The notes beneath the pieces were generated by a model. That model was not told where the DNA came from. It did no database searches and saw only the letters and a list, made by a program, of their open reading frames with translations. The position numbers and the translations under genes are program-made. This document shows, piece by piece, positions 1-64,000 of a stretch of DNA of 64,000 bases (positions are counted from its first letter, which is position 1; each line of letters begins with the position of its first letter). Source of the stretch: an uncultured Gemmatimonadales bacterium (GTDB taxonomy: Bacteria > Gemmatimonadota > Gemmatimonadetes > Longimicrobiales > Gaopeijiaceae); contig CAWELD010000003.1 in assembly GCA_963809895.1 (NCBI GenBank), forward strand, positions 256,001-320,000, written 5' to 3'.

Positions 1-129
1 TTCGCCCAGGTCCGCCTGGTGGAGGCGACCGGGGGGAGCGCTCTGGTGAAGCAGGCCCAGGACCGCTACGACCGCATCCGCTTCGGACGGGGGCTGGACC
101 GCTTCCGGGAGAGCGGCGCCTGCTACTGA
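1..129 (+). CDS. 3' end of a gene truncated by the window edge, product unknown
   Basis: Frame 1 is open from the edge (FAQVRLVEATGGSALVKQAQDRYDRIRFGRGLDRFRESGACY*) with GC-rich third positions and TGA at 127-129. Confidence 0.5.
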   Translation, partial: FAQVRLVEATGGSALVKQAQDRYDRIRFGRGLDRFRESGACY

Positions 130-245
130 CCGGCTCGCCAGCACCCTCAACGAAAGCGACGGCCGGTCGGGGCTGGACCCGTTGGAGTCGAGTGGCGATG
201 CTTCATGGCTCGCAATGTGTGCACTCCAGCCCCAGGTGATTCGAC

Positions 246-1364
246 GTGGCCGTCCCCTTGCTGGACCTGACCGCCCAGTACCAGGCCCTGCGTGAGGAGC
301 TCGACGCCGCGGTGTCGCGGGTCGTGCGTTCGCAGGGGTTCGTGCTGGGACCCGAGGTCGAGGCCTTCGAGGAGGCCATGGCCCAGTATCTGGGCGTGGC
401 GCATGCGGTCGGGGTCGCCAGCGGCACCGATGCCCTCCTCCTCCCGCTCATGGCCCTGGAGCCGGAGCCGGGCGACGAGGTCGTGGTGCCCGCATTCACC
501 TTCTTCGCCACGGCGGGTGCGGTGTGGAACGCCGGCTTTCGTCCGGTCTTCTGCGATGTCGATCCGGTGACCTTCAACGTGTCGGCGGCGACGCTGTCCG
601 CCGCGTGGACGCCCCGGACCCGCGCGGTGATCCCGGTCGATCTCTTCGGACAGATGGCGCCCATGGAGGACATCCTGCCCCTGGCGCGGGACCGCGGAGC
701 GGTGGTCCTCGAGGACGCGGCCCAGGCGGTGGGCGCGCGCCGCGAGATCGAGGGGGCCTCCGTCATGGCGGGTGCGGTGGCGCCGGTGACGGCGTTCTCG
801 TTCTTTCCCACCAAGAACCTCGGGGGATTCGGTGACGGGGGCATGGTCACCGCCCTCGACGGCGATCTGGCCGAGCGGGTCCGCAAGCTGCGGGTGCACG
901 GCGGACGCCAGATGTACCACCACGAGCTGGTGGGGACCAACTCCCGTCTGGACGCCCTGCAGGCTGCGGTCTTGCGGGCCAAGCTCCCGCATCTCGACCA
1001 ATGGGCCGCCGCCCGGCGTGAGAACGCCTGCCGGTACGAGGAGCTGCTGGCCGACGTGCCGGAGGTGCTCACGCCCACGGTGGCCGAGGGCAACTTCCAC
1101 GTGTACAACCAGTACACCGTGAGGGCGAGACGCCGGGACGAGCTCCGGGCGTTCCTCAACGAGCGTGGCATCGGCTGCGGCGTGTACTACCCCGTGCCGT
1201 TGCACCTGCAGGCCTGCTTCGGAGAGCTGGGGTACCACGAAGGTGACCTGCCGGCATCCGAGGAGCTGTGCAGGGAGGTGCTGAGCTTGCCGGTCTTTCC
1301 GGAGCTCGGCGAGGAGCGAGTCGCCGAGGTCGCCGGGGCGGTACGCGCCTTCTACGGAGCCTGA
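246..1364 (+). CDS. DegT/DnrJ/EryC1/StrS family PLP-dependent sugar aminotransferase
   Basis: VPLLDL start, SGTDAL, EDAAQA, SFFPTKNLGGFGDGG (PLP lysine), NSRLDALQAA; AGGTGA RBS before GTG. Confidence 0.95.
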   Translation: MAVPLLDLTAQYQALREELDAAVSRVVRSQGFVLGPEVEAFEEAMAQYLGVAHAVGVASGTDALLLPLMALEPEPGDEVVVPAFTFFATAGAVWNAGFRPVFCDVDPVTFNVSAATLSAAWTPRTRAVIPVDLFGQMAPMEDILPLARDRGAVVLEDAAQAVGARREIEGASVMAGAVAPVTAFSFFPTKNLGGFGDGGMVTALDGDLAERVRKLRVHGGRQMYHHELVGTNSRLDALQAAVLRAKLPHLDQWAAARRENACRYEELLADVPEVLTPTVAEGNFHVYNQYTVRARRRDELRAFLNERGIGCGVYYPVPLHLQACFGELGYHEGDLPASEELCREVLSLPVFPELGEERVAEVAGAVRAFYGA

Positions 1365-1432
1365 CGCTCGACGGAGGCCGCTGCCCCCCGCCCGCGAGCC
1401 CCGCCGCCAGTGGTCGCGGGCCCTGAAACCCC

Positions 1433-2242
1433 ATGGACAAACCCGGGTACTCCCAACGGATGTTCTTTCGCACTGTTCGACTCGTCGCCCTCGCAGGCGT
1501 TGGCATCGCTCTGAGCGCATGCGCGTCGGCCCCCAAGTATCAGGGGCTGACGGCGTCGCAGCTCTATGCACGGGCCCAACAGGAGTTCGAGCACGAGGAC
1601 TACGGCGATGCGGCCGAGACCCTCGAGTTCCTCCTGCGGGCGAGCCCGAGCTTCGAGCAGGGCGCGGAGGCGCAGCTCCTCCTGGCCCGGGCGTACTTCG
1701 AGGACAAGCAGTTCATCACGGCCCAGGCCGAGTACACCCGCTTCCTCGATCGCTATCCGGCGCATCCGTCGGCTCCCGACGCAGCACTGGGCGTGTGCCG
1801 CTCCAACGAAGCCCTGTCGCCCATCAGCCAGCGTGACCAGACGTTCACGCAGCAGGCGCTCCAGGTGTGCGGCAACATGGTGACCGACTATGCCGGCACC
1901 CCGCAGGCCGAAGAGGCCCAGCGCATCGTGACAGAAATGCAGGACAAGCTGGCCAAGAAGGTCTACGACAACGGCCACTACTATCTGCGGCGTGACTTCA
2001 ACGACTCGGCCATCATCTATTTCCAGTCCGTTGTGGATCGATATCCGGGTACGGAGTGGGCACCCCGTGCGCTGGTGGGCATCATCGACGCCTACACCGC
2101 CATCGGGTACGACGACGAGGTGGAGGCGGCGCGGCAACGGCTCCTGAACGAGTATCCGGATTCGCCGGAGGCCCAGCGGATCTCGGCCAGCGCGCAGGGC
2201 GACGGGAGTGACGGCGCGGGCGGGACCTCGGGGTCCAGGTAG
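1433..2242 (+). CDS. bamD: Outer membrane protein assembly factor BamD (lipoprotein; true start may be ATG 1460)
   Basis: Lipobox LSAC, TPR helices, RFLDRYP.HP, RDQTFT, YYLRR and YPGTEW motifs typical of BamD/YfiO. Confidence 0.88.
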   Translation: MDKPGYSQRMFFRTVRLVALAGVGIALSACASAPKYQGLTASQLYARAQQEFEHEDYGDAAETLEFLLRASPSFEQGAEAQLLLARAYFEDKQFITAQAEYTRFLDRYPAHPSAPDAALGVCRSNEALSPISQRDQTFTQQALQVCGNMVTDYAGTPQAEEAQRIVTEMQDKLAKKVYDNGHYYLRRDFNDSAIIYFQSVVDRYPGTEWAPRALVGIIDAYTAIGYDDEVEAARQRLLNEYPDSPEAQRISASAQGDGSDGAGGTSGSR

Positions 2243-2828
2243 TGGACATCGGGCTCTTCGGAGGGTCGTTCGATCCACCTCACGCCGGACATCTGATCGT
2301 CGCGCAGGACGCCATGGAACGGCTGGGACTGGATCGGATCCGGTTCGTGCCGGCCAGGATCTCGCCGTTCAAGGTGGGCGAGGACGAGCGCGGTCCCGCG
2401 GCGCCGGCCGAGCTCCGCCTGGAGATGGTGCGAGCGGCGCTGGCGGACCATCCCGCCATGGAGGTGGATCGCGCGGAGCTGGACCGGGACGGCCCGTCCT
2501 ACACGGTGGACACCCTGCGGGCCTTCCGGGCCCGCGAGCCCGACATCCGCTGGACGCTGCTGATCGGGTCGGATCAGTGGGCCTCGTTCGGCCGCTGGCG
2601 TGAGCCGGAGGTCATCGCGAGCCTGGCGAGCATTGCGGTCATGACCCGATCCGGCGTGGAGCTGAACGAGGCCGGAGGACCGGGTCTGCCGCACCGATCC
2701 GTGCCCGTGACCCGGGTGGACATCTCCTCGACGGAGCTCCGTCGGCGGGTCTGCGACGGCCGCTCCATCCGATTTTTCGTGCCCGAAGCCGTGCGGGCCC
2801 TCATCGAAGCGAACGGATTGTATTCGAC

Positions 2829-2835
<7 letters not shown>
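2242..2835 (+). CDS. nadD: Nicotinate-nucleotide adenylyltransferase
   Basis: IGLFGGSFDPPHAGH, SYTVDTL, LIGSD, DISSTELR. Confidence 0.96.
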
Positions 2836-6164
<3,329 letters not shown>

Positions 6165-6208
6165 TAGCGCGGAAACAAGCGGCGTGCCCGGGGGTGACCC
6201 CCTCGGAT

Positions 6209-6230
6209 TGTGCCGAGATTGTGTCGTAAC
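6209..6230 (+). repeat. Putative integrase arm-type binding sites (tandem 11-bp units)
   Basis: tgtgccgagat-tgtgtcgtaac; 19/22 identical to 8556-8577. Confidence 0.65.
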
Positions 6231-6242
6231 GGCACACGAGAA

Positions 6243-6275
6243 GAGCCCGCCGGCCCCTTCCGGGCCAGCGGGCTC
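6243..6275. terminator. Hairpin between convergent secA and integrase
   Basis: gagcccgc-c-ggccc / gggcc-a-gcgggctc stem; weak U-tract on the minus strand. Confidence 0.55.
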
Positions 6276-6297
6276 GCTCGCTTCCTGGGAGTCGGCT

Positions 6298-6846
6298 TTA
6301 CCCGATCTTCGTGACCTTCGCCGGACCACGGCGTCCGGTATGCAGCTTCGCCAGCTTCTCGACGCCCTCGGCCAGCGCGACCTCGTCGGCGATGGCGTAG
6401 CGACGATACACGGCCTCGGTCTTGTGGCCCGTCAGCTTCATGGCCACCGACCTGGGTACGCCGGCGCGCTCCAGGTTCCGGACCGCCGTGCGTCGTAGGT
6501 CATGGAACCACGCGCCGTCGAGCCCGACGCGACTGCACGCGCCGTCCCAAGCTCCACGCATGGACCGGATGGGCTCGCCGTCGCGGTGGAAGACCCAGGG
6601 CACGAGCTGGCCGGTCGCGCGCTCCACGGCCCGCGTCCTGGCCCGCTGGTCCTCGAGGAGCTCCTGGAGGGGAGGGAGGGCCCGGAAGGGGAACGTCCGA
6701 CCCTCGGAGTTCTTCGACCGGGTGGCCTCGAGGTGCACGGTGCCGGCGTCGAAATCGACGTGAGCCCATCGGAGACCGGTGACCTCCCGCTTCCGCCAGC
6801 CTGTCAGCGCCGCGAAACGCACGACGGGCGCCAGGTCGGGCCCGAT
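6298..6846 (-). pseudogene. Tyrosine recombinase/phage integrase, catalytic C-terminal fragment only
   Basis: TGWRKREV (R), KNSEGR (K), HDLRR (HxxR), GHKT (H) and RRYAI (Y) present; frame blocked upstream by TAG at 6847-6849, so the arm- and core-binding domains are absent. Confidence 0.88.
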
Positions 6847-7056
6847 CTAAGCCGGCAAGCTCGCAGCCGAATGCACGTCAGGCCGACGGACGACACGCTG
6901 GACGAGAACGCCCCCCTTGTCGCCACGTCTGGAGTCCTGGTATGCTGTGCTGGAGAATGTGCCAATGGCCAGCGACCCGACGCGCACTCCTATACGCTGA
7001 CATGCGAGCTTCCCATGGGCCTCGGACCCTGACGCCGATCACCGGTGTAGATTTCC

Positions 7057-7086
7057 TTGACGACGCCGGTAGCATGATGCTACGAT
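7057..7086 (+). promoter_or_regulatory. Sigma70-type promoter of the mqsR operon with an overlapping palindromic operator
   Basis: TTGACG (7057-7062), 18-bp spacer, TGc-TACGAT (7081-7086); perfect 7-1-7 palindrome GTAGCAT-G-ATGCTAC at 7069-7083. Confidence 0.7.
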
Positions 7087-7090
7087 TGAC

Positions 7091-7408
7091 ATGACTCCGC
7101 GGAACGCTCCGACCCATTCGCTGGCCTTGGTCAAAGCAGCCGTTCAAGACGGTCGTTGGCTCGCGTCAGGCAAGGTGCTAAGGACCGCATCCGCCGTGTA
7201 CTGTGATCGGCGCGACATCGAGGAGTGCATTGCTAGCCTTACCGAAGAAGACTTCCGCAAGTCAATGCCCTCCGAAGCGCGGGAGGGGCGGTGGCAGGAT
7301 GTATATAAGGTCCACTACTACAGCATGCCCATCTACCTGAAGTTCGACTACTCGTCTAGAACTGACCGGGTAATCCTCCTTTCCTTCAAGCTAGATGAGG
7401 ATCCGTGA
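7091..7408 (+). CDS. mqsR: MqsR-family mRNA interferase toxin
   Basis: 105 aa with DFRKSM, WQDVY, IYLK and LSFK, matching MqsR family motifs (DFYKSM, WQDVY, VYLK, VSFK). Confidence 0.92.
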   Translation: MTPRNAPTHSLALVKAAVQDGRWLASGKVLRTASAVYCDRRDIEECIASLTEEDFRKSMPSEAREGRWQDVYKVHYYSMPIYLKFDYSSRTDRVILLSFKLDEDP

Positions 7409-8025
7409 CTGACTGCCCATATTGCGAGCATCCCTTAGAGGAACGAACTGAAGTGCGCGAGCTGCGTTTCGGTCGGCGGTCGGCTTCTGTCCCACATGAG
7501 TTCCTTTGGTGCGAGGAGTGTCAGGAGGAATTCCAGACGCCAGAGCAAATGGACAGTGCTCAGCGGCTTGCGTCCAACGCCATCCGTGAACAGGAGGGAC
7601 TCCTGAGACCGGAGGAGATCAAGTCCATTAGGGACCGCTTGAGTATCTCCCAAGCGGATTTTGAGCGGCTGCTAGGCGTGGGCGAGAAGACCGTGGTGCG
7701 TTGGGAGCGCGGGACGGTGTTTCAGAACGCCGCCACGGACAACCTCATGAGGGTTGTCAGTGCCTTCCCTCAGGTGGCTCACTTTCTGGCTGAACGGCAT
7801 GGGGTCACCATCGAGGCACCTGATAGCGTACAGATGTTCGAGTTGTCGTTCGGTCATCCCTCACCTGCAGACTGGATCCAAGGGGCTTTCGGAGGTGAAG
7901 ACATGGCCGAGGCGTTCGGGAACCTCAGCTTCATTCGCCTCTCCGGGCGTACGTTAGCGGATGCGGATGCACCCCGCGGAGCACCCGATTGGGTTGTCTC
8001 AGGGAGTGTCAGGCGTGCCGTCTAA
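7405..8025 (+). CDS. mqsA: MqsA-family antitoxin (Zn ribbon + Cro/XRE HTH) with a ~70-aa C-terminal extension
   Basis: CPYC...CEEC zinc ligands; EIKSIRDRLSISQADFERLLGVGEKTVVRWERG HTH; GTGA overlap with the mqsR stop. Confidence 0.9.
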   Translation: MTDCPYCEHPLEERTEVRELRFGRRSASVPHEFLWCEECQEEFQTPEQMDSAQRLASNAIREQEGLLRPEEIKSIRDRLSISQADFERLLGVGEKTVVRWERGTVFQNAATDNLMRVVSAFPQVAHFLAERHGVTIEAPDSVQMFELSFGHPSPADWIQGAFGGEDMAEAFGNLSFIRLSGRTLADADAPRGAPDWVVSGSVRRAV

Positions 8026-8452
8026 GCCCGCAGTGCCCGACTTCCAGGTAAGCAACATCGGCCTTCACCGGTTGGATTTCAGCCGCCTGGGACCTCAACA
8101 GGTGACAGGCCCGCTTGATGTGCAGATCCAGTTGGGCACTGGCCGCCTTGCAGAGCGGGAACTCGGAGTAGAGGTGGGTGTGCTGGTGGAATACGAAGAC
8201 GCCTTCAGGCTTGAGATATCCTACCGCTGCGTCTTTAGCCGTGAGTCGCCTTTCGACGAGGACGAGGATCCGGAGGAGTATTGGAGCAGCGTAGCCAGTG
8301 CTGCCTCCACCCTCGTGCTATTCCCTTACGTGCGCGCAGAATTCACCCATGTCTTGAACGCTGCGGGCATACACGGTCAACAGCTTCCACTCGTAAACCC
8401 AATGAGCATGTTCCCCGCCGCCCAAATCACTATCGCTGAACCGCCCGAATGA
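8015..8452 (+). CDS. SecB-like chaperone (third component of a toxin-antitoxin-chaperone system)
   Basis: GTG 8015 after AGGGAG RBS, overlapping the mqsA stop; ~145 aa; four beta-strand-like segments, then VLFPYVRAEFTHVLNAAGIHGQQLPLVN, resembling the SecB LFPYAR...G...L.PVN signature. Confidence 0.82.
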   Translation: MPSKPAVPDFQVSNIGLHRLDFSRLGPQQVTGPLDVQIQLGTGRLAERELGVEVGVLVEYEDAFRLEISYRCVFSRESPFDEDEDPEEYWSSVASAASTLVLFPYVRAEFTHVLNAAGIHGQQLPLVNPMSMFPAAQITIAEPPE

Positions 8453-8555
8453 GATCGCGCTGAAGGTCTTCAGCAGGCCCCCCGGGCCGCCGCGTCGCCA
8501 GAGCCCTGATCCTCCCGGGCCATTACTCCAGACTCCCGACGGAAGGCCCCTCCAC

Positions 8556-8577
8556 TGTGCCACGATTGTGCCGTAAC
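8556..8577 (+). repeat. Putative integrase arm-type binding sites (tandem 11-bp units)
   Basis: tgtgccacgat-tgtgccgtaac; 19/22 identical to 6209-6230. Confidence 0.65.
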
Positions 8578-8691
8578 CGCCAGGAACCAAGCGGTACCGG
8601 CGTCAGTCACGCCACCTGCTAAACCCCCCGAACGTCGCACAACCACGCGCCTCGGTGCCCAATGGCACCCGGTCCGAAAGGAGCGAGGCTG

Positions 8692-8722
8692 GTACAAGAA
8701 GTGCCACGGGCGTAACGCCTGA
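8692..8722 (+). repeat. attR core: displaced copy of the secA 3' end
   Basis: Exact 31-bp copy of 6134-6164 (encodes YKKCHGRNA*). Confidence 0.95.
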
Positions 8723-8739
8723 AGGTCCTGTCGTAGCGC

Positions 8740-8782
8740 ACGGCGTCCCGGGCGGCCATGGAGGCGCCCGGGACGCCGTTTC
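8740..8782 (+). terminator. Probable native secA terminator, displaced by the island
   Basis: Perfect 15-bp stem acggcgtcccgggcg / cgcccgggacgccgt followed by ttc, 17 nt after the attR stop codon. Confidence 0.7.
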
Positions 8783-8796
8783 ATCGTTGGGATACC

Positions 8797-9495
8797 ATGT
8801 CCCGACCCGCGATCGCAGCACCCACCCCGCCCGTCGATGGCCCCCGGGAGCGCCTGCGCGCTCTGGGCGTCCGGGCGCTCTCCCTACGTGAGCTGGTGGC
8901 CTTGGTGGTGGGGGCCGGAGGCACGGTGGGGTCGGCCGTCGACGTGGCCGAGGCGGTCCTGGCGGCCGCCGGGGGCGACGCCCGGGGCCTGGCGCGCTGT
9001 CCCGAGGCCGCCTTCCGACGCGTCCCGGGGGTGGGCACGGCCCTGGCGGCGCGGCTGGCGGCGGCGCTGGAGCTGGGACGCCGGAGTGCGGCGTCCGCCG
9101 GCGAGGAGCGCGTGCGCATCCGGGGGCCCCGCGACGTCCACGCCCGCATGGGTCCGCTGCTCAGGGACCTGGTGCAGGAGGAGTTCCACGCGCTGCTCCT
9201 CAACGCCCAGCACCGCCTCCTGCGCACCGTGCTGATCACCCGCGGCATCCTGGACGCCTCGCTGATCCACCCGCGCGAGGTCTTCCGCCCGGCGGTCACC
9301 GAGGGGGCGGCCGCGGTGATCCTGGTCCACAACCATCCGTCCGGAGATCCCAGTCCCTCGGCGGAGGACCGAGCGGTCACCCGCCAGCTCGCGCGCGCCG
9401 GCCGGGCGCTGGGTATTCCGGTGCTGGACCACGTGGTCCTGGGGGACGGCAGATTCCACGCCCTCAGCGAGGAGGGACCGCTGGACTGCCACTGA
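8797..9495 (+). CDS. radC: RadC family JAB/MPN-domain protein
   Basis: PRERLRALG..ALS..EL, HhH GVGTA, SLIHPREVF, HNHPSGDPSPSAED, LDHVV. Confidence 0.95.
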   Translation: MSRPAIAAPTPPVDGPRERLRALGVRALSLRELVALVVGAGGTVGSAVDVAEAVLAAAGGDARGLARCPEAAFRRVPGVGTALAARLAAALELGRRSAASAGEERVRIRGPRDVHARMGPLLRDLVQEEFHALLLNAQHRLLRTVLITRGILDASLIHPREVFRPAVTEGAAAVILVHNHPSGDPSPSAEDRAVTRQLARAGRALGIPVLDHVVLGDGRFHALSEEGPLDCH

Positions 9496-9636
9496 ATCCC
9501 ACCGGGTCCGGAGTGGAACCGAGAGGGGGTCAACGACCGTATCTTTTCGACAGGTGCCGGTGTATCTTCGGCATGGGGCGTCCGGGCCGTTCACGGGTCG
9601 GGACGCCCTCACAGTCTCCCCTGTCGCGATGCCCTC

Positions 9637-11844
9637 ATGGCCTGGACAGCCTCCTCCACCTCGTCGACGGCAACGATCCGTGGCCTTCCGCGGCCCTTCG
9701 CCCGGTCGTTGGAGGCGTACGCGGACCGTCTGGACGTGGAGCTCATCCGCCGGGCCTACGACCTGGCGGTGGAGGCCCACGCCGGACAGCGGCGGGCGTC
9801 GGGCGAGGAATACGTGAGCCACACGGTGGAGGTCGCCACGATCCTGGCGGGCCTCCGTCTGGACACGGCGTCCATCGTCGCGGGCCTGGTGCACGACACG
9901 GTGGAGGACACGGCCCTCACCCTGGCCGACCTCCAGGAGCGCTTCGGCGTCGAGGTGGCGGCCCTCGTGGACGGTGTCACCAAGATCGGAAAGGTCCGTT
10001 TCCGCTCGCACACCGAGCAGCAGGTGGAGAACTACCGGAAGCTCCTGCTGTCCATGGCCGAGGACGCCCGGGTCATCCTCATCAAGCTGGCCGATCGTCT
10101 GCACAACATGCGCACGCTGGAGCACCTTCCCAAGGAGAAGCGGCGGCGTATCGCCATGGAGACCCAGGAGATCTACTCGCCGCTGGCCCACCGGTTGGGG
10201 ATCTTCTCCATCAAGTGGGAGCTGGAGGACCTGACCTTCAAGTTCCTGGAGCCCGACGCCTACGAGGCGCTCTCCAAGCAGGTCCAGCAGCGGCGCCGCG
10301 AGCGCGAGCGGCAGATCGTGGAGATGAAGGTTCCGCTGGAAGAGGAGCTGGAGCGCGCCTCCATTCCCGCTGAGGTCACGGGGCGGCCCAAGCACCTGTG
10401 GTCGATCTACAAGAAGATGCAGAGGCGCGGCCTGCCCTACGAGGAGATCTACGACCTCATGGCCATGCGCATCATCACCGACTCGGTGCAGAACTGCTAC
10501 GCGGCGCTGGGGGTGATCCACTCCCGCTGGGCCCCCGTGCAGGAGCGCTTCCACGACTACATCGCGACGCCCAAGTCCAACATGTACCGCTCGCTCCACA
10601 CCACGGTGGTGGGGCCGCACGGGCGGCGCTACGAGATCCAGATCCGCACCGAAGAGATGCACCGCACCGCCGAGTACGGGATCGCGGCGCACTGGAAGTA
10701 CAAGGAGGGGGTCCGCGGGGCCAGCGACGAGGTCGACGAGGCCCTGACCTGGTTCCGGCAGGTCCTGGAGTGGCAGCAGGACACCAAGGAGCCCGAGGAG
10801 TTCATGGAATTCCTCAAGATGGACCTCTTCCAGGGCGAGATCTTCGTCTTCACGCCGAAGGGCGAGGTGAAGCAGATGCCGGTGGGGGCCACGCCCATCG
10901 ACTTCGCCTTCGCCGTGCACACCGAGGTGGGACTCCATTGTGCGGGCGCCAAGGTGAACGGCCGCATCGCCCCCCTGTCGCGGGAGCTGAGGAACGGGGA
11001 CACCGTCGAGGTGATGACCAACCCGCGCCAGTGGCCCAACCGCGACTGGCTGGCCTTCGTGAAGACCTCGCGGGCGCGGGGCCGGATCCGGCAGTGGATC
11101 CGCAAGCAGGAGTTCGATTCGGCGGTGGATCTGGGCCGGGAGTTCCTCGACCGGGAGCTGCGCAAGGCGCGCCTGGATCGTCCCGACGACGAGGTGCTGG
11201 CGGAGGCCGCCCGGGCCCTGGGCTACCCCGACTTCGACCACGTGCACGCGGCGCTGGGCCGGGGCGACGTAGGGCCCACCGCCGTCCTCAAACAGCTCCA
11301 TCCCGATCACGATCCGGCGGAGGTCGCCCAGCGCACGCCCACGGCGCTGCAGCGACTGGCGGAGAAGCTCATCCGCACGAACCGGGGCGTGCGCATCCAG
11401 GGGATGGAGAACCTCATGGTACGCTACTCCCAGTGCTGCCAGCCCGTACCCGGCGACGATGTCATCGGCTACGTGACCCGGGGCAGGGGAGTGTCCATCC
11501 ATCGCAAGGACTGTCCCAACGTGTTGAACCTGCCGGACGAGGAGCGGCGCATCGCCATCGAATGGGCAGCCGAGAAGGGCGACCGCTTCATGGTGCGCAT
11601 CTACATGCGGGGTACCGACCGCCGGGGCCTGCTGTCGGACGTGGCAAAGGCCATCACCGACACCGGCACCGACATCCAACACGCCGACATGGGCGCGGTG
11701 GACGGCGGCATGAACGGTGAGTTCGCCGTGGAGGTGCGTGACCTCGGGCACCTGCGCAAGGTGCTCAAGGCCATCTCCCGGGTGAAGGGCGTGCTCAGTG
11801 TGGAGCGGCGCGAGAGCTTCCAGGAAGCGGACCTGCGGCTGTAG
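9637..11844 (+). CDS. spoT: Bifunctional (p)ppGpp synthetase/hydrolase, RelA/SpoT family
   Basis: Intact HD hydrolase motif [37 protein letters not shown] ([11 protein letters not shown]), CCQPVPGD, C-terminal ACT. Confidence 0.96.
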
Positions 11845-11854
11845 GTCCGCGCGT

Positions 11855-13846
11855 ATGGCCACCTTCCACCTGGAATCCAGCTTCGAGCCCCGGGGCGACC
11901 AGCCCGGCGCCATCGCCGAGCTCACCGCGGGGCTGGAGCGGGGTGACCGCCATCAGGTGCTGCTGGGCGCCACCGGCACCGGCAAGACGTTCACCGTCGC
12001 CCACGTCATCGCCAATCACGGGCGGCCCACGTTGGTGATGAGCCACAACAAGACGTTGGCGGCCCAGCTCTACGGCGAGCTCAAGGCGCTGTTCCCGTCC
12101 AACGCCGTCGAGTACTTCATCAGCTACTACGACTACTACCAGCCCGAGGCCTACGTCCCGGCCACCGACACCTACATCGAGAAGGACGCCTCCATCAACG
12201 AGGACATCGAGCGGCTGCGCCTCAGGGCCACCTCGTCGCTGATGGAGCGGGACGACGTCATCGTGGTGGCCTCGGTCTCGTGCATCTACGGCCTGGGAAA
12301 TCCCCGGGATTACCGCGAGCTCATGCTGCACGTCGCCGCGGGCGACCACAAGCCGCGCCGGACGATCCTCGAGGGGCTGGTGGCCATCCAGTACCGGCGC
12401 AACGACTACGCCTTCGAGCGCGGCACCTTCCGGGTGCGGGGTGACACGGTAGAGGTCTTTCCCGCGTACGACGAGCAGGCGATCCGCATCGAGCTGTGGG
12501 GTGACGAGGTGGAGCGCATCACCCGCTTCGACCCCCTCACCGGGGAGCGCATCGCCTCGTTGGACCGCACGGCCATCTACCCCGCGAGCCACTACGTGAC
12601 CCGGCGACGCACCATCGAGCAGATGGTGCCGCTCATCCGCGAGGAGCTGGCCGAGCAGGTGGTCCGCTTCCAGATGGAGGGGAAGCTCCTGGAGGCCCAG
12701 CGCCTGGAGCAGCGCACCAACTTCGACATCGAGATGATGCTGGAGCTCGGCACCTGTCCCGGCATCGAGAACTACTCGCTCTACACCTCGAACCGACGGC
12801 CCGGCGAGCGTCCCGCCTGCCTCATCGACTACTTTCCCGACGACTTCCTCATGGTGGTGGACGAGAGCCACGTGTCCGTGCCGCAGATCGGGGGGATGTA
12901 CAACGGCGACCGCTCCCGCAAGCTGACGCTGGTCGAGCACGGCTTTCGGCTGCCTTCGGCGCTGGACAACCGACCTCTGAAGGCCGAAGAGTGGGAGTCG
13001 CTCCTGAACCGGGCCGTCTTCATCTCCGCCACGCCGGGCCCCTGGGAGCTGGACAAGGCCGGCGGCGTGGTGGTGGAGCAGATCATCCGTCCCACGGGAC
13101 TGGTGGACCCCCAGGTGGACGTGCGGCCGGTGAAGGGCCAGGTGGACGATCTACTGGCGGAGATCCGCATCCGCGAGGAGCGGGGGGAGCGCGTGCTGGT
13201 GACGACCCTCACCAAGCGCATGGCCGAGGACCTCTCGGAATACCTCCAGTCCGTGGGTGTGCGGGTGCGCTACATGCACTCGGACATCGACGCCATCGAG
13301 CGCATGGACATCCTGCGGGCGCTGCGCCTGGGACGCATCGACGTGCTGGTGGGCATCAACCTGCTCCGGGAGGGACTGGACCTGCCGGAGGTGTCGCTGG
13401 TGGCCATCCTGGACGCCGACAAGGAAGGGTTTCTCCGCGACGAGCGCTCGCTGATCCAGACCATCGGGCGGGCGGCCCGCAACGTGAACGGCCAGGCCAT
13501 CCTGTACGCCGACCGCATGACCCGGTCCATGAAGGCGTGCCTGGAGGAGACGAACCGGCGTCGGGAGATCCAGCTCGCGTACAACGAGGAGCACGGCATC
13601 ACGCCCGAGACCATCCGCAAGAGCGTGGAGCAGATCGAGTTCTCCACGCGCGTGGCCGATGCCCGGGGCAAGCGGGCGCGCGTGGCGGAGCCCGTCACAT
13701 CGTACGCCGACGAGGTGGATACCGAGGCCTACGTGAAGATCCTGGAGAAGGAGATGGAGGAGGCAGCCGAGGCGCTGGACTTCGAGCGGGCCGCACTCCT
13801 GCGGGATCAGATCTTCGAGCTCAAGGCCAAGGTGGGGGCGGAGTGA
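11855..13846 (+). CDS. uvrB: Excinuclease ABC subunit B
   Basis: [47 protein letters not shown]-terminal UVR coil. Confidence 0.99.
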
Positions 13847-14340
13847 AGCCTGGTGTGGAGATGACCCTGTCGGGCCTGGACCGGGATCGGGTCGAGGCAT
13901 GGGGACGGCGGATCGGTCGCGAGATCCGGGTCCCGGTGGTGCTGGCCCTGTCGGGAGAGCTGGGTGCCGGGAAGTCGGTGCTCGCCCGGGCCGTGGCCCG
14001 GGGCGCCGGGGTGCGCGGGCCCATCCCTTCGCCCACGTACAATCTCGTCTTCCACTATCCCACGGACCGCGACGCGGCGGTGGTGCATCTGGACCTCTTT
14101 CGGCTCGAGGACCCGGAGGAGCTGTGGGAGCTGGGATGGGGGGAGCTGGGTCAGGACCGGGAGATCGTGATGGTCGAGTGGCCCGAGCGCGCGGGTCCGC
14201 ATCTGCCCGAGCCCCGCTGGGAGATCACCCTGGCGGCGGAGGACGGGGCGCCGGAGCTACGGACCATCCGCGTGCGCGCCGTCGGTGTCCCTCCGGCGCT
14301 GCCCGATCTTCCTTCTCGGCGGCCGGCAGGCGTCCCGTGA
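13843..14340 (+). CDS. tsaE: tRNA threonylcarbamoyladenosine biosynthesis ATPase TsaE
   Basis: [32 protein letters not shown] overlap with uvrB. Confidence 0.94.
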
Positions 14341-15086
14341 GTCGTATCGCCGTTCCCCTGCTGGCCCTGGACACGTCGGGAGCGGTGGGCTCGGTGGCCG
14401 TGGGCGTGGAGGGGCGGGTCGTCGCTCGGCGTTTCCTGCTGGAGTCCCGGGAACACGCGGCCGGGGTGGTTCCCGCCATGTCGGCCGTGTTGCAGGATAC
14501 GGGGATGGAGCGAGGCGACATCGGCGGCATCGTGACCGGGGCCGGACCGGGCTCCTTCACCGGAGTGAGGGTGGCCGCGGCGACGGCCAAGGGGATGGCA
14601 CACGCGCTGGACGTGCCGCTCTGGGCCGTATCCAGCCTGGAAGCTGCCTTTCTCACCTCCGATGCCCTGCCCGAGGGCGAAGGTCCCTGGCCACCGCGAT
14701 CCGCACCGGTGCCGGCACGCCGTGCCGTGCTCTTCGACGCCCGGGGCCGCAGGCTGTTCATGGCCGTCTACGAGACCGCGCCGGGCTCGCTGCGGGCCGT
14801 CTCGCCTCCGGCCTTCAGCACCCTCGACGACCTGGTGGAGGTCCCACTGGAGGGTCTGGCCCTGTGCGGCGCGGGGGCGCTCCGGCACCGCGAGGAGCTC
14901 GAGGCCCGCGGAGGTCGGGTCCTGGAGCCTCCGGCGGGCTTCCCCACGGCGGACGGGTTGCTGCGGGCGGTCTGGGAGTACGGTCGCCGGCCCGTGGAGG
15001 ATCGGACGGGCTGGGAGCCCGACTACCTGCGATCCACCGGCGCAGAACGGGCCCGCCGCGCGCGGGTGTCGGATCCCGTGGGGTGA
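14337..15086 (+). CDS. tsaB: tRNA threonylcarbamoyladenosine biosynthesis protein TsaB
   Basis: LALDTS, GPGSFTGVRV, VSSLEA, DARG, EPDYLR. Confidence 0.94.
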   Translation: MSRIAVPLLALDTSGAVGSVAVGVEGRVVARRFLLESREHAAGVVPAMSAVLQDTGMERGDIGGIVTGAGPGSFTGVRVAAATAKGMAHALDVPLWAVSSLEAAFLTSDALPEGEGPWPPRSAPVPARRAVLFDARGRRLFMAVYETAPGSLRAVSPPAFSTLDDLVEVPLEGLALCGAGALRHREELEARGGRVLEPPAGFPTADGLLRAVWEYGRRPVEDRTGWEPDYLRSTGAERARRARVSDPVG

Positions 15087-15517
15087 GCTGCCGGCGGATG
15101 AGGGCCGCTGACGTGGAGGCCGTGGCGCTTCTGGAAGCCGAGGCCTTTTCGACGCCCTGGCGCGCCGATACGTTCCGGACGCTCCTGGAGCGTCCCGGGG
15201 CCGAGATGCTGGTCCTGGAGGTGGACGGTGTACTGGCCGGGTACGCCGTGCTCTGGTGCATCCTCGACCAGGGAGAGCTGGCCAACATCGCGATCCAGGA
15301 GCAGCGGCGCGGACAGCGCCTCGGGGGCATCCTCCTGGACCACGTGCTCGCGGTGGCCCGCTCGCGTGGAGTCCGGTCGCTCTTCCTGGAGGTCCGGGAA
15401 TCCAACCATGCGGCCGCGGCACTCTACGACTCTCGGGGATTCATCGAGATCGGACGCCGAAAGGACTACTACGATTCGCCTCGGGAGAATGCCCGGGTTC
15501 TGGAAAAGAGACTCTGA
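15083..15517 (+). CDS. rimI: Ribosomal protein S18 alanine N-acetyltransferase RimI
   Basis: F.TPW, ELANIAI, RGQRLG, LEVRESN..A..LY, GRRKDYY; follows tsaB. Confidence 0.92.
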   Translation: MSCRRMRAADVEAVALLEAEAFSTPWRADTFRTLLERPGAEMLVLEVDGVLAGYAVLWCILDQGELANIAIQEQRRGQRLGGILLDHVLAVARSRGVRSLFLEVRESNHAAAALYDSRGFIEIGRRKDYYDSPRENARVLEKRL

Positions 15518-15526
15518 GGTGCATGC

Positions 15527-16861
15527 ATGGACATAGGTGTCGTCGGGACGGGATACGTGGGCCTGGTCGCGGGGGCGTGCTTCGCCGCCACGGGCCACCG
15601 CGTGGTGTGCGTGGACATCGACGCCGACAAGGTGGACCGCCTCTCGCGGGGCGAGGTCCCCATCTACGAGCCGGGCCTGGAGCCCCTGGTGCGGCGGAAT
15701 CTGGCCGAGGGTCGGCTGCGCTTCACCGTGGATCTTCCCGAGGCGGTGCGCTCCAGCCGGGTCCTCTTCATCGCTGTGGGCACGCCGCCCGGCGAGGATG
15801 GATCCGCCGATCTCCAGCACGTTCTGGGTGTGGCACGCGAGATCGGACGGGCCATGGACGGCGAGCGCATCGTGGTGACCAAGAGCACCGTCCCCGTGGG
15901 CACGGCCCCCCGGGTACGCGATGCCATCCGTGAGGAGACCGACCACCCGGTCCATGTGTGCTCGAACCCGGAATTCCTGAAGGAGGGGGCGGCCGTCGAG
16001 GACTTCATGAAGCCGGACCGCGTGGTGCTGGGCGTCGACGATCCCGATGCCGGCGAGGTCCTGCGCATCCTCTACGAGCCCTTCCTGCGCACCGGCAACG
16101 AGCTGCTGCTCATGGACGTGGCCTCCGCGGAGATCACCAAGTACGCCGCCAACTCCATGCTCGCCACCCGCATCAGCTTCATGAACGCCATCGCCCGCCT
16201 GTGCGAGGTGGCCGGAGCCGACGTGAACGAGGTGCGGCGGGGCGTGGGGTCGGACCGACGCATCGGCTCCGCCTTTCTCTTTCCCGGCGTGGGCTACGGC
16301 GGCTCCTGCTTTCCCAAGGACGTCAAGGCCCTGATCCGCACCTCTCGCGACCTGGGGGTGCCCGCGGCGATCCTCGAGGCGGTGGAAGAGGTCAACGAGC
16401 TTCAGAAGCGCGTCCTCCTGGACCGTATCGTGGAGCGCTTCGGCGAGGACCTGACGGGATTCACCTTCGCCGTGTGGGGACTGTCCTTCAAGCCGAACAC
16501 CGACGACATGCGCGAGGCGCCGTCGCTGGTGACCATCGGAGGTCTGCTCGAGCGCGGGGCCCGTGTGGTGGCCCACGACCCCGAGGCCCTGGACGAAGCG
16601 CGCCGGATCCTCGGAGACAGGGTGGAGTTCCGGGAGCACGACTACGACGTGCTGGACGGTGCCGATGCGCTGGTGATCCACACGGAGTGGCTGCCGTACC
16701 GACGTCCCGATTTCGAGCGGGTGCGAACCCTCCTGGCCCGGCCCGTGGTGTTCGACGGTCGCAACCTGTATCCGGTGGAGGTCATGGAGCGTCACGGGTT
16801 CGAGTACCATTCCATCGGTCGACGGGTCGGCTCTCCCGCGGCCGGGACGGCGGGCTCATGA
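15527..16861 (+). CDS. ugd: UDP-glucose 6-dehydrogenase
   Basis: [47 protein letters not shown]. Confidence 0.95.
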
Positions 16862-17829
16862 GAGTGCTCATCACCGGCGTGGCCGGGTTCCTGGGATCGC
16901 ATCTCGCCGATCGCTTCCTGGACGAGGGCCACGAGGTGGTGGGCCTCGACAACTTCGTCACGGGCTCCCGGAGGAACGTCGCGCGCCTGGAACAGCGCGA
17001 GGCGTTCTCCTTCGTCGAGCACGACATCTCCAGGCCGTACCATCTGGACGGACCGCTGCAGGGCATTCTCCACTTCGCGTCGCCGGCGAGTCCGGTGGAC
17101 TATCTCGAAGTCCCCATTCAGACGCTGAAGGTCGGAAGCCTCGGCACCCACAACTGCCTCGGGATCGCGCTGGCCAAGGACGCCCGCTTCCTGCTGGCGT
17201 CGACATCGGAGGTCTACGGAGATCCCGAGGTCCATCCCCAGCCGGAGAGCTACTGGGGGCACGTCAATCCGGTGGGTGTCCGCGGTTGCTACGACGAGGC
17301 GAAGAGGTTCGCCGAGGCCGTGACCATGGCCTACCACCGACATCACGGCCTCGACACCCGTATCGTGCGCATCTTCAACACCTACGGACCGCGCATGCGG
17401 CCGGCCGACGGCCGGGTGGTCTCCAACTTCATCGTGCAGGCGCTCCGAGGTGATCCCCTCACGGTCTACGGAGACGGGAGCCAGACCCGTTCCTTCTGCT
17501 ACGTCGACGACGAAGTGGATGGGATCTACCGCCTCTTCCAGTCCTCCGAGCACGATCCGGTGAACGTGGGGAATCCCGACGAGTTCACCATTCAGGAGCT
17601 GGCCGAGATCGTGCTCGAGGAGACCGGCAGCACCTCGGAGATCGAGCGGCGACCGCTCCCCCAGGACGATCCTCAGGTCCGCCAGCCCGACATCGGCCGT
17701 GCCCGGGACCTGCTGGGTTGGGAGCCCGACGTCGCGCTGCGGGACGGGCTGCGCAGGACCATCCCTTACTTCCGTGACCTGGTCGAAGCAGAGAGCGCGC
17801 GCGCCCGAGCCCTGGGCGATCCGGAGTAG
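16858..17829 (+). CDS. UDP-glucuronic acid decarboxylase (UDP-xylose synthase) family SDR
   Basis: [45 protein letters not shown]. Confidence 0.92.
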
Positions 17830-17901
17830 TGGCGTTCGCGCGAGCGGTCGAGCCGCGCCAGGATCCTTCCGACACCGTCTCCCGTGGCATACGTTGAGAG
17901 T

Positions 17902-18645
17902 ATGAACACACCAAGACTCCAGCGTTTCAAGCGGCGCCTATCTGAGGGCGTAAACGCTTGGGATCGACAGGATTATGAGGGTGCGCTAGAGGTTTTTCGA
18001 GCCCTCGTCGACGACTTCCCGGGCTTTGCCGACGTCCACAACCGGGTGGGGCTCTGTCTGGCCATGCTCGACCGTCCCGACGAGGCGCTCGCGGCCTTCG
18101 ACGAGGCCCTGGGCTTGAATCCGTCCTACGCCGAGGCGCACCTGAACCGGGGCATCGTCCTCACCGAGACGGGCCGCCACGGCGAGGCACAGGAGGCCTT
18201 CGACGAGGCGAGCCGCCTCGATACCAGAGACGGCCTGGCCTTTCCATCGAGCGTGGGGAACCAGCTCGCGGCCACCCATGGCAGGCTGGGCGACCTCTAC
18301 CGCGTGGCGGGTCGGCCGGACCTCGCCCTGGAGCAGTATCGCAGGGCGTTGGAGATCCGGTCCCGCTACATCGACCTGAGAGCGAAGCTGGCCGAGGTCC
18401 TGATGACCATGGAGCGCATGGAGGAGGCTCGTGAGGAGCTGGACTGGGTGTTGCAGGAGAACCCCCATTTCACGGGAGCCCGTATCCGCCTGGGCGTGGT
18501 GCTGCAGCACCTGGGAGACGTGAAGAGCGCCGTCCGGGAATGGATGCGCTGCATGGAAGAGGACCCCGAAGACCTGAGGCCCCGGGCCTATCTGGCGTCG
18601 GTGGGGGCGTTGCCGGACGGCAAGGAGGACCGCGCCGCCGACTGA
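17902..18645 (+). CDS. Tetratricopeptide repeat protein
   Basis: Multiple TPR motifs (ADVHNRVGLCL, NPSYAEAHLNRG, NPHFTGARIRLG). Confidence 0.85.
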   Translation: MNTPRLQRFKRRLSEGVNAWDRQDYEGALEVFRALVDDFPGFADVHNRVGLCLAMLDRPDEALAAFDEALGLNPSYAEAHLNRGIVLTETGRHGEAQEAFDEASRLDTRDGLAFPSSVGNQLAATHGRLGDLYRVAGRPDLALEQYRRALEIRSRYIDLRAKLAEVLMTMERMEEAREELDWVLQENPHFTGARIRLGVVLQHLGDVKSAVREWMRCMEEDPEDLRPRAYLASVGALPDGKEDRAAD

Positions 18646-18667
18646 GAACCGGTCGGCCGGCCGCCCG

Positions 18668-19648
18668 TCAGCGGTAGCGGCCCGGCTTCAGGAAGCGCTG
18701 TACGTAGTCGTCCACGCCCTCCTCGACGGACCGGAAGGGCTGCTGATAACCGGCGTCGCGCAGGCGATCCATGCGGGCTTCGGTAAAGTACTGGTAGCGG
18801 TCCTTCAGCTCCTCGGGCATGTCGATCCACTCCACCGCGAGCTCCCGTCCCGCGGCCGCATGCAGCGCCTCCATGAGCTCCAACCAGGTCTGGGCGCGGC
18901 CGGTACCCAGGTTGAAGAGTCCGGACACGTCGGGATGCCGACGGAGCCACAGCATCACGTCCACGCAGTCCTGCACGTAGACGAAGTCGCGCTTCTGCCC
19001 TCCGTCGGGGTAGTCCGGGTGGTGCGAGCGGAAGAGACGCACGGGCTCGCCGGCCACCACACGGGGCCAGGCCTTGGTCACGACGCTGCGCATGTCGCCT
19101 TTGTGGTGTTCGTTGGGCCCGTAGACGTTGAAGAACTTGAGCCCCACCCACTGAGGTGGTGTGGGCGCCCCGTCCCGGACCTGTCGAGCGACCCAGCGGT
19201 CGAAGATCTGCTTGCTCCATCCGTAGGCGTTGAGCGGGAGCAGGCGTGCGAGCCCATCCGGGCTCGTGTCGTCGTCGAAGCCCGCGGAGCCGTCACCGTA
19301 GGTCGCCGCCGACGACGCGTACACGAGGGGGACGTCGTGTCGGGCGCACCAGCGCCAGATCGCTTGCGGAAGTCGGATGTTGGTGGCCGCGATGAGATCG
19401 GCGTCGGTCTCCGTCGTGGCCGAGATGGCCCCCATGTGGAAGACGTAGCCCAGCTCCCCCCGCCGGCGCTCCAGGAAGTCCCACAGGTCGTCGGGATCGA
19501 CGAGCTCGTCGAGCTCCCGGCGAGCCAGGTTCCGCCACTTGTCGCCCTGGCCCAGGCGATCGCAGACGGACACGCGCTCGCCGGCGTCGTCCAGCGCCGC
19601 GACGAGGTTGGAGCCGATGAATCCGGCCCCTCCGGTAACGAGGATCAT
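18668..19648 (-). CDS. hldD: ADP-L-glycero-D-manno-heptose 6-epimerase
   Basis: GGAGFIGSN, HMGAISATT, YASSAATYG, PLNAYGWSK, FNVYGPNEHHKG.M.SV, RYQYFTEA. Confidence 0.93.
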   Translation of the reverse strand: MILVTGGAGFIGSNLVAALDDAGERVSVCDRLGQGDKWRNLARRELDELVDPDDLWDFLERRRGELGYVFHMGAISATTETDADLIAATNIRLPQAIWRWCARHDVPLVYASSAATYGDGSAGFDDDTSPDGLARLLPLNAYGWSKQIFDRWVARQVRDGAPTPPQWVGLKFFNVYGPNEHHKGDMRSVVTKAWPRVVAGEPVRLFRSHHPDYPDGGQKRDFVYVQDCVDVMLWLRRHPDVSGLFNLGTGRAQTWLELMEALHAAAGRELAVEWIDMPEELKDRYQYFTEARMDRLRDAGYQQPFRSVEEGVDDYVQRFLKPGRYR

Positions 19649-19773
19649 GACCTTTCCGGGAATTCGGGTTGCGGGATCCGAGACGCCGATACAGCTTCCG
19701 CGCCCCGGTCGGTAAGCTAGTCCGCCCGCCCTTCGAGTTCCATCCTGACACCGTCTCGAGAGTCCGGATCCAC

Positions 19774-20742
19774 ATGTCAGTGCTCGTCACCGGCGCCGCC
19801 GGTTTCATCGGCTCGCATCTCGTGGAAGCCCTCCTGCGCGAGGGAAGGGAGGTCGTGGGATTCGACAACTTCGACCCCTTCTACGAGCGAGGCATCAAGG
19901 AGTCCAACCTCGAGGCGGCGTCGGCACACGCCTCCTTCGCCCTCGTGGAGGGTGACATCCGGGACCTGGACGCGCTGGCTGCGCTTCCCGACGGGATCGA
20001 GGCGGTCATCCATCTGGCCGCCCGCGCCGGCGTCCGCCCCTCGATCCGCGAGCCCGTGCTCTACAGCGACGTCAACGTCACCGGCACCTCCGCACTGCTG
20101 GAGTTCGCGCGCGACCGGGAGATCACGCGCTTCCTGTTCGGCTCCTCGTCGTCGGTCTACGGCAACAACCCCAAGGTGCCGTTCTCCGAGGATGACCCGG
20201 TGGACCACCCCATCTCGCCGTACGCAGCCACCAAGCGGGCCGGTGAGCTACTGGCGCACGCGGCACACCACCTGGACGGGATGGGGGTCCTGTGCCTGCG
20301 TTTCTTCACCGCCTACGGGCCGCGCCAGCGGCCGGATCTGGCCATCCACGCCTTCGCCCGGCGCATGGCGGCCGGCGAGTCCCTGCCGCTCTTCGGCGAC
20401 GGGAGCTCGGCCAGGGACTACACCTACGTCGACGACGTCGTCGCGGGCGTAACGGCCGCCCTGCGGTACCTGGAGGCCACTCCCGGGGACTATCAGATCG
20501 TCAACCTGGGTGAGAGCCGGACCGTGCGCCTGCACGAGATGGTCTCGGTGCTCGCCGAGGAGTTGGGGATCGAGCCGCGCCTCGACCATCTACCTCCGCA
20601 GCCCGGCGACGTGGAGCGTACCTGGGCCGACGTGACGCGGGCGCGGCGCCTGCTCGGCTATGAGCCATCCACGGATTTTCGCGACGGCATTCGACGGTTC
20701 GTCGCCTGGTTCCGCACCACCGACGCTGGTAAACGTTTGTAG
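19774..20742 (+). CDS. NAD-dependent epimerase, UDP-glucuronate 4-epimerase-like
   Basis: GAAGFIGSH, LAARAGVRPS, SSSSVYG, SPYAATK, RFFTAYGPRQRPDLA, QPGDV. Confidence 0.88.
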   Translation: MSVLVTGAAGFIGSHLVEALLREGREVVGFDNFDPFYERGIKESNLEAASAHASFALVEGDIRDLDALAALPDGIEAVIHLAARAGVRPSIREPVLYSDVNVTGTSALLEFARDREITRFLFGSSSSVYGNNPKVPFSEDDPVDHPISPYAATKRAGELLAHAAHHLDGMGVLCLRFFTAYGPRQRPDLAIHAFARRMAAGESLPLFGDGSSARDYTYVDDVVAGVTAALRYLEATPGDYQIVNLGESRTVRLHEMVSVLAEELGIEPRLDHLPPQPGDVERTWADVTRARRLLGYEPSTDFRDGIRRFVAWFRTTDAGKRL

Positions 20743-20760
20743 TTTTTCTGAAGAAATCCG

Positions 20761-20790
20761 TTGACCGCCAGGCCTCCCTTCGGATACCTT
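20761..20790 (+). promoter_or_regulatory. Possible sigma70 promoter for the LysM gene
   Basis: TTGACC-18 bp-TACCTT preceded by an AT-rich tract (tttttctgaagaaat). Confidence 0.4.
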
Positions 20791-20841
20791 GGAGAATGCA
20801 TCCGGCCGCGCCGGAGGTTCTCATTCGTCCAGGAACGGCCC

Positions 20842-21966
20842 ATGTCCCGGTCGTCGATCATCCGTCTCTTCGCCGTCCCGCTTCTCACATGCGCGCTGGC
20901 GGTTCCGGCCCCGTCGCAAGGCCAGGAGACGCACGAGGTCGTCCGGGGCAACACGCTCTGGGACCTGGCCCGCACCTTCTACGGCGACCCCTTCCAATGG
21001 CCCCGCATCTGGGAGGCCAATCGGGACCGGGTTCAGGATCCGGACCTCATCCTTCCGGGCCAGGTGCTGCGGATTCCGGCGGAGGACGGCACGGTGCGCG
21101 AGGTGAAGGTGATGCCGGCCGAAGAAGGCGTGGCGTCGCCGGTGCCGGCGGCTGGGGGTCGTGAGGCGGAGCCCGTGTCGCCAGCACGCCGCCGTGGAGG
21201 CTCGGGGGCCCGGGGCGAGACGGTGTTCGCGCGCCAGCGGACGCCGACTGCGCCCGCCGCGGGCGAGACGCTGCAATCGTGGCGATCCGCATGGCCGGCG
21301 GTCACCGACGATGCGGTGGCAGGTGCGCCGTTCCTGCTTGCGGCCGGCGCGCCAGACGACGGAGCCGTGGGCCGGATCGCCGGCTTCGCGGACACGGCCA
21401 TGGTCCGGAATCCCCGGACCTCTCCCTTGCTCTACGACCGGCTCCTCGTGGACGGCGCCGCCGGTGGGCTCGGCCCCGGGACGCTCTGGCAGACCTATCG
21501 CATCGACCGCCGGCTCCCGGGTGTGGGCGAGGCGGCGATCCCCACGGCCCTCGTGGAGGTCGTGGCGAGGGCTGGCGGCGCGCCCGTCGCCGAGGTGCGC
21601 GAACAGCTCGGTGTCATCCGGGTGGGGGACCGACTCCGGCGGGTGCCGGTCGCGGGCCTGCCGGCCGGCGTGACGCCGCGTCCGGTGGCGAACGGCGTCC
21701 GGACCAGGGTGGTGGCACCGGCCGAGGAGCACGCGATCCAGACCGTGGGGGACTTCGTCTTCCTCGATGTCGGCCGCGGCACGACCTCGGTGGGCGACGA
21801 GTTCGTGCCGGTGCGGTCGACCGATGGAGAGCCCGAGCCGGAAGGCCGTGTCGTGGTGGTGCTCGTGGGAGACGGCTACGCCACGGCCCGCATCGTGGAG
21901 CTTCGTAATCCCGTGTTTCGCACCGGTCTGGAGATGCGCATGGACCGGCGCATGCCCGGCCGTTGA
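20842..21966 (+). CDS. Secreted LysM peptidoglycan-binding protein
   Basis: Signal peptide; HEVVRGNTLWDLA..FYGDPFQWPRIWEANR...DPDLILPGQVLRIP LysM domain. Confidence 0.85.
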   Translation: MSRSSIIRLFAVPLLTCALAVPAPSQGQETHEVVRGNTLWDLARTFYGDPFQWPRIWEANRDRVQDPDLILPGQVLRIPAEDGTVREVKVMPAEEGVASPVPAAGGREAEPVSPARRRGGSGARGETVFARQRTPTAPAAGETLQSWRSAWPAVTDDAVAGAPFLLAAGAPDDGAVGRIAGFADTAMVRNPRTSPLLYDRLLVDGAAGGLGPGTLWQTYRIDRRLPGVGEAAIPTALVEVVARAGGAPVAEVREQLGVIRVGDRLRRVPVAGLPAGVTPRPVANGVRTRVVAPAEEHAIQTVGDFVFLDVGRGTTSVGDEFVPVRSTDGEPEPEGRVVVVLVGDGYATARIVELRNPVFRTGLEMRMDRRMPGR

Positions 21967-22143
21967 CCCCCGCGGACGATTGATCGTTCCCTGGCCCCGT
22001 CGGCTCCCGTCGACGGGGCCGGTGTCGTGGTGCCCCCGGCCCCGATCCTGCAGTACGAGGTCGGCCTGGCGCGCAGCGCGCGCTCGTACCGGCGCTGGAC
22101 GGTCGGTGCGCACTCCCTCCAGTGAGGATCGAGAGAAGCATAG

Positions 22144-23109
22144 ATGAGCGAGCCCAGAAGGATTCTGGTGACCGGAGGTGCCGGGTTCATCGGCAGCCAT
22201 GTGGCCGACGCCTACGTCGCGCGCGGTGATCGCGTCTGGGTGCTGGACGACCTGTCCCACGGACGTCTGGAGAACGTTCCCTCCGAGGCGACCTTCGTCC
22301 GCATGGACGTGACCGATGCCGCGGTCCGCGATCTCTTCCGCGAGGTGGAGTTCGATGTGGTGAACCACCACGCCGCCCAGATCGACGTGCGCGTGTCGGT
22401 GGCCGATCCGGAGTTCGATGCCCGCACCAACGTGCTCGGTCTGCTGAATCTCACCGAGTCCGCCAGGGAGGTTGGAACTTCCCGGTTCGTGTTCGTGTCC
22501 AGTGGAGGCGTGGTCTACGGCGAGCCGGACCTGCGTCCCACGCCCGAGACGGCTCCCAAGAATCCCCTGTCTCCCTACGGGGTGACCAAGCTGGCCGGAG
22601 AGTACTACCTGAACTACTACCGTCGGGTACACGGCCTGGAATACGTCGCGCTCCGGTACTCCAACGTGTACGGTCCCCGCCAGGATCCCCACGGCGAGGC
22701 CGGCGTGATCGCGATCTTCTGCAATCGGCTTCTGGAGCAGGCGTCGCTCACGATCTTCGGCGACGGGGAGCAGACTCGCGACTACGTGTACGTGGAGGAC
22801 GTGGTGGCGGCCAACCTGCGGGCCACCGACATGACGCTTGACGGTGAGGGCGAGGGGATCGACAACGTGGCCTTCAACGTCGGAACGGGCGTGGCCACCA
22901 GCGTGAACCGCCTCGCCGATGCCCTGGAGGCGGTGGCCGGCGTGCACCCCGGCCGGGACTATCGCGCGCCGCGCGCCGGCGAGCTTCGACACAGCGCCCT
23001 GGACGCCGCGCGGCTGCGAGCCCGCGGCTGGGCGCCTCAATCCAGTCTGGAGGACGGTCTGCGCATGACCATGCAACACATCCAGTCGGCCCGGACGGCG
23101 CCGGCATGA
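22144..23109 (+). CDS. UDP-glucose 4-epimerase-like SDR
   Basis: GGAGFIGSH, HHAAQIDVRVSV, SSGGVVYG, YGVTK, GPRQDPHGEAGV. Confidence 0.88.
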   Translation: MSEPRRILVTGGAGFIGSHVADAYVARGDRVWVLDDLSHGRLENVPSEATFVRMDVTDAAVRDLFREVEFDVVNHHAAQIDVRVSVADPEFDARTNVLGLLNLTESAREVGTSRFVFVSSGGVVYGEPDLRPTPETAPKNPLSPYGVTKLAGEYYLNYYRRVHGLEYVALRYSNVYGPRQDPHGEAGVIAIFCNRLLEQASLTIFGDGEQTRDYVYVEDVVAANLRATDMTLDGEGEGIDNVAFNVGTGVATSVNRLADALEAVAGVHPGRDYRAPRAGELRHSALDAARLRARGWAPQSSLEDGLRMTMQHIQSARTAPA

Positions 23110-23819
23110 GCATCGGGCTCTTCCTGCAGGCCAGAGCGCCCACCAGCGCCCTGGACATGGTGGTGGGGGGAACGCTCCCCACGAAGATCGTCCTCCTGGT
23201 GTTGGCGGTGCTCTCCGTACTGTCCTGGTGGATCATCTTCTGGAAGATGCGTCAGTTCCGGGACGTGCGCCGCCTCGGCGACGACTTCCTGGAATCCATG
23301 GAGCGGGCGCAGCGGCTCGAGGACGCCTACAAGGCCATCCTCACGCTGCCCGAGTCGCCGTACGGCCGGGTCTTTCGCCAGGGGGTGAACTTCTTCAGCG
23401 AGTTGCGGCCCGGAGCACTCCGCGAAGGCGTGGACGTGCCGGGGCTGTCGTCGGCCCAGCTCGAGGCGCTGCGCCTGGTCCTGGAAAAGGAAGAGGCCGA
23501 GGAGCGCGACGAGTTGTCCCGCGGACTGCCGGTGCTGGCAGTGGTGGGCTCGGTCTCGCCGCTGATGGGACTGTTGGGCACCGTCATCGGCGTCATGAAC
23601 GCGTTCCTGGGGATTACCGCCACGGGCTCCGCCAACATCGGCGCCGTGGCCCCCGGGGTGGCGGAGGCCCTGATCACCACGGTGGCGGGCCTGTTCGTGG
23701 CGATTCCCGCGGTCATCGCCTACAACCTGTTCGTGGCGAAGCTGAACCTGGTGAGCGGCGAGCTGGAGGGCTTTTCCAGCGAGTTCATCGGGACCCTTGC
23801 CCGTGAAGGCAGGGTCTAA
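23106..23819 (+). CDS. tolQ: TolQ (MotA/TolQ/ExbB family)
   Basis: SPLMGLLGTVIGVM, VAPGVAEALITT..GL.VAIPA; first gene of the tol-pal cluster. Confidence 0.9.
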   Translation: MSIGLFLQARAPTSALDMVVGGTLPTKIVLLVLAVLSVLSWWIIFWKMRQFRDVRRLGDDFLESMERAQRLEDAYKAILTLPESPYGRVFRQGVNFFSELRPGALREGVDVPGLSSAQLEALRLVLEKEEAEERDELSRGLPVLAVVGSVSPLMGLLGTVIGVMNAFLGITATGSANIGAVAPGVAEALITTVAGLFVAIPAVIAYNLFVAKLNLVSGELEGFSSEFIGTLAREGRV

Positions 23820-23851
23820 CACGGCATGCGTACCCGTCTGGAGATCACGCC

Positions 23852-24265
23852 ATGATGCGCCGACGCCTGGGGCGGAACGACCTGCCGCTGAGCGCCGACG
23901 TGAACGTCACGTCACTGGTGGACGTGGCCTTCACGCTTCTGGTGATCTTCATCATCACCGCTCCGGTGCTGCAGGGCGGGGTGGAGGTGGCCGTGCCCAA
24001 GGCCGACGTGGCGCCCATCACCTCGCCGGACAAGCCGCTCGTGATCAGCATCCGGCGGGACGGGCGCATCTTCGTGGAGGAGACGGCGTACACGGCGGAG
24101 GAATTCCGGGCGGCCCTCCCCCAGCTCGCCGCGGCGGGTGACATCCGGACCGCGTTCATCCGCGCCGACTCGCTGGCTCCCTACGCGCCGGTGCTCCAGG
24201 TGGTCGGTATCCTGAACGCCGCCGGCGTGGCGCCTTCGCTGGTCGGGGAGCCCTGGGCCCGATGA
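23852..24265 (+). CDS. tolR: TolR (ExbD/TolR family)
   Basis: DVNVTSLVDVAFTLLVIFIITAP, IRAD...Y. Confidence 0.9.
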   Translation: MMRRRLGRNDLPLSADVNVTSLVDVAFTLLVIFIITAPVLQGGVEVAVPKADVAPITSPDKPLVISIRRDGRIFVEETAYTAEEFRAALPQLAAAGDIRTAFIRADSLAPYAPVLQVVGILNAAGVAPSLVGEPWAR

Positions 24266-25038
24266 GCGCGTCGGGAGGGCCTCCGCGCAAGTCGCTGATC
24301 TACTCGGTGGCGCTGCACGCCCTGATCGTGACGGCCATGTTCGTGGCTCCGTCGCTGACCCCCGAGCCGCGGGTCTTCGAGACGTTCCAGGTGCAGATCG
24401 TGTCGCCGCCTCCGGCCGAGCAGGCCGAAGAGGACCTGGCCACGCTGCCCGACGATGAGGTGGTGGTGGAGCGGCCCGATCCGGAGCCTGAGCCGCCGCA
24501 GGAGGAGGCCCCGCCGCCGCCGCAGCCCGAGGCCGAGGCGCCGCCGCCGGAGAAGGAGCCCGAGAAGAAGCCGGAGGAGAAGAAGCCGGAGCAGAAGCCC
24601 GAGACGCCCCCGGCGACCGAGACCAAGAAGCCCACCACCACGGACGAGCCGAAGGAAACCAAGGAGTCCGGCGCGGACATCAACGTCCGCATGGAAGGGC
24701 TGCGGCGGGATTACCCGGCGTACTACAACAGCATCATCGTCGAGATCGACAAGTGCTTCCGGCGGCCTCCCGGCAACTGGACGACGGTGGTCTACTTCGA
24801 AATCCGGCCGGACGGCAGCGTCGCGAACCAGAAGATCGTGACGCGCTCGGGCAACCCCGCCTTCGACTACGCGGCCCTCGGGGCCATCGAATGCGCCGGG
24901 AACGGGCGATTCGGCCCCCTGCCCGAGGATCTGCCGTATGATCGCCTCCCCGTGCAGTTCAGCTTCAAGCCTCGCCAGATCGGCGGCGGTCTCCAGGTCT
25001 TCGACACGCCTCAACCCCCCAGACCCCGGAATCCATGA
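24262..25038 (+). CDS. tolA: TolA/TonB family energy transducer
   Basis: N-terminal TM SVALH, Pro/Glu/Lys-rich linker, C-terminal domain SGNPAFDYAAL.AI. Confidence 0.8.
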   Translation: MSASGGPPRKSLIYSVALHALIVTAMFVAPSLTPEPRVFETFQVQIVSPPPAEQAEEDLATLPDDEVVVERPDPEPEPPQEEAPPPPQPEAEAPPPEKEPEKKPEEKKPEQKPETPPATETKKPTTTDEPKETKESGADINVRMEGLRRDYPAYYNSIIVEIDKCFRRPPGNWTTVVYFEIRPDGSVANQKIVTRSGNPAFDYAALGAIECAGNGRFGPLPEDLPYDRLPVQFSFKPRQIGGGLQVFDTPQPPRPRNP

Positions 25039-26420
25039 CCTCTTCTTGGACGTCCATTCGACGCCACCTGCCGGACGCCCTGGCGTGGGCCGTGACCGCC
25101 CTCGTTCTCATCGCCGTACCTTTCCGGGCCACGGCCCAGGAGACGGAAACCCTCCCGGGGAGTGCAACTGGGCCTGGTCTACGAGAACGCCTACATTCCG
25201 GCGCTGGCGATCCAGCCCTTCGAAGGGCGCTTCGGCGGCCAGGCGGCCGCCGGCTCGGTGGAGGGCATCATCGGCCGCGACCTCCGTTACAGCGACCGCT
25301 TCGAGGTGCTGGACTCGCTGCCGCCGGCGCAGGTGGGGCAGGGCGTGGACTACGCCCTGTGGGACCGCCTGGGGGCCGTCTGGCTTCTCACCGGACAGGT
25401 CGAGGGAAGCGGAGACGGCTTCGTCCTGGTCCTCCAGCTCCACGACGTGGTCTACCGCCAGGTGAAGCAGGAGGGGCGCTTCCGCGTGCCCGATCCCCGG
25501 AGCGAGGGCTTCCGGATGGCCGTGCACCGGGCCTCGGACGCGGTGGTGCAGTGGGCCTTCGGAGAGCCGGGGATGGCGGCGAGTCGCATCGCCTTCGCCA
25601 TGACCCGCGACGGTGGCCAGACCAAGGAGATCTACGTCATCGATTCCGACGGGGAGAACCTGCGCCGGGTGACGGACCACGGCGACATCTCCCTGTCGCC
25701 GAGCTGGTCGCCGGATGGGAGTCACCTCCTGTACATGTCGTACTACCAGGAAGGGCTCATGCGCATCTACGAGCTCGACCTGGCCACGGGGGAGTCTCAA
25801 CAGGTCAACCCGCTCCGCGACGGGAACTACATCACGCCGGTCTACCTGCCCGATGGCCAGCGGATCGCCTTCTCCGTGCTGAGCGGTGCTCGCACGGGGC
25901 TCTTCGTCTACAACCTGCGTCGCGACTGCTGCCTGGAGAACCTGACCGAGAGCCGGTGGGACGATCACGGTCCCACCTTCTCGCCCGACGGCAACACGTG
26001 GTCGTTCAACTCCACGCGGCTGGGGTCGGGTGCGCCGCAGATCTACACCATGTCGACCAACGGTGGCGAACCCGCGAGTTCTTTCGCCCTATCGGTACGG
26101 GAATGGCGGCTATCTACTCGGCGCCCGACTGGTCGCCCTTCGGCGACCTCATGGCCTTCCATGGTCGCGTCGGGCGGACGGGCCGGTATCACATCCTGGT
26201 GGCCCGTATGGGCGAGGGCCGGCGCCTGCTCCAGCTCACCACCGAGGGGAACAACGAGGATCCCTCCTGGGCGCCGGACGGTCGCCACATCGTCTTCTAC
26301 GGCGAGCGGAACTGGGGGAAGGGCATGTTCGTCGTGGACACCGCCACCGGGCGGATCCGGGTCCTCCTGCGCGGCGTGGATGCGGGTGGGCCGGATTGGT
26401 CACCGGCTTGGGACGGGTGA
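25035..26420 (+). pseudogene. tolB: TolB beta-propeller protein interrupted by three apparent +1 frameshifts (probably sequencing error)
   Basis: Signal peptide in frame 25035; TolB body and PD40 repeats (SPSWSPDG, PTFSPDG) in frame 25162; PRVLSPYRYGNGGY in the third frame; final repeats (APDWSP, DPSWAPDG) back in frame 25035. Confidence 0.85.
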
Positions 26421-26608
26421 GAGCCCGGACGGACGACGGGAGAACCGCGACGGGTTGGGCCCGTGGCCATTGCGCAACACCGCATTTCGGGGTATATGCA
26501 TGAGGTGAAGTTGGACGAGATCCGTCCGTCACCCCCACCATTCGAAGGGCTCCCGCCGGCAGATGTCGGCGGGCTGCAGGACGTACATTTCAACCCTCGG
26601 GAGAAGGA

Positions 26609-27205
26609 ATGATCCACCGCCGAGTTCTCGTGCCCCTCGTGGCCGCCTCGCTGTTCGTCGTGGCCTGCAAGAAGGAGCCGCCGCCGCCGCCGGCGCCCAC
26701 GGGGCCGACCCAGGCCCAGCTCGACTCCATGCGGCGTGATTCCATCATGCGCGCGCAGCGCCGGGCGGACTCCATCGCCGCGGAGCAGCGTGCCGCGGCG
26801 GAGCGCGCCGAGGCCGAGCGCCGCATGGCGGCCGCCCGGGCGACGCTGGAGGAGATCGTCCACTTCGACTACGACGAGTCCGCCATCCGTCCCGACGCGG
26901 AGCAGATCCTCCGCCAGAAGGTGGAGATCCTCCGGAACAGCCCTGCCGTGCGCCTGCGCATCGAGGGGCATGCCGACGAGCGTGGGTCGACGGAGTACAA
27001 CCTCGCGCTCGGAAACCGCCGCGCCGAGGCGGTGCGGCAGTTCTTCACCAGCTTCGGGCTGGACGCGGGGCGCTTCACCATCACCTCGTACGGCGAAGAG
27101 CGGCCGCTGGTGAACGCCAGCAACGAGCAGGCCTGGGCCCAGAACCGGCGTGACGAGTTCGTCATCACGGCCGGTGCGGACCAGATCAATCCGCCTTCCG
27201 AGTGA
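26609..27205 (+). CDS. pal: Peptidoglycan-associated lipoprotein Pal
   Basis: Lipobox VVAC, VHFDYD, EGHADERGSTEYNLALG.RRA, SYGEERP, NRR. Confidence 0.95.
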   Translation: MIHRRVLVPLVAASLFVVACKKEPPPPPAPTGPTQAQLDSMRRDSIMRAQRRADSIAAEQRAAAERAEAERRMAAARATLEEIVHFDYDESAIRPDAEQILRQKVEILRNSPAVRLRIEGHADERGSTEYNLALGNRRAEAVRQFFTSFGLDAGRFTITSYGEERPLVNASNEQAWAQNRRDEFVITAGADQINPPSE

Positions 27206-27217
27206 CCTTCTCCTGAG

Positions 27218-27246
27218 CCCTCCCCCGGGACCCTCCCGGGGGAGGG
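27218..27246. terminator. Strong hairpin downstream of pal
   Basis: 13-bp perfect stem ccctcccccggga / tcccgggggaggg; no U-tract, so it may stabilise the transcript rather than terminate it. Confidence 0.45.
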
Positions 27247-27263
27247 TGCGGTATATCCACGGT

Positions 27264-28064
27264 ATGATCATGCGATTCCCTGAAGGGGCGGCTCGCGGGG
27301 CCCTGGCCCTGGCCGTCCTCCTGTCCGTGTCCGCCTGCGCCACCAAAGGCGACCTCCGCAACGTCAACGACCAGATCCGGGCGGTGTCGGCGCGTCAGGA
27401 CTCCATCCTGTCGGAGTTACGCCGCCAGAGCTCGGCGACCCAGGACACGCTGCGCACCACCTCGAACCAGCTCGTGGACATCCGGGGCGAGGTCATCCGC
27501 CGGCTGCAGGCCATCTCCGACGACCTCGACCGCCTGGCCGAGCTCACGGGTGAGAACCAGCGTGGCATCGCCGGGTTGCGCGATCAGATGGACGCCGCGC
27601 GCCGGACTCGTCCGGCCATGGGCATGGTGGACTCGGCCGGCGCCATGGCGGGAGGGGACGAGTTTGCGCCCAGTGGCGGCACCGCGGCCGCCGTGTACGA
27701 AGCCGCCATCGGCCAGTACAACCGGGGGGCGCTGCAGACGGCGCAGATGGCGTTCAACGACTTCCTCCGCCAGTTCCCCAACGACGAGCTCGCGCCCAAG
27801 GCCCATTACTACCTGGGTCAGATTGCCGAGCAGGACGGCGACCTGGACGGCGCGGTGGAGGAATACGCCAGCATCCGGGAGCTCTTCCCGGCCGACCCCC
27901 AGGTGCCCCAGGCGCTCTACCGAATCGCGTTGATCCGCATCCAGCAGGGCGACGAGGACGAGGCGCGCAAGATGCTGGAGACGGTGATCAACACCTATCC
28001 CGACGACCTGGTCACCGACATGGCGCGCAACAAGCTGCGGGAGATCGGCGGCTCGGACCGCTGA
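27264..28064 (+). CDS. cpoB: Cell division coordinator CpoB/YbgF
   Basis: Lipobox VSAC, coiled coil, C-terminal TPRs (FLRQFPNDELAPKAHYYLG); follows pal. Confidence 0.85.
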   Translation: MIMRFPEGAARGALALAVLLSVSACATKGDLRNVNDQIRAVSARQDSILSELRRQSSATQDTLRTTSNQLVDIRGEVIRRLQAISDDLDRLAELTGENQRGIAGLRDQMDAARRTRPAMGMVDSAGAMAGGDEFAPSGGTAAAVYEAAIGQYNRGALQTAQMAFNDFLRQFPNDELAPKAHYYLGQIAEQDGDLDGAVEEYASIRELFPADPQVPQALYRIALIRIQQGDEDEARKMLETVINTYPDDLVTDMARNKLREIGGSDR

Positions 28065-28091
28065 CCGCGGCAGCGGCGGAAGGCACCCGGC

Positions 28092-28592
28092 ATGCGTTGC
28101 CCCGAGTGTGACGCCACCGAGAACCGGGTGGTGGATACCCGCACCAGCCGTGGCGGGCGTGCGGTGCGTCGTCGCCGCGAGTGCCTCGTCTGCGAAACCC
28201 GCTTCACCACCTACGAGTACGTGGAGGAGCGCCCGATCCAGGTGCTCAAGCGCGACGGCAGCGCCGAGGAGTTCAGCCGCGAGAAGCTCCTGCGCAGCCT
28301 CAAGATCGCCTGCGCGAAGCGTCCGGTGTCGGCGGCCGTGATGGAGTCCATCGCCGACCGCATCGAGGAATTGCTCTCGCAGCAGGCGAGCGTGGAGGTC
28401 CCCAGCGAGCGCATCGGCGAGATGGTCATGGACGCGCTACGCCCCCTGGACCGGGTGGCCTACGTCCGTTACGCCTCCGTGTACCGCAACTTCCAGGACA
28501 TCGGCGAATTCCAGGAATTCGTCGACGAGCTCAACACACGCCAGCAGAGGGAGCTCCAGGCCAGGAACCAGGTCGAGCTTCCGCTCCCCTAG
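28092..28592 (+). CDS. nrdR: Transcriptional repressor NrdR
   Basis: MRCPEC, VVDTR, RRRRECLVCETRFTTYE, ATP cone, VAYVRYASVYRNF. Confidence 0.97.
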   Translation: MRCPECDATENRVVDTRTSRGGRAVRRRRECLVCETRFTTYEYVEERPIQVLKRDGSAEEFSREKLLRSLKIACAKRPVSAAVMESIADRIEELLSQQASVEVPSERIGEMVMDALRPLDRVAYVRYASVYRNFQDIGEFQEFVDELNTRQQRELQARNQVELPLP

Positions 28593-28613
28593 CTCCCCGA
28601 CCCGAACCCGCCT

Positions 28614-29420
28614 GTGCCGTCTCGACTGAACCCTCGGGGTGAGATGCCCTTCCTCGATCACCTCGAGGAGCTCCGCTGGCGGATCTTCAAGGTCATGGGG
28701 GCCATCGCGGTGTCGCTGGGCGTGGGTTGGTGGGTGGTGCGGCGCTTCCGGGTCACCTCGCTGCTGGTGCGCCCCATGCAGCCCTATCTCACGGGCGGCA
28801 AGCTGCACGCTTTCCGTCCGACCACGGGCTTTTTTCTCGAGTTGAAGCTGGCGCTGGTGGTGGGGCTGATCCTGGCCTTTCCCATCGTGCTCTACCAGAT
28901 CTGGGCGTTCCTGTCTCCGGCGCTGGAAAAGCACGAGCGCAGGATCATCATTCCCAGCCTCTACATGGGCACGGTGCTCTTCGCGTTGGGCGCCCTCATG
29001 GCGTACGTGGTGGCGCTGCCGGTGAGCCTGCGTTTCCTGTTCGCCTTCCAGCAGGACTTCCTGGCCAACACCATCGGCGCCGACGAGTACCTGTCCTTCG
29101 TCATCCGGCTGCTGGTGGGTTTCGGCGCGATCTTCGAGCTGCCGGTGGTGATCCTGATCCTGTCGGCGATGGGGCTGGTCACCCCTGCCTTCCTGCGGTC
29201 CAAGCGCCGTCACGCCATCGTCATCATCACCATCGTGGCCAGCGTCCTGAGCCCTGGCGACGTGGTCACGGTCACGCTCATGATGATGGTGCCCCTGATC
29301 TTCCTGTACGAGTTCAGTATCTTCCTGTCGGTCCTGGTCACGCGGAAGAAGAAGGAACGGGAGGAGAACACCATCCGGCCGCCTGAAGACCCGCCGGAGG
29401 GTTCCGTGGAGGTGGAATGA
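28614..29420 (+). CDS. tatC: Twin-arginine translocase subunit TatC
   Basis: EMPFLDHLEELRWR, YQIWAFLSPAL, FELPV, LYEFSI. Confidence 0.95.
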   Translation: MPSRLNPRGEMPFLDHLEELRWRIFKVMGAIAVSLGVGWWVVRRFRVTSLLVRPMQPYLTGGKLHAFRPTTGFFLELKLALVVGLILAFPIVLYQIWAFLSPALEKHERRIIIPSLYMGTVLFALGALMAYVVALPVSLRFLFAFQQDFLANTIGADEYLSFVIRLLVGFGAIFELPVVILILSAMGLVTPAFLRSKRRHAIVIITIVASVLSPGDVVTVTLMMMVPLIFLYEFSIFLSVLVTRKKKEREENTIRPPEDPPEGSVEVE

Positions 29421-32371
29421 GACGGACAGGGAGGAAGGGCCTCGGCGTTTCCGCGGGATTCGCGGTGACGCTGGCGCTGGCCCTGTCGGGCGGATCCCTG
29501 GCCGCGCAGCAGGCTCGCCAGGATACCACGGCCCGTCCCGATTCCACCGCGCTCCGCCTGCAGGAGCGGCTCAAGCTCCTGAACCTGCCGCTGGGGGATT
29601 CGTCTCAGGCCTTTCCGTCGGATTCGGTGCCCGAGGGCCAGACGCTGGAGATCTTCCAGGACTCCACCCAGGGCGAGCCCGACGACGTCGTGGCGGCCCT
29701 CAAGCGGCTGCCGGGCTACAGCGCCGCCGAGTATCAGGGTACCGGCGCCGAGTACCTGGCCGACGAGGGGATCCTCTACCTCCACGGTGACACCGCTCAG
29801 AAGGCGGGCTTTCAACAGGGTGGAAACCAGCTTCAGGCCGACTCGCTGATCAAGTACAAGGAGTCGGAGTCCACGGTCAACGCCTTCGGCTCTCCGGTCC
29901 TCATCCCCGTGCAGGGCGACCGGGTGCGCAGCGAGGCCCTGTTCTGGAACCTGGATCGGCAGCAGGGTGCGGCCCTCCAGGCCGAGACCCAGTACAGCGC
30001 CGGCGCCAACTGGCTGGTGAAGGGAGACCTTCCGTTGATCCGCTCGGACCTGGCCTACGGGCACTCCACGATCTTCACCTCCTGCGACCTCGACGTGCCC
30101 CACTACCACTTCGAGACCGACGAGCTGAAGATCGTGAAGGGCAACGTCCTGGTCGCCAGACCGGTCCGCCTCTACTTCGGCGACGTCCCGGTGGCCTGGC
30201 TGCCCTTCATCGCGCAGTCGTTGGCCCGTGGACGCGCCTCGGGCATCCTCACGCCCCAGTTCAGCGTGAACGACATCGTGCGGACCAGCAGTGGCTACCA
30301 GCGGCGCATCAGCAACGTGGGCTTCTACTGGGCCATGAGCGACTACTCGGACGCCATCATCGCCCTGGACTGGTTCGAGAACAACTACACGGCGCTCACC
30401 GGCAACGTGTCCTACAACTGGCTTCGCCAGTTTCTCCAGGGCTCGCTGAGCTTCCGCAACTACTGGCCCGTCGAGGGCGGACGGCAGTTCACGCTGAACA
30501 CCCGTCACAGCTGGGAGATCTCGGAGCGCACGCGCCTGACGCTCAACGGGCGCTACGCTTCCAGCTCGAGCTTCGTGACAAGGAACAGCTTCAATCCCCA
30601 GGAGCTGACCCGCTCCATCGACTCCGACGGAGGCTTCAGCCACCGGTTCGACTGGGGAACGCTGAACGTTTCGGGGAACCGGAAGCAGTACCTCACCGAC
30701 GATCGGGTGGAGATGACGCTGCCCGACGTGAGCCTGTCGCTCAAGACCGTGAGCCTCTTCAAGGCGCCCCAGGCCCGGGCCCGCTGGTTCAACAACATGA
30801 CCTGGAGCGGGGGCGGGAACGTGCGCAGGTCGATCCGCGACTACGCGCCCGACGGCGATCAGTACGACAAGGCCGATCTCTCCGCGAACGCCAACAGCTC
30901 CGTCAGCGTGGGCAACCTGAGCCTCGGCGGAGGCCTGTCGTACCGCGACGCGACGGTTCGGGACTATCCCCTCGACTCGTTGCCGTTCTTCCCGGACATG
31001 GTGGCGGAGCGGGGCATCCAGGCGTTCCAGACCCTGGCGGGCCGTCAGGCCACGGCCGACGTCACCGGCGACCGGGTGGACTACTCCCAGGCCTCGTTGG
31101 AGTGGAACTCCAACATCAGCTACCAGCAGAATCTGATCGGGTCCACCACGCTGACGCCCCGTGTGACGCTCTCGGGGATGGCGCAGCGGGCGGACACCGT
31201 CCAGCTCGCCCAGAGTTTCGTTTCGGGGCCCACGCGCATCGCGTTCGGCGCAACGCTGCGGAGCGACCTGTACGGCTTCTTTCCGGGCTTCGCCGGCTTC
31301 GAGCGCCTGCGCCACAAGTTCTCGCCGTCGTTCAGCTACGACTGGTCGCCGGAGGTGACGCCCACGGACCTTCAGAAGGCGGTGTTCGGCTCGCGGTCGC
31401 TCCAGCCCACCAAGGTCCTCTCCGTGACCCTCAACCAGACCTTCGAAGCCAAGAAGAAGGTGGAGGGCGACACCACGGGCGTGGCGAGCGACTCGACCGG
31501 TACCGCCGTCGACTCCACCGGCGCCGGGGGATTCCAGGTCGGTGAGGACGGTCTGCGTCGGCGAGAGACGGGTGAGGTGGTGACGCTCCTGGGGCTGTCG
31601 ACCAGCGCCATCTCCTACAACTTCGTGGAGGCCGATTCCACCGGGAGCTTCCTCAAGGGCTTCAGCACCACGACGCTGTCCAACACCATCACGTCGGACT
31701 ACCTGCAGGGGCTGCAGATCCGCATGACCCACGAGCTGTTCGACGACCAGGTGGTGGAAGGCGAGGGAGGGGTGACCACGACACGCAAGTTCTCGCCCCA
31801 TCTCTCGCAGCTCAACCTGGGATTTTCGCTCTCCAACCGCTCGTCCATCTTCCGCTGGCTGGGGCTGGCGGGTAGCCGGAACGCATCCGCTCAGCAGCAG
31901 GCTCCCGCGGACTCGGTCGCACGGCCGGGCGAAGAGGAAGACCTGCTGGGCGGGCTCGACGATCCCGCGTCCATGATCCCGGGCACCACCTCACGGCGTC
32001 CGCGGTCCTCGCGGGGCTCGGCTGGGATCGGCGAGTGGTCGGCGAATCTGAGCTACGCGCTCAACCGCCCTCGCTCCGGAGTCGGCGTGAGCCAGATGCT
32101 GCAGGTGAACCTCCGGCTCCAGCCCACGGAACACTGGGAGATGACCTGGCGCACCGGCTACGACCTGGAGAACCACCAGTTCTCGGACCACGTGATCCGG
32201 CTCACGCGCGACCTGCACCGGTGGCAGGCGGACTTCGACTTCCTGCAGACGCCCACGGGCAACTGGGCCTTCCGCTTCAACGTGACGCTCCTGGACAACC
32301 AGGACCTCAAGTTCGACTACCAGCAGCGGAACGTGGATCGGAGCTCGTCGGCCCGTCAGCCGCCGTTTTAA
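29417..32371 (+). CDS. lptD: Putative LPS-assembly protein LptD
   Basis: 984 aa, signal peptide, FTSCD...PHYHF, SGILTP, beta-barrel pattern, RDLHRW near the C-terminus. Confidence 0.82.
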   Translation: MRRTGRKGLGVSAGFAVTLALALSGGSLAAQQARQDTTARPDSTALRLQERLKLLNLPLGDSSQAFPSDSVPEGQTLEIFQDSTQGEPDDVVAALKRLPGYSAAEYQGTGAEYLADEGILYLHGDTAQKAGFQQGGNQLQADSLIKYKESESTVNAFGSPVLIPVQGDRVRSEALFWNLDRQQGAALQAETQYSAGANWLVKGDLPLIRSDLAYGHSTIFTSCDLDVPHYHFETDELKIVKGNVLVARPVRLYFGDVPVAWLPFIAQSLARGRASGILTPQFSVNDIVRTSSGYQRRISNVGFYWAMSDYSDAIIALDWFENNYTALTGNVSYNWLRQFLQGSLSFRNYWPVEGGRQFTLNTRHSWEISERTRLTLNGRYASSSSFVTRNSFNPQELTRSIDSDGGFSHRFDWGTLNVSGNRKQYLTDDRVEMTLPDVSLSLKTVSLFKAPQARARWFNNMTWSGGGNVRRSIRDYAPDGDQYDKADLSANANSSVSVGNLSLGGGLSYRDATVRDYPLDSLPFFPDMVAERGIQAFQTLAGRQATADVTGDRVDYSQASLEWNSNISYQQNLIGSTTLTPRVTLSGMAQRADTVQLAQSFVSGPTRIAFGATLRSDLYGFFPGFAGFERLRHKFSPSFSYDWSPEVTPTDLQKAVFGSRSLQPTKVLSVTLNQTFEAKKKVEGDTTGVASDSTGTAVDSTGAGGFQVGEDGLRRRETGEVVTLLGLSTSAISYNFVEADSTGSFLKGFSTTTLSNTITSDYLQGLQIRMTHELFDDQVVEGEGGVTTTRKFSPHLSQLNLGFSLSNRSSIFRWLGLAGSRNASAQQQAPADSVARPGEEEDLLGGLDDPASMIPGTTSRRPRSSRGSAGIGEWSANLSYALNRPRSGVGVSQMLQVNLRLQPTEHWEMTWRTGYDLENHQFSDHVIRLTRDLHRWQADFDFLQTPTGNWAFRFNVTLLDNQDLKFDYQQRNVDRSSSARQPPF

Positions 32372-32814
32372 CCCGGCGGTCCCCCGAGCAGCAGCACCGG
32401 ATCCTCCTCGCGTCCCCAGCGCCAGACCTCGAAGTGCAGATGGGGCCCCTCGGCGTTGCCGGAGCTTCCGCTGAGCCCGATCACCTGACGTGCCGTCACG
32501 GGGTCCCCTGCACGCACGTCGATGCGCGAGAGATGGGCGTACACGCTGAGGACCGAGCCTCCGTGGTCGAGCCACACCACGCGACCGTATCCGGTCATGG
32601 TGCCCGCGAAGCGGACCGAGCCCGGGGCCATGGCGTGCACCGGAGTGCCCTCGGCCACGTCGATGTCGACGCCTCGGTGCACCTCGGGCAGCCAACCGCG
32701 CCAGCGCACGCCGAAGGGAGAGAGCAGTCGCCCTTCCACGGGCCACCGCGGGATGGCGCACCCCGCGACCACGACCAGAAGGGACAGAGGCGCCAGGCGC
32801 CGAAGCCTTGTCAC
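32368..32814 (-). CDS. M23 family metallopeptidase (lipoprotein)
   Basis: HRGVD, YAHLS, GPHLHFEV; lipobox VAGC. Confidence 0.9.
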   Translation of the reverse strand: MTRLRRLAPLSLLVVVAGCAIPRWPVEGRLLSPFGVRWRGWLPEVHRGVDIDVAEGTPVHAMAPGSVRFAGTMTGYGRVVWLDHGGSVLSVYAHLSRIDVRAGDPVTARQVIGLSGSSGNAEGPHLHFEVWRWGREEDPVLLLGGPPG

Positions 32815-34151
32815 GTCTCCCGCGCCTCCCGGGGGCGGTAGCCCGCGTCCCTGTCACCCCCTGCATCGTCGTCCAGCAGGATCACCTGGACGGGAGCGCC
32901 CTCGTCCAGGCGCTCGATGCCTTCGGGCACCACCGCCAGACCGTCGGCGAGCCCGAGCCCCGAGACGAGGCCGGAGCCCTGGGGGCCCGTCAGCCGCACC
33001 ACCGGGCGCGAAGGTCCGCCTTCGAGCGTCACGCGATACAGGTGACAGAGGTCCGCGGGTGAGCGGAGGGCCTCGCCACATACGGCCTCCAGCACGCGTC
33101 GGTGCGGAGTCACGTGCCCGGCGCTCACCCGGACCCAGGGCCGGACGAGCACCTGGAAAGTCACGAAGGCCGAGGAGGGATTGCCGGGCAGCCCGAACAC
33201 CGGCAATGGCCGGCCCTTCTGGCGTGGAAGCCGTCCGAAGCTGAACGGGCTGCCGGGACGAATGCGGACGCGCCAGAAATCCAGCTCGAGCCCGTCCTCC
33301 AGGAGGGTGCGTTTGAGCAGGTCCGCTTCACCCATGGACGCCCCTCCCACCGTCACCAGCGCGTCGCAGTCCATGGCCTGGTGAACCCTGGCGCGCAAAT
33401 CGCCGGGATCGTCCCGTGCGATTCCCAGCAGCACCGGCTCGGCGCCGGCCTCGGTGAGGCACGCCGCGAGCGCGGGCCCGTTGCTGTCTACGATGGTTCC
33501 GGGCTCCGTGGGCGCCGACGACTCGGCCAGCGGGCGCAGCTCGTCACCGCAGGTCAGGACGGCGACGCGGGGACGTCGGTGCACCTCGACCTCGGCAATG
33601 GCGGCGGCCGCCAGGACCGCGGTCCATCCCGGCGTCACCTCCAGCCCTGCCGCCATGACCTGGTCTCCGGCCCGGAAATCCTGGCCACCCGGACGGATGT
33701 TGCGGCCCGCGTCCGCGTCATCGAAGATCCGCACCTTGCCCTGCGCGCCCTCTTCGGCGTCGGTGTGCTCCACGCGCACCACCGTGTCGGCTCCGTCGGG
33801 GACGCGCGCGCCGGTCATGATACGGATAGCCTGTCCTGGGGCGAGGGACTGGTCCTGGCCTGCGGCTCCAGCGCGTGCGGCCGACACCACGGGCAGCACT
33901 CGAGGCTCGGAGCGGGTCGCGCCCCCGACGTCGGCGGCCCTGACGGCGTACCCGTCCATGGCCGAGTTGTCGAAGGGGGGAAGATCGATCCGTGCCGAGC
34001 CGGGGCGCGCGAGCACTCGTCCGAGCGCTCGGACCAGCGGCACCGTACGGGAGGGAAGGGGTTCCGCCGCGTTCAGGATCCGCGCGACGGCCTCGTCGAG
34101 AGAGAGCCAGTCGGCGCGCAGGCGCTCGAAATCGGCGGTCATCGCCGTCAC
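32811..34151 (-). CDS. moeA: Molybdopterin molybdotransferase MoeA
   Basis: PPFDNSAMDGYA, RIMTGA.VP.GAD, GDEL, GGAS.G, FGLPGNP. Confidence 0.95.
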   Translation of the reverse strand: MTAMTADFERLRADWLSLDEAVARILNAAEPLPSRTVPLVRALGRVLARPGSARIDLPPFDNSAMDGYAVRAADVGGATRSEPRVLPVVSAARAGAAGQDQSLAPGQAIRIMTGARVPDGADTVVRVEHTDAEEGAQGKVRIFDDADAGRNIRPGGQDFRAGDQVMAAGLEVTPGWTAVLAAAAIAEVEVHRRPRVAVLTCGDELRPLAESSAPTEPGTIVDSNGPALAACLTEAGAEPVLLGIARDDPGDLRARVHQAMDCDALVTVGGASMGEADLLKRTLLEDGLELDFWRVRIRPGSPFSFGRLPRQKGRPLPVFGLPGNPSSAFVTFQVLVRPWVRVSAGHVTPHRRVLEAVCGEALRSPADLCHLYRVTLEGGPSRPVVRLTGPQGSGLVSGLGLADGLAVVPEGIERLDEGAPVQVILLDDDAGGDRDAGYRPREARET

Positions 34152-34155
34152 CCGC

Positions 34156-34845
34156 TCACCAGCGGTAGGCGAGCCCCAGCGTGAGGGCGCCGTTGTTGAC
34201 CCACTCGCTGTTGGGCACGTTCTCGAACCCTCGCTCGGGATCTCGGTAGCCGTCCGGGTAGTTGAGCTTCCAGAGGCTCAGCGAGGCGTCCGCCCTGAGC
34301 ACGAAATGGCCGGGCAGCATGATCCGGAATCCCCCACCGAACACACCGGTGAACTTCGTCCCGAAGTCGAAGCGGTCGCCGGCTTCGAGAGGTTGGTCCT
34401 CCACCTGGGTGCCCGCGGCGTCGAAGGCCACGCCACCGCCAGCCAGGAGAAAGGGCTGGACGGCGTGCCAGGTGCGGCGACCGGTCAGGTCGAAGCGGAG
34501 CCGTACGTCGATGTCGTTCAGGAAGACCTCGGCCTCGTCGATCTTGCGGTCCCCCTCCGGGCGAGCGGGGTTGATGACGTCGCGCGTGGTGGGCAGGACC
34601 GTCCACACGCCCTCGAGAGCCAGAGGCCCGGCGAGCTCCACGGCGTAGCGGGCACCGAACCCGAGCGCGGGCGCCGGCCCGAACCCGAAGCGCCCGCGAT
34701 CGGGACTCAGGGTGCCCACGAAGAGCCCGCCTTCCTGACCCTCCTCGATGTACCGGTAGGGCGAGGGGATGCTCTGGGCGTGCAGGGGCGCGACGGCCGT
34801 GAGGAGCAGCCCGGTCAGGGCGGCGCCGAAACGGGATGGGAACAT
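34156..34845 (-). CDS. Outer-membrane beta-barrel protein, function unknown
   Basis: Signal peptide, alternating amphipathic strands, C-terminal LGLAYRW barrel signature. Confidence 0.7.
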   Translation of the reverse strand: MFPSRFGAALTGLLLTAVAPLHAQSIPSPYRYIEEGQEGGLFVGTLSPDRGRFGFGPAPALGFGARYAVELAGPLALEGVWTVLPTTRDVINPARPEGDRKIDEAEVFLNDIDVRLRFDLTGRRTWHAVQPFLLAGGGVAFDAAGTQVEDQPLEAGDRFDFGTKFTGVFGGGFRIMLPGHFVLRADASLSLWKLNYPDGYRDPERGFENVPNSEWVNNGALTLGLAYRW

Positions 34846-35044
34846 CGGCCTCGGAGACTCGGGTGGCGCCCCCTGGGGGGCTCTGAATGGCGATCGCGGC
34901 GCCGAAGGTTAGGGGCGCCGCGCCGTCGAATCAACGTTCCGGGTCCTGATTGACCTCCCTGGAAGGTGCGGTCAGATTGCAGCGTCAGCGACCTGCCAGG
35001 ACCGGCATTCCCTGCCCGGATACGTTTCGGTGGTACACGCCCCC

Positions 35045-36106
35045 ATGTCGTTCGTTTCCCGAGCGGTCCCGCGCTTGCGGCTCCAGCTCTCGACCGTCGC
35101 CGTGTGCGTCCTTCTGGGGTCGCTGCCGCCGGCGCCCGTGGCGGCGCAGACCGCGACGGCGCGGGTCGAGGAGAATCTGCGGGCCGAGCCCAACGAGGTG
35201 GTCCTGGGCGTGTTGCGGCCCGGCGCCGAGCTTCCGGTCGTGGACCGGCGTCCAGGGTGGGTTCAGGTCGAGCTCGAGGGGTGGGTGTGGATTCGCTCTC
35301 TGCAGATCGTGGACCGCGACGGCTTCGACCTGGTGGTGGTGCCCGAAGAGTCCGGGGCGGACGGCGAAAACCTGCGCTCGCGGCCCGCGGGACCGGTGCT
35401 CGTGCGGCTCGCGGAGGGTGCCCTCCTTCACGAGGTCGAGCGCATCCCTGGGTGGGTTCAGGTGCGGCGCCGCGCCTGGGTCTGGTCGGCGTCGGTGGAC
35501 GTCGACGAGTCCGCCGAGCCTCCGGCGCCGGCGAAGCCACGGGCGGAGGCGTTGAGCCGCCCGCCGCATCCTGCGGCTCCGGCCTTCACGGCGGGCCCCC
35601 GGGGCGCCCCGGTGCTCGCTTCGCCCGACGGCGATACACTGGCGACCGTGGTGGCCGGCGCGGACCTGGCGGTGGTGGGGCGGCAGGGGAGCTGGGCCCG
35701 GGTCCGCATGGACGGCTGGGTGTGGATGCCGGACACCACGACGGTGGCCGCGCCGGAGGGGAACACGGCCGAGCCCGCGACGCCGGCGGCGGTGATGGCG
35801 GACCCCGCGGCCTGGCGGGGGCGTATTGTCACATGGCAGCTTCAGTTCATCTCCCTGGAGCACGCCGAGACGGTGCGCACGGACTTCTACGAGGGAGAGC
35901 CGTTTCTCCTGACGCGTCCGGCGGGAAGCGACGATACGGCGAGCTACGTCTACGTGGCGCTTCCCCCCGAGCGCGAGGACGAGTTCTCCGCCCTCCGTCC
36001 GCTGGAGACCGTCACGGTCGTGGGCCGGGTACGGGTGGGTGCGTCGGTTCTCACCGGCAGTCCCATCCTGGACCTGATGGAGGTGCGACGCGGCCGCGGT
36101 GGGTGA
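35045..36106 (+). CDS. Secreted protein with three SH3b-like repeats and a probable C-terminal OB-like domain
   Basis: Signal peptide; ENLR..P motifs; repeats GWVQVELEGWVW, GWVQVRRRAWVW, SWARVRMDGWVW. Confidence 0.7.
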   Translation: MSFVSRAVPRLRLQLSTVAVCVLLGSLPPAPVAAQTATARVEENLRAEPNEVVLGVLRPGAELPVVDRRPGWVQVELEGWVWIRSLQIVDRDGFDLVVVPEESGADGENLRSRPAGPVLVRLAEGALLHEVERIPGWVQVRRRAWVWSASVDVDESAEPPAPAKPRAEALSRPPHPAAPAFTAGPRGAPVLASPDGDTLATVVAGADLAVVGRQGSWARVRMDGWVWMPDTTTVAAPEGNTAEPATPAAVMADPAAWRGRIVTWQLQFISLEHAETVRTDFYEGEPFLLTRPAGSDDTASYVYVALPPEREDEFSALRPLETVTVVGRVRVGASVLTGSPILDLMEVRRGRGG

Positions 36107-36222
36107 TGCGGTGAGCACCGACGCGGCCCCCGGAGTGCGCGTGAATCCCGCGGGGGGCCGTGCACGTATGGGAAGAGGTGTGAAGAAGGGAATCTGATCC
36201 AACGCGAGGATGCGCCCGGACG

Positions 36223-37011
36223 ATGCGCTGCTCCACATGTGGTGAAGGGCTAGAGCCCGGCGCCGACAGATGTCCCACCTGTGGGGCCACGGTCTCGCCG
36301 CGGGCGCTGCGCCGTATCTGGCCTTCCGAGGAGGGGGCGTCGGCGGTTCAGCAGTGCCCCCGGTGCGGGTATCAGGGGCACGGCGTCGGTTACTTCAGCC
36401 GACCTGGACACGTAGGCCTCCTCATCGGTGTCAGCCTCTTCACGTACGGTCTGGGGGGCCTGGTCTATTGGCTGGCCCGCCGCAAGCACTTCATCTGCCC
36501 GAACTGTGGCCTGGGCTGGGAACACGCCGGCCGCGCCCTGCCCTCGGGCTCCCGTCCCGATTCCAGACGTCTGGAAGGTGACGCCCCCCTGCCGTCCAGT
36601 GGGATCAAGCGCCGGGTCCTGGGCTCCATGATGGTGCTGCTGGCGTCGTTCCTCATCATGATGGGGATCATCGAGTTCGAGGCCGCGGCCATCGTCGTCG
36701 GCAGCGTGGCCGGTGCCGCCGGCTCGGGCACGTTCTTCTGGGGTTGGAAGGCGCTTCAGGAGCGTCGGCAGGCGCTGACGACCGGGCTGCAGCGCAAGGT
36801 TCTCCGGCTCGCGTCGCGCAAGGGCGGAACGCTCACCGTCACCGAGGTCGCGACGGATCTGAACCTGTCGCTGCCCGCGGCCGAGAAGCTGCTCATCGGG
36901 ATGGACGACGGGTTCCGGGTACGCTCCGAGATCACCAGAGAGGGCGTGCTTCTGTACGAATTTCCGGAGCTCAAGCACCGGCACGAGCTGGGGCCGGGCA
37001 CGGGCGTCTGA
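36223..37011 (+). CDS. Zinc-ribbon membrane protein with a C-terminal winged-helix-like domain
   Basis: Four CxxC pairs, three to four hydrophobic segments, C-terminal GGTLTVTEVA..LNLS...AEKLL...GVLLYEF. Confidence 0.7.
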   Translation: MRCSTCGEGLEPGADRCPTCGATVSPRALRRIWPSEEGASAVQQCPRCGYQGHGVGYFSRPGHVGLLIGVSLFTYGLGGLVYWLARRKHFICPNCGLGWEHAGRALPSGSRPDSRRLEGDAPLPSSGIKRRVLGSMMVLLASFLIMMGIIEFEAAAIVVGSVAGAAGSGTFFWGWKALQERRQALTTGLQRKVLRLASRKGGTLTVTEVATDLNLSLPAAEKLLIGMDDGFRVRSEITREGVLLYEFPELKHRHELGPGTGV

Positions 37012-37128
37012 TCGACGCGGCTGGGCCGCTGCGTCATGGTGACGACCTTTGCGAAACGGAACGGTTGCGGGAAGGCAGCGATCAGGGCTATTATCGATCA
37101 GCCCCCCGGCTTATCCGGTTCGACCGAC

Positions 37129-38892
37129 ATGTCTACCACACGAGTACTACACCTCGACGCATATCGGGGGCAGCGCCAGCAGCGCGTCGAGCGAATGCTC
37201 GCGCTCCTGGGGCCCGATCCCATCCGGTATCGTCTCGCCCTGCGCCTCGCCGACCTCCTGCACTCCGTGGGAGGCGACCGCGCGGCTGTCGTGTGGACCG
37301 ATGAGTTCGGCTCTCTGGTCCCGCACCCCTTCGTCGTTCTCGACCTCACCTCCGATACTCCCAGGCGAGGTGTGGATGGCCGGATCCTGCGCACTGCGTG
37401 GGAGCGAGGCCTCCCGGGGGTCGTCGACCACCCGGATCTGCCCCGACGGGCGGTGCCGGAGGCGCCCCGGAGCGCTGCCTGTGTGTCGCTGGGAAGTGAC
37501 GGAGCCCGCACCTGGTTCGCCCTGGTCGACGCAGTGGTGCCGCGGACGCCGCTCTCCGACGAGGACCGGCAGACCCTGCTGCACCTGACGGGTGAGTGCG
37601 CGGCGGTCATTCTGCATCGGGACCTCCTGGACGAGCGCTCCATGCCCGGCAGTGCCGACGCCTTCACGGGTTGGTCGGTGCTCTCGGACGTCGACGAGCA
37701 CCCCGATGCCGAGGAACGCATCGGGAATCGCTTTCTCGTGCTCCGGCTGGTGCGCTCGCTGCTGGACGACGACCTGACGCCCGACCCCGAGAGCCTGTCG
37801 GCCCGCATCCAGGCGCTGCGCACCGAGTTCGACTGCGTCCAGGACGAGGACGAGGAAGTCGATCTGTGGCGCGCAGTGCTCGACTCGGCGGAACAGCATG
37901 ACCCGGCAGCCCTGGCGGAGGCGGTCCTCGACATGGGACTGCGCGCCGAGGACCTCGGCGAGCTCGAGGGTGCCCTGGAGGCCTTTCGCTCCAGCTACTG
38001 GGTAGCCGCCCTCGGGGGAGCCCTCGACGCAGCGGTCGATGCAGCCCGCTACCTCGGCCGCAGCCACCGTCGGGCGGGCCGCTGGGACGATTCGGAGTTG
38101 TGGTACGTGCGAGCCGCGGAGGTGGCGCGGACCTTCGACTCGCGGGCGGGAGAGGCGCTGGCGCTCGACGGTCGCGCGGCGACGCTCCGGGCTCGTGGGA
38201 ACATGCCGGCCGCCCGGCAGGTCCTGACGGACGCCCTGTACTCAGCCGAAGAATCGGGCGATCCCCACGCCCTGGGCAGCGTGCATCAGCACCTCATGAC
38301 CTTCCACCATCTCGTCGGAGAGGGCACCGAAGCCGTGGAACACGGCTGGCAGTCGGTGATGACCTTCCGCACCCGCCGGGACCGGCTGCGGGCGCTGGTC
38401 TCACTGGCCGGGATCCTCCTGGACCTCAAGGCCGTGGATCTGGCCGAGCAGGCCTACTCGCTGGCGGTGGAGCGGGTGGAGGAGGGATATTACCGGATCT
38501 TCGCGCTGGAGGGCTACGCTCACACCGCCGCCCTGAAGGGGGCGCGCGAGGAGTATGAGCAGCGGTACCGCGCCGTGACCGGGGCAGGTTGGGCGGCGGG
38601 AGGTGTCGAGTTCCAGGCTCAGGCGCTCCTGTACCGGGGGCGGGCCTATCAGGCCCTCCACGACTACGAGGAGGCGGAAGAGTGGTACGAACAGGCGCTG
38701 ACCTTCGCCACCAAGGCAGGGCTCAACGCATATGCCTTCCAGGCCGAGGATGCCCTGGCGCGCCTCGCGGCGGCCAGGACGTCGGGCTCGGTCGAGGAAG
38801 CGGCGCCGGCCGCGCTCCCGGCCCGTACCCTGGCCGAGGTCAGGGGGGGCCTGGGAGCGCTCCGGCAGGAGCTGGCCAGCGTGGCGTCCTGA
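37129..38892 (+). CDS. GAF-like + TPR-repeat cytoplasmic protein
   Basis: N-terminal GGDRAAVVW...RSAACVSLG...LSDEDRQTLL.L..ECAAVI resembles GAF; C-terminal half has TPR-like helices (YLGRSHRRAGRWDDSELWY, LYRGRAYQALHDYEEAEEWYEQAL). Confidence 0.75.
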   Translation: MSTTRVLHLDAYRGQRQQRVERMLALLGPDPIRYRLALRLADLLHSVGGDRAAVVWTDEFGSLVPHPFVVLDLTSDTPRRGVDGRILRTAWERGLPGVVDHPDLPRRAVPEAPRSAACVSLGSDGARTWFALVDAVVPRTPLSDEDRQTLLHLTGECAAVILHRDLLDERSMPGSADAFTGWSVLSDVDEHPDAEERIGNRFLVLRLVRSLLDDDLTPDPESLSARIQALRTEFDCVQDEDEEVDLWRAVLDSAEQHDPAALAEAVLDMGLRAEDLGELEGALEAFRSSYWVAALGGALDAAVDAARYLGRSHRRAGRWDDSELWYVRAAEVARTFDSRAGEALALDGRAATLRARGNMPAARQVLTDALYSAEESGDPHALGSVHQHLMTFHHLVGEGTEAVEHGWQSVMTFRTRRDRLRALVSLAGILLDLKAVDLAEQAYSLAVERVEEGYYRIFALEGYAHTAALKGAREEYEQRYRAVTGAGWAAGGVEFQAQALLYRGRAYQALHDYEEAEEWYEQALTFATKAGLNAYAFQAEDALARLAAARTSGSVEEAAPAALPARTLAEVRGGLGALRQELASVAS

Positions 38893-38906
38893 CGCGTCGG
38901 GACGCC
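38883..38906. terminator. Hairpin between the convergent TPR and peptide genes
   Basis: ggcgtcctgac / gtcgggacgcc inverted repeat (one G-U pair). Confidence 0.45.
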
Positions 38907-38913
38907 GGGGGGG

Positions 38914-39051
38914 TCAGCTTCCGGAACCGGGGTGGCCGAACTCGCAGTTGGTGGCGTCGGGGGCGCAGTCGTCGTACGAAGTCGGCGATGAGCAGGCGCT
39001 GAAGGCCATGGTTGCCAGAAGGGCGAGGAGGGTGAGCCTGATGGTCCGCAT
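38914..39051 (-). CDS. 45-aa exported peptide / small lipoprotein
   Basis: MRTIRLTLLALLATMAFSA-CSSPTSYDDCAPDATNCEFGHPGSGS; GGAG RBS 9 nt upstream; signal peptide with FSAC lipobox; GC-rich third positions. Confidence 0.75.
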   Translation of the reverse strand: MRTIRLTLLALLATMAFSACSSPTSYDDCAPDATNCEFGHPGSGS

Positions 39052-39183
39052 GATGAATGCTCCACGAGTCGGTGCCGCGTGTCGTGGCCGGGGAATCCGA
39101 CCAACTGCCACCGCAAGGATGGGCCATACGAGGCCCGACCACGTCATCGTCAGGCAAGCTGCCTATGTCTTTTCCGTAGCTTC

Positions 39184-39981
39184 ATGGCTCTGATCGCCCT
39201 GGCGTCGCGCGACCGGGAGCTGGTCCGGACCGTGCGCACCAGCCTGGATCGGCGCTGGCACGACCTCGTGCAGGCCAGGTCCTGGGAGGTTCTCCCGCGT
39301 CAGCTTCGGGAACGGCCGGTGTCCGCCCTGCTCCTGGACCTGGCGCTGCTGCCCCCGGTGGGACCCGTGGCCGTGCGGGCGCTCCAGAGGGGATTTCCGG
39401 GGTTGCCCCTGGTCGCCCTGGCCCGTCTGAAGGATCCCCGCACGGTGTTCGAATTGGGACAGCAACGGATTCGACACCTCATCGTCATGGATGCCGAGGC
39501 GTCGACCCTCGAGCTGCGTCGCAGCGTCGTTCGGGCCGGCGAGCGCGCCGCACCGGGTCTGGTCGCGCGCTGGCTGGGCGGGCTCGTGGATCCGAGGGGA
39601 CTGGAGGTGGTACGAGCGTCCCTGGAGCTGACCCACAGATGCTGGAGTGCGGATCGCTTCGCGCGCTCTTTCGGGCTGAGTCGACCGGTCCTGAGCGAGC
39701 ACCTCAAGGGCATGGGGTTGCCCTCGGTCGGTCAGCTCATGCTCTGGGGCCGATTGCTGCACGCCGGCCACTGGCTCCCGGATCCGGCGCGGTCCGGGGA
39801 GAGCGTCGCGCGTCAGCTGGAGTACGCGAACGGATCGGTCTTCCGCCGGGCGTTGAGGAGCCACGTGGGATGCACCCCCACGGAGCTCGCCGAGGGCGGT
39901 GGCCTGGGGCGGGTGCTCCGGGCCCTCATCCGCGGTCAGGATCTCCCGGTTCCGGGCGAGATGAGCGCATCGGTGGCCTGA
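39184..39981 (+). CDS. AraC-type HTH regulator with a degenerate receiver-like N-terminal domain
   Basis: SALLLDL and FPGLPLVAL (REC-like); SADRFARSFGLSRPVLSEHL and ESVARQLEYANGSVFRRALRSHVGCTP (two AraC HTHs). Confidence 0.8.
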   Translation: MALIALASRDRELVRTVRTSLDRRWHDLVQARSWEVLPRQLRERPVSALLLDLALLPPVGPVAVRALQRGFPGLPLVALARLKDPRTVFELGQQRIRHLIVMDAEASTLELRRSVVRAGERAAPGLVARWLGGLVDPRGLEVVRASLELTHRCWSADRFARSFGLSRPVLSEHLKGMGLPSVGQLMLWGRLLHAGHWLPDPARSGESVARQLEYANGSVFRRALRSHVGCTPTELAEGGGLGRVLRALIRGQDLPVPGEMSASVA

Positions 39982-40079
39982 CCGCCAGCGGTTGTCAGGG
40001 CACCGGCCCGGAGGCCATCTTTCGACGTTCCCGGTCACTCTCGCGGTCATGGGCCGCAGCATCCCACGGAGTCCCGCAC

Positions 40080-40307
40080 GTGCTTCGCTTCACTGCCGCC
40101 GACGGCCGCGAGTGGGAGGTCGTGGCGGGACGGGAGTCGTGGGGAGCCATCGTGGCGATCTTCATCCCGGTGGGGGACGATCAGGCGTTGCGGCAGACCC
40201 ACCTGAGCGCCGCCTCGTACGAGGAGGCCAACGCCGAGCTCGGGGCGCTGGGGCAGGAGGCGTTACAGGCGCTGTTGGATCGCGCGATACCCAAGACCAT
40301 GGACTGA
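40080..40307 (+). CDS. Small hypothetical protein (75 aa)
   Basis: GTG after GGAG RBS; LRFTAADGREWEV...LQALLDRA; normal codon usage. Confidence 0.7.
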   Translation: MLRFTAADGREWEVVAGRESWGAIVAIFIPVGDDQALRQTHLSAASYEEANAELGALGQEALQALLDRAIPKTMD

Positions 40308-40342
40308 AGGCCTGCGGGCCGTACCAATCGAGGAGTCCGTCG

Positions 40343-40600
40343 ATGAGGGAGTTCGAAGACGCCGAGGGCCGTCGCTGGCTGACCCGGGTGGCCAGCCGGA
40401 GCGGACCCGACTACAAGGGCCGTTATCACCTGGTCATGGAGCCCGTGGACGGCGGGCCGGACGACGTGGTGGAGTTGGTCGACGTACGGTGGAACAGCGA
40501 GAAGACCGCGCAGCGCACCCTCGACACCATGTCGGGGGTGGAGTTGCGACGCCGGCTCAGATCCGCCCGCGGACGCGGGCGCTCGGTGTCACCGGCCTGA
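40343..40600 (+). CDS. Small hypothetical protein (85 aa)
   Basis: ATG after GAGGAG RBS; MREFEDAEGRRW...MSGVELRRRLRSA. Confidence 0.75.
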   Translation: MREFEDAEGRRWLTRVASRSGPDYKGRYHLVMEPVDGGPDDVVELVDVRWNSEKTAQRTLDTMSGVELRRRLRSARGRGRSVSPA

Positions 40601-42253
40601 GCTCGGAGGGCTGGCGGCCGCGGACGGGGGACTCTCGGCCGCGGCCGCCGCACCAGGCAACCTCACCACGTCGGCGAGCCGGGCGCCGATCCGGTCCTCC
40701 AGCCGCTTCGCTCCCCAGGAAGAGGGCAGGCGGTTCCCGACGATGGAGAACACGACCCGCTCACCGCCGGCGGTCTGCACGATTCCACTCAGGGCGGAGA
40801 CCCCCTCGATGGTGCCCGTCTTCGCTCGCAGATTGCGGGCGGCCGCCGTGCGCTGCATCCGGCGCAGGTGGCGGGTGCCCGCTTCCGGAAGGCTCTCCCT
40901 GAGCACGGGCCATTCGGCGGTGGTGGTCATGTAGGACAGCACCGCCACCAGGGCCGCCGGCGTGGCCCGGTTGTCGGCGGCGAGCCCGGACCCGTCGAAC
41001 ATGTGGACGTCTCCCTCGGGAACGCCCACCACGCGGGTGAGGAAACGCTCCACGGCCCGCGCGCCCGCCTCGAACGACCCTTCACCCTCGACGCTGCGAC
41101 CGATGGTCTTGAGGATGAGGTCCGCGAAGAGGTTGTGGCTCTCCTGGTTCACCACCTCGATGTAGTCGCTGAGAGGGCGTGACCGGTGGAGCGCCAGGAC
41201 CCGGGTCCTGGCCGCTCCGTCGCCCCCGGCGGCGAAGACGCGTCGTTCGCCCTCGAGGGAGGCGGTCCCGTCGGTGACCACTCCGGGGCTTCCCAGTACC
41301 ACGATGCCGGCACGCTCCAGCGCCTGCACCATGGCGTGGGCGGTGAACAGCGCCGGATCCTGCACGGTCATCTGGCGCCACACCTCGCGGCTGCCACGGT
41401 TCATCTGCCCTTCCACCACGATCGGTGCCGTCGGGTCGGTGCGAACCAGCGCGAGGCGCTGGGAGGCGCCGCCCGAGACGGTGAGGGCGTCGTTTCGTAC
41501 GGCGACGCCGCCCTGGTCGGGGAGTGAATGGATCGCCGGAGGCACGCCGGCCACCGTGGGCTCCACCCTGAGGCTGACCACGTTCTCGTTGTACGAGAGG
41601 GCGTCGGACGCGGCGGTGAACCATTCGTTGAGATCCCGGGGATCCCACCGATCGCTTCGCTCGGGGCCCTGGAAGAAGGTCCCGTCGCCCAGGACTCGCC
41701 CCTCGACGGTGCGCACGCCGGCGTCTCTCAACTGGAGCGCCAACGAGTCCAGCACGGCGCCCCTGGACGGGTAGAAGCGGTCGGAGATGCCCGGATCGCC
41801 GGTGCCGTAGAGGATCAGGTCGCCTCGGAGGTGCCCCTGCTCGAGCGGGGCGTCGCTCATCAACATCGTCAGCCAACGGTAGTCCGGGCCCAGGTAGTGC
41901 AGGGCCGCGGCGGTGGTGAAGAGCTTCTGGTTCGAGGCGGGCGCCAGTGCCTGGGTCGGCTCGCGGCTGTAGAGCGTGTCGCCCGAGTCCAGGGACACGG
42001 CGAGCACGCCGAAGGTCGCCCGCCGCCAGCGCACCGATCCCAGAACGGCGTCCAGGTCGGTCCGGAGTCCGGCCAGGACGGGGTCGTTCGAACCCTCGCC
42101 CTCACCGCTGCGGTCGACACGGAGTGCACCGCGCATCGCCGCGGTCGGGGTGCGCGTAGCCTCGCTGGATCGGGAGCGGAGCTCACCTGCCCGTCCGGGG
42201 AGGGCGCCGGCCAGCGCCGCCGCCACCACCAGGAGCAGGGCTCGCCTGATCAC
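40589..42253 (-). CDS. dacB: D-alanyl-D-alanine carboxypeptidase/endopeptidase PBP4 (peptidase S13)
   Basis: PASNQK (SxxK), SHN (SxN), DGSGL, AKTGT (KTG). Confidence 0.93.
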   Translation of the reverse strand: MIRRALLLVVAAALAGALPGRAGELRSRSSEATRTPTAAMRGALRVDRSGEGEGSNDPVLAGLRTDLDAVLGSVRWRRATFGVLAVSLDSGDTLYSREPTQALAPASNQKLFTTAAALHYLGPDYRWLTMLMSDAPLEQGHLRGDLILYGTGDPGISDRFYPSRGAVLDSLALQLRDAGVRTVEGRVLGDGTFFQGPERSDRWDPRDLNEWFTAASDALSYNENVVSLRVEPTVAGVPPAIHSLPDQGGVAVRNDALTVSGGASQRLALVRTDPTAPIVVEGQMNRGSREVWRQMTVQDPALFTAHAMVQALERAGIVVLGSPGVVTDGTASLEGERRVFAAGGDGAARTRVLALHRSRPLSDYIEVVNQESHNLFADLILKTIGRSVEGEGSFEAGARAVERFLTRVVGVPEGDVHMFDGSGLAADNRATPAALVAVLSYMTTTAEWPVLRESLPEAGTRHLRRMQRTAAARNLRAKTGTIEGVSALSGIVQTAGGERVVFSIVGNRLPSSWGAKRLEDRIGARLADVVRLPGAAAAAESPPSAAASPPSSGR

Positions 42254-43836
42254 CGCGTCGCTCCGGTGGGGAGCTGGAGATCGGGTCCCTCGGCCAGTCC
42301 CGCCAGCGGGTCCTGGCCGGGGAGAGGCAGGATCACTCCCGGATTGAAGAGACCCTCGGGATCGAGCGTCGCCTTCACCGTGCGGAACGCCTCGACGGTG
42401 TCCGCTCCCCAGATGCGCTCCAGGTAGGGAGCCCGGATGCGTCCGTCACCGTGCTCGCCGGTCAGGGTGCCACCCAGATCGGCCACCAGTCGCACGGCCT
42501 CGTTCAACAGGCTTCGGACGCCGCCTCGCCAATCCGCGGCGGTCAGATCCACGAGCGGGTTCACATGGAGATTCCCGTCTCCGGCGTGACCGAAGATCAC
42601 GCCCTCCGTCTCGTGCCGCGCGAGAATCTCGTCCATACCTTCAAGATAGGCTCCGATACGCGTCGGCGGCACCACGCCGTCTTCGATGAACTGGAGCGAG
42701 CGCAGGCCCCGGGCCGCGGCGCGGGCCACCGTGGGGCTCGCGGCGTGGCGCACCTCCCACAGCGCATCCACCTCGTGGGGATCACGGGCCGCGACCCAGC
42801 CGCCGAGGTCCGCGCCCAACGCCGCCGCCGTACGCACCCCGGCCTCCACCTCGGCCGCGGTCCCCTCGAACTCCACCAGGGCGAGGCCCGCCTCGCCGCC
42901 GAGTTCGCCGGGGATGGCGGCGCCTCCTTCAGCCGCCAGCGCCAGCAGTCGGGCGCCGAAGTACTCGCAGGCCGAGGCGCCCCACGCGCGGGCAGCCCGC
43001 CCCACCTCGGCCAGCGCCTGGGCGTCCGGGATCTCCAGGAGCACGGCGGCCCTCGCCGACGGGATGGGGTGGACTCGCAGTCGTGCGGCGGTGACGATGC
43101 CCAGCGTGCCTTCGGCGCCCACGAGCAGCTGGGCGGCGTCGCCGGTGGGCAGGAAGCGGTCCAGGGCGTACCCGGAGCTGTTCTTGCGCACCGCCGGCCA
43201 GGTTGGGGGGTGCGCGCCCAGCGCGGCCCTCAGGTGGGCATGGAGGCCGGCCCAGGGACCGCCGGCGGCCTCACCCGAGACGAGCCATTCGGCGGTGCCG
43301 TCGGCGCGCACCACCTGCACGGCCTCCACCTGGGCGTGGGTGGCCCCGTACCGGAAGGAGCGCGCGCCCGCGGCGTTGCACGCCACCATGCCGCCGACGG
43401 AGCACCAGCGGGCGCTGGACGGGAGGCCGGTCAGCCGCAGTTCGTGCTCGCGGACGCGCTGGTCCACCGCCGACGCAACCGCCCCGGCGCCCACTTCCAC
43501 GGTCCCGGCGTCCGTGTCCACGTCGCCGATGGCGGAGAGGCCGGTGAGGTCGAGGACGGCCCCGGGGCCCACATTGCCGCCGGGCATGCCCGTGCCCGCG
43601 CCCCGGGGCGTGAGCGGCACGCCACGCTCCCGGCTCCAGGCCACGGCGCGGCACACGTCCTCCACCGAGGAGGGGCAGAGGACGATCCGTGGAGGCAGCC
43701 ACACCGGCCCACGAGAGCCGGACATCTCCCGCAGGCTGGGGAGGTCGCGATGGACGGAACCCCGGAATCCCGGGGGAGGAGGGAGGTGCGGGTCGGGCAC
43801 TACGCCGCGCCGGTCCGGATCAGGCCCGTGCCTCAC
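42250..43836 (-). CDS. FAD-binding oxidoreductase, GlcD/D-lactate dehydrogenase family
   Basis: PRGAGT, GAEGTLGIVT, FGHAGDGNLH, GEHGDG, DPEGLFNPG. Confidence 0.88.
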   Translation of the reverse strand: MRHGPDPDRRGVVPDPHLPPPPGFRGSVHRDLPSLREMSGSRGPVWLPPRIVLCPSSVEDVCRAVAWSRERGVPLTPRGAGTGMPGGNVGPGAVLDLTGLSAIGDVDTDAGTVEVGAGAVASAVDQRVREHELRLTGLPSSARWCSVGGMVACNAAGARSFRYGATHAQVEAVQVVRADGTAEWLVSGEAAGGPWAGLHAHLRAALGAHPPTWPAVRKNSSGYALDRFLPTGDAAQLLVGAEGTLGIVTAARLRVHPIPSARAAVLLEIPDAQALAEVGRAARAWGASACEYFGARLLALAAEGGAAIPGELGGEAGLALVEFEGTAAEVEAGVRTAAALGADLGGWVAARDPHEVDALWEVRHAASPTVARAAARGLRSLQFIEDGVVPPTRIGAYLEGMDEILARHETEGVIFGHAGDGNLHVNPLVDLTAADWRGGVRSLLNEAVRLVADLGGTLTGEHGDGRIRAPYLERIWGADTVEAFRTVKATLDPEGLFNPGVILPLPGQDPLAGLAEGPDLQLPTGATR

Positions 43837-44272
43837 CCGGATCGCACTGCGCGCAGTAGCCGGTGAGCTCGAGGCGGTATCCGGTGACCCGGAACTCGCG
43901 CGCCGACGCTTCGAGGCGCGCCACCTCCGAGTCGTCGACGCGACCGGGTAGATCGAGGACCCGCCCGCAGCCCAGACACCGCAGGTGATGATGATCGTCG
44001 GTCCGGCCGTCGTAGCGCGCCGATCCGTCGCCGTAGCTGAGCTTCACCGCCAGGCCGCAGCCGACCAGCGTTTCGAGGCTCTTGTAGACCGTGGCCAGCG
44101 AGATGCCGGGAACGTCCTGTCGGACCTCGAGGAAGACCTCGTCGGCGGTCGGGTGCGACTCCGTGCCGCGCAGAAACCGGAAGACGGCGGCTCGTTGCTC
44201 GGTGAACCGCTGTCCGTTCTCCTCCAGAGCGCGGCGGAGGATGGTCTCGCTCATGTCGGATGACGGCATCAT
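43820..44272 (-). CDS. Fur family transcriptional regulator (PerR/Fur-like)
   Basis: RFTEQRAAV, HPTADEV, SLATVYKSL, HHHLRCLGCG, GYCAQC. Confidence 0.93.
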   Translation of the reverse strand: MMPSSDMSETILRRALEENGQRFTEQRAAVFRFLRGTESHPTADEVFLEVRQDVPGISLATVYKSLETLVGCGLAVKLSYGDGSARYDGRTDDHHHLRCLGCGRVLDLPGRVDDSEVARLEASAREFRVTGYRLELTGYCAQCDPGEARA

Positions 44273-44382
44273 GATCCGAGGTGTTCTGACGTTCTCTCGA
44301 AGCTCGACGGGGAATGAAACCCCGCAGAGGATGCCGGGTTTCGCACAGGCGCGTCAACCGCACCACCCACCGGGAGAAGGCA

Positions 44383-44928
44383 GTGTCGAAGCAGGGTCCG
44401 ATTCTCACGCTCGAGCCCCTCGTGGAGGGAGTCCGGGACGGCCTGGAGACCGCGGGGTGGGCCCTGTCCGGTCTCCAGAAGACCACCAGCCACGAGTTCG
44501 AGGGGCGCTGGGCCGGCGAATCCACGCGCAGCGCCTATCTCTTCTTCCACAGGGACGAGAACGAAGAAGCATCCATCGACGTCTATCTGGACGAAACCTC
44601 CCGTGGCCTGCAGGGCAATCTGGCGCTGGTGGTGGAGCTGGAGGAGGTCGAGGGGCTTCCCGGGACCCCGTCGCTGGTGGGCTCGCTGGCCGAGCTCGCC
44701 GCGGCGCACCTGCCCGAGGGCTACCGGACCCCGATCTCGCTGCGCTACCGTCTCGCCGACAGCGACACGTCCGTCACGCGGCTCCAGGTGGAGGCGCGCA
44801 TCAAGCTCCGCATCCCGGGAGCGGCCGTGGAAGCCGGCGCCAACGCGGTCTCGGCGCTGTCGGCCGCCACCGCCCGCAGCTTCGAGGCGGTGCTGGCCGA
44901 CGCGCGCATGCGGGCCCTCCTGGGATAA
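44383..44928 (+). CDS. Hypothetical protein
   Basis: GTG after GGAGAAGG RBS; strong GC3 bias; no recognisable motif. Confidence 0.7.
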   Translation: MSKQGPILTLEPLVEGVRDGLETAGWALSGLQKTTSHEFEGRWAGESTRSAYLFFHRDENEEASIDVYLDETSRGLQGNLALVVELEEVEGLPGTPSLVGSLAELAAAHLPEGYRTPISLRYRLADSDTSVTRLQVEARIKLRIPGAAVEAGANAVSALSAATARSFEAVLADARMRALLG

Positions 44929-44930
44929 CG

Positions 44931-46931
44931 TCACGAGTCCCCCGTCGGTTTCGGGCCGCCCGTGAGCAGGCGCAGGCCGTTCAGCACCACCACCAGCGTG
45001 CTCCCCTCGTGGCCGATCACGCCGGTGGTGAGGCTCACCTTGCCGAGGAGCGCCAGCGTCACCAGGGTCAGCAGCACACCCGAGGCGAACACCAGGTTCT
45101 GGCGGATGACGCCGCGGGTTCTGCGGGCGAGCTCACGGGCGTACACCAGGCCGTCCAGGCGCTCGCCCATGAGCACGAGGTCGGCGGTCTCCAGAGCCAC
45201 GTCCGTGCCCGCCGCTCCCAGCGCCACTCCGACGTCCGCCGCGGCCAGCGCCGGGGCGTCGTTGACCCCGTCGCCCACCATGGCGACCGCTCCGTAGCGG
45301 CGTCGCACCCGCTCCAGCGCCGTAACCTTGTCCTCGGGCAGCAGCTCCGCCTCCACCTCCTGAATGCCCACCTCGGCGGCGATGTGCCGCGCCGTGGCGG
45401 AATCGTCTCCCGTGAGGAGCACCACGTGGCCCACGCCCAGCTCCCGGAGCTGGGCCACCGCCTCGGCGGCGCCGGAGCGCGGGCGGTCCGCAATGGCGAC
45501 GCCCCCGGCGGGGCGGCCGTCCACCGCCACCGCCACCGGGGTGGCGCCGGCGGCGGCCCGCGTCTCCAGCCAGCGGGTGAGCTCGTCGGGGACGGGCGAC
45601 TGGAGCGAGGTCTCGATCCAACCGGATCGACCCACCCGCACCTCGTGGCCGTCCACCCGGGCAGACGCTCCGTGACCCGGCACGGCCTGGAAATCCGTGG
45701 GCTCCGGGACGGCGAGGCCGGCTTCCTTGGCGGCCGCCAGGATGGCGGCGCCCAGGTGGTGCTCGCTCCTGGCTTCCACGCCCGCGGCCAGGGAAAGGAG
45801 CAGCGGAGCCCCCGACACCCCCGGCGCGCCGTCCTCCGGCAACAGCGAGAAGATCTCGGTCACCTCGGGCCGTCCCCGGGTCACGGTCCCGGTCTTGTCC
45901 AGGGCGACGGCGTCCACGTCGGCGAAGGCGTCCAGCGCGCCTCCCCCCTTGAAGAGGATCCCGTGGCGGGCCCCGTTGGAGACCGCCGACACGATGGTGG
46001 CGGGGATGGAGATCACCAGGGCGCAGGGCGATGCCACCACCAGGAGCGTCATGGCCCGGTAGAAGGCGTCGTGCCAATCCCATCCCAGCGCCACCACGGG
46101 TAGCACCATGGCCACGACGGACCCCAGGATCACGAGCGCCGCGTATCGGCCCTCGGTCTTTTCCAGCCAGCTCTGGGTCGGTGCCTGACGCTCCCGGGCC
46201 TCCTCGACCATCCGGATCACGCGGGCCAGGGTCGTCTCGCCGGATCGGCGCAGCACCTCCACGTCGAGGCTGCCACCGGCATTGAGCGTTCCGGCGAAGA
46301 CGGGACTTCCCACCTCCTTGGTCACCGGGTTGGGCTCGCCGGTGAGGGTGCTCTCGTCCACGGCGGAGCGGCCCGAGGTGACCCGGCCGTCCACGGGAAT
46401 GCGCTCTCCCGGGCGGATGCGCACCCTGTCTCCCGGCTGCAGACCGTCCACCGCCGCCTCCTGCTCGCTCCCGTCGTCGTCGAGGCGACTGGCCGTGTCG
46501 GGCCGGAGCGCCACCAGGGCGCGAATGGAGTGGCGCGTCCGGTGAAAGGCGTAGGTCTCCAGCGTGTTGCCGAGCGAGAACAGGAAGAGGAGGATGGCTC
46601 CCTCGGGCCAATGATCGACGGCGGCCGCGCCACCCGCCGCCAGCAGCATGAGGAGGTCGACGTGGATCTCGAGAGACCGGAGCGCCGCCACCGCCCTGCG
46701 CGTCGCATCCCATCCTCCGGCCACATAGGAGACCGAGAAGAGGCTCACCCCGAGCCACCCTGGCGCATCCGCGATCATCGCCGCGGCGCCGGCCAGCCCG
46801 AAGAGGGCGCACGCCACCGTGGCCAGCGCTTCTCGCCGCCACGGGGGCGGACCCGCCTCGGTGTCCACAGGCGGCGCAGGGCCGGTGGCGGCGGAGGGGT
46901 GGGGCGTCGGGGTCAGGGTGGTGGTTGCCAT
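44931..46931 (-). CDS. Heavy-metal P-type ATPase, P1B-4 subgroup
   Basis: TGE, SPC motif (VASPCAL), [20 protein letters not shown] in the last TM; no N-terminal HMA domain. Confidence 0.93.
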
Positions 46932-46938
46932 GGCAGGG

Positions 46939-46965
46939 ATCTTAACAAGAATTGTTCTTGATAAG
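46939..46965 (-). promoter_or_regulatory. AT-rich palindromic operator (Fur-family-like) overlapping a -10 element
   Basis: cttaacaagaa-ttg-ttcttgataag (46941-46965; arms 10/11 complementary); minus strand TGT-TAAGAT 7 nt before the ATPase ATG. Confidence 0.7.
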
Positions 46966-47107
46966 AAGTCCGATCAGGGGTTCGGGCTGTGCTTGCCGGT
47001 GAGGCCCCGAGGCGCCTAATGTGGCCGGGCACGGCCTCGGGGCACACGACGGGTCCCCGGGCCACATCGTTCTTCCCCCCCACGGCATGGCACCACGGAG
47101 GCCTCGC

Positions 47108-49072
47108 ATGAGCGACGATACCGGCGCCCTCGACTCGCTTCTCCAGGAAGGCCGGCGGTTTCCGCCTCCGGACGCCTTCCGGTCCGAGGCGCACGTGTCC
47201 GATCCCTCCATCTACGCCGAGGCCGAGGAGGATCCAGAGGGCTACTGGGCGCGCTGGGCGGAGGAGCTGGACTGGTACGAGCCGTGGCACACGGTCCTGG
47301 AGTGGACGCCGCCCCATGCCAAGTGGTTCGTGGGCGGGAAGCTGAACGTCTGCCACAACTGCCTGGACCGTCACCTGACCGGACACCGCCGCAACAAGGC
47401 GGCGCTCATCTGGGAAGGGGAGCCCGGCGACGTCCGCGTCATGACCTATTACGGGCTGCACCGGAGAGTGACGAAGTTCGCAAAGGTCCTCCGGCAGTTG
47501 GGTGTGGAGAAGGGCGACCGCGTCGCGATCTACCTGCCCATGATCCCCGAGGCCGCCATCGCCATGCTGGCCTGCGCGCGCATCGGGGCGGTGCACTCCG
47601 TGGTGTTCGGAGGGTTCAGCCCGGATGCGCTGGCCGGACGCATCAACGACGCCGGGGCCCGGGTGCTCATCACCGCCGACGGAGGGCATCGGCGCGGGAC
47701 CATCATCCCCCTGAAGAATAACGCGGATCAGGCACTGGAGAACACACCGGGCATCGAGCACGTGGTCGTGGTGGCCCGTGGCACCGGCATCGCCCGCGAG
47801 CTGGATATGCGCATGAAGCCGGGCCGGGACCTCTGGTACCACGAGCTCATGCGCGACGTGGAGGGCGGCGTGCCCTGTGAGCCCATGGACTCGGAAGACA
47901 TCCTGTACACGCTCTACACGTCCGGGACCACCGGCAAGCCGAAAGGGGTGGTCCACACCACCGGCGGCTATCTCACCCAGGTCTACGCCACCACCAAGTG
48001 GGTCTTCGACCTCAAGGAGGAGGATCGCTACTGGTGCACCGCCGACGTGGGATGGGTGACGGGCCACAGCTACATCGTCTACGGTCCGCTGGCCAACGGT
48101 GCCACCGTGTTCATGTACGAAGGGGCCCCGGACTGGCCCGATCGCGGCCGCTTCTGGCACCTGTGCGAGAAGTACGGGATCTCGATCTTCTACACGGCGC
48201 CCACCGCCATCCGCGCCTTCATGCGCTGGGGGGAGTCCTGGCCGGAGAAGTACGATCTGTCGCAACTCCGCCTGCTGGGGACCGTGGGTGAGCCCATCAA
48301 TCCCGAGGCCTGGATGTGGTACCACCGGGTGATCGGCAAGGAGCGCTGTCCCATCGTGGACACGTGGTGGCAGACCGAGACCGGCGCCATCATGATCACG
48401 CCGCTCCCCGGGGTCACGGACACCAAGCCGGGCACGGCGACCCGGCCGTTCCCGGGCATCCAGGCCGCCGTTCGCGACGACGACGGCGACGACGTGAGGG
48501 CCGGCTACCTGGCCATCACCCGCCCGTGGCCGTCCATGTTGCGCACGATCTGGGAGGACGACGAGCGCTTCCAGAAGCAGTACTGGTCCAAGTGGGACGA
48601 CGTCTACTTTCCGGGAGACGGCGCCCACGAGGACGAGGATGGATACATCTGGATCCTGGGCCGCGTCGACGACGTGCTCAACGTGGCCGGTCACCGCATC
48701 GGCACCATGGAGGTGGAGAGCGCGCTGGTGGACGATTCCCGCGTGGCCGAAGCCGCCGTGGTGGGGAAGGCCCACGAGCTCAAGGGTCAGTCCATCGCGG
48801 CCTTCGTGACTCTCAAAGACGGGATCGACGCCAGCGATATGCTCGCGGACGAGCTCAAGGAGCACGTGGTGGAGAAGATCGGCGCCATCGCACGTCCCGA
48901 GGCGATCCTCTTCACCGCCGACCTGCCCAAGACCCGTTCGGGCAAGATCATGCGGCGCCTGCTCAAGGACATCGCCGAGGGGCGCGCGGTGGGTGACACC
49001 ACGACGCTCGCGGATCCCGAGGTGGTGCGCCGGCTCAAGCAGCGGTACGAGGAGGAGGGCGCCGAGGAGTGA
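47108..49072 (+). CDS. acs: Acetyl-CoA synthetase
   Basis: [44 protein letters not shown]. Confidence 0.97.
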
Positions 49073-49626
49073 AGACGCTACGGGCGGGGTGGGGGGCGGT
49101 GGTGGTCGTCGGCGCGTTGGCCTGCGGAGGGTCGATGGCCACGTCGGCCGGCAGTGGCGACCGCGTGGTGCGGGTGCGAAGCACCGGGGCCGACGAGCTG
49201 GTGAGCGAGGTGCGCACGGTCGATGCGGGCTCGCAGCAGGACCTGGCCGCTCCGCTGGCGAACGTACAGGCGGCGTTGTCGGCGGTGCACGACTCCCTGG
49301 GGTTGCCCACGAGCTGGCTCGACCCCGGGCGCACGGCCATGGGGTCCCGTTCCTTCAGCGTGCGCCGACTCGCCGGCGCCCCGCTGTCGCGCTGGCTGGA
49401 GTGCGGGCGCACGCCCACCGGCCGCGATCGGGCCGACGCCTACGACGTGACGCTCTCCGTGGTCACCTCGCTGGCGGTGCGGGACTCGGCGTCCACGACG
49501 GTCACGACCCGCCTGAGCGGCCGGGCGACGCCGCGCTCGGTGAGCGGCGGCGACGTGGCGTGCGGCAGCACCGGACGTCTGGAGCTGCGCATCCTGGAGG
49601 CGTTGGCCGCCCGGGTCCCGGGCTGA
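49069..49626 (+). CDS. Hypothetical lipoprotein
   Basis: Lipobox ALAC; GTGA overlap with acs; two further cysteines ([12 protein letters not shown]). Confidence 0.7.
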
Positions 49627-49645
49627 GGTCTCCGGAGCGCTCCCG

Positions 49646-50509
49646 TCAGGCGCTGTCGGGTCCGGCGTCGTCCTCGCCGGTGCGTGCGGCGTCGGCCAGC
49701 GGGTCCGGCGTCGGGGGCCGCCGATTCGCGCGCTCCTCGGCGGGCTTCTCCTTCACCGCCCGCGCGGGAATCCCCACGTAGACCCAGTGGGGGTCCGTGT
49801 CCCGGGTCAGGATCGAGCCCGCGCCCACCATGGAGTCCCTGCCGACGCGGGTCCCCGCGAGAATGGTGGCGTGGTAGGTGATGCGGACCCCCTCTTCGAT
49901 CACGGTCTTCGGCGTGAAGACCTCACGGCCTTCCACGATGTCGTGGGTGTGCGAATAGACGTTGGCGAAGTCCGAGATGGACGCCCCGTCGCCGATCTCG
50001 ATCCCACCACGGTCGTCGAGAAGCACGTGGCGGTGGACCACGACGCCGTCCCCCACCTCCAGGTTGTATCCGAAGGAGAACTTGACGAAGTGGAAGGCCT
50101 TGAAGTCCCGCCCGCAGCGCTTGAAGATCCTGCGGGCCAGGATGCGCCGGAACAGGACGCCCAGATGCACGTTCTCGCCCAGGGGACTCTTGTCGAACAT
50201 CTCCCAGAGCCATTGCAGCGGCTTCACCCGGGCGTACCGTTCGGGATCGATGTCCCGATAGTATTCGGGCTCGAGGGTGATATTGCGGGGATCCATCTGG
50301 TCCAGCGCGATGCGGGTGGCCGGCGGCAGGGTGTCGGGGTCCACGCCGAGGTACCGGGGGTAGTAGAGCTCCGTGAGGATCCGGCGGCAGAGCTCGTTGC
50401 GGTCGGTGGCCGGATCGTCCAGCGCGCGATCCACCGAGTCGAGCCAGGCGTCGTAGCGTGACGCGACGGCGTCCGGCAGCGGAACGGGGCGCAGTGGAAG
50501 GAAAGCCAT
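49646..50509 (-). CDS. Hexapeptide-repeat O-acyltransferase
   Basis: Left-handed beta-helix repeats (LEVGDGVVV, IEIGDGASI, IEEGVRI, VGAGSIL, GIPAR). Confidence 0.85.
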   Translation of the reverse strand: MAFLPLRPVPLPDAVASRYDAWLDSVDRALDDPATDRNELCRRILTELYYPRYLGVDPDTLPPATRIALDQMDPRNITLEPEYYRDIDPERYARVKPLQWLWEMFDKSPLGENVHLGVLFRRILARRIFKRCGRDFKAFHFVKFSFGYNLEVGDGVVVHRHVLLDDRGGIEIGDGASISDFANVYSHTHDIVEGREVFTPKTVIEEGVRITYHATILAGTRVGRDSMVGAGSILTRDTDPHWVYVGIPARAVKEKPAEERANRRPPTPDPLADAARTGEDDAGPDSA

Positions 50510-50660
50510 GGGACTCGGCGCTGAGCGGGATGCGGCGGACGGACTCTGAAGCTTACGGTGCGCGCCGGACATCGTCGAGCCCGGCTCCGGCGGAAGCACC
50601 GCAGCCCTGGAACCCGTACGGTGTTAGACTGGTTCCCACCACCTCCAACCCGACATTGCG

Positions 50661-51046
50661 ATGCACGACGTTCTGAGACAGCGGCTCCTGCGGCGGATCG
50701 AGAGCCTTCCCGAAGAGCAGGTCTACCAGGTCCTGGACTTCATCGAGTTCCTGGAATCCAAGTACGCCCGCGAGCTCAAGGCGGAGGCCTCGGGGCTCCA
50801 GAAGTTCGCCGAGGGCATCGAGGACCGCCTGCGCAAGCGGGCGGTGAGCCCCACCACGCTGCGCGAGGCCTTCCAGCTCATCGCGGCGGCCGACCGCGTG
50901 CTGTCGGGGGTGTCGAACGCGGGCAAGCAGCTCCTCAGCGACCTGGGATCCCTGGCCGAGCCCCAGGAGGAGCGCAACGGGCCTCGCGGAACGACCCCCA
51001 CCGCGCCACCGGATCCCCAGCCCGGCGAGGGCGGGTCCGACGCCAC

Positions 51047-51050
<4 letters not shown>
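50661..51050 (+). CDS. Hypothetical protein (DUF2281-like N-terminus)
   Basis: IESLPEEQVYQVLDFIEFLESKY motif; coding-like codon usage. Confidence 0.7.
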
Positions 51051-52700
<1,650 letters not shown>

Positions 52701-52747
52701 TCCCGATCCTCTCCTCCGCGGGCCTCCGGCCCACATCCCCCAACGCC

Positions 52748-53863
52748 ATGCACGCCCAGGAGCTTCAGCCCCGTCTTCTGCTCGGACCCGGGCCCTCGCC
52801 CGTGTCCGATCGCATTCTCCGGGCCATGGCCCGGCCGACCCTGGGGCATCTGGATCCGCAGTTCCTGCGTCTCATGGATGACGTCAACGATGGCCTGCGT
52901 CGGGTGTTCGGGACCTCCAATCGCATGACGTTCCCGGTGTCCGGGACCGGATCTGCGGGCATGGAGGCCGCGCTGGTGAACCTCCTGGAGCCGGGCGACA
53001 CGGCCATCGTGGGGATCAACGGGGTCTTCGGGCAGCGGCTCGCCGAGATGGCGCGGCGCATGGGTGCGAAGGTCGTGACCGTGGAGGCGGAGTGGGGCAG
53101 GGTCCTGGACACCGAGGCCATGGTGGAGGCACTGCGGGCGCATCCCGGCGCCCGCCTGGTGGCGCTGGTGCTCGCCGAGACCTCGACGGGCGTGTGGCAG
53201 CCCCTCGAGGAGATCGCCGGGGCGGTCACCGCCACGCCGACGCTCCTGGTGGTGGATGCGGTGACGGCTCTGGGCGGGATTCCGGTGGAGGTGGACCACG
53301 TGGGGATCGACGTCTGCTACGCCGGCACGCAGAAGTGTCTCGGAGTTCCGCCGGGCCTGGCGCCCATCACCTTCGGTCCGCGGGCCATGGAGCGCATCCG
53401 GAGCCGCACCACGCCCTGCCAGAGCTGGTACCTGGACGTGTCCCTCCTGGCGGGATACCTGGGCTCGGAGCGCAAGTACCACCACACGGCGCCCATCAAC
53501 ATGGTGTACGCCCTGCACGAGGGGCTCAGCGAGCTGGAAGAGGAGGGATTGCGCTCGCGCTACGCCCGCCATGCGGCGGTGGGAGAGCGCCTGCAGGAGG
53601 CGCTGCTGGAACGAGGCTTCAGTCTCTTCGCGCAGGAGGGGCACCGTCTTCCCCAACTCACGGCGGCACTGCTGCCGGAAGGGCTGGAGGAGGGCCCCCT
53701 GCGTCGGCGCATCCTGGACGAGCACGGCATCGAGATCGGCGGGGGACTGGGCCCCGCCAAGGGCAAGCTGTGGCGCGTGGGACTCATGGGCGCCGGCGCT
53801 CGAGACGCCAGCGTGGAGCGACTGCTGGCGGCCGTGGACGCCGTCATGGACGACGCCGCGTGA
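52748..53863 (+). CDS. Alanine--glyoxylate / serine--pyruvate aminotransferase (class V)
   Basis: LLGPGPS, SGTGSAGMEA, ETSTGV, DAVTALGG, GTQKCLGVPPG, YHHTAP. Confidence 0.92.
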   Translation: MHAQELQPRLLLGPGPSPVSDRILRAMARPTLGHLDPQFLRLMDDVNDGLRRVFGTSNRMTFPVSGTGSAGMEAALVNLLEPGDTAIVGINGVFGQRLAEMARRMGAKVVTVEAEWGRVLDTEAMVEALRAHPGARLVALVLAETSTGVWQPLEEIAGAVTATPTLLVVDAVTALGGIPVEVDHVGIDVCYAGTQKCLGVPPGLAPITFGPRAMERIRSRTTPCQSWYLDVSLLAGYLGSERKYHHTAPINMVYALHEGLSELEEEGLRSRYARHAAVGERLQEALLERGFSLFAQEGHRLPQLTAALLPEGLEEGPLRRRILDEHGIEIGGGLGPAKGKLWRVGLMGAGARDASVERLLAAVDAVMDDAA

Positions 53864-55224
53864 CGACGATGCGGACGGCGGCTGGCGCCGCCTCGCTCCT
53901 CGGCCTGCTGCTGGCGGGCTGTGCGTCGGGGGCCGGCGGGCGGCCGCAGGTACCCGATGAGCTGCCATCGCCGGCCGTTCAGGTGCGGGCCCCCGTGCTG
54001 GACGACGCGGCACCGGTGGTGGAGCCTCCGCCGGCGCCGCGCCGGGATCCCATCCTCGGCTCGCGGTGGGCGAGGGACCCCCGCATCGCCGAGCGCACCG
54101 AGTACTGGCGCCAGATCTTCAGCCAGCGGACGCCGGAAGATTTCACGGTCTTCCTGGAGCGCATGGGGTCGTACGCGACCCTGGTGGACTCCGCGCTGGC
54201 CGCCGAGGGGCTGCCGCGCTCGCTCCGCTACCTCCCCATCGTGGAGAGCGGCTACTCGCCGCGTGCGGTGAGCCGTGCGTCGGCCGTCGGGCTGTGGCAG
54301 TTCATGGCGCCCGTGGCTCGCGGCTACGGCATGCAGGTGACGCCGTTGGTGGACGAGCGCCGCGATCCGGTGAAGTCCACCCTGGCGGCCGCACGTTATC
54401 TGAAAGAGCTCCAGGAGCGCTTCGGATCCTGGTTCCTGGCGCTGGCGGCGTACAACGGAGGCCCGTCGCGGGTGGACCGGCTCCTGCGGGAGCAGGCCCC
54501 GCTGGCACCGCTGGGTGATTCGCTCTTCCTGGTGCTGTCTCCGTCGCTGCCCCGGGAGACGCGGGAGTTCGTGCCCAAGCTGCTGGCGGCCGCGTCGGTG
54601 GCGGAGCGACCCGAGCGGTACGGGGTGTCGGTACCGGTGGGGGCGGCCGCGTACGCCTTCGACGAGGTGGAGGTGCCCGATGCCACCTCGCTGGACGTGG
54701 TGGCCGGAGCCGCCGGTGTCACCGAGGACGAAGTGCGGGAGCTGAATCCCCACATCCTGAGAGGCGTCACGCCGCGGGGGCGGGCCACCGTCCTGCGGCT
54801 ACCGCCGGGCACCGGAGGCGCCTTCGCCGAGGCCTACGCCGAGATCCCCCCGTCGGAGCGGGTCACCGTGACCGAGCACGTGGTCGGCAGGGGCGAGACG
54901 CTCTCGGGGATCGCCCAGCAGTACGGGGTGCGGGTGTCGGAGCTCGAGGCGGCGAATCCGGGCGTGGAGCCACGGCGGATGCAGATCGGGGAGCGCCTGC
55001 TGGTGCCGCTGGTGCCCGGCGCCGCCGCCGGTCGGCGAGCCTCCAGGGTGGCGTCGGCGCCGGTGCCCTCTCAGGGCGTGCACGTGGTGCGCTCGGGCGA
55101 GAGCCTGTGGACCATCGCGCGCCGCTACGGTCTCACCGTGTCGGACCTGCGGTCCCTCAACGGACTGGGCGCCGGGGCGGTGCTGCACCCGGGCGATCGC
55201 ATCCGGCTGGTGGAAGGCGCCTGA
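53860..55224 (+). CDS. MltD-like lytic transglycosylase with LysM domains (lipoprotein)
   Basis: Lipobox LAGC, IVESGY, GLWQFM, DERRDP, AAYNGG, ETREFVPK, LysM repeats. Confidence 0.92.
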   Translation: MTTMRTAAGAASLLGLLLAGCASGAGGRPQVPDELPSPAVQVRAPVLDDAAPVVEPPPAPRRDPILGSRWARDPRIAERTEYWRQIFSQRTPEDFTVFLERMGSYATLVDSALAAEGLPRSLRYLPIVESGYSPRAVSRASAVGLWQFMAPVARGYGMQVTPLVDERRDPVKSTLAAARYLKELQERFGSWFLALAAYNGGPSRVDRLLREQAPLAPLGDSLFLVLSPSLPRETREFVPKLLAAASVAERPERYGVSVPVGAAAYAFDEVEVPDATSLDVVAGAAGVTEDEVRELNPHILRGVTPRGRATVLRLPPGTGGAFAEAYAEIPPSERVTVTEHVVGRGETLSGIAQQYGVRVSELEAANPGVEPRRMQIGERLLVPLVPGAAAGRRASRVASAPVPSQGVHVVRSGESLWTIARRYGLTVSDLRSLNGLGAGAVLHPGDRIRLVEGA

Positions 55225-55230
55225 CCCCGA

Positions 55231-55258
55231 ACGCCCGTCCCGCGGGTGGGGCGGGCGT
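55231..55258. terminator. Hairpin between convergent mltD-like and moaC genes
   Basis: acgcccgtcccgc / gtggggcgggcgt stem with G-U pairs. Confidence 0.5.
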
Positions 55259-55267
55259 CGCCGTGGC

Positions 55268-55780
55268 TCACTCCTGAGGTTCCGCCGTCCAGCGTCCGGA
55301 GCGGCCGCCTTCCTTCCGCACCAGGCGCACACCGTCGACCACCATGCCGCGATCCAGCGCCTTGGCCATGTCGTAGACCGTGAGCAGCGCCACGGACACC
55401 GCGGTCAGCGCCTCCATCTCCACCCCCGTGCGGCCCGTGTAGCGAGCCTCGGCGGTGACGCGCACACCCGGAAGCTCGGCATCCGGCACCAGCTCCACGC
55501 GCACCGACGCTCCGGGCAGGGCGTGACACAGGGGCACGAGCTCCGACGTGCGCTTGGCCGCCATGATGCCGGCCAGCCGGGCGGTACCGAAGACGTCGCC
55601 CTTGGGGAGGTCTCCGGCCCTGAGCGTGGCCAGCGTCTCGGGCCGCATGCGGATGCACCCTTCCGCCACGGCCACGCGCAGCGTCGCTTCCTTACCCGTC
55701 ACGTCCACCATGCGGGCCTCGCCTTCGGGGCCCAGGTGGGTCAGTCCGCCCTCGTCCACGTTCGGCTCCTCGTCGGTCAC
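55268..55780 (-). CDS. moaC: Cyclic pyranopterin monophosphate synthase MoaC
   Basis: LTHL...[39 protein letters not shown]. Confidence 0.96.
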
Positions 55781-56928
55781 GCCGCGCGGCACAGGCGGGC
55801 GCGCAGGCCCGCCACCATGCCGGTGATGATGAGCTGGGGATTGACGTTGCCCCGTGCCTCCAGGGCCGCCTCGTCCACCACGGCCAGGGCACGGGTCGCG
55901 GCCTCCGGATGCAAGCCGGCCTTGGCGGCGAGGTCGGTGAGCGTGGGCACCGCGTCCTGGTCGACGGCTCGCTGGGGGGCGCCGGCGGCGACGGCGGCGA
56001 GGTCCCGGACCCAGCCCTCCACCTCCGCCAGGAGGTCCAGCAGGCCGCGCGCGCCGGCGGGCCGGTAGCCCATGGCCAGCAGGTAGCCGGCCCCGGCATC
56101 GCCGGCCAGCGCCGCCTCCAGGACCCGAAACGCCTCTCGGTGGACCTCGTCCAGCGGCCCCGGGCTCCCGTCGGCCTGGGGCAGGAAGCCCAGGGCCCGG
56201 CCTATGGAGCCCTGGCCGAGCCGCGCGGCACGGCGAGCCTGGTCCGGCTCGGCGTCCACGGCTTCGGTGAGGAATCTCGCCACCCGGTCCGGGTCCAGCG
56301 GGCCCAGGTGGACGGGGACGGTGCGAGACCGGATCGTATCCAGCAAGCTGCCGGGCTCGCTGCTGGTGAGCATGAAGCGCGTGTCCGTAGGCGGTTCTTC
56401 CAGAAGCTTCAGCAGGGCATTCGCCGCCTCCTGGCTGGACTCCTGCGGCACCAGCATCTCTGCATCGGCGATGATGAAGATCTGCTGCCGCGACATGGAC
56501 GGCCGGCTCTGTGCCCGCTTGCGGAGCGTCTGCGCCGCCGCCAGATAGATCCCGGTAGGGTCGGCGTCGCTCACCGACGCCTGCAGCGGCGTCTGACGCA
56601 GCTCGGCCAGGCGGGCGTAGCGCGCTTCCTCCAACGCCTCGGCGAGCTTGTCGGACGGCGTCCCTCGAGGGCGGGACACGGGGAAGTGCCAGTGCAGGTC
56701 GGGGTGCTCGAGCTTGAGCGCCAGACGGCAGCTCCGGCACCGGTCGCAGGGCCCCTCGGGCCCCGGGTCGTCGCACAGTTGCAGTTGACCCAGCCAGAGG
56801 GCCAGCCGTTGCTTGCCGACGCCCCTGGGGCCGTGGATCAGGAGCGATGCGGGCAGGGTGTCGGCCGCGGTCGCCCGGATCAAGGCCGTGCGCATGGCTT
56901 CGTGTCCCTCCAGCGCGTGCAGCGTCAC
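55777..56928 (-). CDS. holB: DNA polymerase III subunit delta'
   Basis: [38 protein letters not shown]. Confidence 0.9.
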
Positions 56929-58160
56929 AGGCCTCCTCCCCGAGCCCGGAGCCACTGGAGCGGATCCTGCGCCTGGGGAGATCCGCCCTGGGTGGGCGCC
57001 CGGATCTGGAACTCGATGTGAGGCCCCTCCGGGGTTCCCCGCCCGCCCACCGTGCCCACGACCTGGCCGGCCTCCACGTCGCGCCCCTGCACGACGCCGA
57101 TGTCGTCCAGGTAGAGGTAGAGGGTGTAGAATCCGTCGCCGTGGCTCACCACCACGCTGGGCCCGTAGCCCTCGAAGGGCCCGGCCAGCACGACACGGCC
57201 GTCCCGGACCGCGCGCACGGGCGTGCCCACCGGGGCGCCGATGCCGATTCCGTTGAAGCGCAGCACCGTTCCGTTGGGTCGCTGCTGGCGGCCGAAGCGA
57301 TAGACCACGTTGCCGTCCACCGGCCAGTCGAGCCGCCCCGCGTCGGCTCCGGTCAGCGTGCCGGGGTTCGCCGGATTGCCGCCCGACGCGGCCCGGCGTC
57401 GCTCCTCTTCGAGCCGTCGTCGGTCGAGCTCGACCACGAGGTCGGTGAGGCGCTTTTCGTCGGCCTCCAGCTTGTCCAGGCTGGAGCGGGTCGTGGCCTC
57501 CCGCGAGCGGAACTGCTCGAGGGTCCGCTGCCGCTCCTGCTCCACCGCCCTGAGCTGCGCCACCTCCGTGAGCTGGCTCTGTCGCAGCTGGCCCAGCTCC
57601 TGGAGCTTCTCGCGGAGATCGTCGTTCTGGGCCGCCAGCGAGGACTCGAGCTCGGACACCCGGTCCACGAGCCCGCGGTCGTAGGCGGCGATGAGGCGAA
57701 GGTAGCGGTACCGCGTCAGGAGGTCGCCGAACGATTCGGCGCTGAGCAGGACCCGGACCGTGTGTAGCGCGCCCATCTTGTAGATGTCACGCAGCCGGCG
57801 GTTGAGCACCGCCGAGTTCTCGCTCATGCGCTCCCGGGTGAGGAGGAGCTGGCGGGTCGTCTCCTGCACCTGCTGGTTGGTGGCGTCGACCTGGAACTCC
57901 ACTTCCGCCAGCGCCGAGCGGGAGGCGCTGAGCTGGCGCTCGATGTTGCGGAGGTTGGCCGAGGCGTCCTCGACGCGGCCCTGGACGTCGGCCATCTCCG
58001 CCTGCAGCCGGGCCCGTTCAGCGCGGATTTCCTCGAGGCGGCGCTGGCTGTCGCGGATCTGCTGCTGCAGGTCGCCCCCGGTCTGTTGGGCCGCCAGGAG
58101 GCCGGGCACGAGGAGCGTCCACAGGAGCAGGAGCACGCGCGTCACGGCCCTCACTGTCAC
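56925..58160 (-). CDS. envC: Murein hydrolase activator EnvC
   Basis: Signal peptide, long coiled coil, degenerate M23 domain (WPVDG, FNGIGI, YLYL) lacking Zn ligands; follows ftsEX. Confidence 0.88.
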
Positions 58161-59020
58161 GTCACCTCCCGCAGATGGCGGCGCACGGCCAGGCTGCTGG
58201 CGCCCGCTCCGAAGACCGCACCGGCCACGACGCCCAGGAGGAGCCAGGTCGGAGGCAGCCAGTCGATTCCGAAGTCCAGGAAGCCGGTGACGGTCAGGAA
58301 GGCGACCCAGGTCAGCACGATGGCCACGACGCCGCCCAGAAGCCCGGTGAAGGCGCCCTCGAGGAGGAAGGGGCGGCTGATGAAGCCGTCGCGGGCCCCG
58401 ACGAGACGCATGACGTAGATCTCGTCGCGCCGGGCGAAGATGGCGATGCGGAGGGCTGTGCCGATGATCAGCGCGGCCACCAGCGCGAAGGCTCCTCCCA
58501 GGGCGACCGAGGCCACCGCGGCGATGCGTCGCAGACCGAAGAGACGGTCCACCCATTCCTGGCCGAAGGACACGTCCTCCACGAAGGGGAAGGCCGAGGC
58601 GACCTCCACGACCCGATCCACGGCGGCCCGGGTCCGGCTACCCTCGCGCAGCCGGACTTCCAGCGATGCGGGCAGCGGGTTCACCACCAGGCCCGTGAAC
58701 ACCTCGTCGAACTGGGGCATGTCGCGCCGGGCCCTCGCCAGCGCCGAGTCCTTGCTCACGTACAGCACGGACTCCACCGAGGGCATGTCGTTCAACTGTG
58801 CCACCCCGGCCTCGATCTCGTCGTTCATGGCGTCGTCACGCAGGTAGGCCACCACCTCCACTCGCGCCTCGACCCGGTTCAGCACCTCCTGGAGGTTGAA
58901 GGCCACCAGCCCGAACAGGCCCACCACGAACAGGGCCAGTCCCACCATGGCCGCGGCCAGCCCGGTGAGCACGGGGGCACGACGGAAGGCCGCCACGGCC
59001 TCGCGGAAGGCGTACCTCAC
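58157..59020 (-). CDS. ftsX: Cell division permease FtsX
   Basis: NPLPASLEV, RRDEIYVMRLVGA...FISRPFLLEG. Confidence 0.93.
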   Translation of the reverse strand: MRYAFREAVAAFRRAPVLTGLAAAMVGLALFVVGLFGLVAFNLQEVLNRVEARVEVVAYLRDDAMNDEIEAGVAQLNDMPSVESVLYVSKDSALARARRDMPQFDEVFTGLVVNPLPASLEVRLREGSRTRAAVDRVVEVASAFPFVEDVSFGQEWVDRLFGLRRIAAVASVALGGAFALVAALIIGTALRIAIFARRDEIYVMRLVGARDGFISRPFLLEGAFTGLLGGVVAIVLTWVAFLTVTGFLDFGIDWLPPTWLLLGVVAGAVFGAGASSLAVRRHLREVT

Positions 59021-59730
59021 CCCTCGTCCTCCGGTTGCGGCGCCTGGGGAGCCTGCGGCGCGGCCGCTTTCGAATCATAGACCAGGCGGCCTTCGTCCAA
59101 CTCCAGCACCCGGGTGTCGGAGTAGCGCTTCAGGAGCTCCAGATCGTGGGTGGCCATGAGGACCGCCATCCCCATGGCGTTGATCTCGCGAAAGAGCTCC
59201 AGGATACCCCGGGTGGCCCGCTCGTCGAGATTGCCGGTGGGCTCGTCCGCCAGAAGCACCACCGGGTCGTTGGCCAGAGCCCGGGCGATGGCCACCCGCT
59301 GCTGCTCCCCGCCCGATAGCTCGTGGACCAGGGCACCCACCTTGGGCGCCAGCCCCACCTGGGCCAGGAGCCGCTGGGAGCGGGGGCGGATCTCGGCCGC
59401 GTTGGTACCGGTGACCTCGAGGGCGAAGGCCACGTTCTCCAGGGCGGTGCGGCCGGGCAGAAGCCGGAAGTCCTGGAAGACGAAACCCACCCGCCGGCGG
59501 ATCTTCCACACGTCCCGGTCCGAGGTGCGCTCCGACGAGAAACCGCTCACCCGCACCTCACCGGCGGTGGGCCGCTCCGCCATGTGGACCAGCTTCAGCG
59601 TGGTGGACTTGCCGGACCCGGAATGACCGGTGAGGAAGGCGAACTCGCCCTTCCGGATGTGAAAGGAGACTCCCCGCAAGGCGGCCCCGCGCTTCGGATA
59701 TTCCTTGGAGACGTTGGTGAGCTTGATCAC
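59017..59730 (-). CDS. ftsE: Cell division ATP-binding protein FtsE
   Basis: GHSGSGKST, VFQDFRLL, LSGGEQQR, ADEPTGNLD, ATHD. Confidence 0.95.
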   Translation of the reverse strand: MIKLTNVSKEYPKRGAALRGVSFHIRKGEFAFLTGHSGSGKSTTLKLVHMAERPTAGEVRVSGFSSERTSDRDVWKIRRRVGFVFQDFRLLPGRTALENVAFALEVTGTNAAEIRPRSQRLLAQVGLAPKVGALVHELSGGEQQRVAIARALANDPVVLLADEPTGNLDERATRGILELFREINAMGMAVLMATHDLELLKRYSDTRVLELDEGRLVYDSKAAAPQAPQAPQPEDEG

Positions 59731-59788
59731 GGGGATCCACCGAGGGAGATCGGGGGGTGTGCACGCGCAGGCGTGCGTCGGGGCCACA

Positions 59789-60733
59789 CTATGCGGACCG
59801 ACCCCGGCGCGCCAGACGCGCCGCCAGGCGCACGGCTTCGAGCATGGAGGTCGGGTCGGCCCGGTCCTGACCCACCAGGTCGAAAGCGGTGCCGTGGTCC
59901 GGCGACGTGCGGGGGAAGGGCAGGCCCAGCGTCACGTTCACGCCCGCGCCGAACGACACGGTCTTGAAGGCGGCCATCCCCACGTCGTGGTAGGGAGCCA
60001 CCACCGCATCGAAGGCCCCGCCCAGGGTGCGGGCGAACACCGTGTCCGCCGGCAGCGGTCCCTCCACCGAAAGCCCGCGCTCCCGGAGCCGCGCGGTCGC
60101 GGGGGCGAACACCCGGGCCTCTTCGTCGCCGAAGAGCCCGCCGTCGGAGGCGTGGGGGTTGAGCGCGCACAGCGCGATCCGGGGCTCCTGGATGCCCCAG
60201 AGGTCGCGGAGGGCGCCGTGCAGGAGACGCGCCTGGCTCTCGAGCAGCTCGGCGGTGACCAGGTCAGGGACGTCGCGGAGCGCCACGTGGGTCGTGGCCA
60301 GGAGGACCCGGAGCGGGGCGCCGAGCCGCGTGTGCTCGGCCGCCATGAGCATGCCCACCCGGGCCGCGCCGGTGAGACGCTGCAGCAGCTCCGTGTGGCC
60401 GGGCTCGTCGTAACCCGCCGCCCGCAGCGCCGGCTTGTGGATGGGTGCGGTGACCACGGCATCGGCTTCGCCGTCCAGGGCCAGGCGGACGGCCGCCTCG
60501 ATGGCGTGGGCGGCGATGCGCCCCGCGGCGCGGTCGTCGAGCGACGCCCCGGTGTCGCCGGCGGCCTCCTCGAGGTGCTCCGAGATGCCACCCGCGCCGA
60601 TGAAACGGAGCTCGACGGACGCACCGTGCTCCAGGGCCGCGACCGCCTTGCGGGTGACCTCGATGCCGATGCCGCGGGGGTCGCCCAGCGTGACCGCCAG
60701 ACGGGTCGCCGGCACGCCGCCTGCCGACGTCAT
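59789..60733 (-). CDS. pdxA: 4-hydroxythreonine-4-phosphate dehydrogenase
   Basis: GDPRGIG, TAPIHK, GHTE, NPHA, YHD, RTSPDHGTAFD. Confidence 0.95.
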   Translation of the reverse strand: MTSAGGVPATRLAVTLGDPRGIGIEVTRKAVAALEHGASVELRFIGAGGISEHLEEAAGDTGASLDDRAAGRIAAHAIEAAVRLALDGEADAVVTAPIHKPALRAAGYDEPGHTELLQRLTGAARVGMLMAAEHTRLGAPLRVLLATTHVALRDVPDLVTAELLESQARLLHGALRDLWGIQEPRIALCALNPHASDGGLFGDEEARVFAPATARLRERGLSVEGPLPADTVFARTLGGAFDAVVAPYHDVGMAAFKTVSFGAGVNVTLGLPFPRTSPDHGTAFDLVGQDRADPTSMLEAVRLAARLARRGRSA

Positions 60734-60745
60734 CGACCGACTACG

Positions 60746-62086
60746 CTAGAAGCGGATGTCGACGTAGGCGCGCTCCCGCAGCTGATCGTAGATGCGGTTG
60801 ATCTGCTTCTGCTGCTGGAGGCGCTGGCGGATGGTGTCCTTGAGGTCGTCGAACTGGAACTCGCCGGCCTCGCGGATATCGGACACCTTGACCACGACGA
60901 AGAAGGTCTGGCCGTTGATGGTGGTCTCGAAGGGGCCGACCACGTCCCCTTCCTGGGCCGTGCGCAACGCATCGGCGTAGCCCGGAGGCAGGTCCGTAGC
61001 GATACTGTCCCGCGGAATGGTGAAGACAGCGCTCTGCCGACTCTCACCGTAGCGCTGGTTGAGGTCCTCCGCCGACGCGCCGGCCCGGATGGAATCGGCC
61101 AGGGACGAGGCGAGCGCTCGTGCGCGGGCGGCATCTTCGGGGCTCGGCTCGGGGGTGATGAGGATGTGCCGCGCCTTCACCTCGCCCGGTCGGCTCCGCT
61201 CGACCTTGATGATGTGCCAGCCGTAGTCGGTGCGCACCGGATTGCTGATCTGACCGTCGCTGAGGCGGAAGGCCGCATCCTCGAAGGCCTGGATGAAGTT
61301 CCCGCGTCGGAACCAGCCCAGGTCGCCCCCGTTGGCCGCCGAGCCCGGATCGTCGGACATCTCCTCGGCGGTGGCGGCGAAGTCCGCTCCGGCACGCAGG
61401 GCGACCACCAGCGAATCGGCGACGCGCTTCGCCGCGGCCCAGGACGAATCGGGCGGAGACGGGCGCAGGATCACCTGTTCCAGGCTCAGGAACTCCGGAC
61501 GCTGCTGGAGTTGGTCCTTTTGTGACTCGAAGAGCTCCCGCATCTCGGCCTCGGTCACCGCCACCGCCGGCATCTGCTGGAGCTGCCGCTGCATGTAGAG
61601 CTGCTGGATCTGCTGCGTGCGGATCTGGCGGCGAAGCTCCTCGCGGTAGGTGGCCAACGTGAGGCCGTCCTGGTCCAGCGCCTGCTGCAGCGCCTGGGTC
61701 GTCCCGAACTGGCTCTGAACCTGCTGGACAGCCTGCTCGACCCGTTGATTCACGACGGCGTCGTCGGGGGTGAGCGTCGAGTCCAGCGCCGCGGCCTGCA
61801 GCACGAGCTGCAGGTCCACCAGGCTGTTCAGTAGCTCGGAGAAGGCCTGGCGGCGCTGGTCCGGGTCCGTGGGGAACGTCTGACCCTGTTGTTCGAGGAT
61901 CGCCGCCTGCTCCTGGAGCTGGGACATGAGGATCACCGAGTCGCCCACCACGGCCACGACCCGGTCCACGAGGCTGTCGGGCTCTCCCGGCACCTGGGGC
62001 GTTTGCGCCACGGCGCAGCGCGGAAGCAGGAGCGCTCCCGCAGCGAGGATCGGGGACAGTCTGGCGGCGAGCCGTCTCATGTGCAT
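60746..62086 (-). CDS. surA: SurA-like periplasmic peptidyl-prolyl isomerase/chaperone
   Basis: VDRVVAVVG N-domain, SDDPGSA.NGGDLGWF, YGWHIIKV, ARHILI, AYVDIR; upstream of pdxA. Confidence 0.85.
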   Translation of the reverse strand: MHMRRLAARLSPILAAGALLLPRCAVAQTPQVPGEPDSLVDRVVAVVGDSVILMSQLQEQAAILEQQGQTFPTDPDQRRQAFSELLNSLVDLQLVLQAAALDSTLTPDDAVVNQRVEQAVQQVQSQFGTTQALQQALDQDGLTLATYREELRRQIRTQQIQQLYMQRQLQQMPAVAVTEAEMRELFESQKDQLQQRPEFLSLEQVILRPSPPDSSWAAAKRVADSLVVALRAGADFAATAEEMSDDPGSAANGGDLGWFRRGNFIQAFEDAAFRLSDGQISNPVRTDYGWHIIKVERSRPGEVKARHILITPEPSPEDAARARALASSLADSIRAGASAEDLNQRYGESRQSAVFTIPRDSIATDLPPGYADALRTAQEGDVVGPFETTINGQTFFVVVKVSDIREAGEFQFDDLKDTIRQRLQQQKQINRIYDQLRERAYVDIRF

Positions 62087-62204
62087 CGTGGGGTCGGTAC
62101 CCTTCGGGGGATCGAGCCGGCGCCTCCGGAAGGGGGAAACCGGCGCGGGTCGGCGCGAACGCCGACCCGCCGTGTCGTAAACCTGCGTCCGGGACGGGTT
62201 CCCG

Positions 62205-63656
62205 TCACGAGCCGCCGCTGGTGTCCGGGGGTGTCGCCGGGGGATTCGCGCCCGGCGCGGCTTGCTGCCCGGAGGGCGCCGGCTGCGTCGGCTGTGGACC
62301 GCGCACCCGCGTGATCGCCTCCACCGCGGCGTCGACCCCGGCATCGAAGGTGCGGGCGTCGTACTTGTTCCTGAGCACCACGCTGATGCCCGTCGTGGGC
62401 AGGATCTGCCGGGTACCCGCGACGATCCCCTGCAGATTCTCCTGAACCACGCGCTCCACGGCCTGGGCGCGGGTCTCGGTGCCCTTCACCTCGATGGGGA
62501 AGAGGCCCGCCGAGCGCGCCGCCTCTCGGAAGCGGGTGCGATACTCTCCGGCCAGGGAGTCACGGCGCGCCTCGCTGGGGCCCAGGCCGGCCGCGCGGGC
62601 GACCTGCACCAGGAGCTTCCGCTGCGTCAGGGCGCGCAGGAAGTTGTCGCGGATGACGTCGTCCGGCGCCGTCTGCAGACCCTGGATGAACTGGGGCTGG
62701 CGCGTGCGCAGGAACGCCTGCAGATCGCCCAGCGTGTACTTGCCACCGCCGTAGGTCACCAGGGCGCGCTTCGCCGCGCGGCTGCCGAGCTGCTGGCCCG
62801 GATCCTGGGCCAGATCCTTCACCAGCGCTTCGGCGCCGTCCTGTACCTCCATGTCGGCGTCGTTCTCGACGCCGGCGATGTAGGTCGATTCCGCCTGTTG
62901 GTAACGCTGCTGCTTGATCTGGCTCTCGAAGTCGGCACGCACGTCCTCGAACGAGGGAATCTCCTTGTCCTCCACCTTGATGATGTGGAGACCGAAGGGG
63001 CTTTCCACGATGCCGCTCACCTCGCCCGGGTCGAGCGAGAAGGCGGCGTCATCGAACGGCTTCACCATCTGTCCGCGCTCGAACCAGTCCAGGTCGCCCC
63101 CGTTCTGGGCGGTACCGGCGTCCTGGGAGTACTGGCGGGCCAGCGCTGCGAAGTCCTCACCGGCCCGCACCCGCGTAAGAACGCTGTCCATCCTGCGGCG
63201 CACGCTGTCGCGCTGCTCCTGGGTGGCCTGTTGGGGGAATCCCATGAGGATGTGTCGGGCGCGCACCCGGGCCCCGGGCGTGTCGGTGTCGTACTTGTTC
63301 CGGAGCTCCGCTTCGGTGACCACCGTATCGGGTTGGATCACCGAATCCTGGAGCGCCTGCACCATCTCCTGGTCGAACTGCTGATCCAGGAGCGGGCTCA
63401 TGTCCACGTCGTTCAGGGTGGAATCCCGGGCGGTGGCTTCGGCCAGCAGCGTGTAGTCGATCCACAGGTCCGCGAGGGCGACCACCACCTGGGGCTGATT
63501 CGGCACGTCCGTCGCGCTGGCAAGCAGGCGCACGGTCTCGTTCACCGTCAGCTCGTGGTCGTCGGCCCGGGCCACGACACCACCCGTGTCGTCGGCCGTG
63601 CAGGCGGACAGGATGAGCAGGGCGGCCAGCAGGACCGTCGTCGGCAATGTCTTCAA
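62205..63656 (-). CDS. Parvulin-type (PpiC) peptidyl-prolyl isomerase lipoprotein
   Basis: Lipobox LSAC, RARHIL, GGDLDWF.RGQMVKPF, SPFGLHIIKV; TTG start after AAGGAG. Confidence 0.88.
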   Translation of the reverse strand: MKTLPTTVLLAALLILSACTADDTGGVVARADDHELTVNETVRLLASATDVPNQPQVVVALADLWIDYTLLAEATARDSTLNDVDMSPLLDQQFDQEMVQALQDSVIQPDTVVTEAELRNKYDTDTPGARVRARHILMGFPQQATQEQRDSVRRRMDSVLTRVRAGEDFAALARQYSQDAGTAQNGGDLDWFERGQMVKPFDDAAFSLDPGEVSGIVESPFGLHIIKVEDKEIPSFEDVRADFESQIKQQRYQQAESTYIAGVENDADMEVQDGAEALVKDLAQDPGQQLGSRAAKRALVTYGGGKYTLGDLQAFLRTRQPQFIQGLQTAPDDVIRDNFLRALTQRKLLVQVARAAGLGPSEARRDSLAGEYRTRFREAARSAGLFPIEVKGTETRAQAVERVVQENLQGIVAGTRQILPTTGISVVLRNKYDARTFDAGVDAAVEAITRVRGPQPTQPAPSGQQAAPGANPPATPPDTSGGS

Positions 63657-63659
63657 CGT

Positions 63660-64000
63660 TCAGGTACTCCTTGCGGGGGCTCCGCCCCCGTGCGGTGCGT
63701 GCTCCCGGCCCGCCGGAGAGGCGTTCCGGTGGTCCAGCAACACGGTGAGAGCCTCGATGAGGGTCGCGATCAGGGGCTGGGTGCCGACCTGGGTCAGCGC
63801 CAGGGAGAGGGGCGACACCCGCCGCACCTCCACGTCTACCTGGCGATCCCGCAGGGGCTCCTGGAGCACCTGCAGGTGGGGCACCACCCCGGGGCGGAAG
63901 TTCACGCGCGCGTTCCGATCCCGGACCAGGATCCGCTCGACACCCAGCTCTCCGCCCAGCAGCCGCAGCGTCGTGGCGTCCAGAAGTCGCAGCACCTCGT
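63660..64000 (-). CDS. 3' end of a truncated gene, probably transcription-repair coupling factor Mfd (TRCF domain)
   Basis: EVLRLL....LRLLG..LGVERI resembles the Mfd C-terminal EV..LL....LK......GI..I pattern; mfd commonly precedes PPIase/surA. Confidence 0.55.
   Translation of the reverse strand, partial: EVLRLLDATTLRLLGGELGVERILVRDRNARVNFRPGVVPHLQVLQEPLRDRQVDVEVRRVSPLSLALTQVGTQPLIATLIEALTVLLDHRNASPAGREHAPHGGGAPARST

What the first reader, a model, noticed from the sequence alone, without database searches (positions are those of the whole stretch)
37129..39981. Candidate undescribed peptide-signalling module: GAF-TPR receptor, small exported peptide and REC-like/AraC regulator
Seen: a 587-aa cytoplasmic GAF-like+TPR protein with no enzymatic or DNA-binding motif converges, 21 bp apart, on a 45-aa secreted peptide gene. 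That gene shares a 132-bp divergent intergenic region with an AraC regulator carrying a degenerate receiver-like domain; no histidine kinase is nearby. Established: in RRNPP systems (Rap-Phr, NprR-NprX, PlcR-PapR, AimR-AimP) a TPR receptor is encoded beside a ~40-50-aa propeptide whose C-terminal residues are the signal, and Rap proteins act on response regulators. These systems are described in Firmicutes and their phages. Inference: an analogous quorum-sensing-like circuit in a diderm bacterium, with the TPR protein binding the C-terminal peptide and controlling the AraC protein, which in turn drives peptide expression.
Basis: partly seen in the sequence, partly recalled or inferred. Interest (0 to 1): 0.8.

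Follow-up and report, generated by a model that had tools for sequence, protein, structure and literature searches.

The report
Peptide signalling circuit in Gemmatimonadota
A three-gene unit kept across a class of double-membraned environmental bacteria encodes a tiny lipoprotein-type peptide whose seven-residue tail changes in step with one groove of a neighbouring TPR protein, so it is likely a peptide signal and its receptor, predicted to control an AraC regulator, a design described so far in Gram-positive bacteria.

Summary
Observation confirmed; the reading is supported in outline, with corrections. The cassette (TPR gene, convergent 45-aa lipobox peptide, divergent receiver-fold AraC) recurs across Gemmatimonadota: 62 of 64 metagenome loci and 65 of 69 Gemmatimonadales loci carry the peptide, against 7 of 1500 random windows. 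The likely signal is a 7-mer (here GHPGSGS), repeated up to ten times under purifying selection.

In relatives (not this genome's own pair), peptide positions 2, 3 and 4 change with receptor columns 395, 424 and 388 in phylogenetically independent pairs. Each column ranks first of about 400 tested and lies on a groove-lining helix. Receptors without a peptide gene lose groove conservation but keep the N-terminal bundle. A 21-bp-period box at the peptide promoter tracks the AraC recognition helix and marks a small putative regulon (134 sites against 4 controls).

Not shown: binding, peptide release and uptake, TPR–AraC contact and its sign. This genome's box is half degenerate, with no second target found. 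It works like Rap–Phr, but RRNPP homology is unproven. No description in ten paper searches (nine aimed at it); this scan noted the cassette at least nine times in other genomes.

The parts
37065..37094 (+). Likely housekeeping sigma-70 promoter of the TPR gene (TTGCGG, 18 nt, TATTAT)
   Evidence: Same motif pair, read by eye, upstream of the TPR start in most family-f1 loci printed; position. The strict consensus scan did not score it.
37129..38892 (+). Receptor candidate, 587 aa, no signal peptide: GAF-like domain + N-terminal helical bundle + 7 TPR helix pairs + capping helices
   Evidence: (pLDDT 94.6)
37216..37623 (+). GAF-like domain (aa 30-165), absent from the f3-f6 receptors examined; conserved polar and aromatic residues suggest a second, small-molecule input (inference)
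37642..37902 (+). N-terminal helical bundle (aa 172-258), predicted AraC-contacting part
   Evidence: Stays conserved in peptide-less cassettes (0.62 identity); with the first TPR it is the only part kept beside the AraC in three genomes; aligns with the N-terminal part of Rap (6t3h, model 196-531)
37903..38784 (+). TPR superhelix (aa 259-552); predicted peptide groove includes residues 311, 314, 388, 395, 424, 458
   Evidence: Covariation in relatives; R314 invariant in both groups tallied
38914..39051 (-). 45-aa propeptide gene: lipoprotein-type signal with Cys20, linker with a Cys pair, C-terminal unit
38917..38937 (-). Predicted mature heptapeptide GHPGSGS (aa 39-45)
   Evidence: Phase set by 7-residue tandem arrays in relatives (44 of 45 arrays have a 7-residue unit) and by the closest homologues ending GHPTTGS and GFPTTGN
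39116..39121 (-). Candidate -10 element (CATCCT) of the peptide promoter
   Evidence: Conserved A and T at fixed distance from the box in 78 intergenic regions; position
39142..39181 (.). Predicted AraC box: strong half-site 39163-39179; the half-site 21 bp to the left is degenerate in this genus
   Evidence: Best hit of the genome with a model built without this locus (16.0, next 3.7); one search shows the degenerate half
39184..39981 (+). AraC/XylS regulator, 265 aa, with an atypical receiver domain (aa 1-120)

Best explanation
This conserved cassette is likely a peptide cell-to-cell signalling circuit: the small gene is predicted to be exported as a lipoprotein and cut to release a seven-residue peptide (here GHPGSGS), which would be re-imported and bind the groove of the cytoplasmic TPR protein, which in turn likely controls the neighbouring AraC regulator by direct contact. 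The AraC is predicted to bind a 21-bp-period direct repeat beside the -35 region of the peptide promoter and activate it, giving positive feedback. In Gemmatimonadales relatives it is predicted to control up to about eight further promoters, while the TPR gene appears to run from a plain housekeeping promoter. Shown: gene order, the lipobox, the 7-mer unit and its tandem amplification under purifying selection, residue-level peptide-receptor covariation in relatives, groove decay where the peptide gene is absent, the box and its covariation with the AraC recognition helix. Inferred: binding, processing, passage of both membranes, the TPR-AraC contact through the N-terminal bundle, and its sign. 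I lean about 55:45 to a ligand-switched co-activator over a Rap-like anti-activator, because bundle-only partners persist beside intact AraC genes.
For: (1) Synteny: peptide in 62 of 64 metagenome loci with at least 300 bp upstream of the AraC, TPR in 49 of 49 with at least 700 bp. Gemmatimonadales: peptide 65 of 69 by script, TPR 66 of 66. Further set: 61 of 63 TPR loci with peptide (this set overlaps the others). Background 7 of 1500. (2) Unit: 45 of 72 family-type peptides have 2-10 tandem units; in 37 arrays, 316 synonymous against 44 non-synonymous codon differences, and all 37 show synonymous change. In the Gemmatimonadales set the same 7 residues sit between two Cys. (3) Covariation in 54 distinct triples: position 4 Asn with column 388 Gly in 34 of 36, position 4 Gly with non-Gly in 12 of 12; position 3 Asn with column 424 Gly in 23 of 25, non-Asn with non-Gly in 28 of 29. 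Independent pairs on a tree without the groove helices: 6.7 of 7 and 12.3 of 14 same direction, none opposite (p 0.016, 0.0005). These columns rank first of 379 and 400 TPR and AraC columns (next best 3.6 and 5.2). Position 2 Thr with column 395 His: 7 of 10 pairs, none opposite, first of 400. Held-out loci: position 4 Asn with Gly 9 of 9; position 3 Asn with Gly 3 of 4, non-Asn with non-Gly 8 of 9. (4) In a clade of 19 with 91% AraC identity, unit position 2 is the most variable of the last 38 propeptide positions (0.77 of pairs differ); position 3 ties with the last residue (0.62). (5) At matched AraC identity (0.60-0.75), peptide-less receptors keep the bundle (0.62) but not TPR3-6 (0.37); peptide-bearing sets give 0.56/0.59 and 0.53/0.54. 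(6) Box: 134 sites in 46 of 81 family-f4 genomes against 4 for the reversed pattern. Bases outside the search pattern show a -10-like A (27 of 42) and T (26 of 42) at fixed distance. Box variant GGG goes with AraC 'RS' in 9 of 9, GCG with 'KT' in 76 of 79. Five box-less genomes hold only distant paralogues. (7) Multi-copy propeptides and lipoprotein-type export both occur in RRNPPA systems (PMC9765709, passages).
Against: The strong covariation comes from Gemmatimonadales, not from this window's family. In family f1 the position-4 rule is loose (Gly with non-Gly 15 of 19) and the overall signal is weak and not groove-specific. The held-out set had no position-4 Gly ring peptide, so it tests one side only. 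The position-3 rule fails in distant clades, and two distant peptides pair Asn with Asp388 (read by eye). Positions 5 and 7 gave no clear column. Family f3 keeps AraC and TPR in 20 of 20 loci but a peptide in only 1 of 20. TPR-AraC coupling analysis of 145 pairs was dominated by clade signal. The conserved Asp52 leaves room for another input. This genome has one strong half-site and no second target, and five f1 genomes have the motif only at the cassette, so the output in this family is unknown. No protease or importer gene is recognisably linked, and a 7-mer must cross an outer membrane. Fold matches to Rap (Z 16.7) do not exceed those to MalT domain III (18.5) or an APPBP2 chain (18.9).
Confidence: 0.62

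Rival explanations
1. Cell-autonomous export or envelope sensor: the TPR protein binds the tail of the unexported precursor, or fragments re-imported from the cell's own periplasm, and so reports on lipoprotein export or periplasmic proteolysis to the AraC. This resembles the logic of the secreted ExsE sequestration cascade on the AraC regulator ExsA (recalled; only a search listing was seen).
For: Explains all covariation and the box without crossing the outer membrane. The lipid anchor would hold the precursor on the cell. Putative targets include many envelope and two-component genes.
Against: Hypervariable unit positions among close relatives, tandem amplification of identical units and several diverged cassettes per genome (four in G374) fit specificity groups and dose amplification better than a housekeeping sensor.
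Confidence: 0.2
2. Peptide and TPR are a true pair, but the AraC is only the activator of the peptide gene; the TPR's output goes to another partner, and the AraC answers to phosphorylation at Asp52 or to a small molecule.
For: Asp52 is kept in 105 of 111. No clean inter-protein coupling. Solo members of the AraC family exist, one in this genome.
Against: TPR and AraC stay adjacent in three different gene orders, also without a peptide. Bundle-only partners persist right behind the AraC in three genomes. The Lys and acidic pair needed for phosphoryl chemistry are absent (requirement from textbook knowledge).
Confidence: 0.12
3. The small protein is a RiPP or toxin precursor or a structural lipoprotein, and the TPR protein a chaperone or immunity factor.
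For: Repeated cores occur in RiPP precursors; weak hits to TigB (E 0.006-0.01, 16 bits against a cut-off of 70).
Against: No modifying enzyme or exporter is recognisable beside the cassette in this window. All hits are far below cut-off. The units are Gly/Ser/Asn-rich with strain-specific changes mirrored by a cytoplasmic protein.
Confidence: 0.05

Closest known systems
Rap-Phr (RRNPP/RRNPPA branch without a DNA-binding domain), Bacillus and its mobile elements
   Same: Cytoplasmic TPR protein with an N-terminal helical bundle and no HTH, beside a small Sec-type propeptide with a C-terminal unit; multi-copy propeptides and peptide-less receptors (PMC9765709 passages); structural match over the bundle and TPRs (Z 15-17); predicted target has a receiver fold.
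   Different: Diderm phylum. Lipobox throughout the family, against 211 of 2,734 (8%) in RRNPPA (PMC9765709). Peptide gene convergent on the receptor and divergent from a dedicated AraC. Extra GAF-like domain. Disulfide-ring variants. No sequence-level homology: 11-12% identity in structural alignments, and NCBIfam gave no Rap hit.
NprR-NprX, PlcR-PapR, AimR-AimP
   Same: Peptide of similar size (5-8 residues, recalled); repeated copies in precursors; feedback on the peptide gene (recalled).
   Different: Those receptors carry their own HTH (PMC9765709); here DNA binding is assigned to a separate AraC. Structural scores are lower (NprR Z 14.1, PlcR 12.8); AimR HMM hit only E 0.05 for one homologue.
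MalT domain III and LGN/Pins-type TPR peptide binders
   Same: Best or near-best fold and sequence matches (MalT Z 18.5, rmsd 3.7 A over 301 residues; LGN top).
   Different: No STAND ATPase, LuxR HTH or GoLoco part; generic TPR likeness, which shows no function.
ExsE-ExsC-ExsD-ExsA cascade (Pseudomonas type III secretion)
   Same: A small secreted protein coupled through partner proteins to an AraC activator (recalled; listing only).
   Different: No injectisome link seen; a single TPR intermediary; strain-variable repeated units.

Membership tests
RRNPP (five criteria of PMC10075063) | Propeptide is small (10-100 aa) | tested here: met
   45 aa; 98 distinct peptides span 40-98 aa (the filter allowed 28-120)
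RRNPP (five criteria of PMC10075063) | Propeptide secreted by Sec (SPI in strict mode, SPII accepted in relaxed mode) | tested here: inconclusive
   Basic N-terminus, hydrophobic core and lipobox Cys by sequence rule; SignalP was not available; would fit relaxed mode only
RRNPP (five criteria of PMC10075063) | Receptor about 250-500 aa | tested here: not met
   587 aa because of the GAF-like domain; GAF-less relatives are about 400-440 aa
RRNPP (five criteria of PMC10075063) | Receptor carries TPRs | tested here: met
RRNPP (five criteria of PMC10075063) | Receptor and propeptide genes are direct neighbours | tested here: met
   21 bp apart, convergent; conserved
RRNPP/RRNPPA family | Homology to a known subfamily (Rap, Rgg, NprR, PlcR, PrgX, AimR) | tested here: inconclusive
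   No NCBIfam or Pfam model above cut-off; no RRNPP chain among the 60 shown of 160 PDB sequence hits; fold Z to Rap is not above unrelated TPR proteins
RRNPP/RRNPPA family | Mature peptide binds the concave TPR groove | not testable with these tools
   Needs a binding assay; covariation on groove-lining helices supports it indirectly
RRNPP/RRNPPA family | Peptide released and re-imported by an oligopeptide permease | not tested
   No transporter search was run
Rap subfamily | N-terminal three-helix bundle acting on a response regulator | tested here: inconclusive
   Helical bundle aligns with the Rap N-terminus and is retained with the AraC; contact not shown
AraC/XylS family | C-terminal double-HTH domain | tested here: met
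   Pfam HTH_18 37.9 bits against cut-off 33.6; AdpA best PDB hit
Canonical phosphorylated response regulator | Acidic pair after strand 1, Asp after strand 3, Thr/Ser after strand 4, Lys after strand 5 | tested here: not met
   Only the Asp is conserved (105 of 111); no Lys; Thr after strand 4 only in the f4-f6 group

The most novel reading that the evidence does not exclude
A class-wide peptide quorum-sensing language in double-membraned bacteria, evolved independently of RRNPP: lipoprotein precursors shed linear or disulfide-ringed heptapeptides, a readable residue code (positions 2, 3, 4 against receptor columns 395, 424, 388) defines strain dialects, and the TPR switches a dedicated pseudo-receiver AraC whose box is plugged in front of different signalling and envelope genes in each genome, with up to four or more parallel channels per cell.
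Probability: 0.45. Interest if true: 0.93.

Novelty: new variant of a known kind. Interest (0 to 1): 0.85.

Why it matters
Intracellular TPR receptors for exported peptides are described for Gram-positive Firmicutes (PMC10075063, PMC9765709). A version in a diderm phylum for which my searches found no described peptide communication system would change that picture, and it raises the question of how a peptide leaves a lipid anchor and crosses two membranes. It is directly testable: the ligands are short synthetic peptides, the covariation names the receptor residues to swap, and the DNA box gives a reporter. The many natural peptide-receptor pairs would also be a set of orthogonal switches.

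Tried and rejected
Complex prediction of TPR aa 172-587 with peptide aa 16-45: no verdict (0.02 against a mark of 0.32, controls not folded).

RNA: one of three metatranscriptome runs has contigs over the TPR gene and one spanning 38893-39147, none over the AraC gene. These are contigs only, neighbouring genes are covered too and DNA carry-over is possible, so they are inconclusive.

Covariation in this window's family (31 representatives; 9 of 72 peptides dropped as having no recognisable unit): partial correlation peaks at 0.28-0.29 around TPR aa 421-480, with no excess of A over B helices; the clean split at column 458 (23 of 23 and 8 of 8) rests on one clade. TPR-AraC mutual information gave clade signal only.

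Regulon in the own genome: the next half-site lies inside a pheS-like coding region, and a genus-level model scored no better than its reversed control. A box upstream of the TPR gene was found in only 1 of 54 Gemmatimonadales loci. The strict promoter scan found nothing.

Searches that found nothing: single-protein scan of genome contigs; plasmid collection. No cultured strain is named in the rows seen. The upstream ATG at 37036 was rejected because homologues start at 37129 and the promoter-like motif lies between the two.
Full report
OBSERVATION. The large protein has no close paralogue in the genome. Its nearest atlas cluster is unnamed and mostly Gemmatimonadota, and relatives found in genomes are titled Gemmatimonadota or Gemmatimonadales in 78 of 80 records. 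No NCBIfam model reaches its cut-off for any of 15 proteins scanned.

ANATOMY. The receptor model (pLDDT 94.6) has a GAF-like domain (aa 30-165), a helical bundle (about 172-258), seven TPR helix pairs and capping helices. Fold matches are generic TPR proteins: an APPBP2 chain Z 18.9, MalT domain III 18.5, Rap of phage phi105 16.7, Rap of pLS20 15.7 (aligned from residue 196, so including the bundle), NprR 14.1. The regulator has a receiver fold (Z 16.9) that keeps Asp52 in 105 of 111 sequences but lacks the Lys and the acidic pair. The peptide has a lipobox Cys at 20, invariant in the 13 aligned.

CONSERVATION. Loci were gathered from three directions. By AraC in metagenomes (best 80 of 184; one identical to the window left out): peptide in 62 of 64 loci with enough upstream DNA, TPR in 49 of 49; the two misses are an IS-like insertion and a frameshifted copy. 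By TPR across the phylum: 107 of 301 genomes match at E 1e-30 or better (one of them, G213, is unpublished and only counted), none of 48 in six other families; 25 of 25 new loci examined carry the peptide and 23 the AraC within the locus. By AraC in Gemmatimonadales (best 80 of 362): peptide 65 of 69 by script, two more by eye, TPR 66 of 66. The same filter fires in 7 of 1500 random windows. Family f2 has expanded the AraC family to up to 12 matches per genome, with four full cassettes among six loci fetched from G374. Family f3 uses the order AraC then TPR and mostly lacks the peptide (1 of 20; two more).

THE SIGNAL UNIT. Of 72 peptides of this window's type, 45 end in 2-10 tandem copies, 44 of them with a 7-residue unit. 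In 37 arrays of three or more copies, neighbouring copies differ at 316 synonymous and 44 non-synonymous codons, so the protein sequence is what is kept. The phase gives GHPGSGS for this window. In the Gemmatimonadales set seven residues lie between two cysteines. Within a clade of 19 with 91% AraC identity, unit position 2 is the most variable of the 38 positions compared, and position 3 ties with the last residue for second.

PEPTIDE-RECEPTOR COVARIATION. In 54 distinct Gemmatimonadales triples, Asn at position 4 goes with Gly at receptor column 388 (34 of 36) and Gly with a larger residue (12 of 12); Asn at position 3 goes with Gly at 424 (23 of 25) and other residues with non-Gly (28 of 29). 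This is size compensation. On a tree built without the groove helices, independent pairs go the same way in 6.7 of 7 and 12.3 of 14 cases and never the opposite way. The columns were picked after the fact, so all columns were tested alike: 388 and 424 rank first of 379 and 400, well above the next (3.6 and 5.2); the runner-up for position 4 (392) and the third for position 3 (428) lie one helical turn away. Position 2 picks column 395 (7 of 10 pairs, none opposite; next 5.2); positions 5 and 7 pick nothing clear. All three columns are on A helices, which line the concave face of TPR domains (textbook knowledge). In held-out loci (duplicates above 98% removed) the rules hold 9 of 9 and 11 of 13, but no position-4 Gly ring was among them, and the position-3 rule fails in distant clades. 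In this window's own family the signal is weak; its own pair (Gly at 4, His388) fits the rule.

NATURAL DISSECTION. At equal AraC divergence, 18 peptide-less f3 receptors keep the N-terminal bundle (identity 0.62) but not TPR3-6 (0.37). Peptide-bearing sets give 0.56/0.59 and 0.53/0.54. For 20 groove positions that I chose by helix geometry (some already known to be conserved, so this figure is biased) the values are 0.30 against 0.70 and 0.61. The three peptide-bearing f3 receptors keep Arg311, Arg314 and Asn358, which most peptide-less ones do not keep together. In three genomes of one genus the partner gene behind the AraC is cut to about 160 residues: the bundle and first TPR. The groove is therefore under selection where a peptide gene is present, and the bundle goes with the AraC. 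Direct coupling between the two proteins was not resolved.

THE OUTPUT. The spacer between peptide and AraC holds a direct repeat of 21-bp period next to a -10-like element facing the peptide, the layout of AraC/XylS-activated promoters (recalled). In family f4 the pattern occurs 134 times in 46 of 81 genomes (summed from the table), against 4 for the reversed control. Three genomes with good boxes have a close AraC orthologue; two with one weak match and five with none have only distant paralogues. The box variant follows the second recognition helix, though this is clade-linked. At 42 boxes in 40 fetched loci, bases outside the pattern extend the repeat and show the -10 A and T. Of 41 ORFs picked by script downstream, 33 were scanned (8 short or implausible ones left out): 5 histidine kinases, 3 single receivers, 3 TonB-dependent receptors, CheW, a porin-like barrel, five others, and 15 without a family, one of them a cassette peptide. 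No background test of enrichment was run. In this window's family the motif occurs once per genome, at the cassette, and in this genus one half-site is degenerate, so the output here is unknown. The TPR gene has a plain promoter-like motif and no box.

MECHANISM AND ODDS. Peptide as ligand of the TPR groove: about 0.9. TPR controls the AraC by contact: about 0.75-0.8. Signal passes between cells rather than reporting on the cell's own export: about 0.75-0.8. These are not independent; together about 0.6. The sign is open. Either sign gives positive feedback on the peptide gene.

RELATION TO KNOWN SYSTEMS. It works like Rap-Phr. It meets three of the five RRNPP criteria of PMC10075063 outright, one only in that tool's relaxed mode, and exceeds the length range. 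Homology is not shown, so it is not filed as a member. Papers seen: passages of PMC10075063, PMC9765709 and PMC12700828; none contains 'gemmatimonad' in its main text. Their supplements were not read and could list such loci. Searches listed no paper whose title or abstract start describes the cassette; the library lacks most subscription journals. This scan has noted the same cassette in at least nine other genomes with the same reading. Those notes are not independent support. The short summaries shown do not mention the independent-pair covariation, the groove decay or the regulon.

Noticed in passing
G000:C4:125976-126746: A solo paralogue of the receiver-AraC family in the same genome (E 3e-46 to the family profile); no family TPR match beside it.
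   Followed up: partly
G000:C5:30797-33704 and a like copy on C6: A distant AraC-like gene followed by a 684-aa protein whose start resembles a BTAD/SARP-type activator (recalled likeness); present on two small contigs.
   Followed up: no
L021, L022 and second hits in G021, G031, G035: Stand-alone 160-190-aa homologues of the GAF-like domain in family f1, beside a peptidase-like gene; ligand unknown.
   Followed up: no
L005, L008-L012, L014 upstream of the TPR gene: An EamA/DMT-like membrane protein gene (recognised by eye) lies divergent from the TPR gene in many f1 loci but is absent in this window; a candidate transporter that is not essential to the cassette.
   Followed up: no
L225, L230, L231, L238, L247, L265, L286, L289 upstream of the TPR gene: In Gemmatimonadales the divergent neighbour looks like a prepilin-type gene.
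   Followed up: no
L017, L019, L020, L195, L202, L203, L208-L210 downstream of the TPR gene: A conserved 60-75-aa unnamed protein lies convergent on the TPR gene, or a short way downstream, in many f3 loci, most of them without a peptide gene.
   Followed up: no
L362, L367, L374 (three genomes) with L361, L372: The predicted AraC box recurs before a related TonB-dependent receptor gene and before single receiver genes; a possible uptake route or feedback.
   Followed up: partly
L171-L190 (family f2): TPR-then-AraC tandem pairs without a peptide occur beside full cassettes in the same genomes; f2 peptides end in GSGT/GSGG-like tails.
   Followed up: partly
window 40047-40307 and about 40345-40600: Two small conserved-looking proteins without Pfam match follow the AraC gene; the first also follows it in L007.
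   Followed up: no
L129 intergenic region: A different direct repeat in four copies at 21-bp period before a family-f5 AraC, suggesting lineage-specific boxes.
   Followed up: no
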